Below, piece after piece: positions 1-64,000 of a DNA stretch of 64,000 nt (its first letter is position 1; each line of letters opens with the position of its first letter). The notes beneath the pieces were generated by a model, which searched no databases, was not told the DNA's origin, and saw nothing but the letters and a program-made list of their open reading frames with translations. This DNA is from Vulcanimicrobiota bacterium (GTDB taxonomy: Bacteria; Vulcanimicrobiota; Xenobia; Xenobiales; JADMJV01), in contig JBFWNU010000001.1 in assembly GCA_050250895.1 (NCBI GenBank), positions 2,724,891 through 2,788,890 of the forward strand, in the 5' to 3' direction. The position numbers and the translations under genes were made by a program.

Positions 1-334
1 TCTGCTGGGGCCGGCCGCTGCGGCTCCAAACCACCGTCACGCGCACCCCCAGGGTCCGCTCGACGCTGGTGTTGGGCACGGCGAAGACTTCGCGGCTGAG
101 GGTAAAGTTGGGGTCCGGGCTGGGCGGGGTCGAAGTGCCCACCGCCAAGGCCGAAAAGGGAGCTGCTCGGGCTTCTTCGAGCACCGAGCGAGCCAGGTTC
201 TCGGCTTGCAACTGTTCTTCGCCGCGGCGCACGGCCAGCACCGAGCTGGGCACCAGATTGACCACCAGGATCAGGATAAAGCCTACCAGAGCGATGGCGA
301 AGACCGTTTCTAACAGCGAAAAAGCCCGCTTCAT
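1..334 (-). CDS. Prepilin-type (PilV-like) minor pilin, 3' end truncated by window edge
   Basis: Read by hand: ATG at 334 overlaps the upstream stop (ATGA) and gives MKRAFSLLETVFAIALVGFILILVVNL, a class III signal peptide with hydrophobic helix. Confidence 0.75.
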   Translation of the reverse strand, partial: MKRAFSLLETVFAIALVGFILILVVNLVPSSVLAVRRGEEQLQAENLARSVLEEARAAPFSALAVGTSTPPSPDPNFTLSREVFAVPNTSVERTLGVRVTVVWSRSGRPQQ

Positions 335-2046
335 CGGTGCCGCTCTCGGACCCAAACCACCCTGACCCTTTCAGAGAACTGAATGAACTGATTGGGGTCG
401 AGGGTGAACTTCCCCTTCTTGAGAGTGGGGTCTTTGGTCTTCTGGTAGAGGGCGTCCAGATCGGCCAGGTTGGCCCGAAACTGGTCGAGGAAGGTGTTCA
501 CGTAGGCTTGCAGTTGCTGGCGCACCACGTCGATTGACACCGACCCGGCGTTGGCGTTGCCCTCCCACCACCATTGAGCGGCCTGTTCGAAGTCGGTTGT
601 TTCGCGGTAGTTGGGCCCCCCGGGCAACATCGTCGAAGACCCGATGTGAAAGAGTATGGGCGCGGTCTCGGCCGTCACCAGGTCAGGATCAAAGGAGTCG
701 GTGGCCGGGTTATAGAGAGCGTCCAGGTTGACCTCACCGCCCACCTTGATGTAGGTGAAGCCGTTCATGGGAAGCCCCGGAGTGGGCATATCGACGTGCG
801 CCTCGAACGGAAACTCCCACTCGAAATCCACCGCCTCGGGGGCCCCGATGGCGTTGGTGCGGCTGATGCTAAAGGTCGAGCCGGCCGGGGCTTTGTTCAC
901 CAGGCTGCCGATGAGGGTGATGTCCGAGATCGAGACATCGCCGCGATTGTAGAGCACTCCCACGAAGTGCGAGCTGTCTTTGTCATACCCGTTGATGGTG
1001 ACATCGCCCTCGGCCACCAGCGCCTGCACGTTGTCGGTCGACAGGGCGCTGGCCCCACTGACGGTCACGTCGCCGCTGCAAAAGACCGCTCCCTGGCCGG
1101 TGATGCCGCCATTGACCACCAGGTCTCCGTCCACGTAGAGATAGGCTCCGTCGAGTTCGAGGCCGCCGTTGCTGATGGTCAGGTCGCCGGCCCGGCGCAC
1201 CGGCCCTTCCAGAGTGAGGGTGCTCGATGAGGTACCCGACGTCAGCTCGAACAGGCCCGTCCAGCCGGCCGGGTCGTAGTCGCCCACTTCCAGGTCGGGT
1301 AGAGGCGCCGGGTCCGAGTTCTCCACCACCGAGCCCTGAACGTTGGTCTGGGCTCCCAACAAGATGGTGCCCCCCGATTGGGCGTCTCCGGTGATGATGG
1401 ACGGCTGGGCGGGGCTCGAAGAGAGCACCAGGCTGGCGCCGTTGGCGGCCACGTTGCCGTCTTCGAGCTGTTCGGGAGGCACCGAGGCCAACCCGCCCGA
1501 CAGGTCGGCCAGGGCGTCTACGGCGGCCACATAGAGGCCCCCGTTGGAGGTCAGCTGGCCCGAGGTGGCGATGGCGAACTTGTAGTTGGGAATGCGCAGA
1601 ATCGTCTCGCGCGTGACCACCACCCCGTTGCTTTCGCCCACGGCCATGATCTGGGCCGTGAAGGGAGCCAGCGTCCGCCCGGTGCCCGAGCTGGCCGTGT
1701 CGTTTTCGACATTATTGACCGAAAGCGGGATGAGCCACGCGTTGGCCGTGTCGGTGTCGAAGGTCAGCCGGCCCTGGTCGCGGCCGCTAAAGCTGATCGA
1801 GAGACTGCGCTGGGCCGCGTCGGCACTCAGGCCAAAGGCGGGGTCGTCGGCCAGTTTGTCGATGGCCAGGACGGTCACCGATTCGGCCAGGTTGCGGGCC
1901 ACTTCGAGGTTGCTCTGGCGGGTGGCTACCTGCAGGTGGCTGGTGCCGGTGGTGGCCATGGTCAAGGCTACCAACAGTAGAATTGCGCTCACCATCAGCG
2001 TGGCGACCAGGGAGGCTCCTCTTTGGGACACGCCTGAGTATACCAC
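331..2046 (-). CDS. PilX-like large minor pilin with putative beta-helix/solenoid region (paralog 1)
   Basis: 571 aa; RG|ASLVATLMV N-terminal hydrophobic helix; repeated xxxGDVTI motifs; clear paralog of 2046-3743. Confidence 0.7.
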   Translation of the reverse strand: MVYSGVSQRGASLVATLMVSAILLLVALTMATTGTSHLQVATRQSNLEVARNLAESVTVLAIDKLADDPAFGLSADAAQRSLSISFSGRDQGRLTFDTDTANAWLIPLSVNNVENDTASSGTGRTLAPFTAQIMAVGESNGVVVTRETILRIPNYKFAIATSGQLTSNGGLYVAAVDALADLSGGLASVPPEQLEDGNVAANGASLVLSSSPAQPSIITGDAQSGGTILLGAQTNVQGSVVENSDPAPLPDLEVGDYDPAGWTGLFELTSGTSSSTLTLEGPVRRAGDLTISNGGLELDGAYLYVDGDLVVNGGITGQGAVFCSGDVTVSGASALSTDNVQALVAEGDVTINGYDKDSSHFVGVLYNRGDVSISDITLIGSLVNKAPAGSTFSISRTNAIGAPEAVDFEWEFPFEAHVDMPTPGLPMNGFTYIKVGGEVNLDALYNPATDSFDPDLVTAETAPILFHIGSSTMLPGGPNYRETTDFEQAAQWWWEGNANAGSVSIDVVRQQLQAYVNTFLDQFRANLADLDALYQKTKDPTLKKGKFTLDPNQFIQFSERVRVVWVRERHR

Positions 2047-3743
2047 TAGTGCACTACCCAGACCACTCTGGCCTTCTCGGAGAATTGCAGAAACTGGTTG
2101 GGGTCGAGGCTGAATTTGCCTTTCTGCAGATGCTGGTCTTTCGTCTTCTGGTAGAGGTCGTTGAGGTTGGCCAGGTTGTCGCGGAACTTCTGGCGGTAGG
2201 CCGGCAGAGCTACCTGGGTCAGATGGCCCATCAGCTCTTCCGAGCTGACCTCGCCAGGGATGGCCAGGTTGGCGTTGACCGCCTCGATGGCCTTGTCCAG
2301 GTCGGTCGTCTCGAAGTAGCCGCTGGGGTAAGCATCCAGGTAGATCGGTTTCACTTTGATGCGGAATATGACGGGGATGTTGTCGTCGCTGGCCAGTTCG
2401 GGGTCGATGACATCCGCCTCAGAGTCGTAGAACAGGCTAAGGTCGACATCGGTGGGAGTAAAAATGCCAAAGGCGTCGGCCGGCGCCCCGGGAAAGATGG
2501 GCTGGGCGGTGGCGAAAGGGAAGTCCCACTCCAGGCTCAGCACCTCGGGCACTTCCACCACGTTGGTGTCCGAGATCGAGGTGGTGGTCGGGGTGGCGGC
2601 GTTGTTGACCAGGCTGCCCACCAGCGTGATGTCGCTGATAGCGATGTTGCCCCCGCCATAGACCACACCGTTGAAATGCGAGCTTTGCTGATCGTCGCCG
2701 CTGATGGTCACGTTGCCGGCCGCCACCAGCGCCTGGACGTTGTCGGTGGACAGGGCTGATCCGCCGTTGAGCGTGACGTCTCCAGTGCAAAAGATGGCCC
2801 CCTTGCCGCTGACTCCCCCGTTGACCACCAGATTCCCGTCCACGTAGAGATACGCACCATCGAGTTCCAGCCCGCCGTTGCTGATGGTCAGATCGCCGCT
2901 GCGGCGGACCGGTCCCTCCAGAGTGAGAGGGCTCGAACTGACCGAGGTCGTGAGTTCGTACAGACCGGTCCAACCAGCCGGGTCGTAGTCGGCGACATCG
3001 AGTTCGGGTAGGTTCTCGGGGTCGGCATTCTCCAGCACCGCTCCTCCCACCGACGTCTGGGCGCCCAGGCTGATGCTACCTCCCGACTGGGCGTCGCCGG
3101 TGATGTTGGTGGGAGACAGCGGTGACGAAGCCAGCCACAGAGGGCCTACCGCGTTGGCTACCAGGTGGCCGGGTAGCAACTGGTCGGGTGGCACCGCCGC
3201 CAGTCCCCCGGCCAGAGTTTGCAGGTCGGGCACCGAGGCCACGAAAAGCCCTCCGCTGGACGTCAGGGTGCCGGAGGTGGCGATAGCGTATCTGTAGTGA
3301 GGGATGCGCAGGATGGTTTCTAGCGCATAGGTCACTCCGTTCGACTCACCCACCGCCTTGAGCTGGGCCGAGAAGGGGGCCAGCGAGCGCCCGCTGGCCG
3401 GGGCCGCCGTGTCTTGCTCGAGGTTGTTGTGCGACACCTCCACCCCCCACAGATCGGCCCGATCGGGTTCGAAGGTGAGGCGACCGGTGGTGTTGGCGAC
3501 GACGACTTCGAGAGAGCGCTGGTCGGCATCGCCAGCCAGGCCGAAGTGCTGGTCGTGACTGAGCCGGTCGATGGCCAGAGCGGTCACCGACTCGGCCGCG
3601 TTGCGGGCCTGTTCGAGGTTGGCCTGGCGGGTGGCCAGGCGCAGGTGAAAGCTGCCCACTCCGGCCATGGTCAGCGCTACGACCAGCAGCACCGCCCCCA
3701 CCAGGACGGTGGTGGCCAGGGCTGCCCCCCTGGGCCCGGTCAC
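2046..3743 (-). CDS. PilX-like large minor pilin (paralog 2)
   Basis: 565 aa; RG|AALATTVLV N-terminus; shares long blocks with paralog 1 (e.g. DYDPAGWTGL, LTISNGGLELDGAYLYVDG). Confidence 0.7.
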   Translation of the reverse strand: MTGPRGAALATTVLVGAVLLVVALTMAGVGSFHLRLATRQANLEQARNAAESVTALAIDRLSHDQHFGLAGDADQRSLEVVVANTTGRLTFEPDRADLWGVEVSHNNLEQDTAAPASGRSLAPFSAQLKAVGESNGVTYALETILRIPHYRYAIATSGTLTSSGGLFVASVPDLQTLAGGLAAVPPDQLLPGHLVANAVGPLWLASSPLSPTNITGDAQSGGSISLGAQTSVGGAVLENADPENLPELDVADYDPAGWTGLYELTTSVSSSPLTLEGPVRRSGDLTISNGGLELDGAYLYVDGNLVVNGGVSGKGAIFCTGDVTLNGGSALSTDNVQALVAAGNVTISGDDQQSSHFNGVVYGGGNIAISDITLVGSLVNNAATPTTTSISDTNVVEVPEVLSLEWDFPFATAQPIFPGAPADAFGIFTPTDVDLSLFYDSEADVIDPELASDDNIPVIFRIKVKPIYLDAYPSGYFETTDLDKAIEAVNANLAIPGEVSSEELMGHLTQVALPAYRQKFRDNLANLNDLYQKTKDQHLQKGKFSLDPNQFLQFSEKARVVWVVH

Positions 3744-4999
3744 AGGCTCTCCAATACCTGGTAGATGGGGGCGAAGGTGGCCAGGATGATCACCCCCACG
3801 GCCACGCCCAGGACCATCATCAGAACCGGTTCTACCAATGCCGTCAGGGCCACCAGAAAGTGTTCGACCTCCATCTCGGAATACTCTGCCACGGTGGCCA
3901 GCAGGGTCGACAGGCGGCCGCTCTCTTCACCCGCGGCGGTGAGGTGAACCACCTCGGGCGAGAAGAAGCCGGTGCGGGCCAGCGCCTCCGACAGGGAGGC
4001 TCCATCGCGCAAGGCTTCGCGGCTGGCCAGCAGCGCTTGCCGGGCCAACGGACTCGGGGTCGATACCGACACCAGTTGCATGACCCGGTCGATGGTGAGC
4101 CCCGAGGCGACCAGCAGGCCCAGCATGCGGCAGCATCGGGCCGCCTCGAGGCGACGCAGCAAGTCGCCCAGTTTGGGCACATGCAACAACCGACCCTCGA
4201 TCCACTCGCGGCCGTCGGGATGGCGCCAGGCCCGGGTGGCACAAAACAAGACCAGCCCCGGGACCAAGACCAGCCCGACCATGGTCAGGCGATTGGTCAT
4301 CACGCCGGTGATCAGGCCCAGCAGTCCGGTGCTGCTCTCGGCCACCGTCGGCAGCGAGGCCAGCACCCGGCCCATGATGTTGCCCAGGATTCCCAGGGCG
4401 GCCAACATGCACAGCAGCACCACGGCCGGATAGGTCAACTGGCTCACCAGTTTGCGATAGAGGGCCACTTCCTTTTCTTCTAAATCCGCCAGGTCGTTGA
4501 GCAACCGCCCGAGCTTGCCACTCTCTTCGCCCACCGCCACCGTCCCCACCTGAACCGGCGTAAACAGTCCCGTGCCGCGCATGGCCGTGCTCAGCCGGGT
4601 GCCCTGGCCCAGAGCCGTGACGGCTTTCTCGAGTCGGCGGGCCGCCACCGGACGATAAACCTGGTCGCACAGGGTCTCGAGGCAACGATGCAGATGGATG
4701 CCGGCCTCGAACATCGAGGCCAGTTGGCGCAGGAAGACGGCTCGCTCGGTCAGGCTCCAGCCCGGCCTGGTCAGGGGCTCTTGAGGCTCGGGGGGCTTGG
4801 CCTCGGACACCGGCGGGGGGGGCGGCGGCTTGACCCTGGGCTTGGGAGGCGCCACTTTGGCCACCTCTTGCTTGAGTTCCATCAGCATCAGACCCTGGGC
4901 TTGAATGGCTTTGACCGCTTCGGCCTTGGAGGGAGCCTGCAGGCTGCCCTTGCGGATCCCGCCCCCCTTCTCGGCCGCGACATAGCTGAAGGTCGGCAT
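3740..4999 (-). CDS. pilC: Type II secretion/type IV pilus platform protein (GspF/PilC family)
   Basis: MPTFSYVA..G start, FLRQLASMFEAG, two GEESG.L motifs, LTYP and EP motifs before TM helices. Confidence 0.9.
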   Translation of the reverse strand: MPTFSYVAAEKGGGIRKGSLQAPSKAEAVKAIQAQGLMLMELKQEVAKVAPPKPRVKPPPPPPVSEAKPPEPQEPLTRPGWSLTERAVFLRQLASMFEAGIHLHRCLETLCDQVYRPVAARRLEKAVTALGQGTRLSTAMRGTGLFTPVQVGTVAVGEESGKLGRLLNDLADLEEKEVALYRKLVSQLTYPAVVLLCMLAALGILGNIMGRVLASLPTVAESSTGLLGLITGVMTNRLTMVGLVLVPGLVLFCATRAWRHPDGREWIEGRLLHVPKLGDLLRRLEAARCCRMLGLLVASGLTIDRVMQLVSVSTPSPLARQALLASREALRDGASLSEALARTGFFSPEVVHLTAAGEESGRLSTLLATVAEYSEMEVEHFLVALTALVEPVLMMVLGVAVGVIILATFAPIYQVLESL

Positions 5000-6294
5000 C
5001 AGGGCACCTCGGCCAGGGCGGCCTCGGCGCTGGCCGGGCGCAGGTCGGGCTGCACGTTGAGTAGCTTGAGGATGAGCTGGTCATAGCCGGCCGGCAGGTC
5101 GGGCTGGTGATGAGAAGGCGGGTCGGGCAGACCTCGGGCCTTCTTCAAGAGCAGGGCCACCGGGTCAGCTGCTTGCCAGGGTAGCACTCCGGTCACCATC
5201 TCGTAGAACATTACCCCGGCCGCGTAGAGATCGCAGCGATGGTCAACCGCCTTGGATTCAATTTGCTCGGGAGCCGCATAGGCGGGCGTGCCCAGCAACT
5301 CGCCGGTGGCGGTCAGCTTGGTGAGCTGGTCGGCCTTGGCGATGCCGAAGTCCACCAGTTTCAGGCGGTCTTTGGCTAGAAAGACGTTACCGGGCTTGAG
5401 GTCGCGATGGATCACGCCCTGGCCGTGGGCGTAGACCAGGGCCTCGAACAGCTGGCGCATCAAGCGGCTGGCCTCGCGCGGAGCCAATTTGCCTTCGCGC
5501 TGCAAACGGTCCTCCAGACTCTCGCCCTGCAATAGCTCCATCACCAGATAGGACGGGAGCTCCGGGTCCTCGGACTCATAGAAATCGTGGAGCCGCACGA
5601 TGCCCGGGTGGGTGCAGGCATAAAGCAACCTCCACTCACGCCGCGAGCGCTCGCTTTGATCCTGAGGAACCTTGAGCGCGTAGACATCGCCGTGGCGGTC
5701 TTGCACCTCATAGACGATGGCCATGCCGCCCTGACCGATCTTCTTGATGACCTTGTAGGGCCCGATCTTGACGGGAATCCCGGTGCGCGCCTCGGCCACC
5801 AAGGCTCGCTTTTCGGCCGCTTGAAAGTCCTGCCGTAACCGCCGCCGGCCGGCCATGAGCAAGAGGGTGACCACGCTCGCCGGGATGAGCACGGCCCACA
5901 CCAGACGGGCCCAGTCGGTCTCGGGATAAAGATGGACCGTCACCGAGGCCGGTCCGTTGCGGTTCTGTTGAGACCCTCGCAAGAGGGTGAAAGGCCCCTG
6001 CCGTCCCCGCACCTCGATATCGATGTACTGACCGGGTTCGGCCTGAAAAATGTAGGGAGTGTTGTCGCTAACCTGGTGGAAAGGCTGGTCGGTGTTGGTG
6101 CGCCGCACCCACACCGCCCCGGGGGCGTCGGACTGGATGGTGATGGGATATTCGCGCGCTGCCACCGGGCTGGTCAGCAGCAGCAGCGTTAGACACTCCA
6201 GAGCGAGACGGGCAGGTTTTTGCCGGCCAGATTCACCTGGCCGTGGTGTTGACCGCCATGAAGTTGGCTGCAGCGGTAGGTCTCGTCGTCGCAC
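4999..6294 (-). CDS. Membrane-anchored Hanks-type Ser/Thr protein kinase (start uncertain, probably nearer 6200)
   Basis: IGQGGMAIVY, ALK, HRDLKPGN, DFGIAK, GTPAYAAPE, DLYAAG; signal-like segment and TM helix precede the kinase domain. Confidence 0.9.
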   Translation of the reverse strand: MRRRDLPLQPTSWRSTPRPGESGRQKPARLALECLTLLLLTSPVAAREYPITIQSDAPGAVWVRRTNTDQPFHQVSDNTPYIFQAEPGQYIDIEVRGRQGPFTLLRGSQQNRNGPASVTVHLYPETDWARLVWAVLIPASVVTLLLMAGRRRLRQDFQAAEKRALVAEARTGIPVKIGPYKVIKKIGQGGMAIVYEVQDRHGDVYALKVPQDQSERSRREWRLLYACTHPGIVRLHDFYESEDPELPSYLVMELLQGESLEDRLQREGKLAPREASRLMRQLFEALVYAHGQGVIHRDLKPGNVFLAKDRLKLVDFGIAKADQLTKLTATGELLGTPAYAAPEQIESKAVDHRCDLYAAGVMFYEMVTGVLPWQAADPVALLLKKARGLPDPPSHHQPDLPAGYDQLILKLLNVQPDLRPASAEAALAEVP

Positions 6295-7325
6295 AATACC
6301 GGACAGCCTTTCTCCTTGGTGAGCTTCTCGAGGCGAGCGGCCGTGTTGACGACATCGCCAATCACCGTGTATTCGCGCCGGCGGGTACTACCGAGGTCAC
6401 CTACCACGGCTTCCCCCGTGGCCAGGCCCACCCCAATTCTAGCCTCCCTCTCGGCAGCTACCTCCACCATTTGACGAGCGCAGCCAATAGCCCTCGCTTC
6501 CTGGTCCTCGAGATCGAGAGGGGCTCCGAAAACGGCCAGCAGACCATCGCCCAAATACGACATTACCGTGCCCTGGTGGGCCAGGATGACCTCGGTCATG
6601 CTCTCGAAGTGGGCGTTGAGAAAGGTGAGCAACTCGTCGGGTTCGACCGTCTCGGACAGACTCGAGAAGCCGCGCAGATCGCAAAACATCACCGTCACCC
6701 GCCGGCGGTCGGCGGCCAGTGCCTGGCTGGGTCTGGCCAGAATGGCATCCACCACTTCGGCGCTCACATAGCGAGAGAAGAGGTCCCGGATACGGTTCTT
6801 CTCTTCATCGAGCTGGGCCCGCTCCAGCACCGAGGCGGTCTGGGCGGCGAAGGTCTCGAGAAAGTTCAGGTCCTCGTCCTCGAAGGCGCCCAGCCGCAGG
6901 CGATTGTCGACATAGAGGACTCCCAGGTTGCCGTTGTTGCCCACCACGGGCGCGCACATCACCGCCCGCAGGCCATATTCCTGGATGCTGACGGCGTTGG
7001 CGAAGCGGGCATCGCTCTGGGCGTTGGAGGTGAGCAGCGCTTGGCCGGACCCGAAAACCTCGTAGACGATGCTGCGAGAGACCTGGAAGTCGTCGTCGAA
7101 GAGATTCTCCTTGCTGAAATTGCGGGCGCTCTTGAACTCGAGGGTGCCCATCTCGGGGTCCACCAGCATGATGAAGCCCCGCTCGGCCCCCAGCAACTCC
7201 AGCAGGTGATCCATCAGGACCTCCAGCACGGTGGAGAGGTCGGGAATCGAGCGGGTCACCTGGATCATCCGCGTGAGCGTGGCCAGACGATCCGCGGGAT
7301 GCGGAACCCGTTCAGGAATCAGCAT
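6189..7325 (-). CDS. GAF domain + class III adenylate/guanylate cyclase
   Basis: GAF (AERGFIML, NAQSDARF, GVLYVDNR); cyclase motifs VMFCDLRGFS, LGDGLLAVFG, YTVIGDVVNTAARLE. Confidence 0.9.
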   Translation of the reverse strand: MLIPERVPHPADRLATLTRMIQVTRSIPDLSTVLEVLMDHLLELLGAERGFIMLVDPEMGTLEFKSARNFSKENLFDDDFQVSRSIVYEVFGSGQALLTSNAQSDARFANAVSIQEYGLRAVMCAPVVGNNGNLGVLYVDNRLRLGAFEDEDLNFLETFAAQTASVLERAQLDEEKNRIRDLFSRYVSAEVVDAILARPSQALAADRRRVTVMFCDLRGFSSLSETVEPDELLTFLNAHFESMTEVILAHQGTVMSYLGDGLLAVFGAPLDLEDQEARAIGCARQMVEVAAEREARIGVGLATGEAVVGDLGSTRRREYTVIGDVVNTAARLEKLTKEKGCPVLCDDETYRCSQLHGGQHHGQVNLAGKNLPVSLWSV

Positions 7326-8473
7326 CAGGACTTCTTGCTACGAGATCCGCGGCGGCGCTTGCGTTTGCCCTTTCCGGCCCCGGCCCCGACGGCTTCGAGT
7401 TCGTCCGCTTCCTCGTCTTCGTCTTCGCTATCGTCGTCAGCCGCCACGGCCGGACCGGCGCTGGCAGGCTCGGTGCTGGCCTTGACCCGCTTGTCGATCT
7501 CGACGAGCACCGGCGACGCGACGCAGATACTGGAGTAGGCTCCCGAACCGATGCCGACCAGCAGGGCGAAGGCGAAGTCTCTGAGGGTCGAGCCGCCGAA
7601 GTAGTAAATGCCGATCAGCGTCACCAGCGTGGTCAGGGTGGTATTGATGGAGCGGGTCATGGTCTGGTTGACCGATTCGTTGACCAGCTTGTCGAACGGA
7701 ACGTGGCGACGCAGCTGAACGTTCTCACGGATACGGTCGAAGATGACCACCGAGTCCATCACCGAGTAGCCGACGACCGTCAGCAGGGCAGCTACGAAGG
7801 GCGAATCGACCTCGCGGCCGGCCAGGCTGTAGATGCCCACCATGATGATGACGTCGTGGACCAGGGCTACGTCGGCAGCCACCCCGTAACGCATCTGGCT
7901 GCCGAAGCGAATGAAGATGTAGACCAGTTGTAGGACCAGGGCCAGCACCACGGCGAGCACGGCGTTGCGGGCCAACTCGCCCGAGATGGTGGGGCCGATA
8001 CTGGCGATGCGCAGCTCTTTGAGCGTGCCCAGTTGCTGGCTCAGGTGGTCGAACAGCGCTTTGGCTTCCTCGGTGGCCAGCGGCTGGCCGCCTTCTTTGC
8101 TGACCCGAACCAGAACCTTTTGATACTGGGTCGGCTCGCCCTCGGCGGCGGCCTGGTCCTCGACCATTCCCGCTCCGACCTGCACGGTGGTGCCACCGAT
8201 GCCTTCAAAGCCTTTGAGGGCCTGGCGCACTTCGTCGGGAGTGACCTGCTTGTAAGAACCGGCTTCGATGATGGTGCCGCCGGTAAAATCGAGGCCCCAG
8301 TTGAGACCGCGGGTCGCCAGCGAGCCGAGCGCGACCAGCAAAATCACGGCGCTGATGCCGAAGAAGATATGGCGGGAGCCCACCAGGTCGTACTGACGGG
8401 TCTTGAAGGTCTGGCCCCAGGCCACCAGGCCAATGAGGGCTACGATCCAGAAGATAAGGCTGATGTATTCCAT
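7325..8473 (-). CDS. secF: Protein translocase subunit SecF
   Basis: GLDFTGG, IGPTIS, GYSVMDSVVIFDRIRE, QTMTRSINT, GAYSS. Confidence 0.95.
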   Translation of the reverse strand: MEYISLIFWIVALIGLVAWGQTFKTRQYDLVGSRHIFFGISAVILLVALGSLATRGLNWGLDFTGGTIIEAGSYKQVTPDEVRQALKGFEGIGGTTVQVGAGMVEDQAAAEGEPTQYQKVLVRVSKEGGQPLATEEAKALFDHLSQQLGTLKELRIASIGPTISGELARNAVLAVVLALVLQLVYIFIRFGSQMRYGVAADVALVHDVIIMVGIYSLAGREVDSPFVAALLTVVGYSVMDSVVIFDRIRENVQLRRHVPFDKLVNESVNQTMTRSINTTLTTLVTLIGIYYFGGSTLRDFAFALLVGIGSGAYSSICVASPVLVEIDKRVKASTEPASAGPAVAADDDSEDEDEEADELEAVGAGAGKGKRKRRRGSRSKKS

Positions 8474-8482
8474 GGCGATTCC

Positions 8483-9751
8483 CTAACCCCCGTAGAGGCC
8501 TTTGCCCTGGATGCCGAGGGTCGACATGCAGAACATCAAGAAGTGTTTGGTCACGAAGATGGCCGTGATCATGCTCCAGGCCGTTCCCAGCATCAGCGTC
8601 AGGCCGAAACCCTTGATGCTGGCCGAACCCAGCCAGAACAGAATGGCCGCACCCATGAAGGTGGTCACGTGGCCGTCGAGGATGGAGGAGAAGGCCTTTT
8701 CGAAGCCCAGGTCCACCGCCAGCGACAGCGATTTCCCTTTGTGCATCTCTTCTCGGATGCGCTCGAAGATGAGCACGTTGGCGTCGACCGCCATACCGAT
8801 GGAGAGAATAAAGCCGGCGATCCCGGGCAGCGTGAGCACGAACTTCAGACCGGGGATGTTCATGCTGGCCAGCACGATCAGGGCGTAGACGATCAGGGCG
8901 GCCCCGGCCACCACGCCCAGCATGCGATAGTAGAACAGCATGTAGATCAACACCAGCAGCAGGCCGCAGGCGCCGGCCCTCAGGCTGCTACGCAGTGACT
9001 CGGCTCCGAGCGTGGGGCTGACCGTGTAGCTCTCGAGGATGGTCACGTCAACCGGCAGAGCGCCGGCGTTAAGATAGTTGGCCAGTTCCAGCGCCGACTC
9101 TTTGGTGAACGAACCGTGAATATAACCCGAACCCCCGGTGATGGGTTCGTTGACGTTGGGAGCGCTGATTTCCTCGCCGTCGAAGAAGATGCCCAGCGGC
9201 TTGCCGGTCAGTTCCTTGGTCAGGTCGGCGAACTTGCGCGTGCCTTCACTGGTCATCTCGAAGTCGATCCGCCAGCTCTGGCTGCCACCCATCGAATCCA
9301 GCGACGCCCAGGCCCGCTTGACGGCGCTGCCGTCGAGGCGAGTCGTCCATTTGGCCTCACCGGTCGAGGGGTCGTATTCTTGCTCTTTGAACTCGAGCCG
9401 GCCGGCCTTTTTGACCATCTTCTCGGCTTCAGCCAGGTCGGTAACCTCGGGGATCTCGATGATGAGGCGGTTGAGCCCCTCGGGCGTAATCACCACTTCT
9501 CGGTTGCCATCGGGGTCAAGGCGTTTGCGAAAAACCTGCATCGAGCGCTCTTGAACATCTTGAGTGATCTTGATGACGTTACCGTCGGGATCGGTGATCT
9601 CGTGGAGTTCGACTGCGATGTGCGAACCCGACCGCAGGTCGAGACCGAGTTGAATCAGAAATTTATTGGTGTTGAAATCGTATATCAGATAGATGCACAG
9701 GGCGCAAACCGCCAGGATGCCGACTATCGTTGCGTGATTTTGCCACTTCAT
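8483..9751 (-). CDS. secD: Protein translocase subunit SecD
   Basis: LGLDLRSG, AGALP, VSPTLG, TLPGIAGFILSIGMAVDANVLIFERIREE. Confidence 0.95.
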   Translation of the reverse strand: MKWQNHATIVGILAVCALCIYLIYDFNTNKFLIQLGLDLRSGSHIAVELHEITDPDGNVIKITQDVQERSMQVFRKRLDPDGNREVVITPEGLNRLIIEIPEVTDLAEAEKMVKKAGRLEFKEQEYDPSTGEAKWTTRLDGSAVKRAWASLDSMGGSQSWRIDFEMTSEGTRKFADLTKELTGKPLGIFFDGEEISAPNVNEPITGGSGYIHGSFTKESALELANYLNAGALPVDVTILESYTVSPTLGAESLRSSLRAGACGLLLVLIYMLFYYRMLGVVAGAALIVYALIVLASMNIPGLKFVLTLPGIAGFILSIGMAVDANVLIFERIREEMHKGKSLSLAVDLGFEKAFSSILDGHVTTFMGAAILFWLGSASIKGFGLTLMLGTAWSMITAIFVTKHFLMFCMSTLGIQGKGLYGG

Positions 9752-10079
9752 GGGGCTACTACCTTTCCCCGCTCACCGGGTCAGTGGGCCTTTTTTACCC
9801 CGCAAAGCCGCGTGGGTAAACCGGCCGTGGAGCGGCAGTGCCTTCTAAGTTGAATTTGGCTCTCCTTCCGAGCAAGCGTTCTTTTTGGAGGAGGGGTAGC
9901 TGGCTGAGCGAATCGCCAGGGTTATGAAAAGCATCCTGCGATGTTGGCTCAGCCTTTCGCTCTTTCTGCCGGCCGCCGCCGAGTTGCCCAAGAATCTTGA
10001 CGACCTGAAGACTCTGCACGCCGAGCGGGGGACCTTCAAGTAGCCGGTTTGGGCGAAGCTGCCCACCCTGTCCGAAAGG

Positions 10080-10088
10080 TGGTATAAT
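10080..10088 (+). promoter_or_regulatory. Extended -10 promoter element (TGnTATAAT)
   Basis: TGGTATAAT about 35 bp upstream of the 10124 start. Confidence 0.5.
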
Positions 10089-10123
10089 GTTAGGTGCCAT
10101 GACATGCACCCCCGAGGCCCTCG

Positions 10124-11407
10124 ATGAGTAGAGAAGGTGAGCAGCTGGCCGAGCTTCTGACGACCTTTATCACCAAGCCCGGCAGCCGTCGCGAGATTCT
10201 CGCTGAAGTCACGCCCACCCAGCGCCAGGCTCTGCTCGAGGAGTTGCTGGCGCATCACGACGTGATGGTGGCCGAGGGGCAGCGCGGGGCAGCCCACGAA
10301 TTGCTCTATCTGGGCAGCCGGGTGGCTGGTGACGACCCCGAACTCTTTTACCGGCTCGAGCGCAAACGCATTGGCTGGCTCGACTCTCAGGGCCTGGGTG
10401 GCAAGGCCATCGAGGCCATGCGAAGCCTATTCAAGACCTATCAGCGCAGCAAGACCAAGGCCTTGCGCGGAGCCGAACTGGCCATGGAGCTGGGCATCCT
10501 GCTCGACCGGAGCGGCAGCAAGGAAGAAGCGCTCAAGCTGTTTCGCAGCGCCATCGACCGCTACACCCGCATGGATCACGCCTACAACAAAGCGGCCGCC
10601 TGGTTCAACGTGGCCTCGGTGTTGTACGACCTGGGCCGCATTCAGGCTTCCATCAAAGCCTGTCGGCGCTCACTCAAAGAAGGAGGCTCCGGCCACCTTG
10701 ACCTGGAGACGCACGTCAGCTTGCAGTTGGCGAACTCGTACGAGTCCGACGGCAACGAAGACAGGGCCGAAGAGTTTTATCGTTGCGCGGCCGACGGCTA
10801 TGGCCGGCTGGGCAACCGCCGTCAAGAGAGCAACATCCTCTACCGCCTGGGGTGGATGGCCGTCAAGGAAGAGCGATTCGAAGAAGCCAACCTGTTTCTC
10901 GAGCGGGCCCTCGAGCTAAAGCGCGAGCACGACTACGGCACTGGTCTGGCTTATTACCACTTCCACCTGGCGCTGGGTTACCGCTCGGCCGGCCTGTCCG
11001 AATCGGCCAGCAAGCACTTTCGCCACGCCCTGGCCCTGGCCTCGGCCGTGGGCAATAGCAGCCTCTCCAAGCGAGCCCGCTTCGGTCTCTATCGCCTGGC
11101 TCAGGGCGATGGACGACCGCTCACCGAGTATCTGCGGGCCAAAGCCCCAGGCGGGGGACGTGAGGCCCTGCAGCGAGGCAAGAACGGTCTCTACAGCGAT
11201 CAGGCTCGCGACGGCTACCGCACCAACGTGTGGCGCGAGACGCCTGAGGCTCCCATCCGTGACCGAACCTTCCTGGCGCGCCTGCTCGAAGACCTGTCCA
11301 AGGTCTGGCACAGCACCGGTGTCAAAGGACACGAGAAATTGCGCCGGCAGGGCCGAGCGGTGCTGGCCTGGCAAGCGCGCGTCAAGGGCGGACGCAACCT
11401 CCACTAG
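10124..11407 (+). CDS. Tetratricopeptide-repeat protein
   Basis: 427 aa with successive ~40-aa helical TPR-like repeats (ELGILL..EEAL.LF..A; NVASVLYDLG; RLGWMA..EEA..FLERAL). Confidence 0.75.
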   Translation: MSREGEQLAELLTTFITKPGSRREILAEVTPTQRQALLEELLAHHDVMVAEGQRGAAHELLYLGSRVAGDDPELFYRLERKRIGWLDSQGLGGKAIEAMRSLFKTYQRSKTKALRGAELAMELGILLDRSGSKEEALKLFRSAIDRYTRMDHAYNKAAAWFNVASVLYDLGRIQASIKACRRSLKEGGSGHLDLETHVSLQLANSYESDGNEDRAEEFYRCAADGYGRLGNRRQESNILYRLGWMAVKEERFEEANLFLERALELKREHDYGTGLAYYHFHLALGYRSAGLSESASKHFRHALALASAVGNSSLSKRARFGLYRLAQGDGRPLTEYLRAKAPGGGREALQRGKNGLYSDQARDGYRTNVWRETPEAPIRDRTFLARLLEDLSKVWHSTGVKGHEKLRRQGRAVLAWQARVKGGRNLH

Positions 11408-11443
11408 GCAGGGCTCGCGCCGTTCTCTCGCCAAAGCCCCCGC

Positions 11444-12115
11444 ATGAAAAAGCTATTCTTTCTCTTACCCCTTCTGCTCGTTTCTCTCAACGCCCTGGCC
11501 GAGGTGCGGGCAGTGCCGTTGCTGGCTCTACGCAGTCAGTGGGCGGGTTTCGAGAACACCATCTGGATGGAGCAACGGGCTCGCATCGGAGGCGAGCCGG
11601 TGACCGGCTACATCCAGGGCGTGGGTGGCCGCGACGACGCCATCATGGGCTTTGCCCTGGAGCAGGACTGGGACCTGCTCGAGGCCACCATCGGCTATCT
11701 CGATGGCACCCCCGAGGGCAAGAGCTGCATTTTCGAGGTGGAGGGCAACGGCCAGGTCCTCTACACCTCGGGCACCATCCAGAGCGGTCAGCCCCCCGAG
11801 GTCATTCGCGTACCGCTGCTCAAAGCGCGCCGGCTGATTTTGCGGATCCACTCCGACAAATACAACCAGACGGCCGGGGCAGCCTGGGGAGCGCCCACTG
11901 TTTCCACCGGCGTCAAATTGGACGATCTCAAAACCGAGATGACCATCGACATCAACGGCAAACGAACCCGCGTCAACCCCCCCGGGGGCAATCCGCCCGC
12001 CGAACTCAACGTGCCTATTCCGCTCAAAGCAGGCCCTCACACCTATCGCGTCCAGGTCAACTATGACAAAGAAGGTCGCAAGGTCAATGTTGTCACAGCG
12101 GAGCTAGAAGACTGA
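11444..12115 (+). CDS. Secreted protein with NPCBM/NEW2-like carbohydrate-binding domain
   Basis: Signal peptide MKKLFFLLPLLLVSLNALA; ATIGYLD..FEVEGNGQVLYTS..VPL..ARRLIL..AAWG pattern. Confidence 0.65.
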   Translation: MKKLFFLLPLLLVSLNALAEVRAVPLLALRSQWAGFENTIWMEQRARIGGEPVTGYIQGVGGRDDAIMGFALEQDWDLLEATIGYLDGTPEGKSCIFEVEGNGQVLYTSGTIQSGQPPEVIRVPLLKARRLILRIHSDKYNQTAGAAWGAPTVSTGVKLDDLKTEMTIDINGKRTRVNPPGGNPPAELNVPIPLKAGPHTYRVQVNYDKEGRKVNVVTAELED

Positions 12116-12969
12116 GCGAGATTCGTGTCGAGTTATCGGCCGTCATCCTGGCGGTAGCCGACAACCAGCCCAGGGTCCTGACCGTCGGCGAGGCTGCCCT
12201 GCCTACCGGACCTCTGCTGGCTGCCCAGGATCGGACCCTGGACCTGGCCCTGCGACGCCTGGTCAGCGAGCAGCTTGAGCGCGAGATGGGCTATGTCGAG
12301 CAACTCTACACCTTCGGCGACCTGTCACGCGACCCGCAGGTCCAAGGTCGCCTGCTGTCGGTAGCCTATCTGGCCCTGGCCCGCGAAGAGGACCACCCGG
12401 GCTCGCGTTCGGTCTATCAGTTCTTCCCATGGGAGGATTGGCGCCACGGTACGCCTTCCTGCCTTTCTGCTTTGACTGAGGCTTTGCGGCACTGGGCCGG
12501 CGCCCACCCCGAGCGCCTCACCCGCATTCGAATCTGCTTTGGCCTCGACGGTGCTCCATACAACGGCGAGCGCGTGCTCGAGCGTTTCGAGTTGCTGTAT
12601 GAGGTCGGCCTGGTAGAGGAGTCGTCAGGCCTGGCGGGCCTGGGCCAGCCCATGGCCCTCGACCACCGGCGCATCCTGGCCACCGCCCTGACCCGGCTGC
12701 GCGGCAAGATTCGCTACCGTCCGGTGGTCTTCGAGCTGCTCCCCCAGAAATTCACCTTGCTGCGCCTCCAACGCACGGTGGAAGCGCTGGCTGGCGTCAC
12801 CCTCCACAAGCAAAACTTCCGACGCCTGGTCGAGCATCAGGGCCTGGTGGAAGGAACGGGCCAGGTGGCCCAACAGCAACGCGGCCGCCCCGCCGAGCTT
12901 TTCTGCTTTCGCAGCGACGTCCTCACGGAACGCCCTGCCCCCGGCGTCGGCCTGCCCACCCGCGGTTAG
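12112..12969 (+). CDS. nadQ: NadQ/NrtR-type Nudix-like NAD transcriptional regulator; probable CTG start
   Basis: GYVEQLYTFGD, FPWEDWR, ERVLERFELLYE, DHRRILATAL.RLRGKIRYRPVVFEL, LHKQNFRR; lies upstream of nadABC; frame is open back to CTG 12112 with GGAG upstream. Confidence 0.8.
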   Translation: MSEIRVELSAVILAVADNQPRVLTVGEAALPTGPLLAAQDRTLDLALRRLVSEQLEREMGYVEQLYTFGDLSRDPQVQGRLLSVAYLALAREEDHPGSRSVYQFFPWEDWRHGTPSCLSALTEALRHWAGAHPERLTRIRICFGLDGAPYNGERVLERFELLYEVGLVEESSGLAGLGQPMALDHRRILATALTRLRGKIRYRPVVFELLPQKFTLLRLQRTVEALAGVTLHKQNFRRLVEHQGLVEGTGQVAQQQRGRPAELFCFRSDVLTERPAPGVGLPTRG

Positions 12970-13355
12970 CGGCGGGCCTTTGGCCGCTGAGATGGGAGCG
13001 GCGGGCCCGAGAGGGGAGCAGCGGCTGCGCCGCTGAGGGGGGAGCAGCGGGCCTTTGGCCCGAGAGGGGAGCAGCGGCTGCGCCGCTGAGATGGGAGCCG
13101 GCCTGCGGCCGGAGATGGGAGCGCTATCTCGCTTAGGCTCGATAGCGAGGTGGGAGCAGCGGCTGCGCCGCTGAGGGGGGAGCCGGCCTTCGGCCGGAGA
13201 TGGGAGCAGCGGGCCTTTGGCCCGAGATGGAAGCAGCGGCTGCGCCGCTGAGGGGGGAGCCGGCCTTCGGCCGGAGATGGGAGCGCTATCTCGCTTAGGC
13301 TCGATAGCGAGGTGGGAGCAGCGGGTGCGCCACTGAGGGGAGCCGGCCTTCGGCG
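12970..13355. repeat. Mosaic GC-rich palindromic (REP-like) repeats
   Basis: Recurrent CAGCGGCTGCGCCGCTG and GGCCTTCGGCC hairpins joined by GGGAGC linkers; a ~55-bp block occurs twice about 162 bp apart. Confidence 0.8.
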
Positions 13356-13446
13356 GCTCGGCGTTGCTCGGCCTGCCTACACTGCCGAAGGATTGCGACG
13401 CGAAGCGTCGAGTAACTCCAATCTCGAGCCGTAGCGCAGCGAAGGC

Positions 13447-13747
13447 TCGCTCCTCTCTCCGCGCAGCGGCTCCCCTCTCGATGACGCAGTCATCGCTCCT
13501 TTCTCCGCGCAGCGGCTCCCCTCTCGATGACGAAGTCATCGCTCCTCTCTCCGCGCAGCGGCTCCCCTCTCGATGACGCAGTCATCGCTCCTCTCTCCGC
13601 GCAGCGGCTCCCCTCTCGATGACGCAGTCATCGCTCCTCTCTCCGCGCAGCGGCTCCCTTCTCGCGAAGCGCTCCCTTCTCGCGAAGCGCTCCCTTCTCG
13701 CGAAGCGCTCCCTTCTCGCGAAGCGCTCCTCTCCGCGCAGCGGCTCC
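13447..13747. repeat. 46-bp tandem repeat (x4 plus partial) followed by 18-bp tandem repeat (x4)
   Basis: Unit TCGCTCCTCTCTCCGCGCAGCGGCTCCCCTCTCGATGACGCAGTCA at 13447, 13493, 13539, 13585; then GCTCCCTTCTCGCGAAGC x4. Confidence 0.95.
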
Positions 13748-13776
13748 TTGACAATCTTTGTGCTCAGGTGTAGTAT
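13748..13776 (+). promoter_or_regulatory. Sigma70 promoter of nadABC
   Basis: TTGACA-N17-TAGTAT; AGGAGG ribosome-binding site at 13811. Confidence 0.8.
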
Positions 13777-13789
13777 TATTGGTGAATAA

Positions 13790-13806
13790 ATACTCAATTT
13801 GAGTAT
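13790..13806. promoter_or_regulatory. Palindromic operator, probable NadQ box
   Basis: Perfect ATACTCAA-T-TTGAGTAT between promoter and RBS; a degenerate second copy at 13758-13778 overlaps the -10. Confidence 0.8.
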
Positions 13807-13825
13807 AAATAGGAGGCAAAAAACG

Positions 13826-14800
13826 ATGGCCACTGCCGTGTATGATAAGGTGAAGCACCTGATTCCCGAGTTCGAATGGCGGTTGCATCAGCCACTGATC
13901 GAGCGCATCCAGCAGCTCAAGCAGCAGCGCAACGCCGTGTTGCTGGCCCATAATTACCAGACTCCCGAGATCTATCACGGTGTGGCCGACTACACCGGCG
14001 ACTCGTTGGGTCTGGCTCAAGAAGCTGCGCGCTGCCAGGCCGACGTGATTGTCTTCTGCGGAGTCCACTTTATGGCCGAGACGGCCAAGCTGCTTAATCC
14101 TGAGAAGACCGTGCTGATTCCCGACCCCCGAGCGGGCTGCTCGCTGGCCGAGTCGATCACGGCCGAGGATGTTCGTCGGCTCAAGGCCCGGTATCCGGGC
14201 GTGCCGGTGGTCTGCTATGTGAACACCTCGGCGGCCGTCAAGGCCGAGTGCGATGTGAGTTGCACCTCGTCTAACGCCGTAACCGTGGTAGAGTCGCTAA
14301 AGGCCCCGCGGGTCATCTTCCTGCCCGACCGCTATCTGGCTGCTTATGTGGCCAGTCAGACCAGCGTCGAGATCATCCCCTGGGAAGGCAGTTGCATGGT
14401 CCATGAGCAGTTTACCCCCGAGCAGGTCCAGGCCTATCGTGACCAGTTTCCGGGGGTGCACATCCTGGCCCATCCCGAATGCCCGCCCGACGTGTTGGCG
14501 GCCGCCGACCAGGTTGGGTCGACGGCCGGGATGGTCAACTATGTGCGCACCCACCGCCCGCCCCGAGTGGCTTTGATTACCGAATGTTCGATGAGTGACA
14601 ACGTGGCGGCCGAGTTCCCCGAACTCGAGTTCGTCAGGCCCTGCACGATGTGCCCGCACATGAAAAAGATCACTCTCGCCAAGATCGTGCGCTCTCTCGA
14701 AGAGATGACCTTCGAGGTGACCGTGCCCGAGAATGTGGCCGCTCGGGCCCGGAAGAATGTCGAGCGAATGCTGGCCATCGGTCGCGGCGAGGGCCGCTAA
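13826..14800 (+). CDS. nadA: Quinolinate synthase
   Basis: LAHNYQ, GDSLGL, FCGVHFMAETAK, AGCSLA, YVNTSA, AHPEC, CPHMK. Confidence 0.97.
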   Translation: MATAVYDKVKHLIPEFEWRLHQPLIERIQQLKQQRNAVLLAHNYQTPEIYHGVADYTGDSLGLAQEAARCQADVIVFCGVHFMAETAKLLNPEKTVLIPDPRAGCSLAESITAEDVRRLKARYPGVPVVCYVNTSAAVKAECDVSCTSSNAVTVVESLKAPRVIFLPDRYLAAYVASQTSVEIIPWEGSCMVHEQFTPEQVQAYRDQFPGVHILAHPECPPDVLAAADQVGSTAGMVNYVRTHRPPRVALITECSMSDNVAAEFPELEFVRPCTMCPHMKKITLAKIVRSLEEMTFEVTVPENVAARARKNVERMLAIGRGEGR

Positions 14801-14810
14801 AGGAGGCGTC

Positions 14811-16274
14811 ATGCGTATCCAGGATAGCGATGTGGTCATTGTTGGCGGCGGGCTGGCCGGTTTGGCCGCGGCTCTTCGTCTGGGCCCCGGGGTGACGGTA
14901 CTCACTCGGGGCGCGTTTGCCCACGACGGTTCGAGCAATCTAGCTCAAGGCGGCGTGGCCGTGGCCCTGGGTCAGGGCGACGACCCGGGTTCTCACGCTC
15001 TGGACACCCTGGCGGTGGGGGGCGGGCTCAACAACCACGAGGCCGTACGTCTGCTGACCGAAGAAGGCCCCTCGCGGGTGCTCGAGTTGCTGGCTTGTGG
15101 CGTGGCTTTCGACCGCCAACCCGACGGCAGTTTGGCTCTTGGGCGCGAGGCCGCCCATAGCCATCGTCGCATCGTTCACGCCGGCGACGGCACCGGGGCC
15201 GAGCTGATGCGAGTTCTGGCCCACCACGTTGGTCGAGGCCCGGCTCGTGTCGAAGAGTACGCCACCGCCTTGCAGGTGGTCGAGCACGAGGGTCGTGTTG
15301 CCGGGGTGGTGGCCCGCCAACGGGGCCAACTGGTGTTTTACCGGGCTCCGGCCGTGGTGCTGGCGACCGGGGGCCTGGGCGGGCTCTATCGTTACACCAC
15401 CAACCCGCTCGGTTCGGTGGGAGACGGCCTGGTGATGGCCCTCGAGGCCGGGGCGCGCTTGACCGACCTCGAGTTCGTTCAGTTTCATCCCACCGCCCTG
15501 GTGGCCGCCAACGATCCCTTGCCGCTCTTGACTGAAGCCCTGCGCGGCGATGGGGCGAAGTTGGTGGACGAGACCGGAAAGCCTTTCTGTGACCCCCTCC
15601 AGGCGCGCGATGTGGTGGCCCGGGCGATTTGGTTTCACCGCGAGGCCGGCCACCCCGTCTTTCTTGACCTGCGACCCGTGCCCGACCTGCGGCGCTTTCC
15701 CGGGGCCGTGGCTCGCTGCCGAGCCGAGGGTTTCGACCCCTATACCGAGCCCGTGCCGGTAACCCCGGCCGCTCATTATCACATGGGAGGCATCGCTGTG
15801 GACGCCCACGGTCGTTCCAGTCTCGCGGGACTTTGGGCCTGCGGCGAGGTGGCCGCCACCGGCGTCCACGGCGCCAACCGGCTGGCCAGCAACTCGCTGC
15901 TCGAGGCTCTGGTCTTCGGGCACCGGGTGGCTGAAGACATTCTGGCCGCCGACCTGGTAGCCCCCCGGCGACTGCAGCCGCGTCTGCGACCTCGATGGGA
16001 GCTTGAAGCCCATCAGTTCGAGGCTCTGCGCCGACGCATGTGGTCCCACGTCGGATTGGTGCGAAGCCAGGCCGGGCTGGAAGAGACTCTGGACTGGTTG
16101 GCGGCTCTGCCGCCAGCCGGTCCGGTCAAGCTGGCCCAATTGATGACCCGGGCCGCCCTGGCTCGCGGCGAAAGTCGCGGAGCCCACTATCGCAGCGACT
16201 ATCCCGAGACCAAACCCGGATGGCGACGCCATCTCGACTTCGAACTCGAGGCGGCCGAAAGGATGGCATCATGA
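14811..16274 (+). CDS. nadB: L-aspartate oxidase
   Basis: GGGLAG, AQGGVA, EAAHSHRRIVH, QFHPT, TEALRG, HYHMGG, HGANRLASNSLLE, ESRGAHYR; AGGAGG before ATG 14811. Confidence 0.95.
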   Translation: MRIQDSDVVIVGGGLAGLAAALRLGPGVTVLTRGAFAHDGSSNLAQGGVAVALGQGDDPGSHALDTLAVGGGLNNHEAVRLLTEEGPSRVLELLACGVAFDRQPDGSLALGREAAHSHRRIVHAGDGTGAELMRVLAHHVGRGPARVEEYATALQVVEHEGRVAGVVARQRGQLVFYRAPAVVLATGGLGGLYRYTTNPLGSVGDGLVMALEAGARLTDLEFVQFHPTALVAANDPLPLLTEALRGDGAKLVDETGKPFCDPLQARDVVARAIWFHREAGHPVFLDLRPVPDLRRFPGAVARCRAEGFDPYTEPVPVTPAAHYHMGGIAVDAHGRSSLAGLWACGEVAATGVHGANRLASNSLLEALVFGHRVAEDILAADLVAPRRLQPRLRPRWELEAHQFEALRRRMWSHVGLVRSQAGLEETLDWLAALPPAGPVKLAQLMTRAALARGESRGAHYRSDYPETKPGWRRHLDFELEAAERMAS

Positions 16275-17188
16275 TCTGGCAACTTCAATGGGAATCGATG
16301 GTCAAGACCGCTCTTCTCGAGGACCTTGGCGGCATGGGCGATGTCACCACCGAGGCCATCGTGCCGGTGTCCCACTGCAGCCGGGCCACGATCGTGGCCC
16401 GCCAGGCGGGCGTGATGGCGGGCTCGGCAGTGGTGGTCGAGGTCTTCCGCCAACTCGACCCCGAGTTGCGCGTCGAGGTCAAGGTGGGCGATGGCCAGAG
16501 CTTCACCACCGGCCAAACTCTGATCGCGCTGCGCGGCTCTTCGCGAGCCATTCTGGTAGGCGAGCGCACCGCCCTGAACTTTCTGGCCCGAGCCTGCGCC
16601 ATCGCCAGCCAGACCCGGCAGGTCGTAGAAGCCATCGCGGCTACCGGCGCTCGGGTGGTGGCCACGCGCAAGACCACCCCGGGCTTGCGCCTGCTCGAGA
16701 AGCACGCCGTCGAGATGGGCGGAGGCCTGCCCCACCGTTTCGGTCTGGATGACGCCATCTTGATCAAGGACAATCACGTGGCCGTGGCCGGTGGAGTAGC
16801 CGAGGCGCTCAAAAGGGCTCGCCGCCGGGCTGGCCATATGCTGAAAGTCGAGGTGGAGGTCGATACCCTCGAGCAGTTGGCCGAGGTCCTGCCGCTGGGC
16901 CCGGATGTGGTCTTGCTCGACAATATGCCGCCGGCCACGCTACGACGCGCGGTCGAGATGGTGGCTAGACGCTGCCCCACCGAAGCCTCGGGGGGGATCA
17001 CGCTAGAGACCGCTCGCCAGGTGGCCGAAAGCGGCGTAGATTATCTGTCTCTGGGCAGCCTGACCCATTCGGTGAACGCCTGCGACCTCTCCATGGAGTT
17101 CTCGACAAACACCGATGGTAGTGCTATTCTGGCTGACGAGCATGTTGGAAGCCTACGGTTGGAACAGCCAGTTCCAACAAGCCTTTGA
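16271..17188 (+). CDS. nadC: Nicotinate-nucleotide pyrophosphorylase (carboxylating)
   Basis: GDVTT, ERTALN, TRKTTPGLR, HRFGLDDAILIKDNH, EVEV, LLDNM, EASGGI; ATGA overlap with nadB. Confidence 0.95.
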   Translation: MIWQLQWESMVKTALLEDLGGMGDVTTEAIVPVSHCSRATIVARQAGVMAGSAVVVEVFRQLDPELRVEVKVGDGQSFTTGQTLIALRGSSRAILVGERTALNFLARACAIASQTRQVVEAIAATGARVVATRKTTPGLRLLEKHAVEMGGGLPHRFGLDDAILIKDNHVAVAGGVAEALKRARRRAGHMLKVEVEVDTLEQLAEVLPLGPDVVLLDNMPPATLRRAVEMVARRCPTEASGGITLETARQVAESGVDYLSLGSLTHSVNACDLSMEFSTNTDGSAILADEHVGSLRLEQPVPTSL

Positions 17189-18188
17189 TGCACTCGAACA
17201 TCCTGACTGGCTGGCCGGCCGGGTGGTGGCTCAGAAAGACTACCACTATCAGATCATCACCCGCCAGGGTGAGGTGACGGCCCCGCCGGCCGGTGTTCTT
17301 TTTCACAAGAAAACCACCCTCGACCTGCCCGCCGTCGGCGATTGGGTGGCTGCCTGTCCGCGCGGCGACGACTATGTCATCGAAGAGTTGCTGCCACGCA
17401 CCAGCGTGTTCGTGCGCCAGTCGGCCGGCCGCACCAGTTCGGCCCAGGTCATCGCGGCCAATCTCGACCGGGTGCTGGTGGTGATGGGGCTCGACGGCGA
17501 TTTTAACGTGCGCCGGCTGGAGCGGTTTCTGGTCACCGTCATCGAAGGCGGCGGCCGCCCCGTGGTGTTGCTCACCAAAGCCGACTGTTGTCCCGAATTA
17601 GAAACCCGCCTGGCCGCAGCCGAGGCTTGCTCCCCGGGCTTGCCGGTGCTGGCCGTGAGTGCGGTCACCGGTCAGGGCCTCGAGGCGCTGGCCCCCTACC
17701 TCGAGCGAGGGCAGACGGTGGCCCTGGTTGGCTCGTCGGGAGTGGGCAAGTCCACTCTGCTCAACCGGCTGGCCGGGCGCGACATCGCCCCGACTCAGAC
17801 CGTGCGCGAGAACGACAGTCGGGGGCGCCACACCACGACCCACCGCGAGTTGTTTCTGTTGCCCGACGGAGCCATGGTGGTCGACACTCCCGGCCTGCGC
17901 GAATTGCAGTTGTGGGCCGGCACAGTAGGGCTCGAACTGGCCTTTGCCGACATCTGCGCCCTGGCCGAGCAGTGCCGTTTCGGCGACTGCGGGCATGAAC
18001 TCGAGCCCGCCTGCGCAGTGCGAGCCGCCATCGAAGACGGCAGCCTCGACCCTGACCGTTTGGAAAGCTATCGCGACCTTTGCGACGAGGTCGAGCGCAG
18101 CGAACGCCAGAAGGCCGTGCGCGAGCAAGCCCGTGATCGCCGGCGCAAGAACCGCCGCGACCAGCGCGGCCGCCGCTTCGAAAACTAG
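17142..18188 (+). CDS. rsgA: Ribosome small subunit-dependent GTPase A
   Basis: VGDWV, AANLD, TKAD, GSSGVGKS, GRHTTT, DTPG, CRFGDCGH..EPAC zinc finger. Confidence 0.95.
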   Translation: MLEAYGWNSQFQQAFDALEHPDWLAGRVVAQKDYHYQIITRQGEVTAPPAGVLFHKKTTLDLPAVGDWVAACPRGDDYVIEELLPRTSVFVRQSAGRTSSAQVIAANLDRVLVVMGLDGDFNVRRLERFLVTVIEGGGRPVVLLTKADCCPELETRLAAAEACSPGLPVLAVSAVTGQGLEALAPYLERGQTVALVGSSGVGKSTLLNRLAGRDIAPTQTVRENDSRGRHTTTHRELFLLPDGAMVVDTPGLRELQLWAGTVGLELAFADICALAEQCRFGDCGHELEPACAVRAAIEDGSLDPDRLESYRDLCDEVERSERQKAVREQARDRRRKNRRDQRGRRFEN

Positions 18189-18239
18189 CTGTCAGCGGAT
18201 GTCATGCTCGACCCCCTATACCAGGGTATAGTGGTCAGC

Positions 18240-18941
18240 ATGAAAAAGATCGCCACCCTCTTGCTTGTAGCCCTAATCGTTACCGGTCCGACTCTCGCCC
18301 AGGATAAGAAGAAGAGGGGCGCGACCGCCACCAGTAACTCCAAGGTCTTGGTGACGCCGAGTTTCATGCCCAGGGGTGCCTCAAGCACGATGACCTCGTT
18401 TTCGAGCGCTCCCAGCGGTGCTTCCAAAGTGTTGCAGGGGCCCTCCAGCGTCTTGAGCGCCCCCCGCCTGGCTCCGGTCTCGACGGCCTACGGCCTGGCC
18501 CCGGTTCCGGGTGGCGCATCCAAAGTCTTCACCACCGGCTCCAGCAGTCTGGTCAGTAATTCGAAAGTCGTTCTCACTGGCTCGAGCGCCGGTGTCACCC
18601 CCTCGAAGGTGTTCGTCACTCCCCGCGAGGCCGTTCCCAATCGCGAGCAAGACCCGGTCAACTTCCAGTCTCCCGCCCAGGCCCGTCACACCCAGCAGCG
18701 CTACCAGCGTAACTACTACCGTATCCCGCTGATTCAGGCCCCGGCCATCCCCTCCGTGGCCACTCCGGTCGACAACCAGCACCGCAACTATGTCAACTCG
18801 AAGGACTTCGACTGGGAGCTTCTCTACAACCCGCAGACGATGCATAGCAGGAAAGCCAGAGAATACCGTCAGAGGCATCCCTTTCTAAGGCCTCCGGGCA
18901 CCGATGGCGCCCAACTTGGTCGCCTGGTCTCGGACATCTAG
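18240..18941 (+). CDS. Secreted low-complexity hypothetical protein
   Basis: Signal peptide MKKIATLLLVALIVTGPTLA; Ser/Pro-rich with recurring SKV motif. Confidence 0.6.
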   Translation: MKKIATLLLVALIVTGPTLAQDKKKRGATATSNSKVLVTPSFMPRGASSTMTSFSSAPSGASKVLQGPSSVLSAPRLAPVSTAYGLAPVPGGASKVFTTGSSSLVSNSKVVLTGSSAGVTPSKVFVTPREAVPNREQDPVNFQSPAQARHTQQRYQRNYYRIPLIQAPAIPSVATPVDNQHRNYVNSKDFDWELLYNPQTMHSRKAREYRQRHPFLRPPGTDGAQLGRLVSDI

Positions 18942-18943
18942 CG

Positions 18944-19693
18944 CTAGTGCCGCGGCGTGACGCGGATGGTCTGGGTGAACAGCGTCGGAGGGCTCGAGCC
19001 TTCGTCGCGCAAAATCTTGAGGGTCACCTGCACCAGGCGGGTGTTGCCGTTGGCCGGCTGGGTGCGTGGGTTTTCGGCGGTCAGGCTCTCGGTTCCATCC
19101 TCGCCCCCTTCGCGGCGCACGAACATCACTTCAAAGCCACCCCCGTCGCCGGTGTCGAACTTGCCGCCTTCACCCACCCCATCGATGGTCAGATTCGACA
19201 AGAGCACGTTTTCGAGCAAAGCGTGACTGTTGTCTTTTAGGGCTGACGGCAACATCGAGCTGAGTTGGGGCAGTTGCGGCAATTTGTCCTTGTCACTGAC
19301 GTCTTCTTGCCAGCGATAGAGCGTGCCCGTCTTGGCATTCGTTTTCTTGACCGTATAAAAAACGGTGCTGTCCCACTGGGGGGCTCCGTAGTCGTTGATC
19401 ACGAAATTGCGCTTGTCGTCATAAGCCCCGGCCATCGACAAGCCGGGAGCCTCGGTGGACGAAGTCTTGTTGGGATAGGCCGTGATGCTGGCCAGGGCGG
19501 TGGTTTGCAGGTCTTTGCGAATTACGTCGAGGGCCGAGCCGGTGCGGCCGCTCACCAGTGCATCGGCGTAGACCTGCTTCTGGGTGCGACTGCTGAGGAT
19601 ATAGACCGACCCGATGGTCACCATGGCCACCGCGAACAACCCGATGTAGATGACCATCTCGATGAGCGTGTAGCCCCGCCGATTTAACGCCAT
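18944..19693 (-). CDS. Prepilin-type (PilW-like) minor pilin
   Basis: RRG|YTLIEMVIYIGLF class III signal. Confidence 0.8.
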   Translation of the reverse strand: MALNRRGYTLIEMVIYIGLFAVAMVTIGSVYILSSRTQKQVYADALVSGRTGSALDVIRKDLQTTALASITAYPNKTSSTEAPGLSMAGAYDDKRNFVINDYGAPQWDSTVFYTVKKTNAKTGTLYRWQEDVSDKDKLPQLPQLSSMLPSALKDNSHALLENVLLSNLTIDGVGEGGKFDTGDGGGFEVMFVRREGGEDGTESLTAENPRTQPANGNTRLVQVTLKILRDEGSSPPTLFTQTIRVTPRH

Positions 19694-20130
19694 ACGGGCA
19701 CCTGCACGACCAGTTCCTTGTTGTCCTCGGCGTGGTTGGTGGGGGCGCCCTGGGTCTGGTCGTTGCCCACGTTCTCGCGCCAGGTCAAGGTGAGAGTCAC
19801 GATGTCGTTGTTGTCGGCGGCGTTGCCGATGAAGCTGCCGTTCTGGAACTCGATTTTCTTGTGCAGGATCATCTGCTGCTGGCGCCCTTTGATAAAAAGC
19901 ACAGCCGGAGTGTCGGTCTCTTCGCTCCAGTTCTTGGGAGCCGGCTCGCCGTAGGGGTGAGCCTCGAACTCCTCGAGGTAGTTGATGGCCACTCGCGCGG
20001 CCAGCGTACGCATGCGGCTCTGGGCCGATTGGCGGGCGCTCGACGAAAAGACCGAGAAGAAGGTGAAGAAGCCCAGAGTCATCAGAATCAGGGCGATCAC
20101 GATTTCGACTACGCTAAAGCCTCGCCTCAT
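19684..20130 (-). CDS. Prepilin-type (PilV-like) minor pilin
   Basis: MRRG|FSVVEIVIALILM; ATGA overlap with upstream gene. Confidence 0.8.
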   Translation of the reverse strand: MRRGFSVVEIVIALILMTLGFFTFFSVFSSSARQSAQSRMRTLAARVAINYLEEFEAHPYGEPAPKNWSEETDTPAVLFIKGRQQQMILHKKIEFQNGSFIGNAADNNDIVTLTLTWRENVGNDQTQGAPTNHAEDNKELVVQVPVWR

Positions 20131-23093
20131 CGGCTCCACCCCTCGCTGACCACCTTGGTAAAGCCGCTGGTGACGTCGATGGCGGTGCTGCCTTTTTGTT
20201 GGTCGCGAGCCTCACCATACAGGAAGTCGGCGCCGCGCCCGATGAAATCGGACGGGGAATCGGCCGGCAGGTGGAGCGAGGCGCGCCCGAAGTAGGGCAC
20301 ATAGAGCAGACGCCCGTTGATCTCGATGTCGCCGTTGAGCACTGTCACGGTTCCCACCACATTGCGGCAGTTGGCCCGGAAGCTGTTTTTGGCGACGAAC
20401 ATCCCCGAGGCCACCAGAGGGGTGACGCTACTGCTCGAGCCGTTGCTGTCAAAGCCTATCGCGATGTCCTCGGCGTAGATGAAGACCCCCGGCACCTCGC
20501 GCAGGATGCCGTCGTCTACCGAGTCGATGATCCGCTGCTTGAGCTGGTCGAGCACCTGGTTGAGGACATCTTTGACCTTGTCCATGGCTTGATTGATAAA
20601 CTTCTTGGCCAGATCTTCCAGGCTGTCGATACCGCTATCAAAGCCGGCCAGATCGATGATGGTGTCGAGGGCGTCGCCGATGAAGGAGCCGCCGGGAATG
20701 GCCGCGGCCGCCAGGATTTTCGTGATCACCTTCTGGATGACTTTCTTGACCACGAATACGGCCAGATCGGTCAGCACATCGGTGGCGAAGGTCTTGAGTT
20801 CTTCCTTCCAGTCGAAGTCGACGGTGATACCGCTCAGCGAAAGGCCGGTCAAGCCCTGACCCGCTTTGATGGGATCGATCTTGGGCACCATCGGAACCAC
20901 GCCTTCGCCGAAGAACCACCAGTCACAATGGGTGTAGAGGTTCTCGCCCAGGTTCCAGTTGAGCACCGGGGTATACAGGTAGGTCAGTGCCCGGAAGATG
21001 GTTACGTACATGTTCTTGTGGGGCAACGGGATCGGCGTAGGAACCGGGACTTCGATGACCGGAATAATCGTGATCTGGAAGGTGGTGGCGAACTGGGCCG
21101 GATAAGGGCGTCGCATGTGGAACGGGCCAACCAGTTTGGCCAGGTTGGGGGCCACGTTCACGAAAATGGGGGTGATGGCGTCAGCCGCCTGGACCAGCGC
21201 TGGAGCCTTGAGCACATCGCCCACCCAGCGAGCCAGATCGTCGAGAGTCGCACCGGCAAAAGAGCCGTTGCGCAGGGTGACTTTGCCTCCGCATAGGATG
21301 GAGGCATTCAGCGGATGGATCTGTCCCGGCCGCGAGCCCACCAGCACCGAGCCCAACAGGTTGCTGCCCACCGCTTCGAAGTCTTTGCCCACCACCAAAG
21401 TGGCTCCCTCTTCGAGGAACAACCGGCCTTTGGGAAAGAACGGATTGAGCGACTGGGCGGTGCTCGAAGAGGGCTTTACCAGCGTCAGATTGCCGGTCAC
21501 GGCGAAGACGCCACCCTTTTGCACCCAGACATCGCCGGTCACGGTCATGTCCCCGTCGAAGCGGAAGGTGCGTCCGCGCGGCACCGTCCAGGTCACGGCC
21601 GACTCGAGTTCGCGAGAACCCGAGAAGCTGGTCTTGACATCGAAAAGATCGCTGGTGTCTCGGGTCTTGTCGCTGCCGAAGTGGACGATACGCACCCGCG
21701 GGGCGATGGCGTCGAAGGCGGTGTCAAGATCGAGGGTCAGCATGCCCTCGATGATCTTGGCGAAGCTGTTGATGACCCAGGAATAGCTCCACCCTACCGT
21801 TCCCGACTTCTTGGGAATATCGTCGATGTCGTCCTGGCGGGTGGCGGGCGGGTCTTTAATGTTGCCACCCGTCTGGTTTTCGATCTTCTTGCGGCTGGCT
21901 TCGGCGTTGTCCTTGAGGTTCTGCTCGGCGTCTTTATACTGCTTCTCGATCTTGTCGAGCTCTTTTTGAGCGTCGTCAAGATCCTTCTGCAGGTCGGCCT
22001 TTTTGTTTTTGTCGCTCTCGGCGTTGACCTTGGCCTGCAGGTCCTGGACCTTCTTCTTGGCTGCCTCCCATTTCTCGCGCAGCGCTTTGAGTTCTTTGGC
22101 CGAATTCTGACCCTTCGCTTCATCGGCACCGTCAAAGCTGGCCAGATCCGAAACAAACGGCACGAAGAAATAGACTTCGTAGAACAAGCCGGGGATGGTC
22201 TGGGCGATGACCGGGATGATCGGCATGCGGAAGTTCATCGCTTCTTCCAGCGTCGGGCTGAAGGTGCCGCTGTCGAAGTCTCCGCCGGTGAACAACGAGA
22301 AGACCTCGCCGACTTTGGAAAAGATGTTCCCGGCGATCAGTCTGGTTTTGTCTCCGGAAATCGACTTGCCTTCGAGCGTCTGCTTGGCCTGTTCGCAGGC
22401 TGCCGCCAATTGACCGGAGTAGTCGCGCAGGGGCGCCCCGTGGGCGAAGGCGACGGCCAGGCCATCGTCGATTTCTACTCCGCCTTTGGAGTAGGCGTAG
22501 CCATAACGCAGTTTGTCCAGGTCGATTTTGCCGCTGGCGAAGAGCAGGGCCGCTTCGCCCGAGGGAGCCTCGCCGGCATCCTGGACTTTGTCATTGGCGA
22601 AGGTGGGGTTGGACCAACCAAACACCTCGCTGATGGTGATCTTTCCTTTGGGAGCGTAAGCCGCATAGGTGGCCCCTTCGCGACTGACCACCTCCCACTT
22701 GCGGGGTCCGAACACGCGCAGGGCAAGATCGCTGGTCTTGGGCTTGACCTTGAACTCGCGAACGGTCGGGGGGGACTCGGTGTCTTCCTGCGGGGCCAGG
22801 TCGGGCATGCCGGTAAAAAGCTTGCTGGCGACGATGGTCTCGATCTTGCTGGGATGGTCATCTTCGGTGTCACCCGAGACCGACACCCAGGAAGGCTCGG
22901 CGGCCGCGCTGGTTTGCAGTTCGTGGGCCACCTCGTAGCGGCGTCCCTGTTCAAAGAGGAGCTCGGCTTCAGCCTGCATCATGGTACGCCGGCTGGTAGC
23001 CTGCTGATAATGCAGGCCCGCCACCAGCGTGATCAGGATGAACAGCATCGCCATGACGACCGGCAGTAGGGCGGCACGGCGACGGCACTTCAT
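20127..23093 (-). CDS. Large PilX-like protein with coiled-coil and helical inserts
   Basis: 988 aa; RRRA|ALLPVVMAMLFIL N-terminus; central K/E/Q-rich coiled coil; beta-repeat segments. Confidence 0.65.
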   Translation of the reverse strand: MKCRRRAALLPVVMAMLFILITLVAGLHYQQATSRRTMMQAEAELLFEQGRRYEVAHELQTSAAAEPSWVSVSGDTEDDHPSKIETIVASKLFTGMPDLAPQEDTESPPTVREFKVKPKTSDLALRVFGPRKWEVVSREGATYAAYAPKGKITISEVFGWSNPTFANDKVQDAGEAPSGEAALLFASGKIDLDKLRYGYAYSKGGVEIDDGLAVAFAHGAPLRDYSGQLAAACEQAKQTLEGKSISGDKTRLIAGNIFSKVGEVFSLFTGGDFDSGTFSPTLEEAMNFRMPIIPVIAQTIPGLFYEVYFFVPFVSDLASFDGADEAKGQNSAKELKALREKWEAAKKKVQDLQAKVNAESDKNKKADLQKDLDDAQKELDKIEKQYKDAEQNLKDNAEASRKKIENQTGGNIKDPPATRQDDIDDIPKKSGTVGWSYSWVINSFAKIIEGMLTLDLDTAFDAIAPRVRIVHFGSDKTRDTSDLFDVKTSFSGSRELESAVTWTVPRGRTFRFDGDMTVTGDVWVQKGGVFAVTGNLTLVKPSSSTAQSLNPFFPKGRLFLEEGATLVVGKDFEAVGSNLLGSVLVGSRPGQIHPLNASILCGGKVTLRNGSFAGATLDDLARWVGDVLKAPALVQAADAITPIFVNVAPNLAKLVGPFHMRRPYPAQFATTFQITIIPVIEVPVPTPIPLPHKNMYVTIFRALTYLYTPVLNWNLGENLYTHCDWWFFGEGVVPMVPKIDPIKAGQGLTGLSLSGITVDFDWKEELKTFATDVLTDLAVFVVKKVIQKVITKILAAAAIPGGSFIGDALDTIIDLAGFDSGIDSLEDLAKKFINQAMDKVKDVLNQVLDQLKQRIIDSVDDGILREVPGVFIYAEDIAIGFDSNGSSSSVTPLVASGMFVAKNSFRANCRNVVGTVTVLNGDIEINGRLLYVPYFGRASLHLPADSPSDFIGRGADFLYGEARDQQKGSTAIDVTSGFTKVVSEGWSR

Positions 23094-23806
23094 TCGGCTT
23101 CCTCGGCGTCGAGGTAACGGGTCGGCTCGGCCAATTCATGCAGACTGGCCACCGTGGGCGCCTCGGCACTGGGCTTCCAAAACCGGAAGATCAGTGACCA
23201 CTTCAGCTGGACCATCATCAGGTAGTAAAGAATAAAGTAGAAGAAGAAAAGCGAACTTAGCAGGCTGACCACAGGCACCGTCTGGGCCGGATAGACGGTG
23301 AAGTAGACCACGAAGCCGATCAGGTGCGAACCGATGCCCAGGTTGAGCAGGATTTTCTCGCGCAAACCGATGGTTTCGTCGGCCAGCACGTCTTGAATGG
23401 CCCAGGGTAGCGCCACCAACCAGAGGAGCGCTCCGCCGCAGATGTGACCGACCACCAGCGGGCCGGCCAGTTTAGACTCGCTGTATTGATGCACCAGATA
23501 GCCGAGCAGGCAGGCCTTGGTCAGCAGCAAGCCGCCGATGGGACCGGTCCACAACCAGAGCTTGGTCCAATCGTTGACCGGGCCTTTGAGCTTGGCCACG
23601 GGCGAGCGGCGTAGCAACCAGCGGCAGGCTTCGAGTCCGCCCCACGACATCCCCAGCTGAGCAAATAGCAGCAGCGTCTTCCAGTAGTCTGGCTTGATGA
23701 TGGGATGCTCGCGGTGGATCCAGAAGGCGAAGACCTCAAGACCCGTCACGACCAAAAACATGGCGAAGACCCTCAGCAAACCTTCATCCTTTCTGATACT
23801 GCTCAA
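23090..23806 (-). CDS. Multi-pass membrane protein, unknown function
   Basis: 238 aa with about six hydrophobic segments; overlaps flanking genes. Confidence 0.65.
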   Translation of the reverse strand: MSSIRKDEGLLRVFAMFLVVTGLEVFAFWIHREHPIIKPDYWKTLLLFAQLGMSWGGLEACRWLLRRSPVAKLKGPVNDWTKLWLWTGPIGGLLLTKACLLGYLVHQYSESKLAGPLVVGHICGGALLWLVALPWAIQDVLADETIGLREKILLNLGIGSHLIGFVVYFTVYPAQTVPVVSLLSSLFFFYFILYYLMMVQLKWSLIFRFWKPSAEAPTVASLHELAEPTRYLDAEEAE

Positions 23807-24305
23807 CTGCGAATCTGGGCTTGGCGCCCTTACGCCTGAAGACGTCGGACTTCAGGCAGACCACTCGGTCGAGAAACAGGACCCCGTCGAGATGGTCGAT
23901 CTCATGTTGGAGACAGACCGCCTCAAAGCCTGTTGATTCGAAAACTCGCATGGCTCCATTTTTGTCGAGGGCGCGAACCACGATGGTTTCGGCCCGGGCC
24001 ACGTTGGCGGTGAACTCTGGGATCGAGAGGCAGCCTTCGCGGCCAATCTTCGAGCCTTGTTTTGACACCAGTTCGGGGTTGACCAGGATCAATCGACCGT
24101 GGCCCTCTTTGGGGCTGACGTCGACCGCGATCACGCGCAGGTCGACGCCGATCTGGGGGGCGGCCACGCCCACGCCGGGACAGGCCTCCAGAGTGTCTTC
24201 AAGATCTTGCAATACCCGCCGCACCTCGTCGGTGAAGTCCTCCACCGGGCGGCAAACCTTTTTGAGAATCGGATCCGGATATAAAACGATGGGGCGAACG
24301 GGCAT
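23784..24305 (-). CDS. def: Peptide deformylase
   Basis: GVGVAAPQIG, EGCLS, QHEIDHLDG. Confidence 0.97.
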   Translation of the reverse strand: MPVRPIVLYPDPILKKVCRPVEDFTDEVRRVLQDLEDTLEACPGVGVAAPQIGVDLRVIAVDVSPKEGHGRLILVNPELVSKQGSKIGREGCLSIPEFTANVARAETIVVRALDKNGAMRVFESTGFEAVCLQHEIDHLDGVLFLDRVVCLKSDVFRRKGAKPRFAVEQYQKG

Positions 24306-24307
24306 CT

Positions 24308-24850
24308 TTAGAGGTGGGCCGTCTCCAGGGGCCGGACGGTAATGTCGACGCTGAGTTCCTTTGCCAGCTCTTTCAACCCCGCTTCGAATCCGCCAATCAC
24401 CGCCGACTCGGGCACATCGACCTCGAGGATCATGATGTAGACCGGCGAGCCCTGTCCCACCATCCGGGTATTGACGTCAGTGATGTTGACCTTTCTCTCG
24501 GCCAGACCGCGCGTAACCTGATGCACGATGCCGGGCCGGTCAGCGCCATAGACCGAGACGATGTAGGGCACGCCTGGCTCGCTCTCGGCCTGCTCGGTGT
24601 GGGCCGGCAACTCACGAAAGGACAAAATCAGGCGAAGTTGTTCCGCCACTTTCTGGAGTTCGTCCGAAAGAGCTTGTTCGGGAGTCTGGTCTGGCAGGGC
24701 AACGATCAAAATCATGGCGAACTCGCCCCGCAAGATGGTCATCGATGAATCTTCGATGTTGCAGCCGTGCAGAAAGAGAACCCGGCTGACTTCGGCCACG
24801 ATGCCCGGGCAGTCGCTACCCACCGCTGACAACGCCATCTTTCTCGACAT
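24308..24850 (-). CDS. Tandem ACT-domain protein (GcvR-like)
   Basis: GSDCPGIVAEVS..GCNIEDSSM and GADRPGIVHQVT..VNITD. Confidence 0.85.
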   Translation of the reverse strand: MSRKMALSAVGSDCPGIVAEVSRVLFLHGCNIEDSSMTILRGEFAMILIVALPDQTPEQALSDELQKVAEQLRLILSFRELPAHTEQAESEPGVPYIVSVYGADRPGIVHQVTRGLAERKVNITDVNTRMVGQGSPVYIMILEVDVPESAVIGGFEAGLKELAKELSVDITVRPLETAHL

Positions 24851-24929
24851 CTGACCCCACCTCCAGAAAACTTTGGGGCACGGTTCTCGCTCTCGAGGAG
24901 TTAACCCTTTGCAGGTTCACGAGGGGCCG

Positions 24930-26648
24930 ATGAAAAAGGGCGGGCTAGTGAAAAGCCTCAGACAGCTAGTAATGGTCGGGTTGGCTTTGTTGATCTGGTC
25001 GGTCGCTCCCGGTTGGGCTCAGCTTTTGCCCGAACCTGACGCCGAGACTCCGACGCCCGTGTCGGTCGAGGCGACCGAATCGCCCGAGGCGGGCAAGACC
25101 AGCCCGCGCGACGCGGTGGCCGACTTCCTCAACATCATGCGTGAGGCAGGTCCTTTGCGGCCGGACCTATACCTGGCTGCTCGCCAGTATCTCGATCTGT
25201 CGGGTGTGCCCAGTGTGGTGCGCGACGAGAAAAGCGTTACCCTGGCCAACGACCTTTACAACGTCTTGATGGCCGCCGATGTGGACCTGGCCAGCCTCCC
25301 CGACACCGACCCCGGTCTCGACCGGGTCCGCGTCTATCGCCAGCCCACCGGTGACGAGATCTACCTGGTGCGGGCCGACGACGGCTCGTGGCAGTTCTCG
25401 GCCGACAGCTTGGCCGGCCTCAACCGCATGTATGGGGTGCTGGCCACCAAAGGCAAACTGGCCAGCCTCGAGGTGCCGGCCTGGCTTGACTTTCGCTTTC
25501 TCGGTCTGGCCGGGCTGCAGTGGTTGCTGCTGGTCTGCATTCCCTTTCTGTCCTGGTTTTTTGGTCGGGTCTGCGTACTGGTGGTTCGTCGGCTGGTGAA
25601 AAAGCGCCTCGAGAGCGAAAGCTTCGGTATCTCGCCCGATGAGCAGAAGAAGGTCCTGCGGCCGCTCGGCTGGTTGATCGGCAGTCTGATGGCCTGGGTC
25701 GGCTTCACGGCTTTGATGCTGCCCGAGGCGATGCTGGTGTTGCTGGCCATCCTCTGCAAACTGGTAGCGACCTCAGCTGCGGTCCTTTCTGCCTACCGCT
25801 TTTGCGACGTGCTGGCCATCTTCTTGCATCACGTGGCTAGCCGGACCGAATCGACCTTCGACGACATGCTGGTGCCGCTGGTGCGCCGCTCCCTCAAGGT
25901 CGTCATCACCATCATCGGCCTGCTCTTCATCGCTCAGAACCTGGATCTCGAGGTGTGGAGCCTGTTCGCCGGATTCTCGGTCGTCGGAGCCATGGTGGCC
26001 CTGGCCGGCCAGGACATGGTCAAGAATTTCTTCGGTTCGCTGACGGTCTTGATGGACCGACCCTTCTCGGTCGGAGATTGGGTTGTAGTGGAAGGCGTGG
26101 AAGGAGTGGTAGAGGATGTGGGCTTTCGCTCGACCCGGATCCGCACGTTCTATGACTCGGTCATCTCGTTGCCGAACTCGCGACTGATCACGGCTCACGT
26201 GGACAATTACGGAGCCCGCACCTATCGGCGCTACACTACCAAGCTCAATCTTCTCTATTCCACTGCGCCCGACCGTCTCGAGGCTTTCTGCGAGGGCATT
26301 CGCGAGTTGGTCCGGATTCATCCCCATACGCGCAAAGATTCCTTTCAGGTGTGGGTCAACGACATGTCCGAATACTCCCTTCAGGTGCTGCTCTATGTCT
26401 TTTGGAAGTGCCCTGATTGGGAGAGCGAACTACGAGAGCGCCATCGCTTCCTGGTGGATGTCCATCGGCTGGCCCGCAGTCTCGAACTCGAGTTTGCTTA
26501 TCCCACCAACACCGTGCACCTCGACCGAGAATCGCCCGAATTGGGCAGCCCCGCGCTGACCCACGAGTCCGGAGAGCTCGCGCGCGAACAGGGCCGAGAG
26601 CTGGTCGGAACCTTGACCGCCGCCAGTCTGCCCGAGACCACTGCTTGA
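24930..26648 (+). CDS. MscS-family mechanosensitive channel with N-terminal periplasmic domain
   Basis: ALAGQDMVKNFFGS, DRPFSVGDWV, GVVEDVGFRSTRIRT, PNS, FAYPT; start uncertain (24930 or slightly downstream). Confidence 0.9.
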   Translation: MKKGGLVKSLRQLVMVGLALLIWSVAPGWAQLLPEPDAETPTPVSVEATESPEAGKTSPRDAVADFLNIMREAGPLRPDLYLAARQYLDLSGVPSVVRDEKSVTLANDLYNVLMAADVDLASLPDTDPGLDRVRVYRQPTGDEIYLVRADDGSWQFSADSLAGLNRMYGVLATKGKLASLEVPAWLDFRFLGLAGLQWLLLVCIPFLSWFFGRVCVLVVRRLVKKRLESESFGISPDEQKKVLRPLGWLIGSLMAWVGFTALMLPEAMLVLLAILCKLVATSAAVLSAYRFCDVLAIFLHHVASRTESTFDDMLVPLVRRSLKVVITIIGLLFIAQNLDLEVWSLFAGFSVVGAMVALAGQDMVKNFFGSLTVLMDRPFSVGDWVVVEGVEGVVEDVGFRSTRIRTFYDSVISLPNSRLITAHVDNYGARTYRRYTTKLNLLYSTAPDRLEAFCEGIRELVRIHPHTRKDSFQVWVNDMSEYSLQVLLYVFWKCPDWESELRERHRFLVDVHRLARSLELEFAYPTNTVHLDRESPELGSPALTHESGELAREQGRELVGTLTAASLPETTA

Positions 26649-27472
26649 GAATCCTGGCCCTGCTGCTGCTACTGAGTTGTCAGGCCCTGGCCCAGGTGGG
26701 CAGCCTGGTATCGCTATCGGGCACCGAGGTCAAACTCACCTCGCTGCATTATCGCTTCGACCTGACCGAGCCGAAGGCTCGCCTCAGCCTCGAGGCCACT
26801 CTGGTCAATACCACGGATCGAGCGCTTGACGCCCACTACTTGCTGTTGGCTACCCAGGCGCGTCCTCCGGTCGAACTCGACGGCCGACCCTTACCCGTCG
26901 AGTCGACCTCGCGGGGCGAGTTTTACGGGCATGCCTTTCTGGTGCCCCTGTCACCCCACGAAGAGGCCCGACTGACCTCTCGCGTGACCGTGGTCGGCGA
27001 GCCGGCCTTTGATGCCGGACGGCGTGGCTACCGCTACCATCTGGTGGTGCCGGGAGATGGGACCACCGAGTTCGAGTTCGAGCTGCCCGAGTCTCTTTGG
27101 CTCGGCTCGGCCCTATCGCTCGAGTCCACCGAACCCGGCCGTTATCGGGCTCGGGCCCTGACCGGTCAGGTGGCTTTCACCGTCGGCCCCAAGGCCGACC
27201 TCGGATTCGCCCTGGCGTTGGGCGGGCCCATGGTGGTTTTCTTGCTGGCCAGTCTTATCGCTCTTCGGTGTCGACCGGCCGTGGGCCTGACTCTGGCCAT
27301 GCTGCTCGCCGGCGCGACCTATCAGGCCCTCAGTAAATCGGTCTGGCTGATCTGGTCGACCGAGCCGGCCGTCGAGGACCTGCTGAGGTGGTCGCTGGTG
27401 CTGGCGGTCACGGGGGCCGCCGTGGTCACCACCGCTGCCGGAGGAGTGCGTGAGCCTGCTGAGCGAGAGTGA
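26645..27472 (+). CDS. Hypothetical protein with signal peptide and C-terminal TM helices
   Basis: TTGA overlap with MscS stop; (M)RILALLLLLSCQALA; three hydrophobic C-terminal segments. Confidence 0.6.
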   Translation: MRILALLLLLSCQALAQVGSLVSLSGTEVKLTSLHYRFDLTEPKARLSLEATLVNTTDRALDAHYLLLATQARPPVELDGRPLPVESTSRGEFYGHAFLVPLSPHEEARLTSRVTVVGEPAFDAGRRGYRYHLVVPGDGTTEFEFELPESLWLGSALSLESTEPGRYRARALTGQVAFTVGPKADLGFALALGGPMVVFLLASLIALRCRPAVGLTLAMLLAGATYQALSKSVWLIWSTEPAVEDLLRWSLVLAVTGAAVVTTAAGGVREPAERE

Positions 27473-28148
27473 ACTCGAGCGCCGGGACGTGGTGGCCAAT
27501 TGCTCGATGAATCGGGAACGCGGTCTGGCCAGCTATGTCCGAGAACTCCGCTTCGACCCGCTCGGACAACTGGCCGCCGGGGATTGCTGGCTTGACCTTG
27601 GCTGCGGTCAGGGACGGGCTTTGCGCGAGGCAGCCGAGCGTCGCCCGGATCTCCGACTCTTCGGAGTCGACCTGGTATTGCCCGAGCCTTCGCCTGACGT
27701 TGCGTTCGTGGCGGCGGCGGCCCGCCATTATCGACCCCGCCAACGCTTCGGCCTGATCACGATGGTCCACTCACTCCACTATGTGGGCGACAAACTGGGT
27801 TTGCTCGAGCGGGCGTCCCAATGGCTCGAGGAGCGGGGCCGACTGGTGGCCCACCTCGACCTGGCCAACCTGCGCTGGCCTGACGGTCGCCGGGCCGGTC
27901 CCTGGCTGGTCGGCCAGTTGCGTCAGGGTGGTTGGCTCTATCAGGCGCGCCTTCGCCTGCTCTCGCGGGTGGGACCGGCCCCGTTCGGCCCGGAGGTTGA
28001 ATTCCTTGGGGCTGACCCCTCCGCGGGCCCGAACTTCACCGGCCAGGCTGCCGTCCACTCGGTCTACCGTCGCGCACGAACTTTCGACGAAAAACATGTA
28101 ACAAAAGAAATTTCTGGCCGACGTCAAGACCCGAATGGGCAACTTTAG
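27450..28148 (+). CDS. Class I SAM-dependent methyltransferase
   Basis: WLDLGCGQG, FGVDL, LHYVGD. Confidence 0.8.
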   Translation: MSLLSESELERRDVVANCSMNRERGLASYVRELRFDPLGQLAAGDCWLDLGCGQGRALREAAERRPDLRLFGVDLVLPEPSPDVAFVAAAARHYRPRQRFGLITMVHSLHYVGDKLGLLERASQWLEERGRLVAHLDLANLRWPDGRRAGPWLVGQLRQGGWLYQARLRLLSRVGPAPFGPEVEFLGADPSAGPNFTGQAAVHSVYRRARTFDEKHVTKEISGRRQDPNGQL

Positions 28149-28196
28149 CTCGATCTGGACGGCCTTGGATGCGATTTTGGGAACAGGTTTTCCCGG

Positions 28197-28224
28197 TTGA
28201 CATCGTCTTCTGGATGGATATAAT
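28197..28224 (+). promoter_or_regulatory. Consensus sigma70 promoter driving the non-coding unit
   Basis: TTGACA (28197-28202)-N16-TATAAT (28219-28224). Confidence 0.85.
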
Positions 28225-28230
28225 CAAAAT

Positions 28231-29308
28231 CGTTCCGACCACGGAGCCGCCCCGAATCAGCGTGAGTTCGGTGGGGTCTTACACCCCCAGACGGAATGTC
28301 TAAAGGGTAAGCGTTGGGCGAAGACGACATCGCACCCCCGGCGCCCCGGCCGGTCTCCAGGGCAAGGCTCGACTCGGGCCCTAGAACCCTCGCGAGGTTC
28401 GTCCGGCTCCCGAGAATCGAGAGGTCTGGTGCTGGTAGGTATGGCGGCCAGACAGCGGAACACTCAATTGCCGCGGCGCTCCACGATGCCGAAAGAGAGT
28501 GACTTGAGAACCGGTGGTCCGGTTTACGGTGGCAAACCCACCGGCGGCGCTGCTCGAATGCCGTGACAGAGGCGTCTGTCGAACGCGAGCAGGGTAGCTC
28601 TCCACCATAGAGAGCCTGAAGCCTCGATAAGGATTTCGGGGCGAGGCCCGAGACCCAGGCCGGAACCGTGAGGGTAAAGGCTGCCGCTAGTCGGCAGTGC
28701 CGGAGCAGGTCGAAAACGGGAGTCTGGTGCAGGTGAGGTGGCGGCCAGACACGGAGTCGCTCAGGCCGTAAAGAGCGAGGGTTGCGCTCAAACCATAGAA
28801 GCGCCCAGAGCCGACTGGTTAAAACGGGAGTCGTCGCAACGACTTAAGCCGACGGGTCGTGGAGTGCCCGAGGGTTGGAAATCTCGCGCCTGACGTGAGA
28901 ACGTCGAATAGCGAGCGCGGAACTGCTCGAGTGCCGTGGGGGGTGACCGCCAGAAAAGCGAGCAGGGGTAGCATGCATACCTGAGATATGCGCAGCGCTT
29001 CGTCTGAAGACATTCGAAGCGAGGCCCGACGCTCTTGCCGGAACCGTGAGGGGAAAGGCCGACTGGATTCGTCCAGTTCGGTGCCGGTCAAGGCGGACCA
29101 CGGGAGCCTGGTGCAGGAGAGGCGGCGGCCAGGCAGCGGAGCTATCGCTTGCCGCGACGACCACTAATCGTCGAAAGAGATAGACAGCAGATGTCTCGAC
29201 TGCCTAACAATGAGACGACCCTCCGCTTCGGCGAAGGGACCCCGACGCCTGAGTGGTGGCGGTCGGGAACCGAGAGGCGCTCCCTGGCAGGGCGCCTCTT
29301 TCCTTTTT
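28231..29308 (+). ncRNA. Candidate large (~1.07 kb) structured non-coding RNA with internally repeated modules; family not recognised
   Basis: No credible ORF; bounded by promoter and terminator; dense hairpins; three copies of a stem+pseudoknot module and two copies of a multibranch module with compensatory base changes. Confidence 0.8.
29272..29308 (+). terminator. Intrinsic terminator
   Basis: GAGAGGCGCTC-CCTGGCA-GGGCGCCTCTT followed by TCCTTTTT. Confidence 0.8.
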
Positions 29309-29410
29309 CCGGGGGGCGCGTGGGAGTGGTGGAAATCGCCAGGTGCAGTAGGCGTGGATGCTTAGCTGCGGGCGCTTTGGAACTTTGGGGTCGGGGCTGA
29401 CGAGACAGAG

Positions 29411-29686
29411 ATGGGACTAGCGTTGCGGTTTGCCGGACGGCCGCTGCTTTTTCGGAAGCTGGTGGGCTTGGACGGAGGATGCACGCTGGACGGGATCGCG
29501 GATTTGCAGAACGCGATTCGCGAGGAGTTGGGGTTCGGAGAGCCTGTCGTGGTCCCGGACCGTGGGGCTACCTTCTTTGCCACCGTGGGGATGCCGTTTA
29601 CGCTACATCCGGAGGCCCAGTTCCACGAGGTTCAGCTGCGAAAGCTGAAGGATATTCGGTCAAAGTTCCCGCTGGTTGAGCGGTGA
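29411..29686 (+). CDS. Small hypothetical protein
   Basis: 91-aa ORF with ATG filling the gap before the convergent mqnD; no recognisable motif. Confidence 0.35.
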   Translation: MGLALRFAGRPLLFRKLVGLDGGCTLDGIADLQNAIREELGFGEPVVVPDRGATFFATVGMPFTLHPEAQFHEVQLRKLKDIRSKFPLVER

Positions 29687-29757
29687 CGCAATCTGTGCCG
29701 ACTTGGCTTGGTCGGACCCTTCCACCTCCGCGTTAAAACTCCAGCAAGCACCCCCGG

Positions 29758-30591
29758 TCAGGCGGTGACGAAGTCGACCTCGATCGAACGGGGGATGATG
29801 CCGGCCGAGTGGCCTCGCGAGAGCAGTTCACGCACGGCGGCGCGGCCGGCCTGACCGAAGTCGAGAGTCGTGTCGTTGACGTACATCTCGACGAAGCGGT
29901 CGCAGGTGTCCTTGTCGAGCCCTCGGCCCCACTGCAGAGCGTAGTCCAGGGCCTCGTCGCGGTGGTCGAGGCCGTAGCGGATGGAGCGGTCGAGGATGTC
30001 GGCGACCTGGGCGATGCGTTCGGGGCCCAGCGAGCGGCGCACGATGGTCACTCCCAGGGGCAGAGGCAGCCCGGTCTGCTCTTGCCACCATTGGCCCAGG
30101 TCGACCAGTAGCTCGAGGCCTTCGGCGGCATAGGTCAACTGGCCCTCGTGGATGACCAAACCGGCACTGGCCTCACCCGAGCGGACCGTCTCGAGGATTT
30201 GGTCGAAGGGAACCACTTTGTAGGGGAAGTCTCCGGCGTAGAGGCGGGCTACCAGGAAGGCCGTGGTCAGCTCGCCGGGCACGGCTATCGGGCCGGCAAA
30301 GGCCTCTTCCGCCTCGACCCCGGGGCGGGTCACGAAGATCGGGCCGTAACCCTGGCCCAGGCTGGCCCCCGCCGCCAGCAAGGCATAGTCGTCGGCCAGG
30401 TGGGCATAGGCATGCAGAGAGACGGCCGTGACGTCGAGCTTTTGCTCGAAGGCCCACTCGTTGAGGGTCTGGATGTCCTCCATGACGTGCTCGAATTCGA
30501 ACTCGCCCATGTCGATGCGCCGCTGCGCGGTGGCGCAGAACATGAAGGCGTCGTCAGGGTCGGGGCTGTGACCTACGCGAATCAGGGTCAC
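29758..30591 (-). CDS. mqnD: 1,4-dihydroxy-6-naphthoate synthase (futalosine menaquinone pathway)
   Basis: GHSPDPDDAFMF, DIQTLN, G.GYGP, PGELTTA, IHEGQLTY, LPLPLG, MYVN. Confidence 0.92.
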   Translation of the reverse strand: MTLIRVGHSPDPDDAFMFCATAQRRIDMGEFEFEHVMEDIQTLNEWAFEQKLDVTAVSLHAYAHLADDYALLAAGASLGQGYGPIFVTRPGVEAEEAFAGPIAVPGELTTAFLVARLYAGDFPYKVVPFDQILETVRSGEASAGLVIHEGQLTYAAEGLELLVDLGQWWQEQTGLPLPLGVTIVRRSLGPERIAQVADILDRSIRYGLDHRDEALDYALQWGRGLDKDTCDRFVEMYVNDTTLDFGQAGRAAVRELLSRGHSAGIIPRSIEVDFVTA

Positions 30592-32675
30592 GTGGGCTGG
30601 TCCTTGGTCAGGCCCGTCTTCTCGGGGCCCGACCGAGCCTTCTCGTCGCGCACGATGTTGAGGTTCATGCGCGGTTTGGTGAGATAGGTGTTTTGCTTCT
30701 CTTGCACCGACAGTTCAAAGTTGGAGGTGAACACCAGCGAGTCGGTGGGGCAAGCCTCGGTGCACAAGCCGCAATAGCAGCAACGGGCCAGATCGATGGA
30801 GTAGATCTCGGGGTATTCCCAGCCCTCGTCGTTTTCAGGCGAGGCCAGGTGAATGCAGCTGTCGGGACAGGCGTCGACGCAAACCCCGCAACCCACGCAC
30901 ATTTCGGCCGCGCAGCCGTAACAGCGCTTGCCCTCGCGGCGGGCCATGTCGAGCGAGAAGCCCAGGTCAAGCTCGTCGAAGGTCTGAATGCGCACCTCCC
31001 CCGGAATCTTCGGCATCGGCACTTGATAGTTCATCCGCCGGAAGGGCTTCTGCTTGGGCTCTTTGGACCAGGGTCGCGGGTCGACGAAAGCGCTCTCGGG
31101 CGGGCTCTCGACCTCACCCAATCCGGCGCGCCGCGAGACCACTCCCGAACTCAGGGCCGGAGCCGTGCCGTCGACGTAGGGAGTGACGTGCAGCTCAGCG
31201 TGGCCCGACTTCTCATAGCCGTAGAGAAAGGGAAAGCTGTCGGGGCAGCAGTCGTATTTTCTGGCGATGCCGATGCACACCGCATCGGCCATGCCGATGG
31301 CTTCGATGATGGTCGAAACCTTGGCCACGTCGCCGCAAGCCCACACGCCCTCGCGAGTGGTCTTGCCCTGTTCGTCAACCCGGATGGTGCCGTTGCGGTT
31401 GACCTTGATGTCGTCAGGCAGCCAGGGTATGTCGACCATCCGGCCCAGGGCCGTAATGATCATTCCGCACTCCAGAAGATATTCCGAGCCGGCGATGGGG
31501 CGGGGACTGCGCCGGCCCGAGCGGTCTTTCTCGCCCAGGCGATTCTTGATCACTTCCAGGCCGACCAGCTGGCCGTCTTGGATAATGATACGGTGGGGCG
31601 ACGTCAGCCACTCGAGGTGGATGCCCTCCTCCTCGCCATCTTCAATCTCTTCTTCTTCAGAAGGCATCTCGCGGCGGGTGCGCCGATAGATCATGACCAC
31701 CTCGGCCCCCATCCGGCGACAGGTGCGAGCGCAGTCAAAGCCGGTGTTGCCGCCCCCAACCACCACGACCTTTTTGGGCACTTCGGTGAGGCGGCCGCGA
31801 ATCTGCTCTTCGAGAAAGTCCTCGCCGTAATAGACGTAGGGCTTCTCTTCCGAGGCCAATCCCAGATGGTACGGCTTCCAGGCCCCGGCTGCGATGATGA
31901 CCTCGTGATGCCGCTTCTCGAGCTCTTCGAGGGTGACGTCGTTGCCCACTTCTACCGACAGGTGCAGGGTGATACCGTCGAGCTTGTGGATCCGTTCCAT
32001 CTCGCCGTTGACCACGTCGCGGGGCAGGCGATAGATGGGGATGCCCAAAGTAAGAAAGCCTCCGGGAATATCGCGTTGCTCGTAGATGTGGCACTCGAAG
32101 CCCCACGAGCGCAGCAGCATGGCGCATTGGTAGCCGGCCGGGCCGCCGCCGATGATGCCGATGGTCTTGCCGTGGAGCGGCTGACTGCAGCAGTACTTTT
32201 CATACGAGAAACGCTCGGACTCGGGCAGGTTGGCCTCCCAGTCGGAGTATACTCGCTTGAGCTTGCGAATGGCGATGGGCTCGGGCCCGGTAAAACCGCG
32301 CGAGCACTGTTTTTCGCAGGGGGCCGGGCAGACGCGGCCCAGGGTAGCCACGAACGGGTAGGTCTTGCGCAGCATCTCCATGCCTTCGCGCCAGTTGCCT
32401 TCCCCGGCCAGGGTCACGTAACCGCGGGCGTCGGTGTGGGCCGGACAGCCGGTGGTGCAGGGCGCCCAGCGGGTGCCGGGGTACCAGTCGCTCTTGTTCT
32501 TGATCGATTCGGGACTGTGGAAATCGACCATCCTCAGCATTCCGCGCGAGTTGGCCGGAATCGACTCGTTGCGAACCAACGGATAGTTGATGGTCACCGA
32601 CGGTTGACGAAAATGTTTGTAGGTGACCGACATTCCTCCGAGGATGGCCCGAAGGTTGTCGAGGATGGTTGGCAT
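30588..32675 (-). CDS. NuoI-like 2x[4Fe-4S] protein with inserted GltD/NfnB-like FAD/NAD(P)H oxidoreductase module
   Basis: NuoI-like N-terminus (GMSVTYKHF..VTINYP..SRG); GltD-like APC..GCP, GRVCPAPCE..C, GGGPAG, GGGNTGFDCAR, YRR; C-terminal CVGCGVCVDACP and CCYCGLCTEACP. Confidence 0.85.
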   Translation of the reverse strand: MPTILDNLRAILGGMSVTYKHFRQPSVTINYPLVRNESIPANSRGMLRMVDFHSPESIKNKSDWYPGTRWAPCTTGCPAHTDARGYVTLAGEGNWREGMEMLRKTYPFVATLGRVCPAPCEKQCSRGFTGPEPIAIRKLKRVYSDWEANLPESERFSYEKYCCSQPLHGKTIGIIGGGPAGYQCAMLLRSWGFECHIYEQRDIPGGFLTLGIPIYRLPRDVVNGEMERIHKLDGITLHLSVEVGNDVTLEELEKRHHEVIIAAGAWKPYHLGLASEEKPYVYYGEDFLEEQIRGRLTEVPKKVVVVGGGNTGFDCARTCRRMGAEVVMIYRRTRREMPSEEEEIEDGEEEGIHLEWLTSPHRIIIQDGQLVGLEVIKNRLGEKDRSGRRSPRPIAGSEYLLECGMIITALGRMVDIPWLPDDIKVNRNGTIRVDEQGKTTREGVWACGDVAKVSTIIEAIGMADAVCIGIARKYDCCPDSFPFLYGYEKSGHAELHVTPYVDGTAPALSSGVVSRRAGLGEVESPPESAFVDPRPWSKEPKQKPFRRMNYQVPMPKIPGEVRIQTFDELDLGFSLDMARREGKRCYGCAAEMCVGCGVCVDACPDSCIHLASPENDEGWEYPEIYSIDLARCCYCGLCTEACPTDSLVFTSNFELSVQEKQNTYLTKPRMNLNIVRDEKARSGPEKTGLTKDQPT

Positions 32676-32825
32676 GAGAGTGCCCTTTCTCCCCCTGCAG
32701 TTATAGACTTTTCCAGGGTTCGCTGGGTTTCCCTTCGTCTTGAAGTCGAGCCTTCCTACTGTTGTCAGCCACGCAAAAAGACGGCCCGAGGACCGCCTTT
32801 GCTAGTTCTGACGACTGTGATCGTT

Positions 32826-33077
32826 CTAGAGGTGGCGCGCGATGGCGGCCTGGGTCAAGGCCTCGCCGACCCGCAGTTCGGGACTCACGGCACGCAGATT
32901 CCGGGTGGCCTGGCCGAGTTCGAGGCTGCTCACTTTGGGCAAGAAGAGGTTGCCGGGGTCGCTCTCGCGGCGGGCGACCAGCAAGGCGAAGTTGAGAGGG
33001 TAACGTTTTTCTTCGACCAGTTTCTGCGTCTTCTGAGCGATCTTGTCGGCATACTTCAGATAGTCGGTTCTCGTCAT
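32826..33077 (-). CDS. Small hypothetical protein
   Basis: GGGAGG upstream of ATG 33077; 83 aa MTRTDYLKYADKIAQ... Confidence 0.55.
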   Translation of the reverse strand: MTRTDYLKYADKIAQKTQKLVEEKRYPLNFALLVARRESDPGNLFLPKVSSLELGQATRNLRAVSPELRVGEALTQAAIARHL

Positions 33078-33240
33078 CTTTTTGTGGCCTCCCGCTGGTG
33101 ATGTTGAAATCATAATCTTTGGTCGTTTCCGGAGGGTTGCGAGGGCTTTCCAGATATTGCCAGATTGTTAAAATGTTTGATTTTTCATGTTCACGATTCG
33201 CATCCTGAGAACCGGTCGAAAGTTTGTTATACTCTTTATT

Positions 33241-35520
33241 ATGAAACAGCGTAGAGGAATCGCCCTGATCGTGGTGCTGCTGTTGGCCAGTGTCATGGCC
33301 GCACTGGCCGGGGCCTTCGTGACCCTGAACCGAGCCAACTTCGCCATGGCAGGGGATGTCGGCGAAGAGAGCCTGGCCCGGGCCACCGGAGACTCGGCCG
33401 TCAACTTCGCTTGCAGCCGCCTGACAGCTGACCCCGATTGGGGCGTGCCCGCCGGCTCCAGCGGTTGGACCCAGACGTTCGACTCCACCGAGCTGAAGGT
33501 CTGGGAGCGAGAGCAGGGCGGCATCGTCTCGGCCGTGGGCGTGATGAACGGAGGCAACAGCTGTTTTCAAATTCACTTCCAGGCTCCCAGCGCCGATGTG
33601 GTCGACTTTGCCGCGGTCGACCTCAACTCGATTCGCAGCAACCCGGCCACTCCGGGCAGTTGGACGCCGGCCGCCACCCTGACCCCGGCCCGCTGGGCCT
33701 CGACCAACAACTTCGATGCCCCGGCTGGCACCGTGCTGTCGCAGCCAAAAGTCGGTCTGCGACCCGTGCCGGCCCGCTCGGCCAACGTTCAGGTGCTGGT
33801 TTTCGCGGGGGACACCCAGCGTAAATTCGACACCACCCTGCATCGTCCCAGCGTGATCAGTTACGGGGTTCTGAGTCAGGGCGAGCTGGGCGTCGGCCTC
33901 GGCGGAGACCCTACCACTGGCGACACCAGCGGGGATTGGTCGGTCCTCTCGGCCGACCCCTATGTCAATGAGGTGGCGGGACGCAACGGAGTGCATGCTC
34001 CTGATGTGCTCAACGGCAGCAATGGTCAAACCACCAGCTTCACTGATGGCGGCAAGCTCAAGAGTGGCACCAACATCAATCTTTTTACCAATCTGTCGGT
34101 CGCTCCCGGCAGCCCGCCCGTGGTCACCACCTCGGGAGCCGGCGCGGTGGTCGGTGACGGCGTCAACGATGTCGACGAGAAAAACCAGCTGCGAGCCGCC
34201 ACGCAGGGTCAATACCTGGACCATCAGCAGATTCCCAACGTGGTGGCGACTTACAGCGGCGGCCTGGGTTTATCGGCTGTCACCGTCAGCCTTGACGCTG
34301 GCACCTATCGGTTCATCGCCGATAACACGGTCGAACAATATGATGGCTTCGGCACGTTAGTGGCCACCCACACGGGCACGATCGGGTCGACCGGTATCGA
34401 GCTGGTCAATTCCGAAATGCGCTTTCCCGAGAACCGTGAGGTGGTCGTGACCGGAAACCTCAACGTCGAGCGCGCAGCGACCTACGACAAAGTTCCCTAC
34501 GTAAGCCTGGGTCAGAACGCCAGCGGAGTGGGAGCGGCCTCGGTGCTCAAGGTCAATGGCGATGTCAATCTGAGTGCCGCTATCGCCGGCCAGGGGGCCC
34601 TCGTTTCTCAGGGCAACGTGGCTCTTCAGGGCAAGAGTGCCGTGGCTGCCCCGGCCGACCTGGGAGTGGCCGTGTTCGCGGCCCGCGATGTCACTTTCGC
34701 GCCGGTGGACAGCGCGGCCAGCTCCGCCGCCCCGGCTCAGGTGCTACCGGGTGATTGGAGTTCCCTGAATGATGCTTTCCTGGCTAATTCGGGCATCTCC
34801 AACCTGTGGGACCATCCCACTAAGGGTCTCAACGGCTGGGACACGCTCTCGAGCAGCGAGCGCCAGAAACACATCCGCCTGGGCGGGGGCGGCAACAAGT
34901 ACATTCCCGGCGGCCTGGCCAACGTTGGCGGAGTCGGTTCGTCGGCCTCAGCGGGCCTGACCCAGCGCGCCCAGGACCTGGGGTTGATCGCGGGTGCTCA
35001 GGACTTTACCGCCATCCCCGAATTGAGCGCTTTCACGCCCAACACCGTTCAGGACTATGTCGCGGCCTCGCTCTTTCTCGAGTCGCTGGCGACCGGTTCA
35101 CCGGACCTGACTCTGCTGGTGCCGGGTCCGAGCCTCGACCCCGTCGTGCAGGGCAAGGTCGACGCGCGTATCGAAGCGATGCTCGACAAGCTCTACGAGC
35201 AGAAATCAGGTTCGTTCGAGAATTTCGTCGGGTCTTCCACGGCCAATCCCGTGCCTCTCGCTGGCTACGAGGTCGTCAACCCTCGCGACGCCGAGTTTCG
35301 TGGGGTCGTCTACTCGGGGGGCAATATCGTAGCCAATATGGGAGGCTATCGGTTTAGCGTGGATGGAGCCGTGGCCGCCCAGGGCGATGTCTTGATGGAC
35401 GGAGTCAAGAAGCTGACCAGTCGCTACAATCCCACCTACATCGAGCGTTTCACGGACGCGTTCGATGTCTCGAGCACCGAGTCGGCCCAGGTCAAAGTTG
35501 TCTATCAGTCGGAATATTGA
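33241..35520 (+). CDS. Large PilX-like minor pilin
   Basis: MKQRRG|IALIVVLLLASV; Gly/Ser/Thr-rich beta-repeat segments (GALVSQGNV, GVVYSGGNI, GAVAAQGDV). Confidence 0.75.
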   Translation: MKQRRGIALIVVLLLASVMAALAGAFVTLNRANFAMAGDVGEESLARATGDSAVNFACSRLTADPDWGVPAGSSGWTQTFDSTELKVWEREQGGIVSAVGVMNGGNSCFQIHFQAPSADVVDFAAVDLNSIRSNPATPGSWTPAATLTPARWASTNNFDAPAGTVLSQPKVGLRPVPARSANVQVLVFAGDTQRKFDTTLHRPSVISYGVLSQGELGVGLGGDPTTGDTSGDWSVLSADPYVNEVAGRNGVHAPDVLNGSNGQTTSFTDGGKLKSGTNINLFTNLSVAPGSPPVVTTSGAGAVVGDGVNDVDEKNQLRAATQGQYLDHQQIPNVVATYSGGLGLSAVTVSLDAGTYRFIADNTVEQYDGFGTLVATHTGTIGSTGIELVNSEMRFPENREVVVTGNLNVERAATYDKVPYVSLGQNASGVGAASVLKVNGDVNLSAAIAGQGALVSQGNVALQGKSAVAAPADLGVAVFAARDVTFAPVDSAASSAAPAQVLPGDWSSLNDAFLANSGISNLWDHPTKGLNGWDTLSSSERQKHIRLGGGGNKYIPGGLANVGGVGSSASAGLTQRAQDLGLIAGAQDFTAIPELSAFTPNTVQDYVAASLFLESLATGSPDLTLLVPGPSLDPVVQGKVDARIEAMLDKLYEQKSGSFENFVGSSTANPVPLAGYEVVNPRDAEFRGVVYSGGNIVANMGGYRFSVDGAVAAQGDVLMDGVKKLTSRYNPTYIERFTDAFDVSSTESAQVKVVYQSEY

Positions 35521-35941
35521 GCCTCGCGCGTTTTCACTCTTAGAGTTGGTGCTGGCCTTTGGCATCGTGGCCTTGCTTTTCCTCACGCTGGGACTGCTGT
35601 TTCTCAGCCTGTTGCGCGGCTCAGCCAAGGCCTCCAATACCACCGTAGGAGTCGTCTTTGCCCAGGATGTGCTCGACAGCGTCATTCGCAACGACCTCTA
35701 CTCGGCGAGCGCCGGACCGCGCAGCCAGGGTATCTACACGGTCGACGAGGCCAACTTGACCAATTTCTTCTACACGGTCGATTCGACTCAGGTACCACCC
35801 GTGGGCGGGGTGCACGCCGGTGGCTATCTGGTCACGGTCGAGGTGTGGTGGTGGACTGGCGATGCTCAACAGGCTCGCGCCGGACAGGGCCGGCTATCGA
35901 CTCGGGTGACCCGCCTGCACCTGCCTGGGAGTCTGCCTTGA
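35465..35941 (+). CDS. Prepilin-type (PilV-like) minor pilin (start 35465 or TTG 35498)
   Basis: RA|FSLLELVLAFGIV; C-terminal VTVEVWW. Confidence 0.7.
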   Translation: MSRAPSRPRSKLSISRNIEPRAFSLLELVLAFGIVALLFLTLGLLFLSLLRGSAKASNTTVGVVFAQDVLDSVIRNDLYSASAGPRSQGIYTVDEANLTNFFYTVDSTQVPPVGGVHAGGYLVTVEVWWWTGDAQQARAGQGRLSTRVTRLHLPGSLP

Positions 35942-36564
35942 GGCGAGGCTTTACCTTGCTCGAGGCGGTGTTGGGAGTGGGTCTCTTGGCCTTGCTGAGT
36001 CTGGCCGTGTTCGGCCTCTTTCGCCTGGGCTCGGACCACTTTCGCATCGGGGTCATGCGCAACGACTTGCAGGGTCAGGGAAGACGCGCCATCGCTTTGC
36101 TGCAGCGAGAGCTGCCGCGCAGCAGTTATCCCAGCGTGGGCGTCTTCAATAGCGGGCTCAATCCCCCTCGCGACGCCATCTCGTTTGCTACCCTGAGCGA
36201 CTGGAACGACCCGGTCCTGTTCGACCCGGCCGGGGGACGCCCTGAATGGGACCGCTACTACTTTTTCTTCTGTACCACCGACCTGCCCCGGGGACGACTG
36301 GGGTATGCGGTGGTCGATCCCGGCGGTGAGGCCAAGACTCCCTGGGCTAACATGGCGACTTTTACGCCGGTGGTTGCGCCTCCGAATGTGGCCGGCGAGT
36401 TGACCCGAGTCACCGTGCTGGCCGATAGCGTCGAGACATTCCAGGTGCGAGACTTGAGCGACCAGATCGCCTTTGACCTGGTGCTCTCAGGCCAGGGTCT
36501 TGATGTCAACCGTCGTCAGGAACGTTACCAGTTCACCTTTACGCTCAAGCCGATTAACCCTTAG
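35938..36564 (+). CDS. Prepilin-type (PilW-like) minor pilin
   Basis: TTGA overlap; (M)RRG|FTLLEAVLGVGLL. Confidence 0.75.
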   Translation: MRRGFTLLEAVLGVGLLALLSLAVFGLFRLGSDHFRIGVMRNDLQGQGRRAIALLQRELPRSSYPSVGVFNSGLNPPRDAISFATLSDWNDPVLFDPAGGRPEWDRYYFFFCTTDLPRGRLGYAVVDPGGEAKTPWANMATFTPVVAPPNVAGELTRVTVLADSVETFQVRDLSDQIAFDLVLSGQGLDVNRRQERYQFTFTLKPINP

Positions 36565-37402
36565 CCGATACCGTTGTGCTGTTGAACCAGCCCGGCCGGT
36601 CGATGGTCAGGCTTTGACCGTCGCGCCGGATCTCGGTGTCGTTGGCCAGACCGGCCGGGTCCACCAGAATCCTGTCGGGCTCGACCGTGATGGTGGTGCC
36701 GTTGGCGAATCCGGGCCTGTCGATGGTCAGGCCGTTGCTGTTGACCGAGATGCGGGTGCTGTCGAGGGCCCCGGGAGGATCGATGTCGACATGGTTGCCG
36801 GCCCGCGAGATGACGAAGGCCTGACCGGCGCCACCGGGATCGACCACCAGGCGGTTGTTCTGGCGTTCGACCGTGATCTCGTTGAAGGCTCCGTGGGGAT
36901 CGATGATGGTGAGGTTTTCGCTCTGGCGGATGTCGACATCGAGCCGCGAACCGCGCCGGTCGAGCTTGGCTCGGCGCCCATCGATCGTCACGTTGGTCGA
37001 ATCGAACCAGCTCGGATTGATATTGACCCGATCGCCGTGGTGGGTCACGTCGGTGGCGTTGAACATTCCCGGAGGATTCACCTGAAACGAGCCACCCAGG
37101 CCGGCGACCGCCGCCTCGATGGGAGCGTAGAAGGCTAGAAAGGGCACGAAACTCAGGTTGCCGTTGAGGTCGTAAAAAAGACCGTCGCCCAGCGAGATGC
37201 CATAGTCGGAGCGGTCTACCGCGACCTTCTCCTCCCGGGTCTTGCCGTCGGGGTCCTTGACGGTGCGCACCTCTTGCTGGCGGATCAAATCGATCTTGAC
37301 CAGATCCTCGGGGGCATAAGCCACCTCGAGTTTGATGTTTTGAGCTCCCCGGGTGAAGCCAGGGCTGGCCGGCGGCGTGGTCGGCGTGGGTCGAATCTGC
37401 AT
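36554..37402 (-). CDS. Hypothetical protein with ~21-aa tandem beta repeats
   Basis: GAGGAG RBS; about nine repeats of IDPPGxxNxTxIxxxGNxLx. Confidence 0.75.
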   Translation of the reverse strand: MQIRPTPTTPPASPGFTRGAQNIKLEVAYAPEDLVKIDLIRQQEVRTVKDPDGKTREEKVAVDRSDYGISLGDGLFYDLNGNLSFVPFLAFYAPIEAAVAGLGGSFQVNPPGMFNATDVTHHGDRVNINPSWFDSTNVTIDGRRAKLDRRGSRLDVDIRQSENLTIIDPHGAFNEITVERQNNRLVVDPGGAGQAFVISRAGNHVDIDPPGALDSTRISVNSNGLTIDRPGFANGTTITVEPDRILVDPAGLANDTEIRRDGQSLTIDRPGWFNSTTVSAKG

Positions 37403-37466
37403 GACGTAACTCCTCGGCCCCACTCTAGAGGCGGCGAATTACGTGTTTATGAACGAGTTTTGAACT

Positions 37467-39032
37467 TTAACCCAGGTTGACCGGGCACTTACCCCGGGCT
37501 TGGAGTTGGCCGGTCAAGACCCGGCCCAGTGCGTTGAGGCTGAGGGGAGTGTAGTTGTAGCTCAAAACCACGTTGGGCGCCTCGATGTGGGCCAGCAGAT
37601 AGGGGCTGGCCAGGGAGACCACCACACAGTTCGTCTTTTGTTCGAGCAACAAGCGAATAAGGTCTCGCTGTGAGTCGGGGAGGCGGTCGCGGCCGTAAAC
37701 GGCCACCACCACGTTGGCGAACTCACCGGCCTGTTGGGCCAACATGGTCAGGGCCGGACCATCGCCGTGGCTATGATAGCGCTTCTCCTCGGTCTCGACC
37801 CCGGTCATGTGGGCCGCCAGCGATTCGCTGCGCGAGACCTCTCCCAGCGGAGTCTGGGGCAGCAGATCGGGCATCAGTACCAGTGTTTTTCCGCGCAGCG
37901 GCAAGACCCCGGGCTGCTGGCGCAAAACGGTGATGGTGCGGTCCACGATCGAGGCCATGCCGCGGCGATGGCCCTCGAGATCGTAGTTGACCGGAGTGGG
38001 GCGTTCGCAGAAGCGGCGTTTGAGTGCAAAAATTCGCTCGAGGGATGCATCCAGCCGTTCTTCGGCCAATCGTCCGCTCTGGACCGCCTCGACCAGACCG
38101 CGCAAACTCTCGAGATGATTCTGGAACGGACCACAGGCCAGCACCACATCGGCTCCGGCTTCGACGCTCATGACGGCGGCCTCGGCGACTCCGAAGCGGT
38201 CGGCGATGGCCAGCATGGCCATCGAGTCGGTGAAGATCAGGCCTTCGAAGCCCATCTGCTCGCGCAGCAAGCCCGTCAAAATCGGGCGCGACAAGGTGGC
38301 CGGAAGGCCCGGGGTAGGGTCGAAAGCCGGAAAGGTGATATGAGCCGTCATGATGGCTTCTACCTCGGCCCCGATGGCCGCCCGGAAGGGCGCCAGTTCG
38401 ACCTGCTCGAGCCGCTCACGCGAGTGGGGCACGGTGGCCAGGGCGATATGCGAGTCTTGACTGGTATCGCCGTGGCCGGGAAAGTGCTTGGCCGTCGACC
38501 CTACCCCGCCCTCGCGCAGGCCGCGAATGGCCGCCTGGCCGTGGCGTCCGACCAGTTCGGGATCGTCGCCGAACGAACGGACACCGATAATCGGGTTGTC
38601 AGGATTGCAGTTGACGTCCAGACAGGGGGCGAAGTCGAGGTGGATGCCCAGGCTGGCCATTTCACGGCCCATGATGCGATGAGCCTCGAAGGTGGCCTCG
38701 GGGTCGCCGGTGGCGGCCAGAGCCATCGGTCCGGGCGAAAGCGTCATCTCGTCAAAGCGAAAGCGATCGACAAGACCGCCCTCCTGGTCGACCGTCATCA
38801 GAGGCACGATCGAGCCGGCCTCGTGGATCTGGTTGACCAGGTCAACCACTTGCTGGCGGGTCGAAACGTTCTTGGCGAACAGGATCACCCCGTTCCAGGG
38901 GTGGGCCGTCAGGTGGGCCCGGGTCGGCTCGGAAAGCTCGAGACCCGGGATGTCGATCATGATCATCTGGGCGGCTTTGGCCTCAAGTGAGAGGGAAGAA
39001 ATGGGGGGGATGGACTCGGTCAGTTGGCTCAT
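37467..39032 (-). CDS. nagZ: GH3 beta-N-acetylhexosaminidase (NagZ-like)
   Basis: DQEGG, FAPCLD, IGVRSFG, KHFPGHGDT..DSH, IMTAH, TDSM; start reassigned to MSQLTES. Confidence 0.88.
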   Translation of the reverse strand: MSQLTESIPPISSLSLEAKAAQMIMIDIPGLELSEPTRAHLTAHPWNGVILFAKNVSTRQQVVDLVNQIHEAGSIVPLMTVDQEGGLVDRFRFDEMTLSPGPMALAATGDPEATFEAHRIMGREMASLGIHLDFAPCLDVNCNPDNPIIGVRSFGDDPELVGRHGQAAIRGLREGGVGSTAKHFPGHGDTSQDSHIALATVPHSRERLEQVELAPFRAAIGAEVEAIMTAHITFPAFDPTPGLPATLSRPILTGLLREQMGFEGLIFTDSMAMLAIADRFGVAEAAVMSVEAGADVVLACGPFQNHLESLRGLVEAVQSGRLAEERLDASLERIFALKRRFCERPTPVNYDLEGHRRGMASIVDRTITVLRQQPGVLPLRGKTLVLMPDLLPQTPLGEVSRSESLAAHMTGVETEEKRYHSHGDGPALTMLAQQAGEFANVVVAVYGRDRLPDSQRDLIRLLLEQKTNCVVVSLASPYLLAHIEAPNVVLSYNYTPLSLNALGRVLTGQLQARGKCPVNLG

Positions 39033-39043
39033 CGCCGCGAGTT

Positions 39044-40486
39044 CTACGCGCGTAGATCCCGAACCTTCTCGAGGTTTTTCGCGGTCTCCATCACGGTCTT
39101 GATGGCTCGGGAGAGGAAGGTCAAGCGCCGGGATTCGAGATATTGATCGAGGTCGTCGACCAGGGCCCCCAGCCCAGCCACGCCCTCGGCGACCTGCCTT
39201 TGAGCCTTCAGCACATGTTCGGGCAACTCGAGTCCGGTGGGGAACTGATCGAGCAGATATTGAGCTCCCAACTGCCGACCGCGGGTCAGCCGCACCCACT
39301 CGGCCAGGGTGGCGGTGGCCTCTTCGCCGGTCAACTGTTCTTCGCAGGCCCCCAACAAGCCACGCCAGAAGGCGTCTTTGCCTGTCTCTTGCTGCTGCAG
39401 CATCTGTTTGGGCATGCGGGCGCCGCAATCGCAGATCCTGGCCGTTATCGGGTTTGACGAGCCACAGCGCGGGCAGTTGAGCAGGCCCTCGCGCTGCGCC
39501 AACCCCCCGAAAAGAGCCATCTGCTCCGCCAGTTCGGGACCGGCCTCCAGCAACATCGGAAGGGCGTCGTTTTGCCGCCGAGCCGAGTCGGGTTTGGCCA
39601 GCACCAGTTCCAACGCCTGGCCGCTCTGCTCGAGGGCCCAACGGCAGGTGCCCAGACTCTCGTAGACGTGGCTCTCGGGGTCGCTGGCACTGGCTGCCGC
39701 CATTTCGAACTCGAAACAGGTGCGCACCAGTTGGCCGCGCGCCCATTGCAAGCACTCGAGCAGCCGGGCGGGCGGATAGATGGCGTCGGCGGCCGCGGCC
39801 AGACCGTGGATGGACCAGTCGAGCACGGGCACACCGGTGGGGCCGCCGCCGTAGGCCCAGGCCATCGACGAGATGAAAACCTCCTCGAGCCCCTCGCAGG
39901 CGATCAGAAACTTCTCGGCTCCGCTGGCCAGATGGCGTTTCTCGTGGTCGCCCAGAAAAGCGTCCATCTCTTGCAGCGCAGCCAGCACCTCACGGCAGGC
40001 CTTCTGGGCTTTACCCCCGCGAAAAGGGTCGCTGTCTTGCTCGAACCTCTTCATGCCCTCGGCGAATTGGGCCCAGAGGGCCTCGATCACCGCCGCCAGG
40101 CCGTCGGGCTCGAGTTCGCCGCGCCCCAGCAAACCCAGGACCTGTTGAAAGAAGTTGAGCAAGGGATAAGGCTGCTGGCCGCCCTCGATGGAGTATTCGG
40201 GAGGAACGTCAAAGAGCGGGCAGACCCAGCTGGCGATCTCGGCCCGTTCGTGAGGCAGGGTCTCGTCGAGGTATTGGACCAGCTCGGCCCCTCGCAAGAC
40301 CTGGGCTTGCAGCAAGACCACCTGCCAGCTTACCGGTTTCTCGCCCGGAGGCTGGCGTAACCAGGCTAGACTGTTGAAGAACTCGGCGTTCTCGTTGGGC
40401 AGCTGGTCGAGCACCAGACCGGCCACGCGTCGCAGCAGGCGAGCGCATTGGCGAGAGGGGTTATCCAACAGGTGCAGATGTAGCAC
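39044..40486 (-). CDS. Helical hypothetical protein with zinc-ribbon motif
   Basis: 480 aa; CPRCGSSN....ICDCG. Confidence 0.65.
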   Translation of the reverse strand: MLHLHLLDNPSRQCARLLRRVAGLVLDQLPNENAEFFNSLAWLRQPPGEKPVSWQVVLLQAQVLRGAELVQYLDETLPHERAEIASWVCPLFDVPPEYSIEGGQQPYPLLNFFQQVLGLLGRGELEPDGLAAVIEALWAQFAEGMKRFEQDSDPFRGGKAQKACREVLAALQEMDAFLGDHEKRHLASGAEKFLIACEGLEEVFISSMAWAYGGGPTGVPVLDWSIHGLAAAADAIYPPARLLECLQWARGQLVRTCFEFEMAAASASDPESHVYESLGTCRWALEQSGQALELVLAKPDSARRQNDALPMLLEAGPELAEQMALFGGLAQREGLLNCPRCGSSNPITARICDCGARMPKQMLQQQETGKDAFWRGLLGACEEQLTGEEATATLAEWVRLTRGRQLGAQYLLDQFPTGLELPEHVLKAQRQVAEGVAGLGALVDDLDQYLESRRLTFLSRAIKTVMETAKNLEKVRDLRA

Positions 40487-40492
40487 CCCGCG

Positions 40493-42538
40493 TTAGAACT
40501 GAACCACCTTGCGGCGCTGAGTGTTGTCGACGCGAACGAAGCGAAGGACCGTCAGGCTCGAAAGGCGGATACGGTCGCCGGGACTGAGCTTGCGTTCGGC
40601 CCCGGGCAACAAGGAAACGCCGTTGAGGAAGGTCGGGTTGGTCTCGCTACGATGCTGGATATAAAACTGCTCGTCTCGAAAGACGATCGAGACGTGGGTG
40701 CGGGAGACTTCGAGGTCGCTCAAGCGCACCTCGCAGGCCTTGCCGCGACCCACCACGATGCGCTGCTTCGAGAACACGAAGGCTTTGTCTTGGTCGTTGG
40801 CCACGCCGCTTTCGACGGCCAGGCGAAATTGCGCCAGCACATCGACGGTGTGACGCTCGAGAAAGCAGAAGATCGAGTCGCCCAGCTCGATCCGGTCACC
40901 GGTCATGAGCACCACATGGTCGTTGGACTTGAGGGGAACCTGGTTGACGGTCACCGAGCCGCTCTGCCCTTCGTTGAGCAAGGAGAACCGTTTTTCGCGA
41001 TAACGCAGCATGGCCTGGCGATTCGACACACCAAAGCTGTCGATGATGATGTCGTTGGTGCGCTCGCCGGTGGCCCCGATGGAGATGGTGCGTCCCTCAG
41101 GCAGATCGCCCTCGGAGAGGGCTATCTGGCAGCCCTGATTTGGCCCGGCCAGAAAGTCGAAGACGTAGTCGTAGGTTCGCTTCCAGGGCCAGGACAGAGG
41201 ACTGGGTGCCGGCTCGGCGCTCGCAGGAGGTCGGCGCGCCGGGGCGGCCGGATTTTGGGCTGCCACTTGCGAGCGGTTGCCCAGGGTTTCGCGACCCGAG
41301 ATGGTGTCATTGCCCGGCACGGCCGTGCGTCGCGCCCACACGGGGGAAGCCTCGTCGGTGGGCACGGTGTGTCCCACCGTATCGTCAGAAGGGATCACAT
41401 CGGGTTGAATCGGTGCCGGCTGGTAGCTGCGCACCGGCGATGGGGTCGGCTCTGGCGCCGGCTGGGGACTGGTGGGCGGGCTGCGAAACGGCGACTGGGC
41501 CGGTTGCCACTCGTCCTGGCCGGAGCGTGGCGTCATCAACCCCGGTCGGGTGTCGGCCAGCGAGACCCGATCGGTTGGCGAGGGGCGCGCCGCGCGCCGA
41601 ACCACCAGGGCCGAGCGCCCGGCCAGGATGACATCTCCTTCCTGGAGCAAGGTGGGACGCTGACGATCCACCGGGATCTCGCGTGGACTACCGCTAACCA
41701 CGCGACGGACCGCCATGGGCACCCGGCTCGAATCGGACTGCAGCAAGCCGTAGGTGCCCTCGCGACCCTGCCATACCAACATTCCCTGTTCGGAGGGTAA
41801 GGCGTCGTCGTTGAGCAGAACGCCTTGACCACCGCGGGGGTCATCAAAGCCCTCGCGGTGACCGATAATCAAAATCATCTCTTCGAGCGGGAAATTGGCA
41901 CCCTTGTCGGGTCCTTCGGCCACCACCAGCATGTAGGCTGTGTCTGACGGCGTTTCGCCGCGGCTGGGGGTGACGCTAAAGGAGGTCCCGGAAGGCTTGC
42001 GCGGCGGCGGCTCCCAACCGTAACTGGGCGCTGGCGCGGCCGGCTCTGGAGCCATCGGCCGCTGAGGGGGAGGATCGCGACGTTGGCGCTCGACCTCGGA
42101 AAGCGCCTCGAGAATGGGACCCACCACCGAACTGGGGGGCTTCTTGGGCTTCTGCACGGCCTTGCCGAGGCGCCCGCTGCGAGCTTCGGCCTCGCGCTGG
42201 GCGGCCACCGGGTCGGCCTTCTCGAGACCCACCACCAGCAATCCCATCTGAATAGTGCAGCCAGGGTCGAGCAGCTTTTTCTCGACCGGGGCGCCATCGA
42301 TCAGGGTCGGGTTGGTGCGACTTTTGTGTTCGATGAGATACTTGTTTTTCTTTTTCTGCCACTTCAGGACAGCATGAATACGCGACACCGTAGGCTCGTT
42401 GAAGAAGATCATCTTCGGTGCGCGTTCGGACTTGTTGGCGGCTCTACCGAGGGTAATCTGCTCGTGCTCGAGCGGCACGACGCGGCCTTTATTCTTCCCC
42501 TCGATGACCCGTAGCTGCAGTCCTGAAGTCCAGGTCAT
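40493..42538 (-). CDS. Multi-FHA-domain protein (four FHA-like domains, Pro-rich linkers)
   Basis: LGR..VSRIHA..SRTNPT and VGR..VSRTH..SETNPTFLNG canonical domains; two degenerate internal domains. Confidence 0.85.
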   Translation of the reverse strand: MTWTSGLQLRVIEGKNKGRVVPLEHEQITLGRAANKSERAPKMIFFNEPTVSRIHAVLKWQKKKNKYLIEHKSRTNPTLIDGAPVEKKLLDPGCTIQMGLLVVGLEKADPVAAQREAEARSGRLGKAVQKPKKPPSSVVGPILEALSEVERQRRDPPPQRPMAPEPAAPAPSYGWEPPPRKPSGTSFSVTPSRGETPSDTAYMLVVAEGPDKGANFPLEEMILIIGHREGFDDPRGGQGVLLNDDALPSEQGMLVWQGREGTYGLLQSDSSRVPMAVRRVVSGSPREIPVDRQRPTLLQEGDVILAGRSALVVRRAARPSPTDRVSLADTRPGLMTPRSGQDEWQPAQSPFRSPPTSPQPAPEPTPSPVRSYQPAPIQPDVIPSDDTVGHTVPTDEASPVWARRTAVPGNDTISGRETLGNRSQVAAQNPAAPARRPPASAEPAPSPLSWPWKRTYDYVFDFLAGPNQGCQIALSEGDLPEGRTISIGATGERTNDIIIDSFGVSNRQAMLRYREKRFSLLNEGQSGSVTVNQVPLKSNDHVVLMTGDRIELGDSIFCFLERHTVDVLAQFRLAVESGVANDQDKAFVFSKQRIVVGRGKACEVRLSDLEVSRTHVSIVFRDEQFYIQHRSETNPTFLNGVSLLPGAERKLSPGDRIRLSSLTVLRFVRVDNTQRRKVVQF

Positions 42539-42707
42539 GAACGGGAACTTCTAGCGCCTTTGGACTGTGCCCTCCTGGGAAAAGTGGGGTTCTGGCAAAG
42601 ATTTGTTCACGATCCTGTAACAATTTTAGCAGCCTGTTAACCTGTTCGCCCCCTGAGAAGTGATAGTTCGATACTATGATGAGAAAAAGCCACGAGAGAG
42701 TAACCCA

Positions 42708-43022
42708 ATGCTGAGACTGGACAACCGTCGCCGAGCCCCCCGCTTTAACAACCCCCTGACCGTAGAATGCAACGGCTTTCGCGCCACCTTGCTTAACCTC
42801 AGTCATGACGGGGCCCGCCTGATGCTCGAAGACGATAGTCCGATGCTGCGCCTGCGAATGGGCCTGGGTGCTCACGAAGTCAGCATGCTGGCCGAAGTGG
42901 TTTGGAGCGAGCAGTGGGGCGGCCGCCGCGTGGTCGGGGTCACTTTCTTCGGCATGTCCGATCACACTCGGACGGTGGTTCGCTCCTGGCTTACCAAGCA
43001 ACTCACGCCCACCGCTGCTTAA
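42708..43022 (+). CDS. Stand-alone PilZ domain protein
   Basis: NRRRAPR and NLSHDG motifs, AEVVW, GVTF. Confidence 0.85.
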   Translation: MLRLDNRRRAPRFNNPLTVECNGFRATLLNLSHDGARLMLEDDSPMLRLRMGLGAHEVSMLAEVVWSEQWGGRRVVGVTFFGMSDHTRTVVRSWLTKQLTPTAA

Positions 43023-43073
43023 GGGAGCAGCCTGCGGCTGAGATCTCGACGCTTCGCCTCGACAGGGAGCGGC

Positions 43074-44135
43074 TCAGCGGCCAGCCAGGGCCAGCACCTC
43101 GAGATGATGCGTGTGGGGGAAGAAGTCGTAGGGACGCAGGCTTTCAACCCGGTAGCCATGGGCTTCGAGTTGTTCCAGGTCGCGACGCAGGCTGCCCGGG
43201 CTGCAGGAGAGGTAGGCCAGCCGGACCGGACGCGCAACTTCGGCCAACCAGGAAAGAACCGACCTCTCCAGGCCCGTCCGGGGAGGGTTGAGGTAGGCCA
43301 GGCGTGGGCCGCAAGTCCACCAGGCCTCGAGTTGAGGTAGGCGATGTTCGGCTTTGCCTCGCAGGATGGTCGCTTCGGGGGCATTGAGGGCGGCCATTTG
43401 CACCGCTTCGCCGCTGAGTTCCACGCCAACCGCCCGGGCTCCCGCCGCAAGCCAGAGGCGCAGGCTGTGCCCTAGACCGCAGTAGAGGTCGACGAGTTGG
43501 CTCTCGGGGCCAGCCCCAAGAAACTCGGCAGCTTCTTGCAGCGACTCCTGATGTAGCTGGGGCCGGACCTGCAGGAAGGCGGTGGGCCCATAGGCCAGGC
43601 CCCGCTCGTCGGTGGAGCGCGAGCGACCCCATAGTAGACGCCAGGCACCTTTGCCGAACATCCGCTTGCCGGCGGCCGGGTGCACATGCAGCCACAGGCC
43701 GTCAAGGCCCACGCTGGCCAGCCAACCGGCGTCCAACTCGAGAGCATGGTCGGCCCGGCTCACCAGTGTTGCCTGGGCTCCGTTAACCACCAGAAAGGCG
43801 AGCCGTAAGCCGGGCGGCAGGTCGGCCAGGCCGGAGGCCAGGCGATTGACCCGGTCGGTGTGGAGCGGGCAGTGGGGGATGGCGATGAATTCCTCCTGGC
43901 GTCGCAGGCCGAACTGCCAGCCCCGGTCGTACTCGGCCCTCAGTCTGACCCGGTCACGATAGTGCCAATCCTCGGCTCCGAAACGGGCGGTCTGCAGTCG
44001 GTCCAGCCAGGGGTCAAGCTTGGTGCGGGCCCAGGCCAACTTGGCCTCGAGGCTCTGGCTGGCCGACAGGTCCCGATAGCGACACCCGGGGCATTCGGGG
44101 CGGCACCCGACCGGAGGATTAGCGGTCGGGGGCAA
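43074..44135 (-). CDS. RlmD/TrmA-family RNA (uracil-C5)-methyltransferase
   Basis: C..ECPGC, AFLQV, DLYCGLG, NPPRTG, YLSCSP.SL.RD, DFFPHTHHLE; start placed at TTG 44135. Confidence 0.85.
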   Translation of the reverse strand: MPPTANPPVGCRPECPGCRYRDLSASQSLEAKLAWARTKLDPWLDRLQTARFGAEDWHYRDRVRLRAEYDRGWQFGLRRQEEFIAIPHCPLHTDRVNRLASGLADLPPGLRLAFLVVNGAQATLVSRADHALELDAGWLASVGLDGLWLHVHPAAGKRMFGKGAWRLLWGRSRSTDERGLAYGPTAFLQVRPQLHQESLQEAAEFLGAGPESQLVDLYCGLGHSLRLWLAAGARAVGVELSGEAVQMAALNAPEATILRGKAEHRLPQLEAWWTCGPRLAYLNPPRTGLERSVLSWLAEVARPVRLAYLSCSPGSLRRDLEQLEAHGYRVESLRPYDFFPHTHHLEVLALAGR

Positions 44136-45771
44136 CGGCGGTGGCCAGCGGGGCCAACTTGTTTTCGATGGCCTCGAGCATGGGCGACAGAGTGCTCGCA
44201 TCGATGGCCGAGACACAAGGGAAGGGATACTCGTCGAGGATCTCCTCGAGTTCTTCTGACGACACCTGATCGGCTTTGTTGAAGACCAGCAAGATGGGCA
44301 GGTTGTCCAGGGCCAGGTCAGCCAGGATCCGCTCCACCGCCAGGATCTGATCGCGAAAGTGAGGGTTCGACACATCCACCAGATGCAACAACAGGTCGGC
44401 GTCATAGAGTTCTTCGAGGGTGGCGTGGAAAGCCTTGGCCAGATCGCTGGGCAGATCGCGGATGAATCCCACCGTGTCGGTCAGGATGGCGTGTTGGCCT
44501 GAAGGCAGATAGAGCCGTCTGGAAGTAGGGTCCAGGGTGGCGAAGAGACGGTCTTCGGCCAGGATGTCGCTGCCGGTCAAGGTGTTGAGCAGGGTCGACT
44601 TGCCGGCGTTGGTGTAGCCGACGATGGAGATGATCGGCAGCGGCGAGCGGTTGCGGGCCGAGCGCAAGACTTTGCGGCGCTTGGAAAGCTGCTTGAGTTC
44701 TTGCTCGAGGCGGGCGATACGGTCGCGCACACGCCGGCGCAAGACCTCGAACTTGGTCTCGCCCGGGCCGCGGGCGCCGATGCCGCCGGTCAGGCGCGAC
44801 AAGAAGTCGTCTTTGAGCACGAGGCGAGGCAGGCTGTACTTGAGCATGGCCAGTTCAACCTGCAGCTTGCCGCCGCGACTGTGGGCGCGGTGGGCGAAGA
44901 TGCCCAGAATCAGCTGGGTTCGGTCCCAGACTTCAAGTTCGCCGAACTCCGAGATAGCTCGGACCTGCGAGCCCGAAAGCTCACCGTCAAAGACCATCAG
45001 GTCGACATCTTTTTGCATGCAGTGGATGTAGAGTTCTTTCATTTTGCCGCTACCGACCACGAACTTCTTGTCGAGCTTGTTGCGGCGCTGCAGAATGGTG
45101 TCGACCACTTCCAGGTCGGCCGACTCGGCCAGGTCGACCAGCTCTTCCATCGACTCGCGCAACTCGTCGAGGCGACCGGTGGTGACGCCCACCAGAATCG
45201 CGCGTCGGCGCTTTCCGTCAACCTTGCGTGAGGCGCGAGTGGTGGCCCCGAACTCTTCCTCGAGGCTGCGGATGAAGCCTTGGAAGTCCAGGCGCAGGTC
45301 ATGGATCGCAACCGGAGGGTCGGTTTGCCAGGGCGGGCCGTCGCCATGCTCGGGTTGGAGGTAGCCGATGAAGACGTTGCCGGGCAGGCCGTTCTCTTTG
45401 ACCTCGATGGCGGCTACCAGGTCAAAACGCAGCAGGGCCAGGTCGGTCAGGTCGTCGTGGCTCAGGGGCTCGCCCTTGAGATGGGTGTGCAGGAAGCGCA
45501 GGCCACGAAAGCGAGACTTGCCAACGCGATAACGCCCCATCTCGGAAATCTCGATCTGGCGGGCGTCGCCGACGATGACGTCGACCAGCTTTCCGGCTCG
45601 GTCGACGAGAATGCCGATTTGGCGGCCGGTTTCCTCAGAGAGTTCGGTCACGGCCCGAGCGAGTTCGGGGGTGATGACCTGGTCGGGGGGGATGCGTCGC
45701 TGATAAAGCCGCTCCAGCCTTCCTAGCTGGTTCGGCTTCAGTCCGAGGGTGTTGCCTTTGACCTTTTTGAT
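44119..45771 (-). CDS. hflX: GTPase HflX (long form), probable ATC start
   Basis: [45 protein letters not shown]; N-terminal [17 protein letters not shown] extension back to ATC 45771 with GGAGG upstream. Confidence 0.92.
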
Positions 45772-46006
45772 ACGCTATCCTCCGGCCCGTATTCTAGCCG
45801 AAAGAACCAATTTTGGTCAACAGGCGGAATGACGCGCCATGAGAGAATTCGGCAGCGTTTACTGTTTGCAAAATTAGGCCAGGTCTAGGCGGCTGGTATT
45901 TTTTCTCCAGGTTTAACATGTTGGAAGCAATTTTTACATGGTGTTTACAGATTTTGTGAGTTGCACCCGTTATACTTCTACTTAGAAAGCTCATCTGGAG
46001 GACAAT

Positions 46007-47161
46007 ATGGGTCGCAGTCTCAATCTCACCGGTGCACTTCCACTTACGGCCGTCGAGCGGCCCCAGCGCAATGTCGTCGAGTTGCTCGAGAAGTCGCTGG
46101 TGCGATTGCCGGGGATGTCCCCCGAGGGACTCGCCGCCCTGCGCACCTACTCGGCTCAGGCTACCCAGGACAGCAGCCGTTTGCGGGATATGGACGGCAT
46201 CAAGAAGCCCGACTTCGATGACGTCTGGACCCGCCATCGCGATGCCGAGAACGAGGGGCCCACCAGCCGCAGCGTCAGTGAGTTGCAGCGCCGGCTGAGC
46301 CTGGACTGGGACCGAAATCCTGGCATCAAAGCCCTCATCGACGTGCTGACGCGCGAAGGGTTGGCCACTCCCGAGAACCTCTCTCACCTCGAGCGGATCT
46401 ATCGCACCCACGGCTCCGACGCGGCCGAGAAGGTGGCCAAGACCCTGGCTGACTTCGCCGGTCACTATCGCGACGGCCTGGGCGCCGAGCAGAAGCAGCT
46501 GATTTCGGATGCTCTCCACGATATCGCCGTGCCTTCCGACATCAACCAGCGTAACGTCGGCTCGTGCGCGGCCACGGCTGCCCAGATGAAGCTGGCCATC
46601 GAGAAGCCCGAGGAATATGCCCGCATCCTGTGCGACCTGGCCCGGGGGCAGAACACTGAACTGCTCAACGGAGACACCCTCCGGCCCAACGACACCTGGC
46701 GGGGCGACGGTGACGACCGCCGCAGCCTCTCGTGCAAGATCATGCAGAACGCCTTCATGCAGTATGCCCAGGGCAGTTACAACAGCAAGACCGGCAAGGA
46801 CGACGGCCTCAACTGGGGTCAGCAAGAGAACTTGCTGGAAGGCCTCTTTGGAGATAGCGACTACGATAACGACTCCACCGGCATGTTCACCGACAAAGAC
46901 GACCTCTACTCTTACGTCGAAGATGACCTGTCTCGCGGTCGGGCGGTGGTGGTTTCCTTCCCCAACCACGCCGTCACGGTGGTGGGCATCGACAAGCGCA
47001 GCACGCCCCACAAGGTCATCATCGACTCCTGGGGTGGCCAGTATAGCATGTCCGTCGAGGAGTTCAAGAAATACGTTCAGGCCGTGCGCAGCCTCGATGA
47101 CAGCGGCTGGGATGATCGAAAGACCCCCGACGGCCAGCTCACCATCGTGGGCGACCACTAG
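46007..47161 (+). CDS. Putative papain-fold (C39-like) cysteine peptidase domain protein
   Basis: GGAGG RBS; INQRNVGSC, NHAVTVVG, IIDSWG give a Q-C-H-D arrangement. Confidence 0.6.
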   Translation: MGRSLNLTGALPLTAVERPQRNVVELLEKSLVRLPGMSPEGLAALRTYSAQATQDSSRLRDMDGIKKPDFDDVWTRHRDAENEGPTSRSVSELQRRLSLDWDRNPGIKALIDVLTREGLATPENLSHLERIYRTHGSDAAEKVAKTLADFAGHYRDGLGAEQKQLISDALHDIAVPSDINQRNVGSCAATAAQMKLAIEKPEEYARILCDLARGQNTELLNGDTLRPNDTWRGDGDDRRSLSCKIMQNAFMQYAQGSYNSKTGKDDGLNWGQQENLLEGLFGDSDYDNDSTGMFTDKDDLYSYVEDDLSRGRAVVVSFPNHAVTVVGIDKRSTPHKVIIDSWGGQYSMSVEEFKKYVQAVRSLDDSGWDDRKTPDGQLTIVGDH

Positions 47162-47361
47162 CAACTTCGCCCCGGGAAAAGGAGTACTTACTCGCCTCCA
47201 GGCTCTCTCTCTCGAGCCGATAATCACGGGGTCCGACCTGGTTTTGACCGGTGACCCCGCTGGTGAAAAGGACTTTCCACGAATTTTGGGGGTAGGCAGG
47301 CCCGCCTTGAGTCAGCACGAAATTGATGACCTGGGGGAGTCTCGCAGGGAAAGGGTCTTTC

Positions 47362-49458
47362 TTGTCCGAGAGAGAGACAATAGACGAGTTCGAAGAGCCG
47401 AAGGGCCACATCCTGGTGGTTGATGACGAGGAGATCAATCGTGACCTCCTTTCTCGACGCTTAGAGAAGCGCGGCTATCTCGTGACGACTGCTGTCGACG
47501 GCACCGAAGCGCTCGACTTTGTCGAACAGAACGCCTTCGACATGATTTTGCTCGACATCATGCTGCCCGGCATCGACGGCATCGAGGTGCTCGAGCGAAT
47601 TCGTCGCGTCCACGCCGCCAGCGAGCTTCCCGTCATCATGGTCAGCGCCAAGGATGACAGCGAAGGCATCGTGCAGGCCCTGACCCTGGGCGCCAACGAC
47701 TATGTCACCAAGCCGGTGGATTTTCCGGTCGTTTTCGCCCGCATCCAGACCCACCTCAACCATCGCCAGGTGAAGATTGCCCTCAAAGAGAGCGAAGAAC
47801 GCTATGCCCTGGCTCTGGCCGGGGCCAACGACGGCCTCTGGGACTGGGACCTGCGCACCGACCGCGTCTATTACAGCCCCCGTTGGAAGGCCATGCTGGG
47901 CATCGGCGAGGCGGAGTCGGTGCTGGCCTCGCCCGAAGAATGGTTTGGCCGCGTCCATCCAGATGATCTGCCTGAACTCAAGGAACGATTGCAGCGCCAT
48001 CTCGAGCAAGGCACGTCGCACTTCGAGAGCGAGCATCGCATGCTCCACACCGATGGCTCCTATCGCTGGGTGCTCAGCCGAGGAATGGCCGTGCGCGACT
48101 CCCAGGGCGAGGCTTATCGGATGGCCGGCTCCCAGTCGGACATCACGGCCCGTAAGGTCTATGACCCCTTGACCGGCCTGCCCAACCGGGTGCTGTTCAT
48201 GGACCGTCTCTCCCACGCTTTGCGCCGCTTCAAGCGCTACAAGAACTACGAGTTTGCGGTTCTCTTGCTCGACCTTGACCGGTTTCGTATCGTCAACGAC
48301 AGTCTCGGTCATCACATCGGCGATCAGCTGTTGATTCACATGGCCCGACGTCTCAATCTGTGCGTGCGCACCGGCGACACGGTGGCCCGCTTCGGCGGCG
48401 ACGAATTCACCATTTTGCTCGACGATATCAAGGACGTCAGCGACGCCACGCGCGTAGCCGAGCGCATTCAGCAGTCCCTCAAGACGCCTTTCCGCCTCGA
48501 GGGCCACGAGGTCTTCACCACCACCAGCGTGGGTATCGCTCTGTCGGCCACCGGCTACGAAGTGCCCAACGACGTGGTGCGCGACGCCGATACCGCCATG
48601 AACCGGGCCAAGGCCCTGGGCAAGGCTCGTCACGAGATGTTCGATCGGGCTATGCACACCCAATCTTCCAAGCGGCTGCAGCTCGAGACCGACCTGCGCA
48701 AAGCCGTCGAGCGCGAAGAGTTCGTGGTTTACTACCAGGCCATCGTGTCTCTAGAAGACGAGTCGATCAATGGTTTTGAAGCACTGGTGCGGTGGATGCA
48801 CCCGACCCGCGGCATGGTGCCTCCCGACGAATTCATCTCCATCGCCGAAGAGACCGGATTGATCCTGCCCATCGACAAATTCGTGCTGCGCGAGGCCTGC
48901 CGTCAGACCAAAGAGTGGCAGGCCGAGTTCGGTCCCCTGACGATTAGTGTGAACCTCTCGGCCAAGCAGTTCGCCATGCCCAACATCGTGCTCGAGATCG
49001 ACCAGGTGCTCGAGAAGACGGGGCTCAATCCTAACGACCTCAAAGTCGAGATCACCGAGAGCGCCCTGATGGACAATGCCGACTCGGCAGCCGAGATCTT
49101 CCGACAACTCAAGGCTCGCAACGTGCGCCTCGGACTTGACGACTTTGGCACCGGCTACTCATCCTTGAGCTATCTGCACCGTTTTCCTCTCGACACCCTT
49201 AAGATCGATCGCTCGTTCGTCAGTCGGATGGACAACACGGGCGAAAACGAGGCCATCATCCGCACCATCGTTTCCTTGGCCCAGAACATGGACTTTCAGA
49301 CGGTGGCCGAAGGTATCGAGACCAGTTCTCAGTTTAGTTCGCTACGCGAACTCGAGTGTCTCTACGGTCAGGGGTATTTCTTCTCGAAGCCGATGCCGCC
49401 TGAGGAGGCCGAGCAACTCCTGGCCCGGAAAGTAGGGAGGCTGAAGGCTCAGCCCTGA
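47362..49458 (+). CDS. REC-PAS-GGDEF-EAL diguanylate cyclase/phosphodiesterase
   Basis: ILVVDD..DIMLP..KP; DGLWDWD PAS; ARFGGDEF; [17 protein letters not shown]; start approximate. Confidence 0.93.
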
Positions 49459-49511
49459 AGCTGACCAACTACATAGACCGCTTCGTTCCTGGCTCGTTAC
49501 GCTCGGAGGGC

Positions 49512-50834
49512 GTGGACCCGTTTCGTCGCTCGCGTCTGGTGGTGGGCTTTTCCTGGTTGGGCGGGTTCTGGTGCCTGGTTTTCTCGTTCATGTTCTCGGT
49601 CCAGTTCCACGAGACGCCGGCCGCCTATGCCAGCCTGGCTGCTTGCTTTTTGTGTCTGCTGACGCCGATGGTTTTACGTTGGACGGGCTCTCCGACGGCG
49701 GCAGGCAACTATCTGTTGAGCGTGGCCTTTCTCACTCTGGCCTTCTTTTCATGGAACTTCGGCGGTTACAAGGCACCGGCCCTGACCTGGACGGTGTTGT
49801 TGCCCATGGTGGCCATCATGGTGGCCGACAACCGCTCGGGGGTGGCCTGGTCGTGCGTGGTCATTGCCCTGGTCATCGGTCTCTACTTCGCCGATCTGTT
49901 CGGTTATCAAGCTCCCGAACTGCTGGCCCCCGAGGACATGCGCATCGTGGCCTGCGTGGCCACCATCGGCCTCATGGTGCTCATCGTGCTCTTCACCCTG
50001 CTCTACGAGACCTTCAAAGACCGCACCCTCGAGCGACTCAAGATGGCCAATCTCAAGCTTTCCGAAGCCCGCGACCGGGCGCTGGAGGCCAGCCGCACCA
50101 AGAGCACCTTCCTGGCCAATATGAGCCACGAACTCCGTACGCCACTGAATGCGGTCATCGGCTACAGCGATATGCTGGTGGAAGAGGAAGCCATCCGCCC
50201 TGAAGAGTTCCAGGCCGACCTCAAGCGTATTCGCGCGGCCGGCAAGCACCTGCTGCGGCTGGTCAACGACATCCTCGATCTGTCCAAGAGCGAAGCCGGC
50301 AAGATGGAACTCGAGATCGACGATTTTGCCCTCAAGCCGCTGGTCGAGGAGCTGGTCGAGACGATGGCCCAGTCGGCGGTCAAAAACGAGAACGCTATAG
50401 CCTGCGAGTTCGGCGCCTCGCTGGGCGAGATGCGCAGCGATGCCACCAAGGTCCGCCAGTGCCTCTACAATCTGCTCAGCAATGCCTGCAAATTCACCCA
50501 CGGAGGCAAGATCGTGGTGACGGTGAAACGGCTCAGCATCGACGGCCGCGAATGGTTCGAATTCTGTGTTAGCGACACCGGCATCGGGATGACCCCGGAG
50601 CAACGGGCGCGGGTTTTCGAACCGTTCGTCCAGGCCGACACCACCATGGCCCGCCGCTACGGCGGAACCGGACTGGGTCTGTCGCTGACGGTGCGCTTCT
50701 GCCAACTGCTGGGCGGCACGCTGGCGGTCGAATCCGAAAAAGGCAAAGGCTCGATCTTCACCCTCATTCTCCCCGCCGAAATCGACGGCGCGGCCGAAGA
50801 ACTGCTGGCTCTTCCCGGCGAGCAGGACCTGTAG
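49512..50834 (+). CDS. Membrane sensor histidine kinase
   Basis: Several TM helices; [37 protein letters not shown]; frame is open back to CTG 49455. Confidence 0.92.
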
Positions 50835-50887
50835 GCTCGCCAGGGAGCCGGCCTTTGGCCGGAGAGGGGAGCGCTCGCTGCGCTCGC

Positions 50888-51199
50888 GGGATAAGGAGCG
50901 GCCTTCGGCCGGGAAAAGGAGCGACCTTCGGCCGGGATAAGGAGCGACCTTCGGCCGGGATAAGGAGCGGCCTTCGGCCGGGATAAGGAGCGGCCTTCGG
51001 CCGGGATAAGGAGCGGCCTTCGGCCGGGATAAGGAGCGGCCTGCGGCCGGGATAAGGAGCGACCTTCGGCCGGGATAAGGAGCGGCCTTCGGCCGGGATA
51101 AGGAGCGGCCTTCGGCCGGGATAAGGAGCGACCTTCGGCCGGGGAAAGGAGCGGCCTTCGGCCGGGATAAGGAACGACCTTCGGCCGGGGAAAGGAGCG
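50888..51199. repeat. 23-bp tandem repeat, 13 copies plus partial
   Basis: Unit GGGATAAGGAGCGGCCTTCGGCC with minor variants, period 23 from 50888. Confidence 0.95.
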
Positions 51200-51264
51200 A
51201 AGCTCGCTGAGCTCGCTTCGGGAAAGAAAAAAGCGGCCCAAGGCCGCTCTCAGCGCGCAGCGCT

Positions 51265-51505
51265 GCTCCTTCTCCCGGTGGCGAAGCCACCGCTCCTTGT
51301 CGAGGCGGAGCCTCGAGATCTCCGGGCGAAGCCCACGGCTCCTTCTCCCGGTGGCGAAGCCACCGCTCCTTGTCGAGGCGGAGCCTCGAGATCTCCGGGC
51401 GAAGCCCACGGCTCCTTCTCCCGGTGGCAAAGCCACCGCTCCCTGTCGACGCGACAGCGTCGAGATCTCAGCCGCAGGCTGCTCCCCTTCGAGGCGAAGC
51501 CTCGA
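51265..51505. repeat. 73-bp tandem repeat (2 identical copies plus a degenerate third) made of short hairpins
   Basis: Copies at 51265, 51338, 51411 containing GGTGGC-GAA-GCCACC, GAGGC-GGA-GCCTC, GGGC-GAA-GCCC. Confidence 0.92.
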
Positions 51506-51507
51506 TT

Positions 51508-52383
51508 CTACATATCGTCGAGAGCTTTGTCGACCATCTGGTTGTAGTCTTTGACCACGTCGACCGAGCTACTGACGGCTTCACCATAGCCTTTGGTGTA
51601 GCCTTTGTAGGCGCCGGTGGCGATGCCGTAGACGGCTCCGCCGACCAGACCCAGCGGGGTGGCGATCACGGCCGCGACTGGTAGCAGGGCGCTGCCGACG
51701 ACTTTCAAGGGCAGGCTGGCCTCGCTGCTCCACATCTCGTCATAGCACTTGAAGAGGGCGCGAGGGGTGTGGAGCAGGGTCACGGCGCCGATGCCGAGAC
51801 CGTCGACCACACCAGCGGTGGCGCCGGCGGCCAGGCCTTTGGCGCCGCCCGCGATGCTGATGTCGAAAGGCTCTTCGCCGGGCTCGAGTTCGTCGGTCTC
51901 ATACTCCTGCAGCTCCTTGACCAGCTTGCCGGCCAGATCCGTGTGGAAGGTCTTCACGTCTTCGACGCCTTGTTTGACAGCGCCGCCGAAGCCGTTCTCG
52001 ATGCCCTCGGTGAAGCCGCGATAAAGGCCGAAACCGGCCGAGCCCAAAGCGGTCAGAACCGGAGCGGCGATGACGGCGGCGGGCAGGGTGAGGGCGATGC
52101 AGGTCTTGATGACCGGACCCAGCTGAGGGGTGGCGAACAGCGCTTTATAGGCGTGATAGGTGGCTTTCGGGGCGTTGATGATCGAGGAGGCGGTGTTGCC
52201 GACCGTCTCGATGCCGGCTACGGCTACGGCCGCGCCGAGGCCCGTGAAGGCCTGGCCCCAGGTAACTTTGTCTTCGTCCACGCCCTGGCTGCTGATGGGG
52301 GCGTCCTGGGGAGCCGGGGCAGGTTTGTTGGCGCTCAGAGTGCGCGCGTAGGCGTTGTTATAAGGAAGTGTGGTGACAGTCAT
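51508..52383 (-). CDS. Hypothetical Gly/Ala-rich protein with two homologous hydrophobic halves
   Basis: GGAGGG RBS before ATG 52383; duplicated pattern P.A....Y..(L/M)...LP.A.V(I)A.P....G....G...G..(E/K)G...G..AV...V..VK. Confidence 0.7.
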   Translation of the reverse strand: MTVTTLPYNNAYARTLSANKPAPAPQDAPISSQGVDEDKVTWGQAFTGLGAAVAVAGIETVGNTASSIINAPKATYHAYKALFATPQLGPVIKTCIALTLPAAVIAAPVLTALGSAGFGLYRGFTEGIENGFGGAVKQGVEDVKTFHTDLAGKLVKELQEYETDELEPGEEPFDISIAGGAKGLAAGATAGVVDGLGIGAVTLLHTPRALFKCYDEMWSSEASLPLKVVGSALLPVAAVIATPLGLVGGAVYGIATGAYKGYTKGYGEAVSSSVDVVKDYNQMVDKALDDM

Positions 52384-52619
52384 TTGGTGTATTCCCTCCG
52401 AATACTGTATGTATTTTTGTATTTCAGAATCTGAGGCACGGTTGGCGGACCGGGCACCAGGCGAAATCATTTGCTTGCGTTCCTGTCTTATCAACCGCAT
52501 ATGGCCGCTCTATTGCGCTGTTGTTAAAAGTGGGACACGTTTGGCATCTCGGCCGCGGCGGGTATATCTACGGGACTACGCGAGGTCGCTGCCGCGGCCC
52601 GATCTGGAGGAAAAATTAA

Positions 52620-53240
52620 ATGGCAACCAAGACCGCTTTTGAGCTTCCCGCGCTCCCTTACGCTCACAACGCCCTCGAGCCTCACATCGACGCTCGGACC
52701 ATGGAAATTCACCACGGCAAGCATCACGCCGGCTATGTGACCAAGCTCAACGCAGCCCTGGAAGGTCACGCCAACCTGCAGGCCATGAGTATCGAAGAGC
52801 TGATGAGCAAACTCAACGAGGTGCCCGAGTCGATTCGCACGCCTGTGCGCAACAACGGTGGCGGCCACGCCAACCATTCACTCTTCTGGCAGATTATGGG
52901 TCCCGCCGCCGGCGGCGCTCCCAGCGGCAAGCTTGGCGACGCCATCAAGGCAGCCTTTGGTAGCTTCGACAACTTCAAAGAGAAGTTCGCCGACGCCGCC
53001 GCCTCTCGCTTCGGTAGCGGTTGGGCCTGGCTGGTGGTCAACAACGGCAAGCTCGAAGTGATGTCGACTCCCAATCAGGACACCCCCCTGATGGAAGGCA
53101 AGACCCCCATCCTGGGGTTGGACGTGTGGGAACACGCCTACTATCTGAACTATCAGAACCGCCGCCCTGACTACATCTCCGCCTTCTGGAATGTGGTCAA
53201 CTGGGCCAAGGTGGCCGAGAACTTCGAATCAACAAAGTAA
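52620..53240 (+). CDS. sodA: Superoxide dismutase, Mn-type signatures
   Basis: [44 protein letters not shown]. Confidence 0.95.
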
Positions 53241-53263
53241 CCTATATCGGCGGCTCCCCGACC

Positions 53264-53299
53264 CAGGAAGACCTTTCCCCCGGGGGAAAGGTCTTCCTG
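53264..53299. terminator. Perfect 36-bp palindrome downstream of sodA, probable terminator/stability hairpin
   Basis: CAGGAAGACCTTTCCCCC-GGGGGAAAGGTCTTCCTG; no strong U tail. Confidence 0.6.
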
Positions 53300-53535
53300 C
53301 GTTAAGAAAGTCACGTCCCGCCCTCGGGTGACCGGTGTTTTCCGTTGGTCAGTCGGGGCGAACTTCCTTTCGGGTTCAGGGGGATTCCGCCCCGTATTGA
53401 TAGAAATTCACCTTGCCCACGTTGCCCTGAGGCAGGCCCAGAGTCCTCGGATTTGCAGGAGCCGTATGCCCGCGTCAGAAACGCTTCGTGCGGTAGGGGA
53501 GTAGATGAAAGGCCGGTTGAGTTCCCCGAAAAAGG

Positions 53536-56500
53536 GTGCCCAAGTGGTCGGTTGGCATTTTGGCGGACGAAACGAAAACGGTACGTAAGAGACCGAAAGA
53601 GGCGGAGGTAGAAGCTCCCGGCTCTAGGGCCGAGGAGATTCTTGCTGCCTACAAGCGTTCCCAAATCACGGCCAAAAAGCTCAAGATCCGTCTTGACAAG
53701 GTCAGCGCCCAGGCCAAGGATTACAAGCGCGAACTGGCCGAAATGGAGCGCGAGCAAAAGCGCAACGCCGCCACCATCGCCCGCCTCGAGAAAGAGCTGG
53801 CCAGCGGCGAGGGCGGGGGCGGATCCGGTCGAGAAGCGGCCCTGACCGCCAAGCTCGAAGCCTCGCGACGTAACAACGCCAAGCTCAAAGACGCTTATCA
53901 GGCCAAATCCGAGAAGGTGGCCGAGCTGACGGCTGCCAACAAGCGCCTGGAAAAGGCCGTCAAAGGCGATTCGAGTCAGCTGGCCGCCGAGGTCAAGCGG
54001 CTCGAAGAGTTGCTGGCTCAAGCTAGCGGTGGCGCCGATCCCGAAGAACTCGACGAACTCAAACTTCAACTCGAGGCCCACCAGGATCTACTGTCGGAGG
54101 CCGAGCTGCGCGTGGCCGAACTCGACGAGGGCCTGGCCGAACGCGATGCCAAGGTTTCTGAACTCGAGCGCAAGGTGGCCGGGCTCGATAGCCAGCTGGC
54201 GGTTCAAGAGGGCAAGATCGAGCTGCTCGAGAGCGAACTCTCGGGGGCCACCGCCACCGCCACGCAAGAGAAGGAGGCGGCCGAAGAGCTGCGCTCGGAA
54301 CTCGAGTCGTCCACCCTCCTCATCGCCGATCTCGAGGGCCTGCTCAACGAGCAGGAGACCCGCATCAGCCAGCTGGAAATCGAGTTGACCGAGCGCGAGG
54401 CCGCGCTGGTCGAGGCTCAGAGCGATCTCAAAGAGACGGCCGAGAAGCAGCTGGCCACCGTCGAGGCCAAGCTAGCCCACAAAGAGGGCCAGCTGGAAAT
54501 GCTCGAGAGCGAGTTCGCCGGCGCCAAGTCTCGGGTCGAGGAGCTGCAGGAGGAGCTCGAAGCCCAGAATTCGCTGACCGGCGAGCTAGAAGAGCTTCTC
54601 AACGCCAAAGACCAGGAACTGGAAGAGCTGGCCGCCGAGTTCGATGCCGCTACCAGCAAGGTCGAAGAACTCGAAGAGACGGCAGCCGCCCGCACGGCCG
54701 AAGTGGAAGCTCTCGAGCAGAGCATCGGTGAGCTTCAGGCCGAGCTTAAGACCTCGCAGGAGCTACTGGCCAAAGAAAAGTCCGAACGCGACAGCGACCG
54801 CCAGAATATCGCTCGACTCGAGGCCAAGCACAAGCGCAGCGAAGAGGTGCTCGAGACGGTCAAGAACCGCTACGAGCAGCTGCGCGAGGCACTCAAAGCT
54901 CATAAAGAGAAGGCTCTCACCCTCAAAGAGCACCTGGTGGCTGCCCTCGAGCGAGCCGAGGGCGCCGAAAGGCGGGCCGAAGAACTCGAGCGCCAGAAGG
55001 GTCAGCTCGAGAGCCAGTTGACCACCCTCAAGGGCACCCTCGCCGACACCGAGAATCGGGCCGAGGAGCTGGAAGGGACCCTGCTCGACACCGAGTCCGA
55101 GCGGGCTCAGGCGGCCTTTCGGGTCGAAGAACTCGAAGAACAGCTGGCCACCAGCAAAGCCGAGGTCGACGAGCTCGCTACCGAGCTTACGGCCGTCCAG
55201 GACGCCAAGAGCCTCAGTGAGGACCGGCTGGCCGAACTCGAGCCAGAACTCGAAGAAACTCGAGCCCTGTTGGATGAGGCCCTGGCCACCTCAGAAGAAG
55301 CCAGCCTGAAAGTGGTCGAACTCGAACAGTCCAAGAACGAGGCCGAGGCGGCTCTTGAAGAACTCAGAACGGAATTGGTGTCGGCTCAGGAGGAAGTCAG
55401 CTCGCTAACCGAGGCTCTCGACACCACCGACGAGCAACTCAACGGGGCTCAACAAGAGATCGAGACCCTGCAGGCGCAGCGGGACAAGCTCGACGAGGAT
55501 CTCAACCTTTCCCTGGGGCGCGAGCAAGAGCTCAACTCGAGGCTGGCCATCGAGGGACGCAAAGTGGCCAAGCTCGAGGCCGCCTTCAACGAAGCCAGAA
55601 CCAAGCTTCAGACGGCAGTCGGCAAATATGCGGCCATCAAAGAGACGGTCTTTCACAAGCAGACTCGCCTGGATGAACTCAAGGTCGCCCTCGATCAGGC
55701 CACCAGCGAACGCGACGCCAGGACCCAGCAGCTAGAAGCCCTCCAAGAGAGGGTGGTCGAGCTCGAGGCCCTCATCGAAGTGGGTCAGCAAGAGCAAGAG
55801 CTTTTGCGCAACGAGCTGAGCGAAGCCAACGAAATCATCGCCGAGCGAGCCTCTCAGGTCGAAGGGCTCGAGAACGAACTGGCCGACCGTGACGCGGCCG
55901 CCGAGGACATGGCCACCACGCTCGAGTCTCACGAGCAAGAGATCGAGCGCCTGACCGAAGAGGTCGAGCGGCTGGCCCAGGCCGAGACCGAGCTGGCCGA
56001 GATACGCCTGGAGTTCGAAGCGGCTTTGCTCGAGGTCGCCCAACTGGGCGAGACCATCGAAGCGCAGGCCGAGCAGCTGCAAGAGAAAGACCAGGAGCTG
56101 AGCGCGCGCGCCGAGCGGGTGAGCCGCCTCGAGGGCGGATTGTCCGACGCGGCCACTAAGTTGAAAGCGGCCAAGGAGCGGATCGCCGCTCTCGACGCCG
56201 AGTTGCGCAAGGCCGTCGATAAGCATCGGCGTCAGGCGGAAGAGCTCAACCGCCGCTCGCGCCAATTGACCGAGATGGAGGCGCGGCTGGCCCAGACCAC
56301 CGAAGGGGTCCATGCCAAAGACACCCTGCTCGAGCAGGTGCAGTCGCGCCTCGAGGCCGGCCATTCTCAGGTCGAAGAGCTGCAGGCCGAGCTGGCTAGC
56401 CGCGAGGCAGAACTCGAGGACCTCAACTTCGAACTCGAGCGGCTGGGCGAGCTGGAAGAGGTTCTGGTCAAGAAAGAAGACGAACTCGAGCGCCTGCATG

Positions 56501-59500
56501 CCCAGCTCGAGACGCTCAAAACCGAGATGGCCACGTCGCAGGCCGAGGCGGCCGAGCGCGAAACCGGTCTGCGCGCACAGATTCGCGAGCTGACCCAGGA
56601 GCTGACTTCGGTTCGCGAACGCACCCAGGCCTCGGCTGTCCAGGTCGAGGAGCTGGCTCGCGAGCACGATCAGGTCAACACCGAGGTCGAAGAGCTACGC
56701 GAGGCTCTCCAGGTCTCGCAGGACGAGTATGCGGACCTGACCCTGGCCATGCAAAAGGTCGAGGAAGAGCTGGCCGCGGCCCAGGAGAAGGTGGAGCGGC
56801 TCACCGCCAGTCAGGGCGATTCTAGCCAACAGAACCAGCAGCTGAGCGAGCAATTGCGAATCGAGACGATCAAGGTCCAGAAGCTGCAGGCGGCTCTCAC
56901 CGACAACCACGAAAAGCTCAAGACGGTAGCCGGCAAGTATACCGTCATCAAAGAGACCGTCTTTCAGAAACAGGCCAAGCTCGACGAGACGCGGGCCGAA
57001 CTGCAGGCGGCCCACCAAGAGCAAGAGGCCTCGCGCCAGAAGAGCGAGGCTCTGGCCGCTCGGGTGGAAGAACTCGAGATCGCGCTAGCCACCTCGGAAG
57101 AAGAACTCAAGCTTTTACGCGAGCAGGTCGAGATGGGCGGCCAACAGATCGAAGACCAGGGCCTCGAACTCGAAGAGAGCCAGACCGTGCTGAGCCAGCT
57201 CGAGCACGAACTCAGTGAGCGCCAGGACATCATTGGGGAACTCGAGCAAGCCCTCGAGGGCCGCGAGTCGGAACTGGCCGAGCTCAACCTCGAATTGGAG
57301 CGGCTGGCCGAAGTCGAGGCCCGGTCCCATGAGCTGCAAGAGGTCTCGCGCCAGGCCCGGGAAGAATCCGCCCAGCTCCAGCAAGAGGTGGCCACCCAGC
57401 GGGCCCGCATCGCGTTTCTCGAACAAGAGCTGACCGACGCCCGCAATCTGGCCGAGACCTCGGACGTCAAGGCCAGCAATCTGCAGCAAGAACTCTCCTC
57501 GCGCATCGGGAGGCTCAAGAAGCTCGAGAACCAGTTGGGCAGCGCCGCCGCCAAACTCAAAGCGGCCAAGCGTCGTATTGGCGACCTCGAGGCCGCCTAC
57601 TCGACCACCACCGGCAAGGCTCGCGAACTGGCCGACGAGCTGCAAGCCAGGGCCCGCCGCATGGGAACTCTCGAGGCCCGTATCGCCGAACTCGAAGAGG
57701 CCCGCGGTCAGAGCGACGGCGAACTGACCGAGCTGCGGACTCGACTGGAGGCAAGTCAGAATCGGGTCCAGGAGCTCCAGACCCAGCTCGATGCTCGCGA
57801 CAGCGATTTGGACGAGCTTTCCCAGGAGCTGGCTCGCCTGGGCGATCAAGAACTCGAGAGCCAGTTCGAGTTGGGCACCGCTCAGGAAGAGGTCGAGAAG
57901 CTCAAGGGCCAGATCGAGACTTTGACGGCCGAACGAGACCAGGCCGTGGCCCAGATCGAAGGGGCTCGCAACCAGGCCGAAACCGCCGATTTGCGGGCCT
58001 CCCACCTCAAAGACGAGCTGTCGGAGCGGGTAGGCAAGTTGGGCAAGCTCGAACGAGCCCTGGGCGAGGCCGCTGCCAAGCTCAACAAGGCCAAGAGTCA
58101 CATCGCCAACCTGGAAGAGACGCTGGGCGCCACCGTAGAGAAGTGTAAGGAACTCGGGGCCGAGGCTCGCGGTCGCGGCCAGCGGGCCGAGCGCCTGGAG
58201 CAACTGCTGGTCGAGGCCCGCGAACAAGCCAAGGATGCTATTGAAGCCAGGGTCCGGCTCGAGGAAGAACTCAACGACGCTCGCCGCAAGACCGTCGAAC
58301 TCAACTCTCTGCTGGGTAGCCGTTCTTCCAGTGTGGGCGAGCTGGAAGAGCAGTTGGCCGAGAAAGAAGCCCTGGTGGTCGACCTCGAGCAGATGCTCGA
58401 GTCGCGCGACGCCGAGCTTGAAGATATGTCGGCCGAGCTGGCTGCCCTGGGGGGACTCGAGGACGAGCTTGGCAATCTGCGCAACGAGCTGGAGAAAGAG
58501 CGCGAGTCGAATCAGGAGTTGAACTCGCAGCTCGAGCAGACCCAGGCCACCGTCAGTCGCCTGGAAGGCGAACTGGCCGAAGCCGAGAACCGCCAGATGG
58601 CGGCCGAGCTTACGGCTAAGAACCTCAAGGAGCAGCTGAGTTCGAGGCTGGCCCGGGTGGACAAACTCGAGCAAGGCCTGGGGGCGGCCGCCTCGCGATT
58701 GAAGCTGGCCAAAGCCCGCATCGACGAACTCGAGACCCAACTGCAGGCGAGCGTGGCCGAGGCCGGTGAGGCCCGCAGTCAGGCCACCAGCTTCAAAGCG
58801 GAACTGCAACAGTCTACCCGCAAGATTCACGCCCTCGAAGAAGGCCTTTCCAATTCGCAGCAAAGCCTGCATCGGCTCGAAGAGAAGCTGGCCCGCCGCA
58901 ATCAGCGCATTGAAGAACTCGAAGAGGCGCTCACCCACAAGGCCTCGGAGATCTCGCATCTCAATACCGAAGTGCTCGATTTGGCCGAGCTGCAGGGTCG
59001 GCTCGAGAGCCTGGGCGAGCAACTCGAGCGGCGCAACCGCCAGATCCAGGAGACCCGCAACGAACTCGAGCAGAGCCAGAACCGGGTCAAGGAACTCGAG
59101 GATGATCTGGCCGTGGCTCAAGATGCGGCCGAGACCGCCGAGCTGCAGAATACCAATCTGCGCGAAGAACTCTCTTCTCGGGTCGAGAAACTATCGCGCC
59201 TGGAAGGTGCCCTGGGCCAGGCGGCCGCCAAGCTCAAGACGGCCAAGAGTCGTATTGGCGAACTGGAAGGCTCGCGTTCTCAGGCCCTGGAGCGCTGTCG
59301 CGAACTCGAGCGTGAGGTGACCGAGCGCTCCAGTCTGCTAGCTCGTCTGCGGGCTGAACTCTCCAGAGCCACCACCGCCCAGGACAAGCTCGAGCGAGCC
59401 AAATTGATCGTCAACGAACTGCGCGACCGGCTCGTCCTCGAGCAACGCCAGCGCCGCGACCTTGAGCAAGAACTCGAAGGGCGGGCCACTCGCATCGCCC

Positions 59501-61809
59501 AACTCGAGGCCCGCCTGTCTTCCGATTCGGGCGAGACCGACCAGGAACTGGGCGTGCTGCGGGGGCGTCTGGCCGAAGTCGAGGCCCGACTCGAGTCGCG
59601 CACTCGCTCGCTGGATACCCTGCGCCACGAGCTCAACGAGCGCGAGGAAGTGATTCGTGATCTGACAGCTACCCTCGAGAGTCGCGAGCTCGAAATGGAA
59701 GGCCTGTCGGAAGAGTTGGCTAACCTCGATCGGCTCGAGACCGAGGTGAGCGGGCTCAAAGAGCGGCTCGAACGTTCTCTGCAAGAGAAGGCCGGCCTCG
59801 AGGCCGAAACGCGCGAGCGCGAGCTAGAACTGCACACGCTGCGCAGCGAACTGGCCGAGGTTCGAGGCCGCTCCGACTCCGAAGACGTGCGCGTGACCAG
59901 TCTGCAAGACGAGCTGGCCTCGCGACTCGAGCGTATTTCCAAGCTCGAGAAAGGCCTGGGCGCGGCTGCTTCCAAGCTGCAGGTGGCCAAGCGACGCATT
60001 CTCGAACTCGAGGAGAAGGTTCAGAAGGCTAGCGAGCAAGCCCTGACGACCAACGAGAAGACCACCGAGGCCAGCGAGCGGCTGGTGGCGGCTGAAGCCA
60101 GGGTACGTGAGCTGTCGGCCAACCTGCAGAAGAAGGAGCAGGCTCTGGCCACCCTGGAAGCTCGCCTGGAGCAGAAAGAGGCAGCCGTTGACGAGCTGGA
60201 GGCAGTCGCCCGTCAGCGCGAGCAGCGCATCGATGAACTCACGCGGGCGCTGGCTGAGAATTCGCAGGCGGCCGTCGGTAGCCCCCAGCTCGAAGAAGAG
60301 CTGACCAACCTCAAGCTTTCCGAGCAGCGCCAACGCGAGCAGCTCGAGCAGCAACAGGCGCGTCTGCGCCAGCTCGAAGAGCAGTTAGCCGAGGCCCAGC
60401 GAGCTGCCGAGACGGCCGACCTGCGCACCAATCACCTGGCCTCCGAGCTGGGCGGCCGCTCCGAGCGAGTGACCCGGCTCGAAGAGGCCCTGGGGACCGC
60501 CGCCGCCAAACTCAAAGCCGCCAAGAAGCGCCTCGATGAGCTGCAAGAAGCGCGTCGCAAGAGCCTTGAAGAGGTTCGTCGCCTGGAGGACGTGGTGCTC
60601 GAGCGCGACAGCGCCCTGGCTCGCCACCAGACCGAGAAGTCCGAACTCGAAGCCAGACTCGAGCGCCTGGGCCAGGAGCGACAGCAGTTGCAGGCCGAGC
60701 TGCAGAAAGCCACGGCCGCCAAAGTTCAATCCGAGAGTCTGCTGGCCAGCCAGGGAGCCGGTGAAGACGCCCTGCAGCAGCAGCTGGCCGAGAAGACCGG
60801 TCTGGTCAATACTCTCGAAGCCCGGTTGCAAGAGCGTCTCGACGAGAATGCCCGGCTGGTGGCCGAGATCGACCGCCTGGCCGAGGTCGAGACCGAACTC
60901 GAAGACCTGCGCGCCCAGTTCGAGGCCCAGCGCCAACGCAACCAGCGTCTCGAGCAAGAGCTGGCTGCTCGTGAAAACGAGATGGCCGAACTCGAGACCG
61001 AGGTGCACACTCTTCATCAGAGCACCGAGACGACCGACCTCAAGGCCGAAGACCTCAGGGCCGAACTCGACCAGCGGGACCAGGCCATTCGGCGCCTGGA
61101 GGGCGAGCTGGGCGAGGCCAACTCTCGCCTCAAATTGGCCGACACCCGAGTCGACCATCTCGAGCAAGCCCTGGGCGCCAGCCAGCAAAAGGTGCGCAGC
61201 CTCGACGAAGCCCTGGCACTGGCCCAAAAGCAGTCTCAAGACACGTCGGCTCTCGACGACCTGAACTTCCGCCTCACTCAGGTCACCACCCAGCTGGCCG
61301 AGACCGAAGAGGCCTGGTTCGCCAGTCAGTTTCAGGTGGAAGAGTTGCAGAATCTGCTGGATGAGCGCGAGCAAGAAATCGAAGAACTGCGCGAAGAGGC
61401 CGGTCGTAATACCGATCTGGAGGGCCGGCTGGGCGAAACGCTGGCTGCCGCCGAAGAGCGCGAGAGAAGGCTGCGCGAACAGCTGGAGGCCCGCGACCTG
61501 GATCTCGAAGATATGGAATCCGAACTCGCCCACAATCTCGATCGGGCCGAGACGGCCGAGCTTCAGGCCAGCAATCTTCAGGAAGAGCTGTCGGTTCGTT
61601 TGGGCCGAATTGCCAAGCTCGAGAGTAACCTCGGCGCGGCTAAGGGTAAATTGAATGAGGCGCGCGAGAGAATCGCTCAGCTCGAGGAGCAGCTGGCTAA
61701 CGCCGGTGGCAAGCACCAATCGATGGAATCGCAACTGGTCGAACTCAACCGGTTGCGCGGACGAGTTCAAGAGCTAGAAGAATCGCAGGCGCGACTGGAG
61801 GCGAGATGA
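53536..61809 (+). CDS. Giant (~2750 aa) coiled-coil protein with periodic internal repeats
   Basis: Continuous E/L/A/R/Q-rich heptad sequence, almost no Pro; no ATPase, signal or TM motif seen; start may be TTG 53560. Confidence 0.85.
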   Translation: MPKWSVGILADETKTVRKRPKEAEVEAPGSRAEEILAAYKRSQITAKKLKIRLDKVSAQAKDYKRELAEMEREQKRNAATIARLEKELASGEGGGGSGREAALTAKLEASRRNNAKLKDAYQAKSEKVAELTAANKRLEKAVKGDSSQLAAEVKRLEELLAQASGGADPEELDELKLQLEAHQDLLSEAELRVAELDEGLAERDAKVSELERKVAGLDSQLAVQEGKIELLESELSGATATATQEKEAAEELRSELESSTLLIADLEGLLNEQETRISQLEIELTEREAALVEAQSDLKETAEKQLATVEAKLAHKEGQLEMLESEFAGAKSRVEELQEELEAQNSLTGELEELLNAKDQELEELAAEFDAATSKVEELEETAAARTAEVEALEQSIGELQAELKTSQELLAKEKSERDSDRQNIARLEAKHKRSEEVLETVKNRYEQLREALKAHKEKALTLKEHLVAALERAEGAERRAEELERQKGQLESQLTTLKGTLADTENRAEELEGTLLDTESERAQAAFRVEELEEQLATSKAEVDELATELTAVQDAKSLSEDRLAELEPELEETRALLDEALATSEEASLKVVELEQSKNEAEAALEELRTELVSAQEEVSSLTEALDTTDEQLNGAQQEIETLQAQRDKLDEDLNLSLGREQELNSRLAIEGRKVAKLEAAFNEARTKLQTAVGKYAAIKETVFHKQTRLDELKVALDQATSERDARTQQLEALQERVVELEALIEVGQQEQELLRNELSEANEIIAERASQVEGLENELADRDAAAEDMATTLESHEQEIERLTEEVERLAQAETELAEIRLEFEAALLEVAQLGETIEAQAEQLQEKDQELSARAERVSRLEGGLSDAATKLKAAKERIAALDAELRKAVDKHRRQAEELNRRSRQLTEMEARLAQTTEGVHAKDTLLEQVQSRLEAGHSQVEELQAELASREAELEDLNFELERLGELEEVLVKKEDELERLHAQLETLKTEMATSQAEAAERETGLRAQIRELTQELTSVRERTQASAVQVEELAREHDQVNTEVEELREALQVSQDEYADLTLAMQKVEEELAAAQEKVERLTASQGDSSQQNQQLSEQLRIETIKVQKLQAALTDNHEKLKTVAGKYTVIKETVFQKQAKLDETRAELQAAHQEQEASRQKSEALAARVEELEIALATSEEELKLLREQVEMGGQQIEDQGLELEESQTVLSQLEHELSERQDIIGELEQALEGRESELAELNLELERLAEVEARSHELQEVSRQAREESAQLQQEVATQRARIAFLEQELTDARNLAETSDVKASNLQQELSSRIGRLKKLENQLGSAAAKLKAAKRRIGDLEAAYSTTTGKARELADELQARARRMGTLEARIAELEEARGQSDGELTELRTRLEASQNRVQELQTQLDARDSDLDELSQELARLGDQELESQFELGTAQEEVEKLKGQIETLTAERDQAVAQIEGARNQAETADLRASHLKDELSERVGKLGKLERALGEAAAKLNKAKSHIANLEETLGATVEKCKELGAEARGRGQRAERLEQLLVEAREQAKDAIEARVRLEEELNDARRKTVELNSLLGSRSSSVGELEEQLAEKEALVVDLEQMLESRDAELEDMSAELAALGGLEDELGNLRNELEKERESNQELNSQLEQTQATVSRLEGELAEAENRQMAAELTAKNLKEQLSSRLARVDKLEQGLGAAASRLKLAKARIDELETQLQASVAEAGEARSQATSFKAELQQSTRKIHALEEGLSNSQQSLHRLEEKLARRNQRIEELEEALTHKASEISHLNTEVLDLAELQGRLESLGEQLERRNRQIQETRNELEQSQNRVKELEDDLAVAQDAAETAELQNTNLREELSSRVEKLSRLEGALGQAAAKLKTAKSRIGELEGSRSQALERCRELEREVTERSSLLARLRAELSRATTAQDKLERAKLIVNELRDRLVLEQRQRRDLEQELEGRATRIAQLEARLSSDSGETDQELGVLRGRLAEVEARLESRTRSLDTLRHELNEREEVIRDLTATLESRELEMEGLSEELANLDRLETEVSGLKERLERSLQEKAGLEAETRERELELHTLRSELAEVRGRSDSEDVRVTSLQDELASRLERISKLEKGLGAAASKLQVAKRRILELEEKVQKASEQALTTNEKTTEASERLVAAEARVRELSANLQKKEQALATLEARLEQKEAAVDELEAVARQREQRIDELTRALAENSQAAVGSPQLEEELTNLKLSEQRQREQLEQQQARLRQLEEQLAEAQRAAETADLRTNHLASELGGRSERVTRLEEALGTAAAKLKAAKKRLDELQEARRKSLEEVRRLEDVVLERDSALARHQTEKSELEARLERLGQERQQLQAELQKATAAKVQSESLLASQGAGEDALQQQLAEKTGLVNTLEARLQERLDENARLVAEIDRLAEVETELEDLRAQFEAQRQRNQRLEQELAARENEMAELETEVHTLHQSTETTDLKAEDLRAELDQRDQAIRRLEGELGEANSRLKLADTRVDHLEQALGASQQKVRSLDEALALAQKQSQDTSALDDLNFRLTQVTTQLAETEEAWFASQFQVEELQNLLDEREQEIEELREEAGRNTDLEGRLGETLAAAEERERRLREQLEARDLDLEDMESELAHNLDRAETAELQASNLQEELSVRLGRIAKLESNLGAAKGKLNEARERIAQLEEQLANAGGKHQSMESQLVELNRLRGRVQELEESQARLEAR

Positions 61810-62864
61810 CAGGCAAGGGCGTGAGCGATCTCGAGAAGCTGCAAAGCCAGCTACTGCGAGAGAAAGCACGAGCGGAAGAGGCTGAAGCCGGCCGGGTTCT
61901 GGCCGAGAAGAAGATGACTCTGGCTCAAGAAGAGGCGGCCCGTCTGGGTCGCGAAATGGCGCAATTGCAAGCTCAGCTCGAATCGCTACGAGCCTCCCGC
62001 CAACCCGGGCCCGAGAGTTCTGCCGGTTCACCCTCGCAGGAGGAACTCGAGCAAGCGCGTGCTCGAGTGGTCGAGCAAAATCGCGACTACGAACGGTTGG
62101 CCGGGCGGCTGGAAGAAGAGTCGGCCGCCAAGACCATGGCCCTGGCCGATGCGGCCCGCCAGCGCAAACTGGTCAACGAACAGCAACGCAAGCTCGAGTC
62201 GCTAGAGAAAGAGATCTCGAGACTCGAGGGCCTGGCTGCCGAACTCCGCGAGGGCAAGACGGTGGTGAGCCCCGACCAGAAACGCCTCGAAGAGATCGAG
62301 AAGGCCCTGCAAGGGGTGCGGCTGGCCCTGAGTCAGAGCGAGTCCAAGCGGGGCGAGCTAGAAGAGTCTTATCGTCTGGCCCGCGAGCGAGCCGACACCC
62401 TGACCGGTCGGTTGGAGGACCTCGAGAAGACTCTGCGACGCAAGGATCAGGAATTCGACACGCTGGCTTCTAGTCTGATGCAGGCCCAGGAGCGAGCTCG
62501 CCAGCTCGAGACCGAGCTACCGTTGAGTAGCGGGATGGAAGAGGAGCTGCGCGAGCAATTGGCGGGAGCTCGCACCCAAACCGAGGATCTTCGTCGTCAA
62601 CTGGCCGAACGACAGCATGAACTCGACCAACTGCAGAAGGAACTTCAGACGTCCCAACTGGTGAAGACGGCCCTGGCCGAGCGCGACACCCGCATTCGTT
62701 CACTAGAAGAGAAGCTCGAGGCCTATCGCCAGGCTCGCGACCAGCCCGCCCCCGAGGATCCGGTGGCCCGGGCCCAGGCGCTCGAGGCCGAGCTGCAGGT
62801 CAAGGAACGTCAGATAGGCCGCCTCGAGCAGACCATCCGTCGACTGTCCTCGCCTCAGCTCTAG
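61806..62864 (+). CDS. Coiled-coil protein coupled to the giant coiled-coil gene
   Basis: ATGA overlap; 352 aa heptad-rich. Confidence 0.8.
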   Translation: MTGKGVSDLEKLQSQLLREKARAEEAEAGRVLAEKKMTLAQEEAARLGREMAQLQAQLESLRASRQPGPESSAGSPSQEELEQARARVVEQNRDYERLAGRLEEESAAKTMALADAARQRKLVNEQQRKLESLEKEISRLEGLAAELREGKTVVSPDQKRLEEIEKALQGVRLALSQSESKRGELEESYRLARERADTLTGRLEDLEKTLRRKDQEFDTLASSLMQAQERARQLETELPLSSGMEEELREQLAGARTQTEDLRRQLAERQHELDQLQKELQTSQLVKTALAERDTRIRSLEEKLEAYRQARDQPAPEDPVARAQALEAELQVKERQIGRLEQTIRRLSSPQL

Positions 62865-63769
62865 CCTGCCAAGGAGGTGAGAGGTCGGGTCGAGACCGTG
62901 ACCACCGGGTCAGGGCCCACCACTTCTAGCACCGGTTCACCGTCTGCACCCAGAAAGCGGTGGACGGCGATGGGCGATTCGAGCTCGCAGCGAGCCTGAG
63001 CCTCGGCCACTGCCGGTCCGTCGGTGAGGCGCTCTAGCGAGTGGATCCAGCGCAGGGCGGGGTCGTGGCTGAGCGAGCAGACTTGATCGAACTCGTAGTG
63101 CATGGCCTCTTCGTGAGTGTAGAGACTCATCCACACCTGGCGACCCTCTCGATAGAAAGTCTGTAGGTAGGCGGCCTGGCGTAGACGGTCGGGCTCGGAA
63201 TGCGCGCTCACGGGGGTGGCGAAGGCGTCCTCGGTGACCGACTCTAGATAGGCCTGGAGACGAGCCCGCTGGCAAGAGTCTACGGGTTCCAACCGCAGTC
63301 CGGCCCGAAACGGCGGAGTCATTCGACTCCAGCGTACCACCCCACTCAATTCTACGGCCCCCAGACCGTTGTCGAGGTCCAGGCTCAGAGCTAGCTCGTC
63401 TCCAGGTCTGAGAGGGGCATGGGTCAGCAACTGCGTTCCCTCCGCGGTCAGGTCAACCGTAAGGGCCTCGAAGTTCGGCAGCCATTGGGACCGGGTTCGC
63501 AAACTGATGGGCAGACGGGATTGACTCCGCAGCGGATACTCCACCCCTTCGGCCACAGGGACCTGGAAATCGCCCTCGATCAGGCTGACCGAACTCAGCC
63601 ATCCGTCCGATAAACGGCGATGCGCCTGGACCTTGACCAGAGCTCCCAGCAGTTCGACCGGTTCGTCCCAGCTAAGCCGCTCGGCCGTCTCGACGAGGGC
63701 CTCTCGGCCGGTCCGGCCGACCAGCCGTGCCTCGATGGGTTGATTCTTAACACTAAAGAGCGACAGCAT
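62861..63769 (-). CDS. PilZ domain-containing protein
   Basis: RSQSR and DLTAEG motifs, GVVRW, AGLRL. Confidence 0.7.
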   Translation of the reverse strand: MLSLFSVKNQPIEARLVGRTGREALVETAERLSWDEPVELLGALVKVQAHRRLSDGWLSSVSLIEGDFQVPVAEGVEYPLRSQSRLPISLRTRSQWLPNFEALTVDLTAEGTQLLTHAPLRPGDELALSLDLDNGLGAVELSGVVRWSRMTPPFRAGLRLEPVDSCQRARLQAYLESVTEDAFATPVSAHSEPDRLRQAAYLQTFYREGRQVWMSLYTHEEAMHYEFDQVCSLSHDPALRWIHSLERLTDGPAVAEAQARCELESPIAVHRFLGADGEPVLEVVGPDPVVTVSTRPLTSLAG

Positions 63770-63949
63770 AGCTCCTCCTCGGGTGTCTTCAGGGCTATTC
63801 GGGCCCGCTTAAAGCATAGGCTGGCGGGGTGGACCTGCCTGAGCCTCCGCGGGATGACATCATCCCATCCTAGGGGATAGTCAGAGGCGGCCAGAACCTG
63901 GCTTCACCCCCGGCAGGCCTCGGTCGGATAGAGGAGGAAAGGAGCGGCC

Positions 63950-64000
63950 ATGGTCCTGTGGGATACTTTTATCGAAGCCGGTCGAGGCTACTTCGAGAAA
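63950..64000 (+). CDS. Start of a gene truncated by the window edge
   Basis: GGAGGAAAGGAG RBS then MVLWDTFIEAGRGYFEK. Confidence 0.55.
   Translation, partial: MVLWDTFIEAGRGYFEK

What the first reader, a model, noticed from the sequence alone, without database searches (positions are those of the whole stretch)
28479..29257. Complementary distant hairpin loops: possible kissing loops or RNA multimer/cage contacts
Seen: loop CTCCACGA (28479-86) is the exact 8-nt complement of loop TCGTGGAG (28857-64, on stem CGGG/CCCG). The equivalent loop of the third module (CCACT 29161-65) complements AGTGG (29252-56) in the last hairpin before the terminator. Weaker: TGGT in copy 1 matches loop ACCA (~28604) and CAGGT in copy 2 matches loop ACCTG (~28979). 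Known: GOLLD and ROOL RNAs assemble protein-free multimeric cages through loop-mediated contacts. Inference: these contacts could be intramolecular or could drive self-assembly.
Basis: partly seen in the sequence, partly recalled or inferred. Interest (0 to 1): 0.72.

Follow-up and report, generated by a model that had tools for sequence, protein, structure and literature searches.

The report
Conserved kissing loops in a giant RNA
The two strong loop-to-loop matches are real, evolutionarily maintained base-pairing contacts inside a previously undescribed, highly expressed, 1-2 kb modular non-coding RNA family of Vulcanimicrobiota bacteria, but whether they fold one molecule or join several cannot be told from sequence.

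Summary
Window 28231-29310 (+) is a stand-alone non-coding RNA gene of about 1.08 kb. It has a perfect sigma-70 promoter and an intrinsic terminator and no Rfam match. It is one of six paralogs in this genome. Full-length relatives of 1.0-2.0 kb occur in sister genera and in 80 metagenome contigs.

Both are kept by compensatory change in homologs:
- **Kiss 1** (28479-86 with 28857-64): 93.4% of cells paired, 6 of 7 pairs changed on both sides, no shuffle or slid control comes close. Own partner beats shuffled partner in 5000 of 5000 trials.
- **Kiss 2** (29160-65 with 29252-57): own partner beats shuffled partner in 2000 of 2000 trials.

The two "weaker" matches show no conservation.

So kissing loops are supported. 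Self-assembly into multimers or cages is neither supported nor excluded. I favour intramolecular staples between the tandem modules (about 0.55) over intermolecular bridges (about 0.3). The RNA family itself appears new and is the more important result.

The parts
28197..28224 (+). Sigma-70-type promoter: TTGACA, 16 nt, TATAAT (12 of 12 matches)
   Evidence: 1 such site found in 27900-29600, against 0.1 +/- 0.4 in shuffles. Paralogs B-F have TTGAC(A/G)...TA(T/G)(C/A)TT-type promoters at the same distance from the conserved 5' motif.
28231..29310 (+). Giant non-coding RNA gene of about 1.08 kb. 28231 is the start predicted from the -10 box. Assembled RNA contigs begin at 28240-28258.
   Evidence: No long ORF. 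No Rfam hit. Six paralogs in the genome. Full-length homologs elsewhere. Contigs from RNA libraries cover 28258-29278 (X5), 28286-29203 (X7) and 28361-29288 (X17).
28424..28721 (+). Module 1. Contains the J1 hairpin (28424-28453), the GCCG-[H1]-AAAGAG junction and the T1 hairpin (28597-28615).
   Evidence: Internal direct repeats D4, D5, D11, D12 with spacings of 298-681 nt. Paralog alignment.
28474..28491 (+). Hairpin H1. Its 8-nt loop CTCCACGA (28479-28486) is strand 1 of kiss 1.
   Evidence: Folds as a hairpin with an 8-nt loop. Stem covaries: helix 1, 5 of 5 pairs with changes on both sides. Loop covaries with H2.
28722..29105 (+). Module 2. Contains the J2 hairpin (28722-28750), a GCCG/AAAGAG junction without an inserted hairpin, H2, the T2 hairpin (28971-28991) and the most conserved block (28967-29026).
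   Evidence: Direct repeats D1 and D2: 71-80% identity to the module 1 and module 3 parts, spacing 378-384 nt. The 60-nt block is conserved in 21 of 22 full-length sequences tested.
28853..28870 (+). Hairpin H2 with stem CGGG/CCCG. TCGTGGAG (28857-28864) in its loop is strand 2 of kiss 1.
   Evidence: Stem covaries: helix 3, 6 of 6 pairs. Kissing helix: 93.4% of cells paired and 6 of 7 pairs with changes on both sides.
29106..29270 (+). Module 3 (shortened). Contains the J3 hairpin (29106-29134), the GCCG-[H3]-AAAGAG junction and H4.
   Evidence: Repeats D2-D4 and D9. Alignment.
29155..29173 (+). Hairpin H3, positionally equivalent to H1. ACCACT (29160-29165) in its loop is strand 1 of kiss 2.
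   Evidence: z-score -2.96. Equivalent position after GCCG and before AAAGAG.
29241..29267 (+). Hairpin H4, the last before the terminator. AGTGGT (29252-29257) in its loop is strand 2 of kiss 2.
   Evidence: -17 kcal/mol, with AGUGGU inside the loop. Compensatory variants in homologs. Own partner 5.92 against shuffled partner 5.19 +/- 0.10, 0 of 2000 shuffles as high.
29272..29310 (+). Intrinsic terminator: 11-bp stem followed by a T tract.
   Evidence: Terminators stand at the same relative place in paralogs and homologs.
28433..28436 (+). TGGT in the J1 loop. It is not supported.
   Evidence: 3.04 vs 3.02 +/- 0.08, with 817 of 2000 shuffles at least as high.
28730..28734 (+). CAGGT in the J2 loop. 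It is not supported.
   Evidence: 4.46 vs 4.50 +/- 0.10, with 1327 of 2000 shuffles at least as high.

Best explanation
The region is a gene for a giant, highly structured non-coding RNA built of three tandem modules. It belongs to a multi-copy family not present in Rfam 15 and not found in my literature searches. I call it the Xenobia giant modular RNA.

The two strong complementarities are Watson-Crick kissing-loop helices of 6-8 bp.
- Each starts from the hairpin inserted in a conserved GCCG/AAAGAG junction: H1 in module 1 and H3 in module 3.
- H1 pairs with the loop of H2, 370 nt downstream in module 2.
- H3 pairs with the loop of H4, 90 nt downstream.

Most likely they act within one chain as tertiary staples. 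Kiss 1 would clamp module 1 onto module 2, and kiss 2 would close module 3. This would hold the repeated, invariant loop motifs in a fixed arrangement for a still unknown partner. Those motifs are the J loops (GGUGCAGG...GGCGGCC), the T loops (ACCNNAG) and the 12-nt loop at 29003-29014.

Shown: the transcript signals, the family, the hairpins and the compensatory evolution of both kisses. Inferred: that the pairing is intramolecular, and that its role is architectural.
For: Gene:
- Perfect promoter and a terminator.
- No Rfam match at gathering score, or at E <= 10 for 28000-29500.
- RNA-library contigs 90-99% alike cover the RNA.

Family:
- 6 paralogs of 1090-1161 nt.
- Full-length homologs in the same family of genomes.
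- All 16 genome-contig hits and all 80 listed metagenome contigs are homologs by nhmmer.

Kiss 1:
- Distinct complementary codes occur in different lineages: CTCCACGA/TCGTGGAG (window), GTTCCGCG/CGCGGAAC (paralog B), CTCACAG/CTGTGAG, CTCACAA/TTGTGAG, TAGCAC/GTGCTA (L095), AATCACA/TGTGATT (L103), TCACAC/GTGTGA (L117), CCTCACGA/TCGTGAGG (L116).
- Own-partner score is 6.61 against 5.55 +/- 0.12 for shuffled partners. 0 of 5000 shuffles reached it, on 76 unique loop pairs from 87 sequences.
- On 74 sequences, 93.4% of cells are paired against 84.5 +/- 0.7 shuffled.
- The covariation score is 0.348 against 0.194 shuffled and at most 0.091 when the partner is slid.
- 6 of 7 pairs changed on both sides.
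- RNAalifold on 46 representatives predicts the same helix without being told.

Kiss 2:
- Codes seen: ACCACT/AGTGGT (window), TCCAC/GTGGA (B), CCCAG/CTGGG (C, E, F), TCCGTA/TACGGA, TTTCGTA/TACGAAA (L113), TCTACAG/CTGTAGA, TCCACAA/TTGTGGA, TTCGCAG/TTGCGAA (L064).
- Own-partner score is 5.92 against 5.19 +/- 0.10, 0 of 2000, on 67 unique pairs.

For an intramolecular reading:
- Both kisses are non-palindromic pairs between two different hairpins of the same gene, so nothing in them requires a second chain.
- The RNA already contains several copies of the module in one chain.
Against: - Covariation cannot tell cis from trans pairing. In ROOL and GOLLD, covarying non-palindromic kissing loops first read as tertiary contacts proved to be intermolecular (passages of Kretsch et al.).
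- Much of the signal at the best-covarying position (UA 39, CG 30) follows the split between two large clades. Unrelated columns show a similar split. The count of independent events therefore rests on the rarer variants: B, L095, L103, L116, L117 and the L079 group.
- Exceptions exist. L067 and L133 keep only 3-4 bp. 34 of 513 cells are unpaired.
- In a near-identical strain in four runs, the two outermost pairs of the window's 8-bp kiss are lost on the H1 side (28485 G>T, 28486 A>T). No change at 28857-58 appears among the rows shown; 16 rows were not shown.
- No function is known, and the flanking genes of the six paralogs have nothing in common.
Confidence: 0.55

Rival explanations
1. The same two kissing helices form between copies of the RNA. 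H1 of one chain pairs with H2 of another, and H3 with H4. This would drive protein-free self-assembly into dimers, rings or cages, as in ROOL, GOLLD and OLE. It is the reader's bolder reading.
For: - Precedent: covarying kissing loops of ROOL (B4) and GOLLD (B7) are intermolecular bridges, and OLE, ROOL and GOLLD are all homo-oligomers (passages).
- The RNA is abundant enough to be assembled from RNA libraries at high word depth.
- Several paralogs with compatible codes coexist in one genome. The window copy and paralogs D, E, F share CTCCAC/GTGGAG.
- In some members kiss 1 and kiss 2 use the same code, for example CCACAG/CTGTGG twice in G015a. That would allow chain-swapped pairing.
Against: - There is no self-complementary (palindromic) kissing loop, the one sequence signature that demands trans pairing (criterion from the passage).
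- The chain already holds 3 modules in tandem here and about 6 in genus g2. The contacts can therefore be satisfied in cis.
- No physical data exist.
Confidence: 0.3
2. The loops pair in trans between different paralogs, or with other RNAs. This would be a regulatory base-pairing code rather than an architectural contact.
For: Six paralogs per genome carry partly different codes. Paralog B (CCGC/GCGG) does not match the others.
Against: - Each gene carries both strands of its own code, and the two change together within a gene. That is what a contact within one RNA species predicts.
- No target outside the family was sought or seen.
Confidence: 0.07
3. The complementarities are chance matches in a G+C-rich sequence and have no structural meaning.
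For: Perfect 8-nt complements are no more frequent in this RNA than in shuffles: 12 against 14.6 +/- 5.2. The two weak pairs behave as chance.
Against: Both strong pairs lie in loops and are kept by compensatory changes. No shuffle reached the observed values, and slid controls fall to 18-63% paired.
Confidence: 0.02

Closest known systems
GOLLD, ROOL and OLE: giant ornate bacterial non-coding RNAs
   Same: - It is a large, stand-alone, highly structured non-coding RNA of unknown function.
- It is rich in GNRA-type tetraloops.
- It has covarying long-range kissing loops (passages of Kretsch et al.).
   Different: - No match to their Rfam models.
- It is longer: 1.0-2.0 kb here. OLE is given as about 600 nt in the abstracts listed. 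GOLLD at about 800 nt and ROOL at about 580 nt are recalled, not from a call.
- It is built of tandem repeated modules.
- It is present in up to six copies per genome.
- Strong matches were found only in one family of genomes whose record titles read Vulcanimicrobiota or Candidatus Xenobia.
- Its oligomeric state is unknown.
Peripheral kissing loops of large ribozymes, such as P13 and P14 of the Tetrahymena group I intron or the I/V kissing loop of the Varkud satellite ribozyme (recalled from memory, not from any call)
   Same: 6-8 bp loop-loop helices between distant hairpins staple domains of one chain and are maintained by covariation.
   Different: - No intron or ribozyme signature is present: no Rfam hit, no flanking exons, its own promoter and terminator.
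- No catalytic function is indicated.
CsrB/RsmZ-type modular protein-sponge RNAs (recalled from memory)
   Same: A stand-alone RNA made of repeated modules that each display the same conserved loop motif. The number of modules differs between lineages: 3 here and about 6 in L017.
   Different: - The modules here are 220-380 nt with elaborate covarying structure and tertiary contacts, not short GGA hairpins.
- No partner protein is known.
- The flanking genes give no hint.

Membership tests
Kissing-loop (loop-loop) interaction | Both strands lie in the loops of hairpins whose stems are themselves real | tested here: met
   All four segments lie in loops when the hairpins are folded alone. The H1 and H2 stems covary: 5 of 5 and 6 of 6 pairs with changes on both sides.
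Kissing-loop (loop-loop) interaction | Antiparallel Watson-Crick complementarity of about 5 bp or more | tested here: met
   8 bp (28479-86 with 28857-64) and 6 bp (29160-65 with 29252-57). The family-wide core is 5-7 bp.
Kissing-loop (loop-loop) interaction | Complementarity kept by compensatory change in homologs | tested here: met
   Kiss 1: with 0 of 5000 and 0 of 500 shuffles reaching the observed values. Kiss 2: with 0 of 2000.
Kissing-loop (loop-loop) interaction | Physical contact of the two loops in the folded RNA | not testable with these tools
   Needs chemical probing, mutants or cryo-EM.
GOLLD / ROOL / OLE / raiA / HEARO (Rfam families) | Match to the family's covariance model | tested here: not met
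   0 matches at gathering score in the 64-kb window and in six related loci. At E <= 10 on 28000-29500 there were only three chance-level hits to unrelated eukaryotic families.
Self-assembling RNA multimers (ROOL/GOLLD/OLE type) | Defined protein-free homo-oligomer of the folded transcript | not testable with these tools
   No biophysical tool is available.
Self-assembling RNA multimers (ROOL/GOLLD/OLE type) | Self-complementary (palindromic) kissing loop, which can only pair between chains | tested here: not met
   Both kisses pair two different, non-palindromic loops. The criterion comes from the passage read. Its absence does not exclude intermolecular pairing.
Modular protein-sponge or scaffold RNA (CsrB/RsmZ type) | Repeated modules that each expose the same invariant unpaired motif | tested here: inconclusive
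   The J-loop and T-loop motifs recur 2-3 times here and about 6 times in L017. They show no covarying partner. No binding partner is known.

The most novel reading that the evidence does not exclude
The family is a new class of giant RNA whose tandem modules are a covalently linked version of an RNA homo-oligomer. The H-loop kisses would be the former, or still active, inter-subunit bridges. Chains would then assemble through H1-H2 and H3-H4 swapping into protein-free rings or cages. The number of modules per chain (3 here, about 6 in genus g2) would trade off against the number of chains per particle. The DnaA-box pairs upstream of many copies would tie its expression to the replication cycle.
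Probability: 0.25. Interest if true: 0.92.

Novelty: new variant of a known kind. Interest (0 to 1): 0.8.

Why it matters
Bacterial non-coding RNAs above 1 kb with dense, conserved structure are very rare, and each known class has led to unexpected biology or architecture. This one offers several things at once:
- It is large, multi-copy and modular.
- Contigs from public metatranscriptomic (RNA) libraries cover it.
- It comes with about a hundred natural variants.
- It has two covariation-proven long-range contacts that can serve as restraints for 3D modelling and as handles for mutant design.

It is restricted to a barely cultivated lineage: the record titles of relatives read Vulcanimicrobiota or Candidatus Xenobia.

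The tandem-module design gives a natural system for studying how RNA quaternary contacts and tertiary contacts convert into each other.

Tried and rejected
- **Rfam.** There were no matches at gathering score. At E <= 10 there were only chance-level hits to pRNA, mir-181 and MEG8.
- **Earlier findings.** No earlier notes were seen.
- **Loops from single-hairpin folding.** The minimum-energy folds run the stems into the loops and failed on 20 of 87 sequences. I replaced this with fixed alignment segments.
J1 with T1 and J2 with T2 show no excess over shuffled partners. The same is true for J3 with T2, J2 with T1 and J3 with T1.
- **Scan for partners of the invariant loops.** A column-by-column scan for partners of the T and J loops gave mostly spurious hits. 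These follow the split between two clades, and it recovered only one kiss-1 pair (28486 with 28857). It was uninformative, and it is a warning against reading single columns.
- **Flanking genes.** They share nothing across the six paralogs: methyltransferase, VitK2_biosynth, Peptidase_C15, GGDEF, S1-P1 nuclease, WD40 and several without a Pfam match. They give no functional hint.
- **Marginal matches outside family f1.** These were f2 in 2 of 5 genomes and f5 in 1 of 1, at E 2e-4 to 5e-4. A second query from another family member did not reproduce them: 0 of 5 genomes. I do not count them.
- **Read laying.** No contig of the four runs covered 27700-28217 or 29328-29900. The run marked 'DNA?' (X1) gave only one 1038-nt contig, equal to 28240-29276, so no DNA run goes beyond the RNA.
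- **Literature.** Searches for the taxon names with RNA terms, and for new large ornate RNAs, found no description of this RNA. Only listings and abstracts were seen for those. Kretsch et al. was read as 12 passages. Its supplementary tables on covariation were not available.
- **Not done.** There is no formal count of structure pairs test of kiss 2, because the position of H4 varies too much for a gap-free register. There is no full secondary-structure model; the RNAalifold run is only a rough draft.
Full report
**What is at the locus**

Between a methyltransferase gene (27450-28148, +) and a short ORF plus a menaquinone-biosynthesis gene (29758-30591, -) lies 1.1 kb without a long ORF.
- It starts with a perfect sigma-70-type promoter: TTGACA, 16 nt, TATAAT at 28197-28224. 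One such site was found against 0.1 +/- 0.4 in shuffles.
- It ends with an intrinsic terminator at 29272-29310.
- Its G+C content (63.3%) equals that of the window (62.9%).
- No Rfam 15 family matches the window at gathering score.
- On 28000-29500 at E <= 10, only three chance-level hits to unrelated eukaryotic families appear.
- Internal direct repeats with spacings of about 298, 373-384 and 681 nt show three tandem modules.

**It is a member of a family**

The own genome (9.5 Mb, 17 contigs) holds six paralogs.
- Each has a promoter, a conserved 5' hairpin region and a terminator.
- As I cut them they are 1090-1161 nt long.
- A profile built from them finds full-length relatives of 1.0-1.7 kb in genomes of the same family.

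Distribution in genomes:
- With a 241-nt query, 15 of 16 genomes of the family match. In genus g2 the matches are short and weak.
- In a sample of 251 genomes of the phylum, strong matches are confined to this family (14 of 15). There are marginal ones in f2 (2 of 5) and f5 (1 of 1) and none in the other families, for example 0 of 161 in f15.
- A second query did not reproduce the marginal ones: 0 of 5 genomes.

Public collections:
- A pattern scan of genome contigs gave 16 stretches, all confirmed by nhmmer. Most record titles read Vulcanimicrobiota or Candidatus Xenobia. Four loci carry other labels. Placing the window's organism there is an inference.
- A pattern scan of metagenome contigs stated 82 stretches and listed 80 loci. 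All 80 match the profile.
- Some are 1.9-2.2 kb contigs with matches at both ends, so the family spans about 1.0-2.0 kb.

I found no description of this RNA in the literature searches (listings and abstracts only).

**Expression**

- Contigs from three metatranscriptomic runs of two studies are 90-99% alike to the window. They cover 28258-29278, 28286-29203 and 28361-29288.
- Of the 80 metagenome contigs, 46 have an end within 8 nt of the RNA's 5' region, 17 of them at the same profile position. 27 are bounded at both ends by the RNA. That is what assembled transcripts would look like. The library type of those records is not stated, so this is an inference.
- The common 5' end corresponds to window 28240-42, which is 16-18 nt after the -10 box. 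That is further than a usual start site and remains unexplained.

**The observation**

- H1 (28474-91) has an 8-nt loop that is entirely CTCCACGA.
- H2 (28853-70) carries TCGTGGAG in its loop.
- H3 (29155-73) carries ACCACT.
- H4 (29241-67) carries AGTGGT.

A perfect 8-nt complement somewhere in the RNA is not above chance: 12 observed against 14.6 +/- 5.2 in shuffles. For two given loops it is improbable, about 9e-5.

**Kiss 1 covaries**

The loops differ between lineages while staying complementary:

| Lineage | H1 loop / H2 loop |
|---|---|
| Window copy | CTCCACGA/TCGTGGAG |
| Paralog B | GTTCCGCG/CGCGGAAC |
| Paralog C | CACCAC/GTGGTG |
| Paralogs D-F | CTCCAC/GTGGAG |
| Other genera and metagenomes | CTCACAG/CTGTGAG |
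| Other genera and metagenomes | CTCACAG/TTGTGAG (with G-U) |
| Other genera and metagenomes | CTCACAA/TTGTGAG |
| Other genera and metagenomes | TCCACAG/CTGTGGA |
| Other genera and metagenomes | ATCACA/TGTGAT |
| L103 | AATCACA/TGTGATT |
| L095 | TAGCAC/GTGCTA |
| L117 | TCACAC/GTGTGA |
| L116 | CCTCACGA/TCGTGAGG |

Tests:
- I scored the best contiguous duplex between each H1 segment and each H2 segment. Own partners average 6.61 against 5.55 +/- 0.12 for shuffled partners, with 0 of 5000 shuffles as high. This used 76 unique pairs from 87 sequences that have both segments.
- On a MAFFT alignment of 74 distinct sequences, the 7-pair kissing helix has 93.4% of 513 cells paired, against 84.5 +/- 0.7 shuffled.
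- On the same alignment, 6 of 7 pairs changed on both sides, in 60 cells.
- The covariation score is 0.348 against 0.194 +/- 0.014 shuffled (0 of 500).
- With the partner slid by 1-3 columns, pairing is at most 62.7% and the covariation score at most 0.091.
- The window's own row is misaligned by two columns in H2 in that alignment. This works against the result, not for it.
- The stems of H1 and H2 covary as well.
- RNAalifold on 46 representatives predicts the same helix.

**Kiss 2 covaries**

Codes seen:

| Lineage | H3 loop / H4 loop |
|---|---|
| Window | ACCACT/AGTGGT |
| Paralog B | TCCAC/GTGGA |
| Paralogs C, E, F | CCCAG/CTGGG |
| Paralog D | GCCAG/CTGGT (with G-U) |
| Others | CCACAG/CTGTGG |
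| Others | TCCACA/TGTGGA |
| Others | TCCGTA/TACGGA |
| Others | CCGTAA/TTACGG |
| L113 | TTTCGTA/TACGAAA |
| One G015 paralog | TCTACAG/CTGTAGA |
| Another G015 paralog | TCCACAA/TTGTGGA |
| L064 | TTCGCAG/TTGCGAA |

With up to 200 nt of the downstream tail as the search space, own partners score 5.92 against 5.19 +/- 0.10. 0 of 2000 shuffles were as high, on 67 unique pairs.

**Results against, and limits**

- L067 and L133 keep only 3-4 bp of kiss 1.
- G003a and G005a keep about 4 bp of kiss 2.
- The best-covarying position of kiss 1 (UA 39, CG 30, UG 4, other 1) largely follows the split between two big clades. A naive scan shows unrelated columns with a similar split.
- The weight therefore lies on the contiguous register, the slid controls and the rarer lineage-specific codes.
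- In four runs a close strain reads T and T at 28485 and 28486, which removes the two outer pairs of the window's 8-bp kiss. No change at 28857-58 is among the rows shown, but 16 rows were not shown.
- The two weaker pairs of the finding are not conserved.

**One chain or several?**

Sequence cannot decide this.

For one chain:
- Both kisses join two different, non-palindromic loops of the same gene.
- The chain already carries 3 modules, and about 6 in the g2 locus L017 (1063-2520), which has six T-hairpin units.

For several chains:
- The passages read from Kretsch et al. state that ROOL B4 and GOLLD B7 are covarying kissing loops earlier read as tertiary contacts, and that they are intermolecular.
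- Paralogs with compatible codes coexist.
- In some members both kisses use the same code.

Position of the partner hairpins:
- H2 lies about 90 nt after the module 2 junction, just as H4 lies about 90 nt after the module 3 junction.
- Module 2 has no kissing hairpin of its own at that junction: none in the window copy and B, and a GNRA-capped one in C-F.
- Kiss 1 therefore looks like a module-swapped version of kiss 2. This is my inference.

I put intramolecular at about 0.55, intermolecular at about 0.3, pairing between paralogs at about 0.07 and chance at about 0.02.

**Function**

Function is unknown.
- The flanking genes of the six paralogs share nothing.
- The most conserved parts are unpaired loop motifs that recur per module and show no covarying partner. 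This fits a scaffold that presents repeated sites. It is a hypothesis only.
- Upstream of 15 of 25 distinct copies stand DnaA-box-like motifs. They total 27 against 1.05 +/- 0.98 in shuffles, 8 are perfect, and most sit at fixed positions -119 and -107.
- The window copy has none by eye, and paralog B scored none in that count.

**Verdict**

The kissing-loop reading is supported, and the multimer or cage reading remains open. The larger result is an undescribed family of giant modular RNAs.

Noticed in passing
Upstream of related RNA genes, e.g. L033, L068, L108, L020, L135 (perfect box about 117-119 nt before the RNA 5' motif) and own paralogs in L003-L006. Not seen upstream of the window copy at 28000-28196.: Pairs of DnaA-box-like motifs (TGTGGATAA type; the consensus is recalled from memory) stand at fixed positions about -119 and -107. 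They occur in 15 of 25 distinct upstream regions, with 27 boxes against 1.05 +/- 0.98 in shuffles. This suggests DnaA-linked control of many family members.
   Followed up: partly
L017:1063-2520 (+), a genome of genus g2: A diverged relative of about 1.4 kb has its own promoter and terminator. It holds six tandem units of the T hairpin (CAGGGGTAGC...ACC..AG) and J-type hairpins. The number of modules therefore varies between genera: 3 in the window copy and about 6 here.
   Followed up: partly
window 28240-28242: Assembled RNA-like contigs begin here. 17 of 80 metagenome contigs start at the same profile position, and the X1 contig starts at 28240. That is 16-18 nt after the -10 box, which is too far for a usual start site. 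It may mean 5' processing or a different start.
   Followed up: partly
window 28967-29026: This 60-nt block is the most conserved part of the RNA and is kept in 21 of 22 full-length sequences tested. It holds the T2 hairpin, whose stem covaries (GCAU/AUGC, GCGU/ACGC, GCUU/AAGC), and a 7-bp hairpin (28996-29021) with a strongly conserved 12-nt loop. It is a candidate functional core.
   Followed up: partly
window 28485-28486: In all four laid runs the contigs read T and T instead of G and A in the H1 loop. A close strain therefore keeps only the 6-bp core of kiss 1, unless 28857-58 also changed. That could not be seen because 16 rows were not shown.
   Followed up: no
L057:1377-2079 (-) and L090:3631-4333 (+): A second, partial copy of the RNA (profile positions 1-173 and 263-827) lies head-to-head immediately upstream of the full copy.
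   Followed up: no
L027, L038, L040, L042: Full-length homologs lie on contigs whose record titles read uncultured Burkholderiales or Selenomonadaceae MAGs. L040 and L042 are two copies on one 272-kb contig. The labels disagree with the other hits, so mislabelled or mis-binned records are possible.
   Followed up: no
window 27450-28148 (+), 29758-30591 (-), 30588-32675 (-): The neighbours of the RNA gene are a class I SAM-methyltransferase-like protein, a VitK2_biosynth (menaquinone biosynthesis) protein and a large Fe-S/FAD oxidoreductase. None recurs beside the other paralogs.
   Followed up: yes
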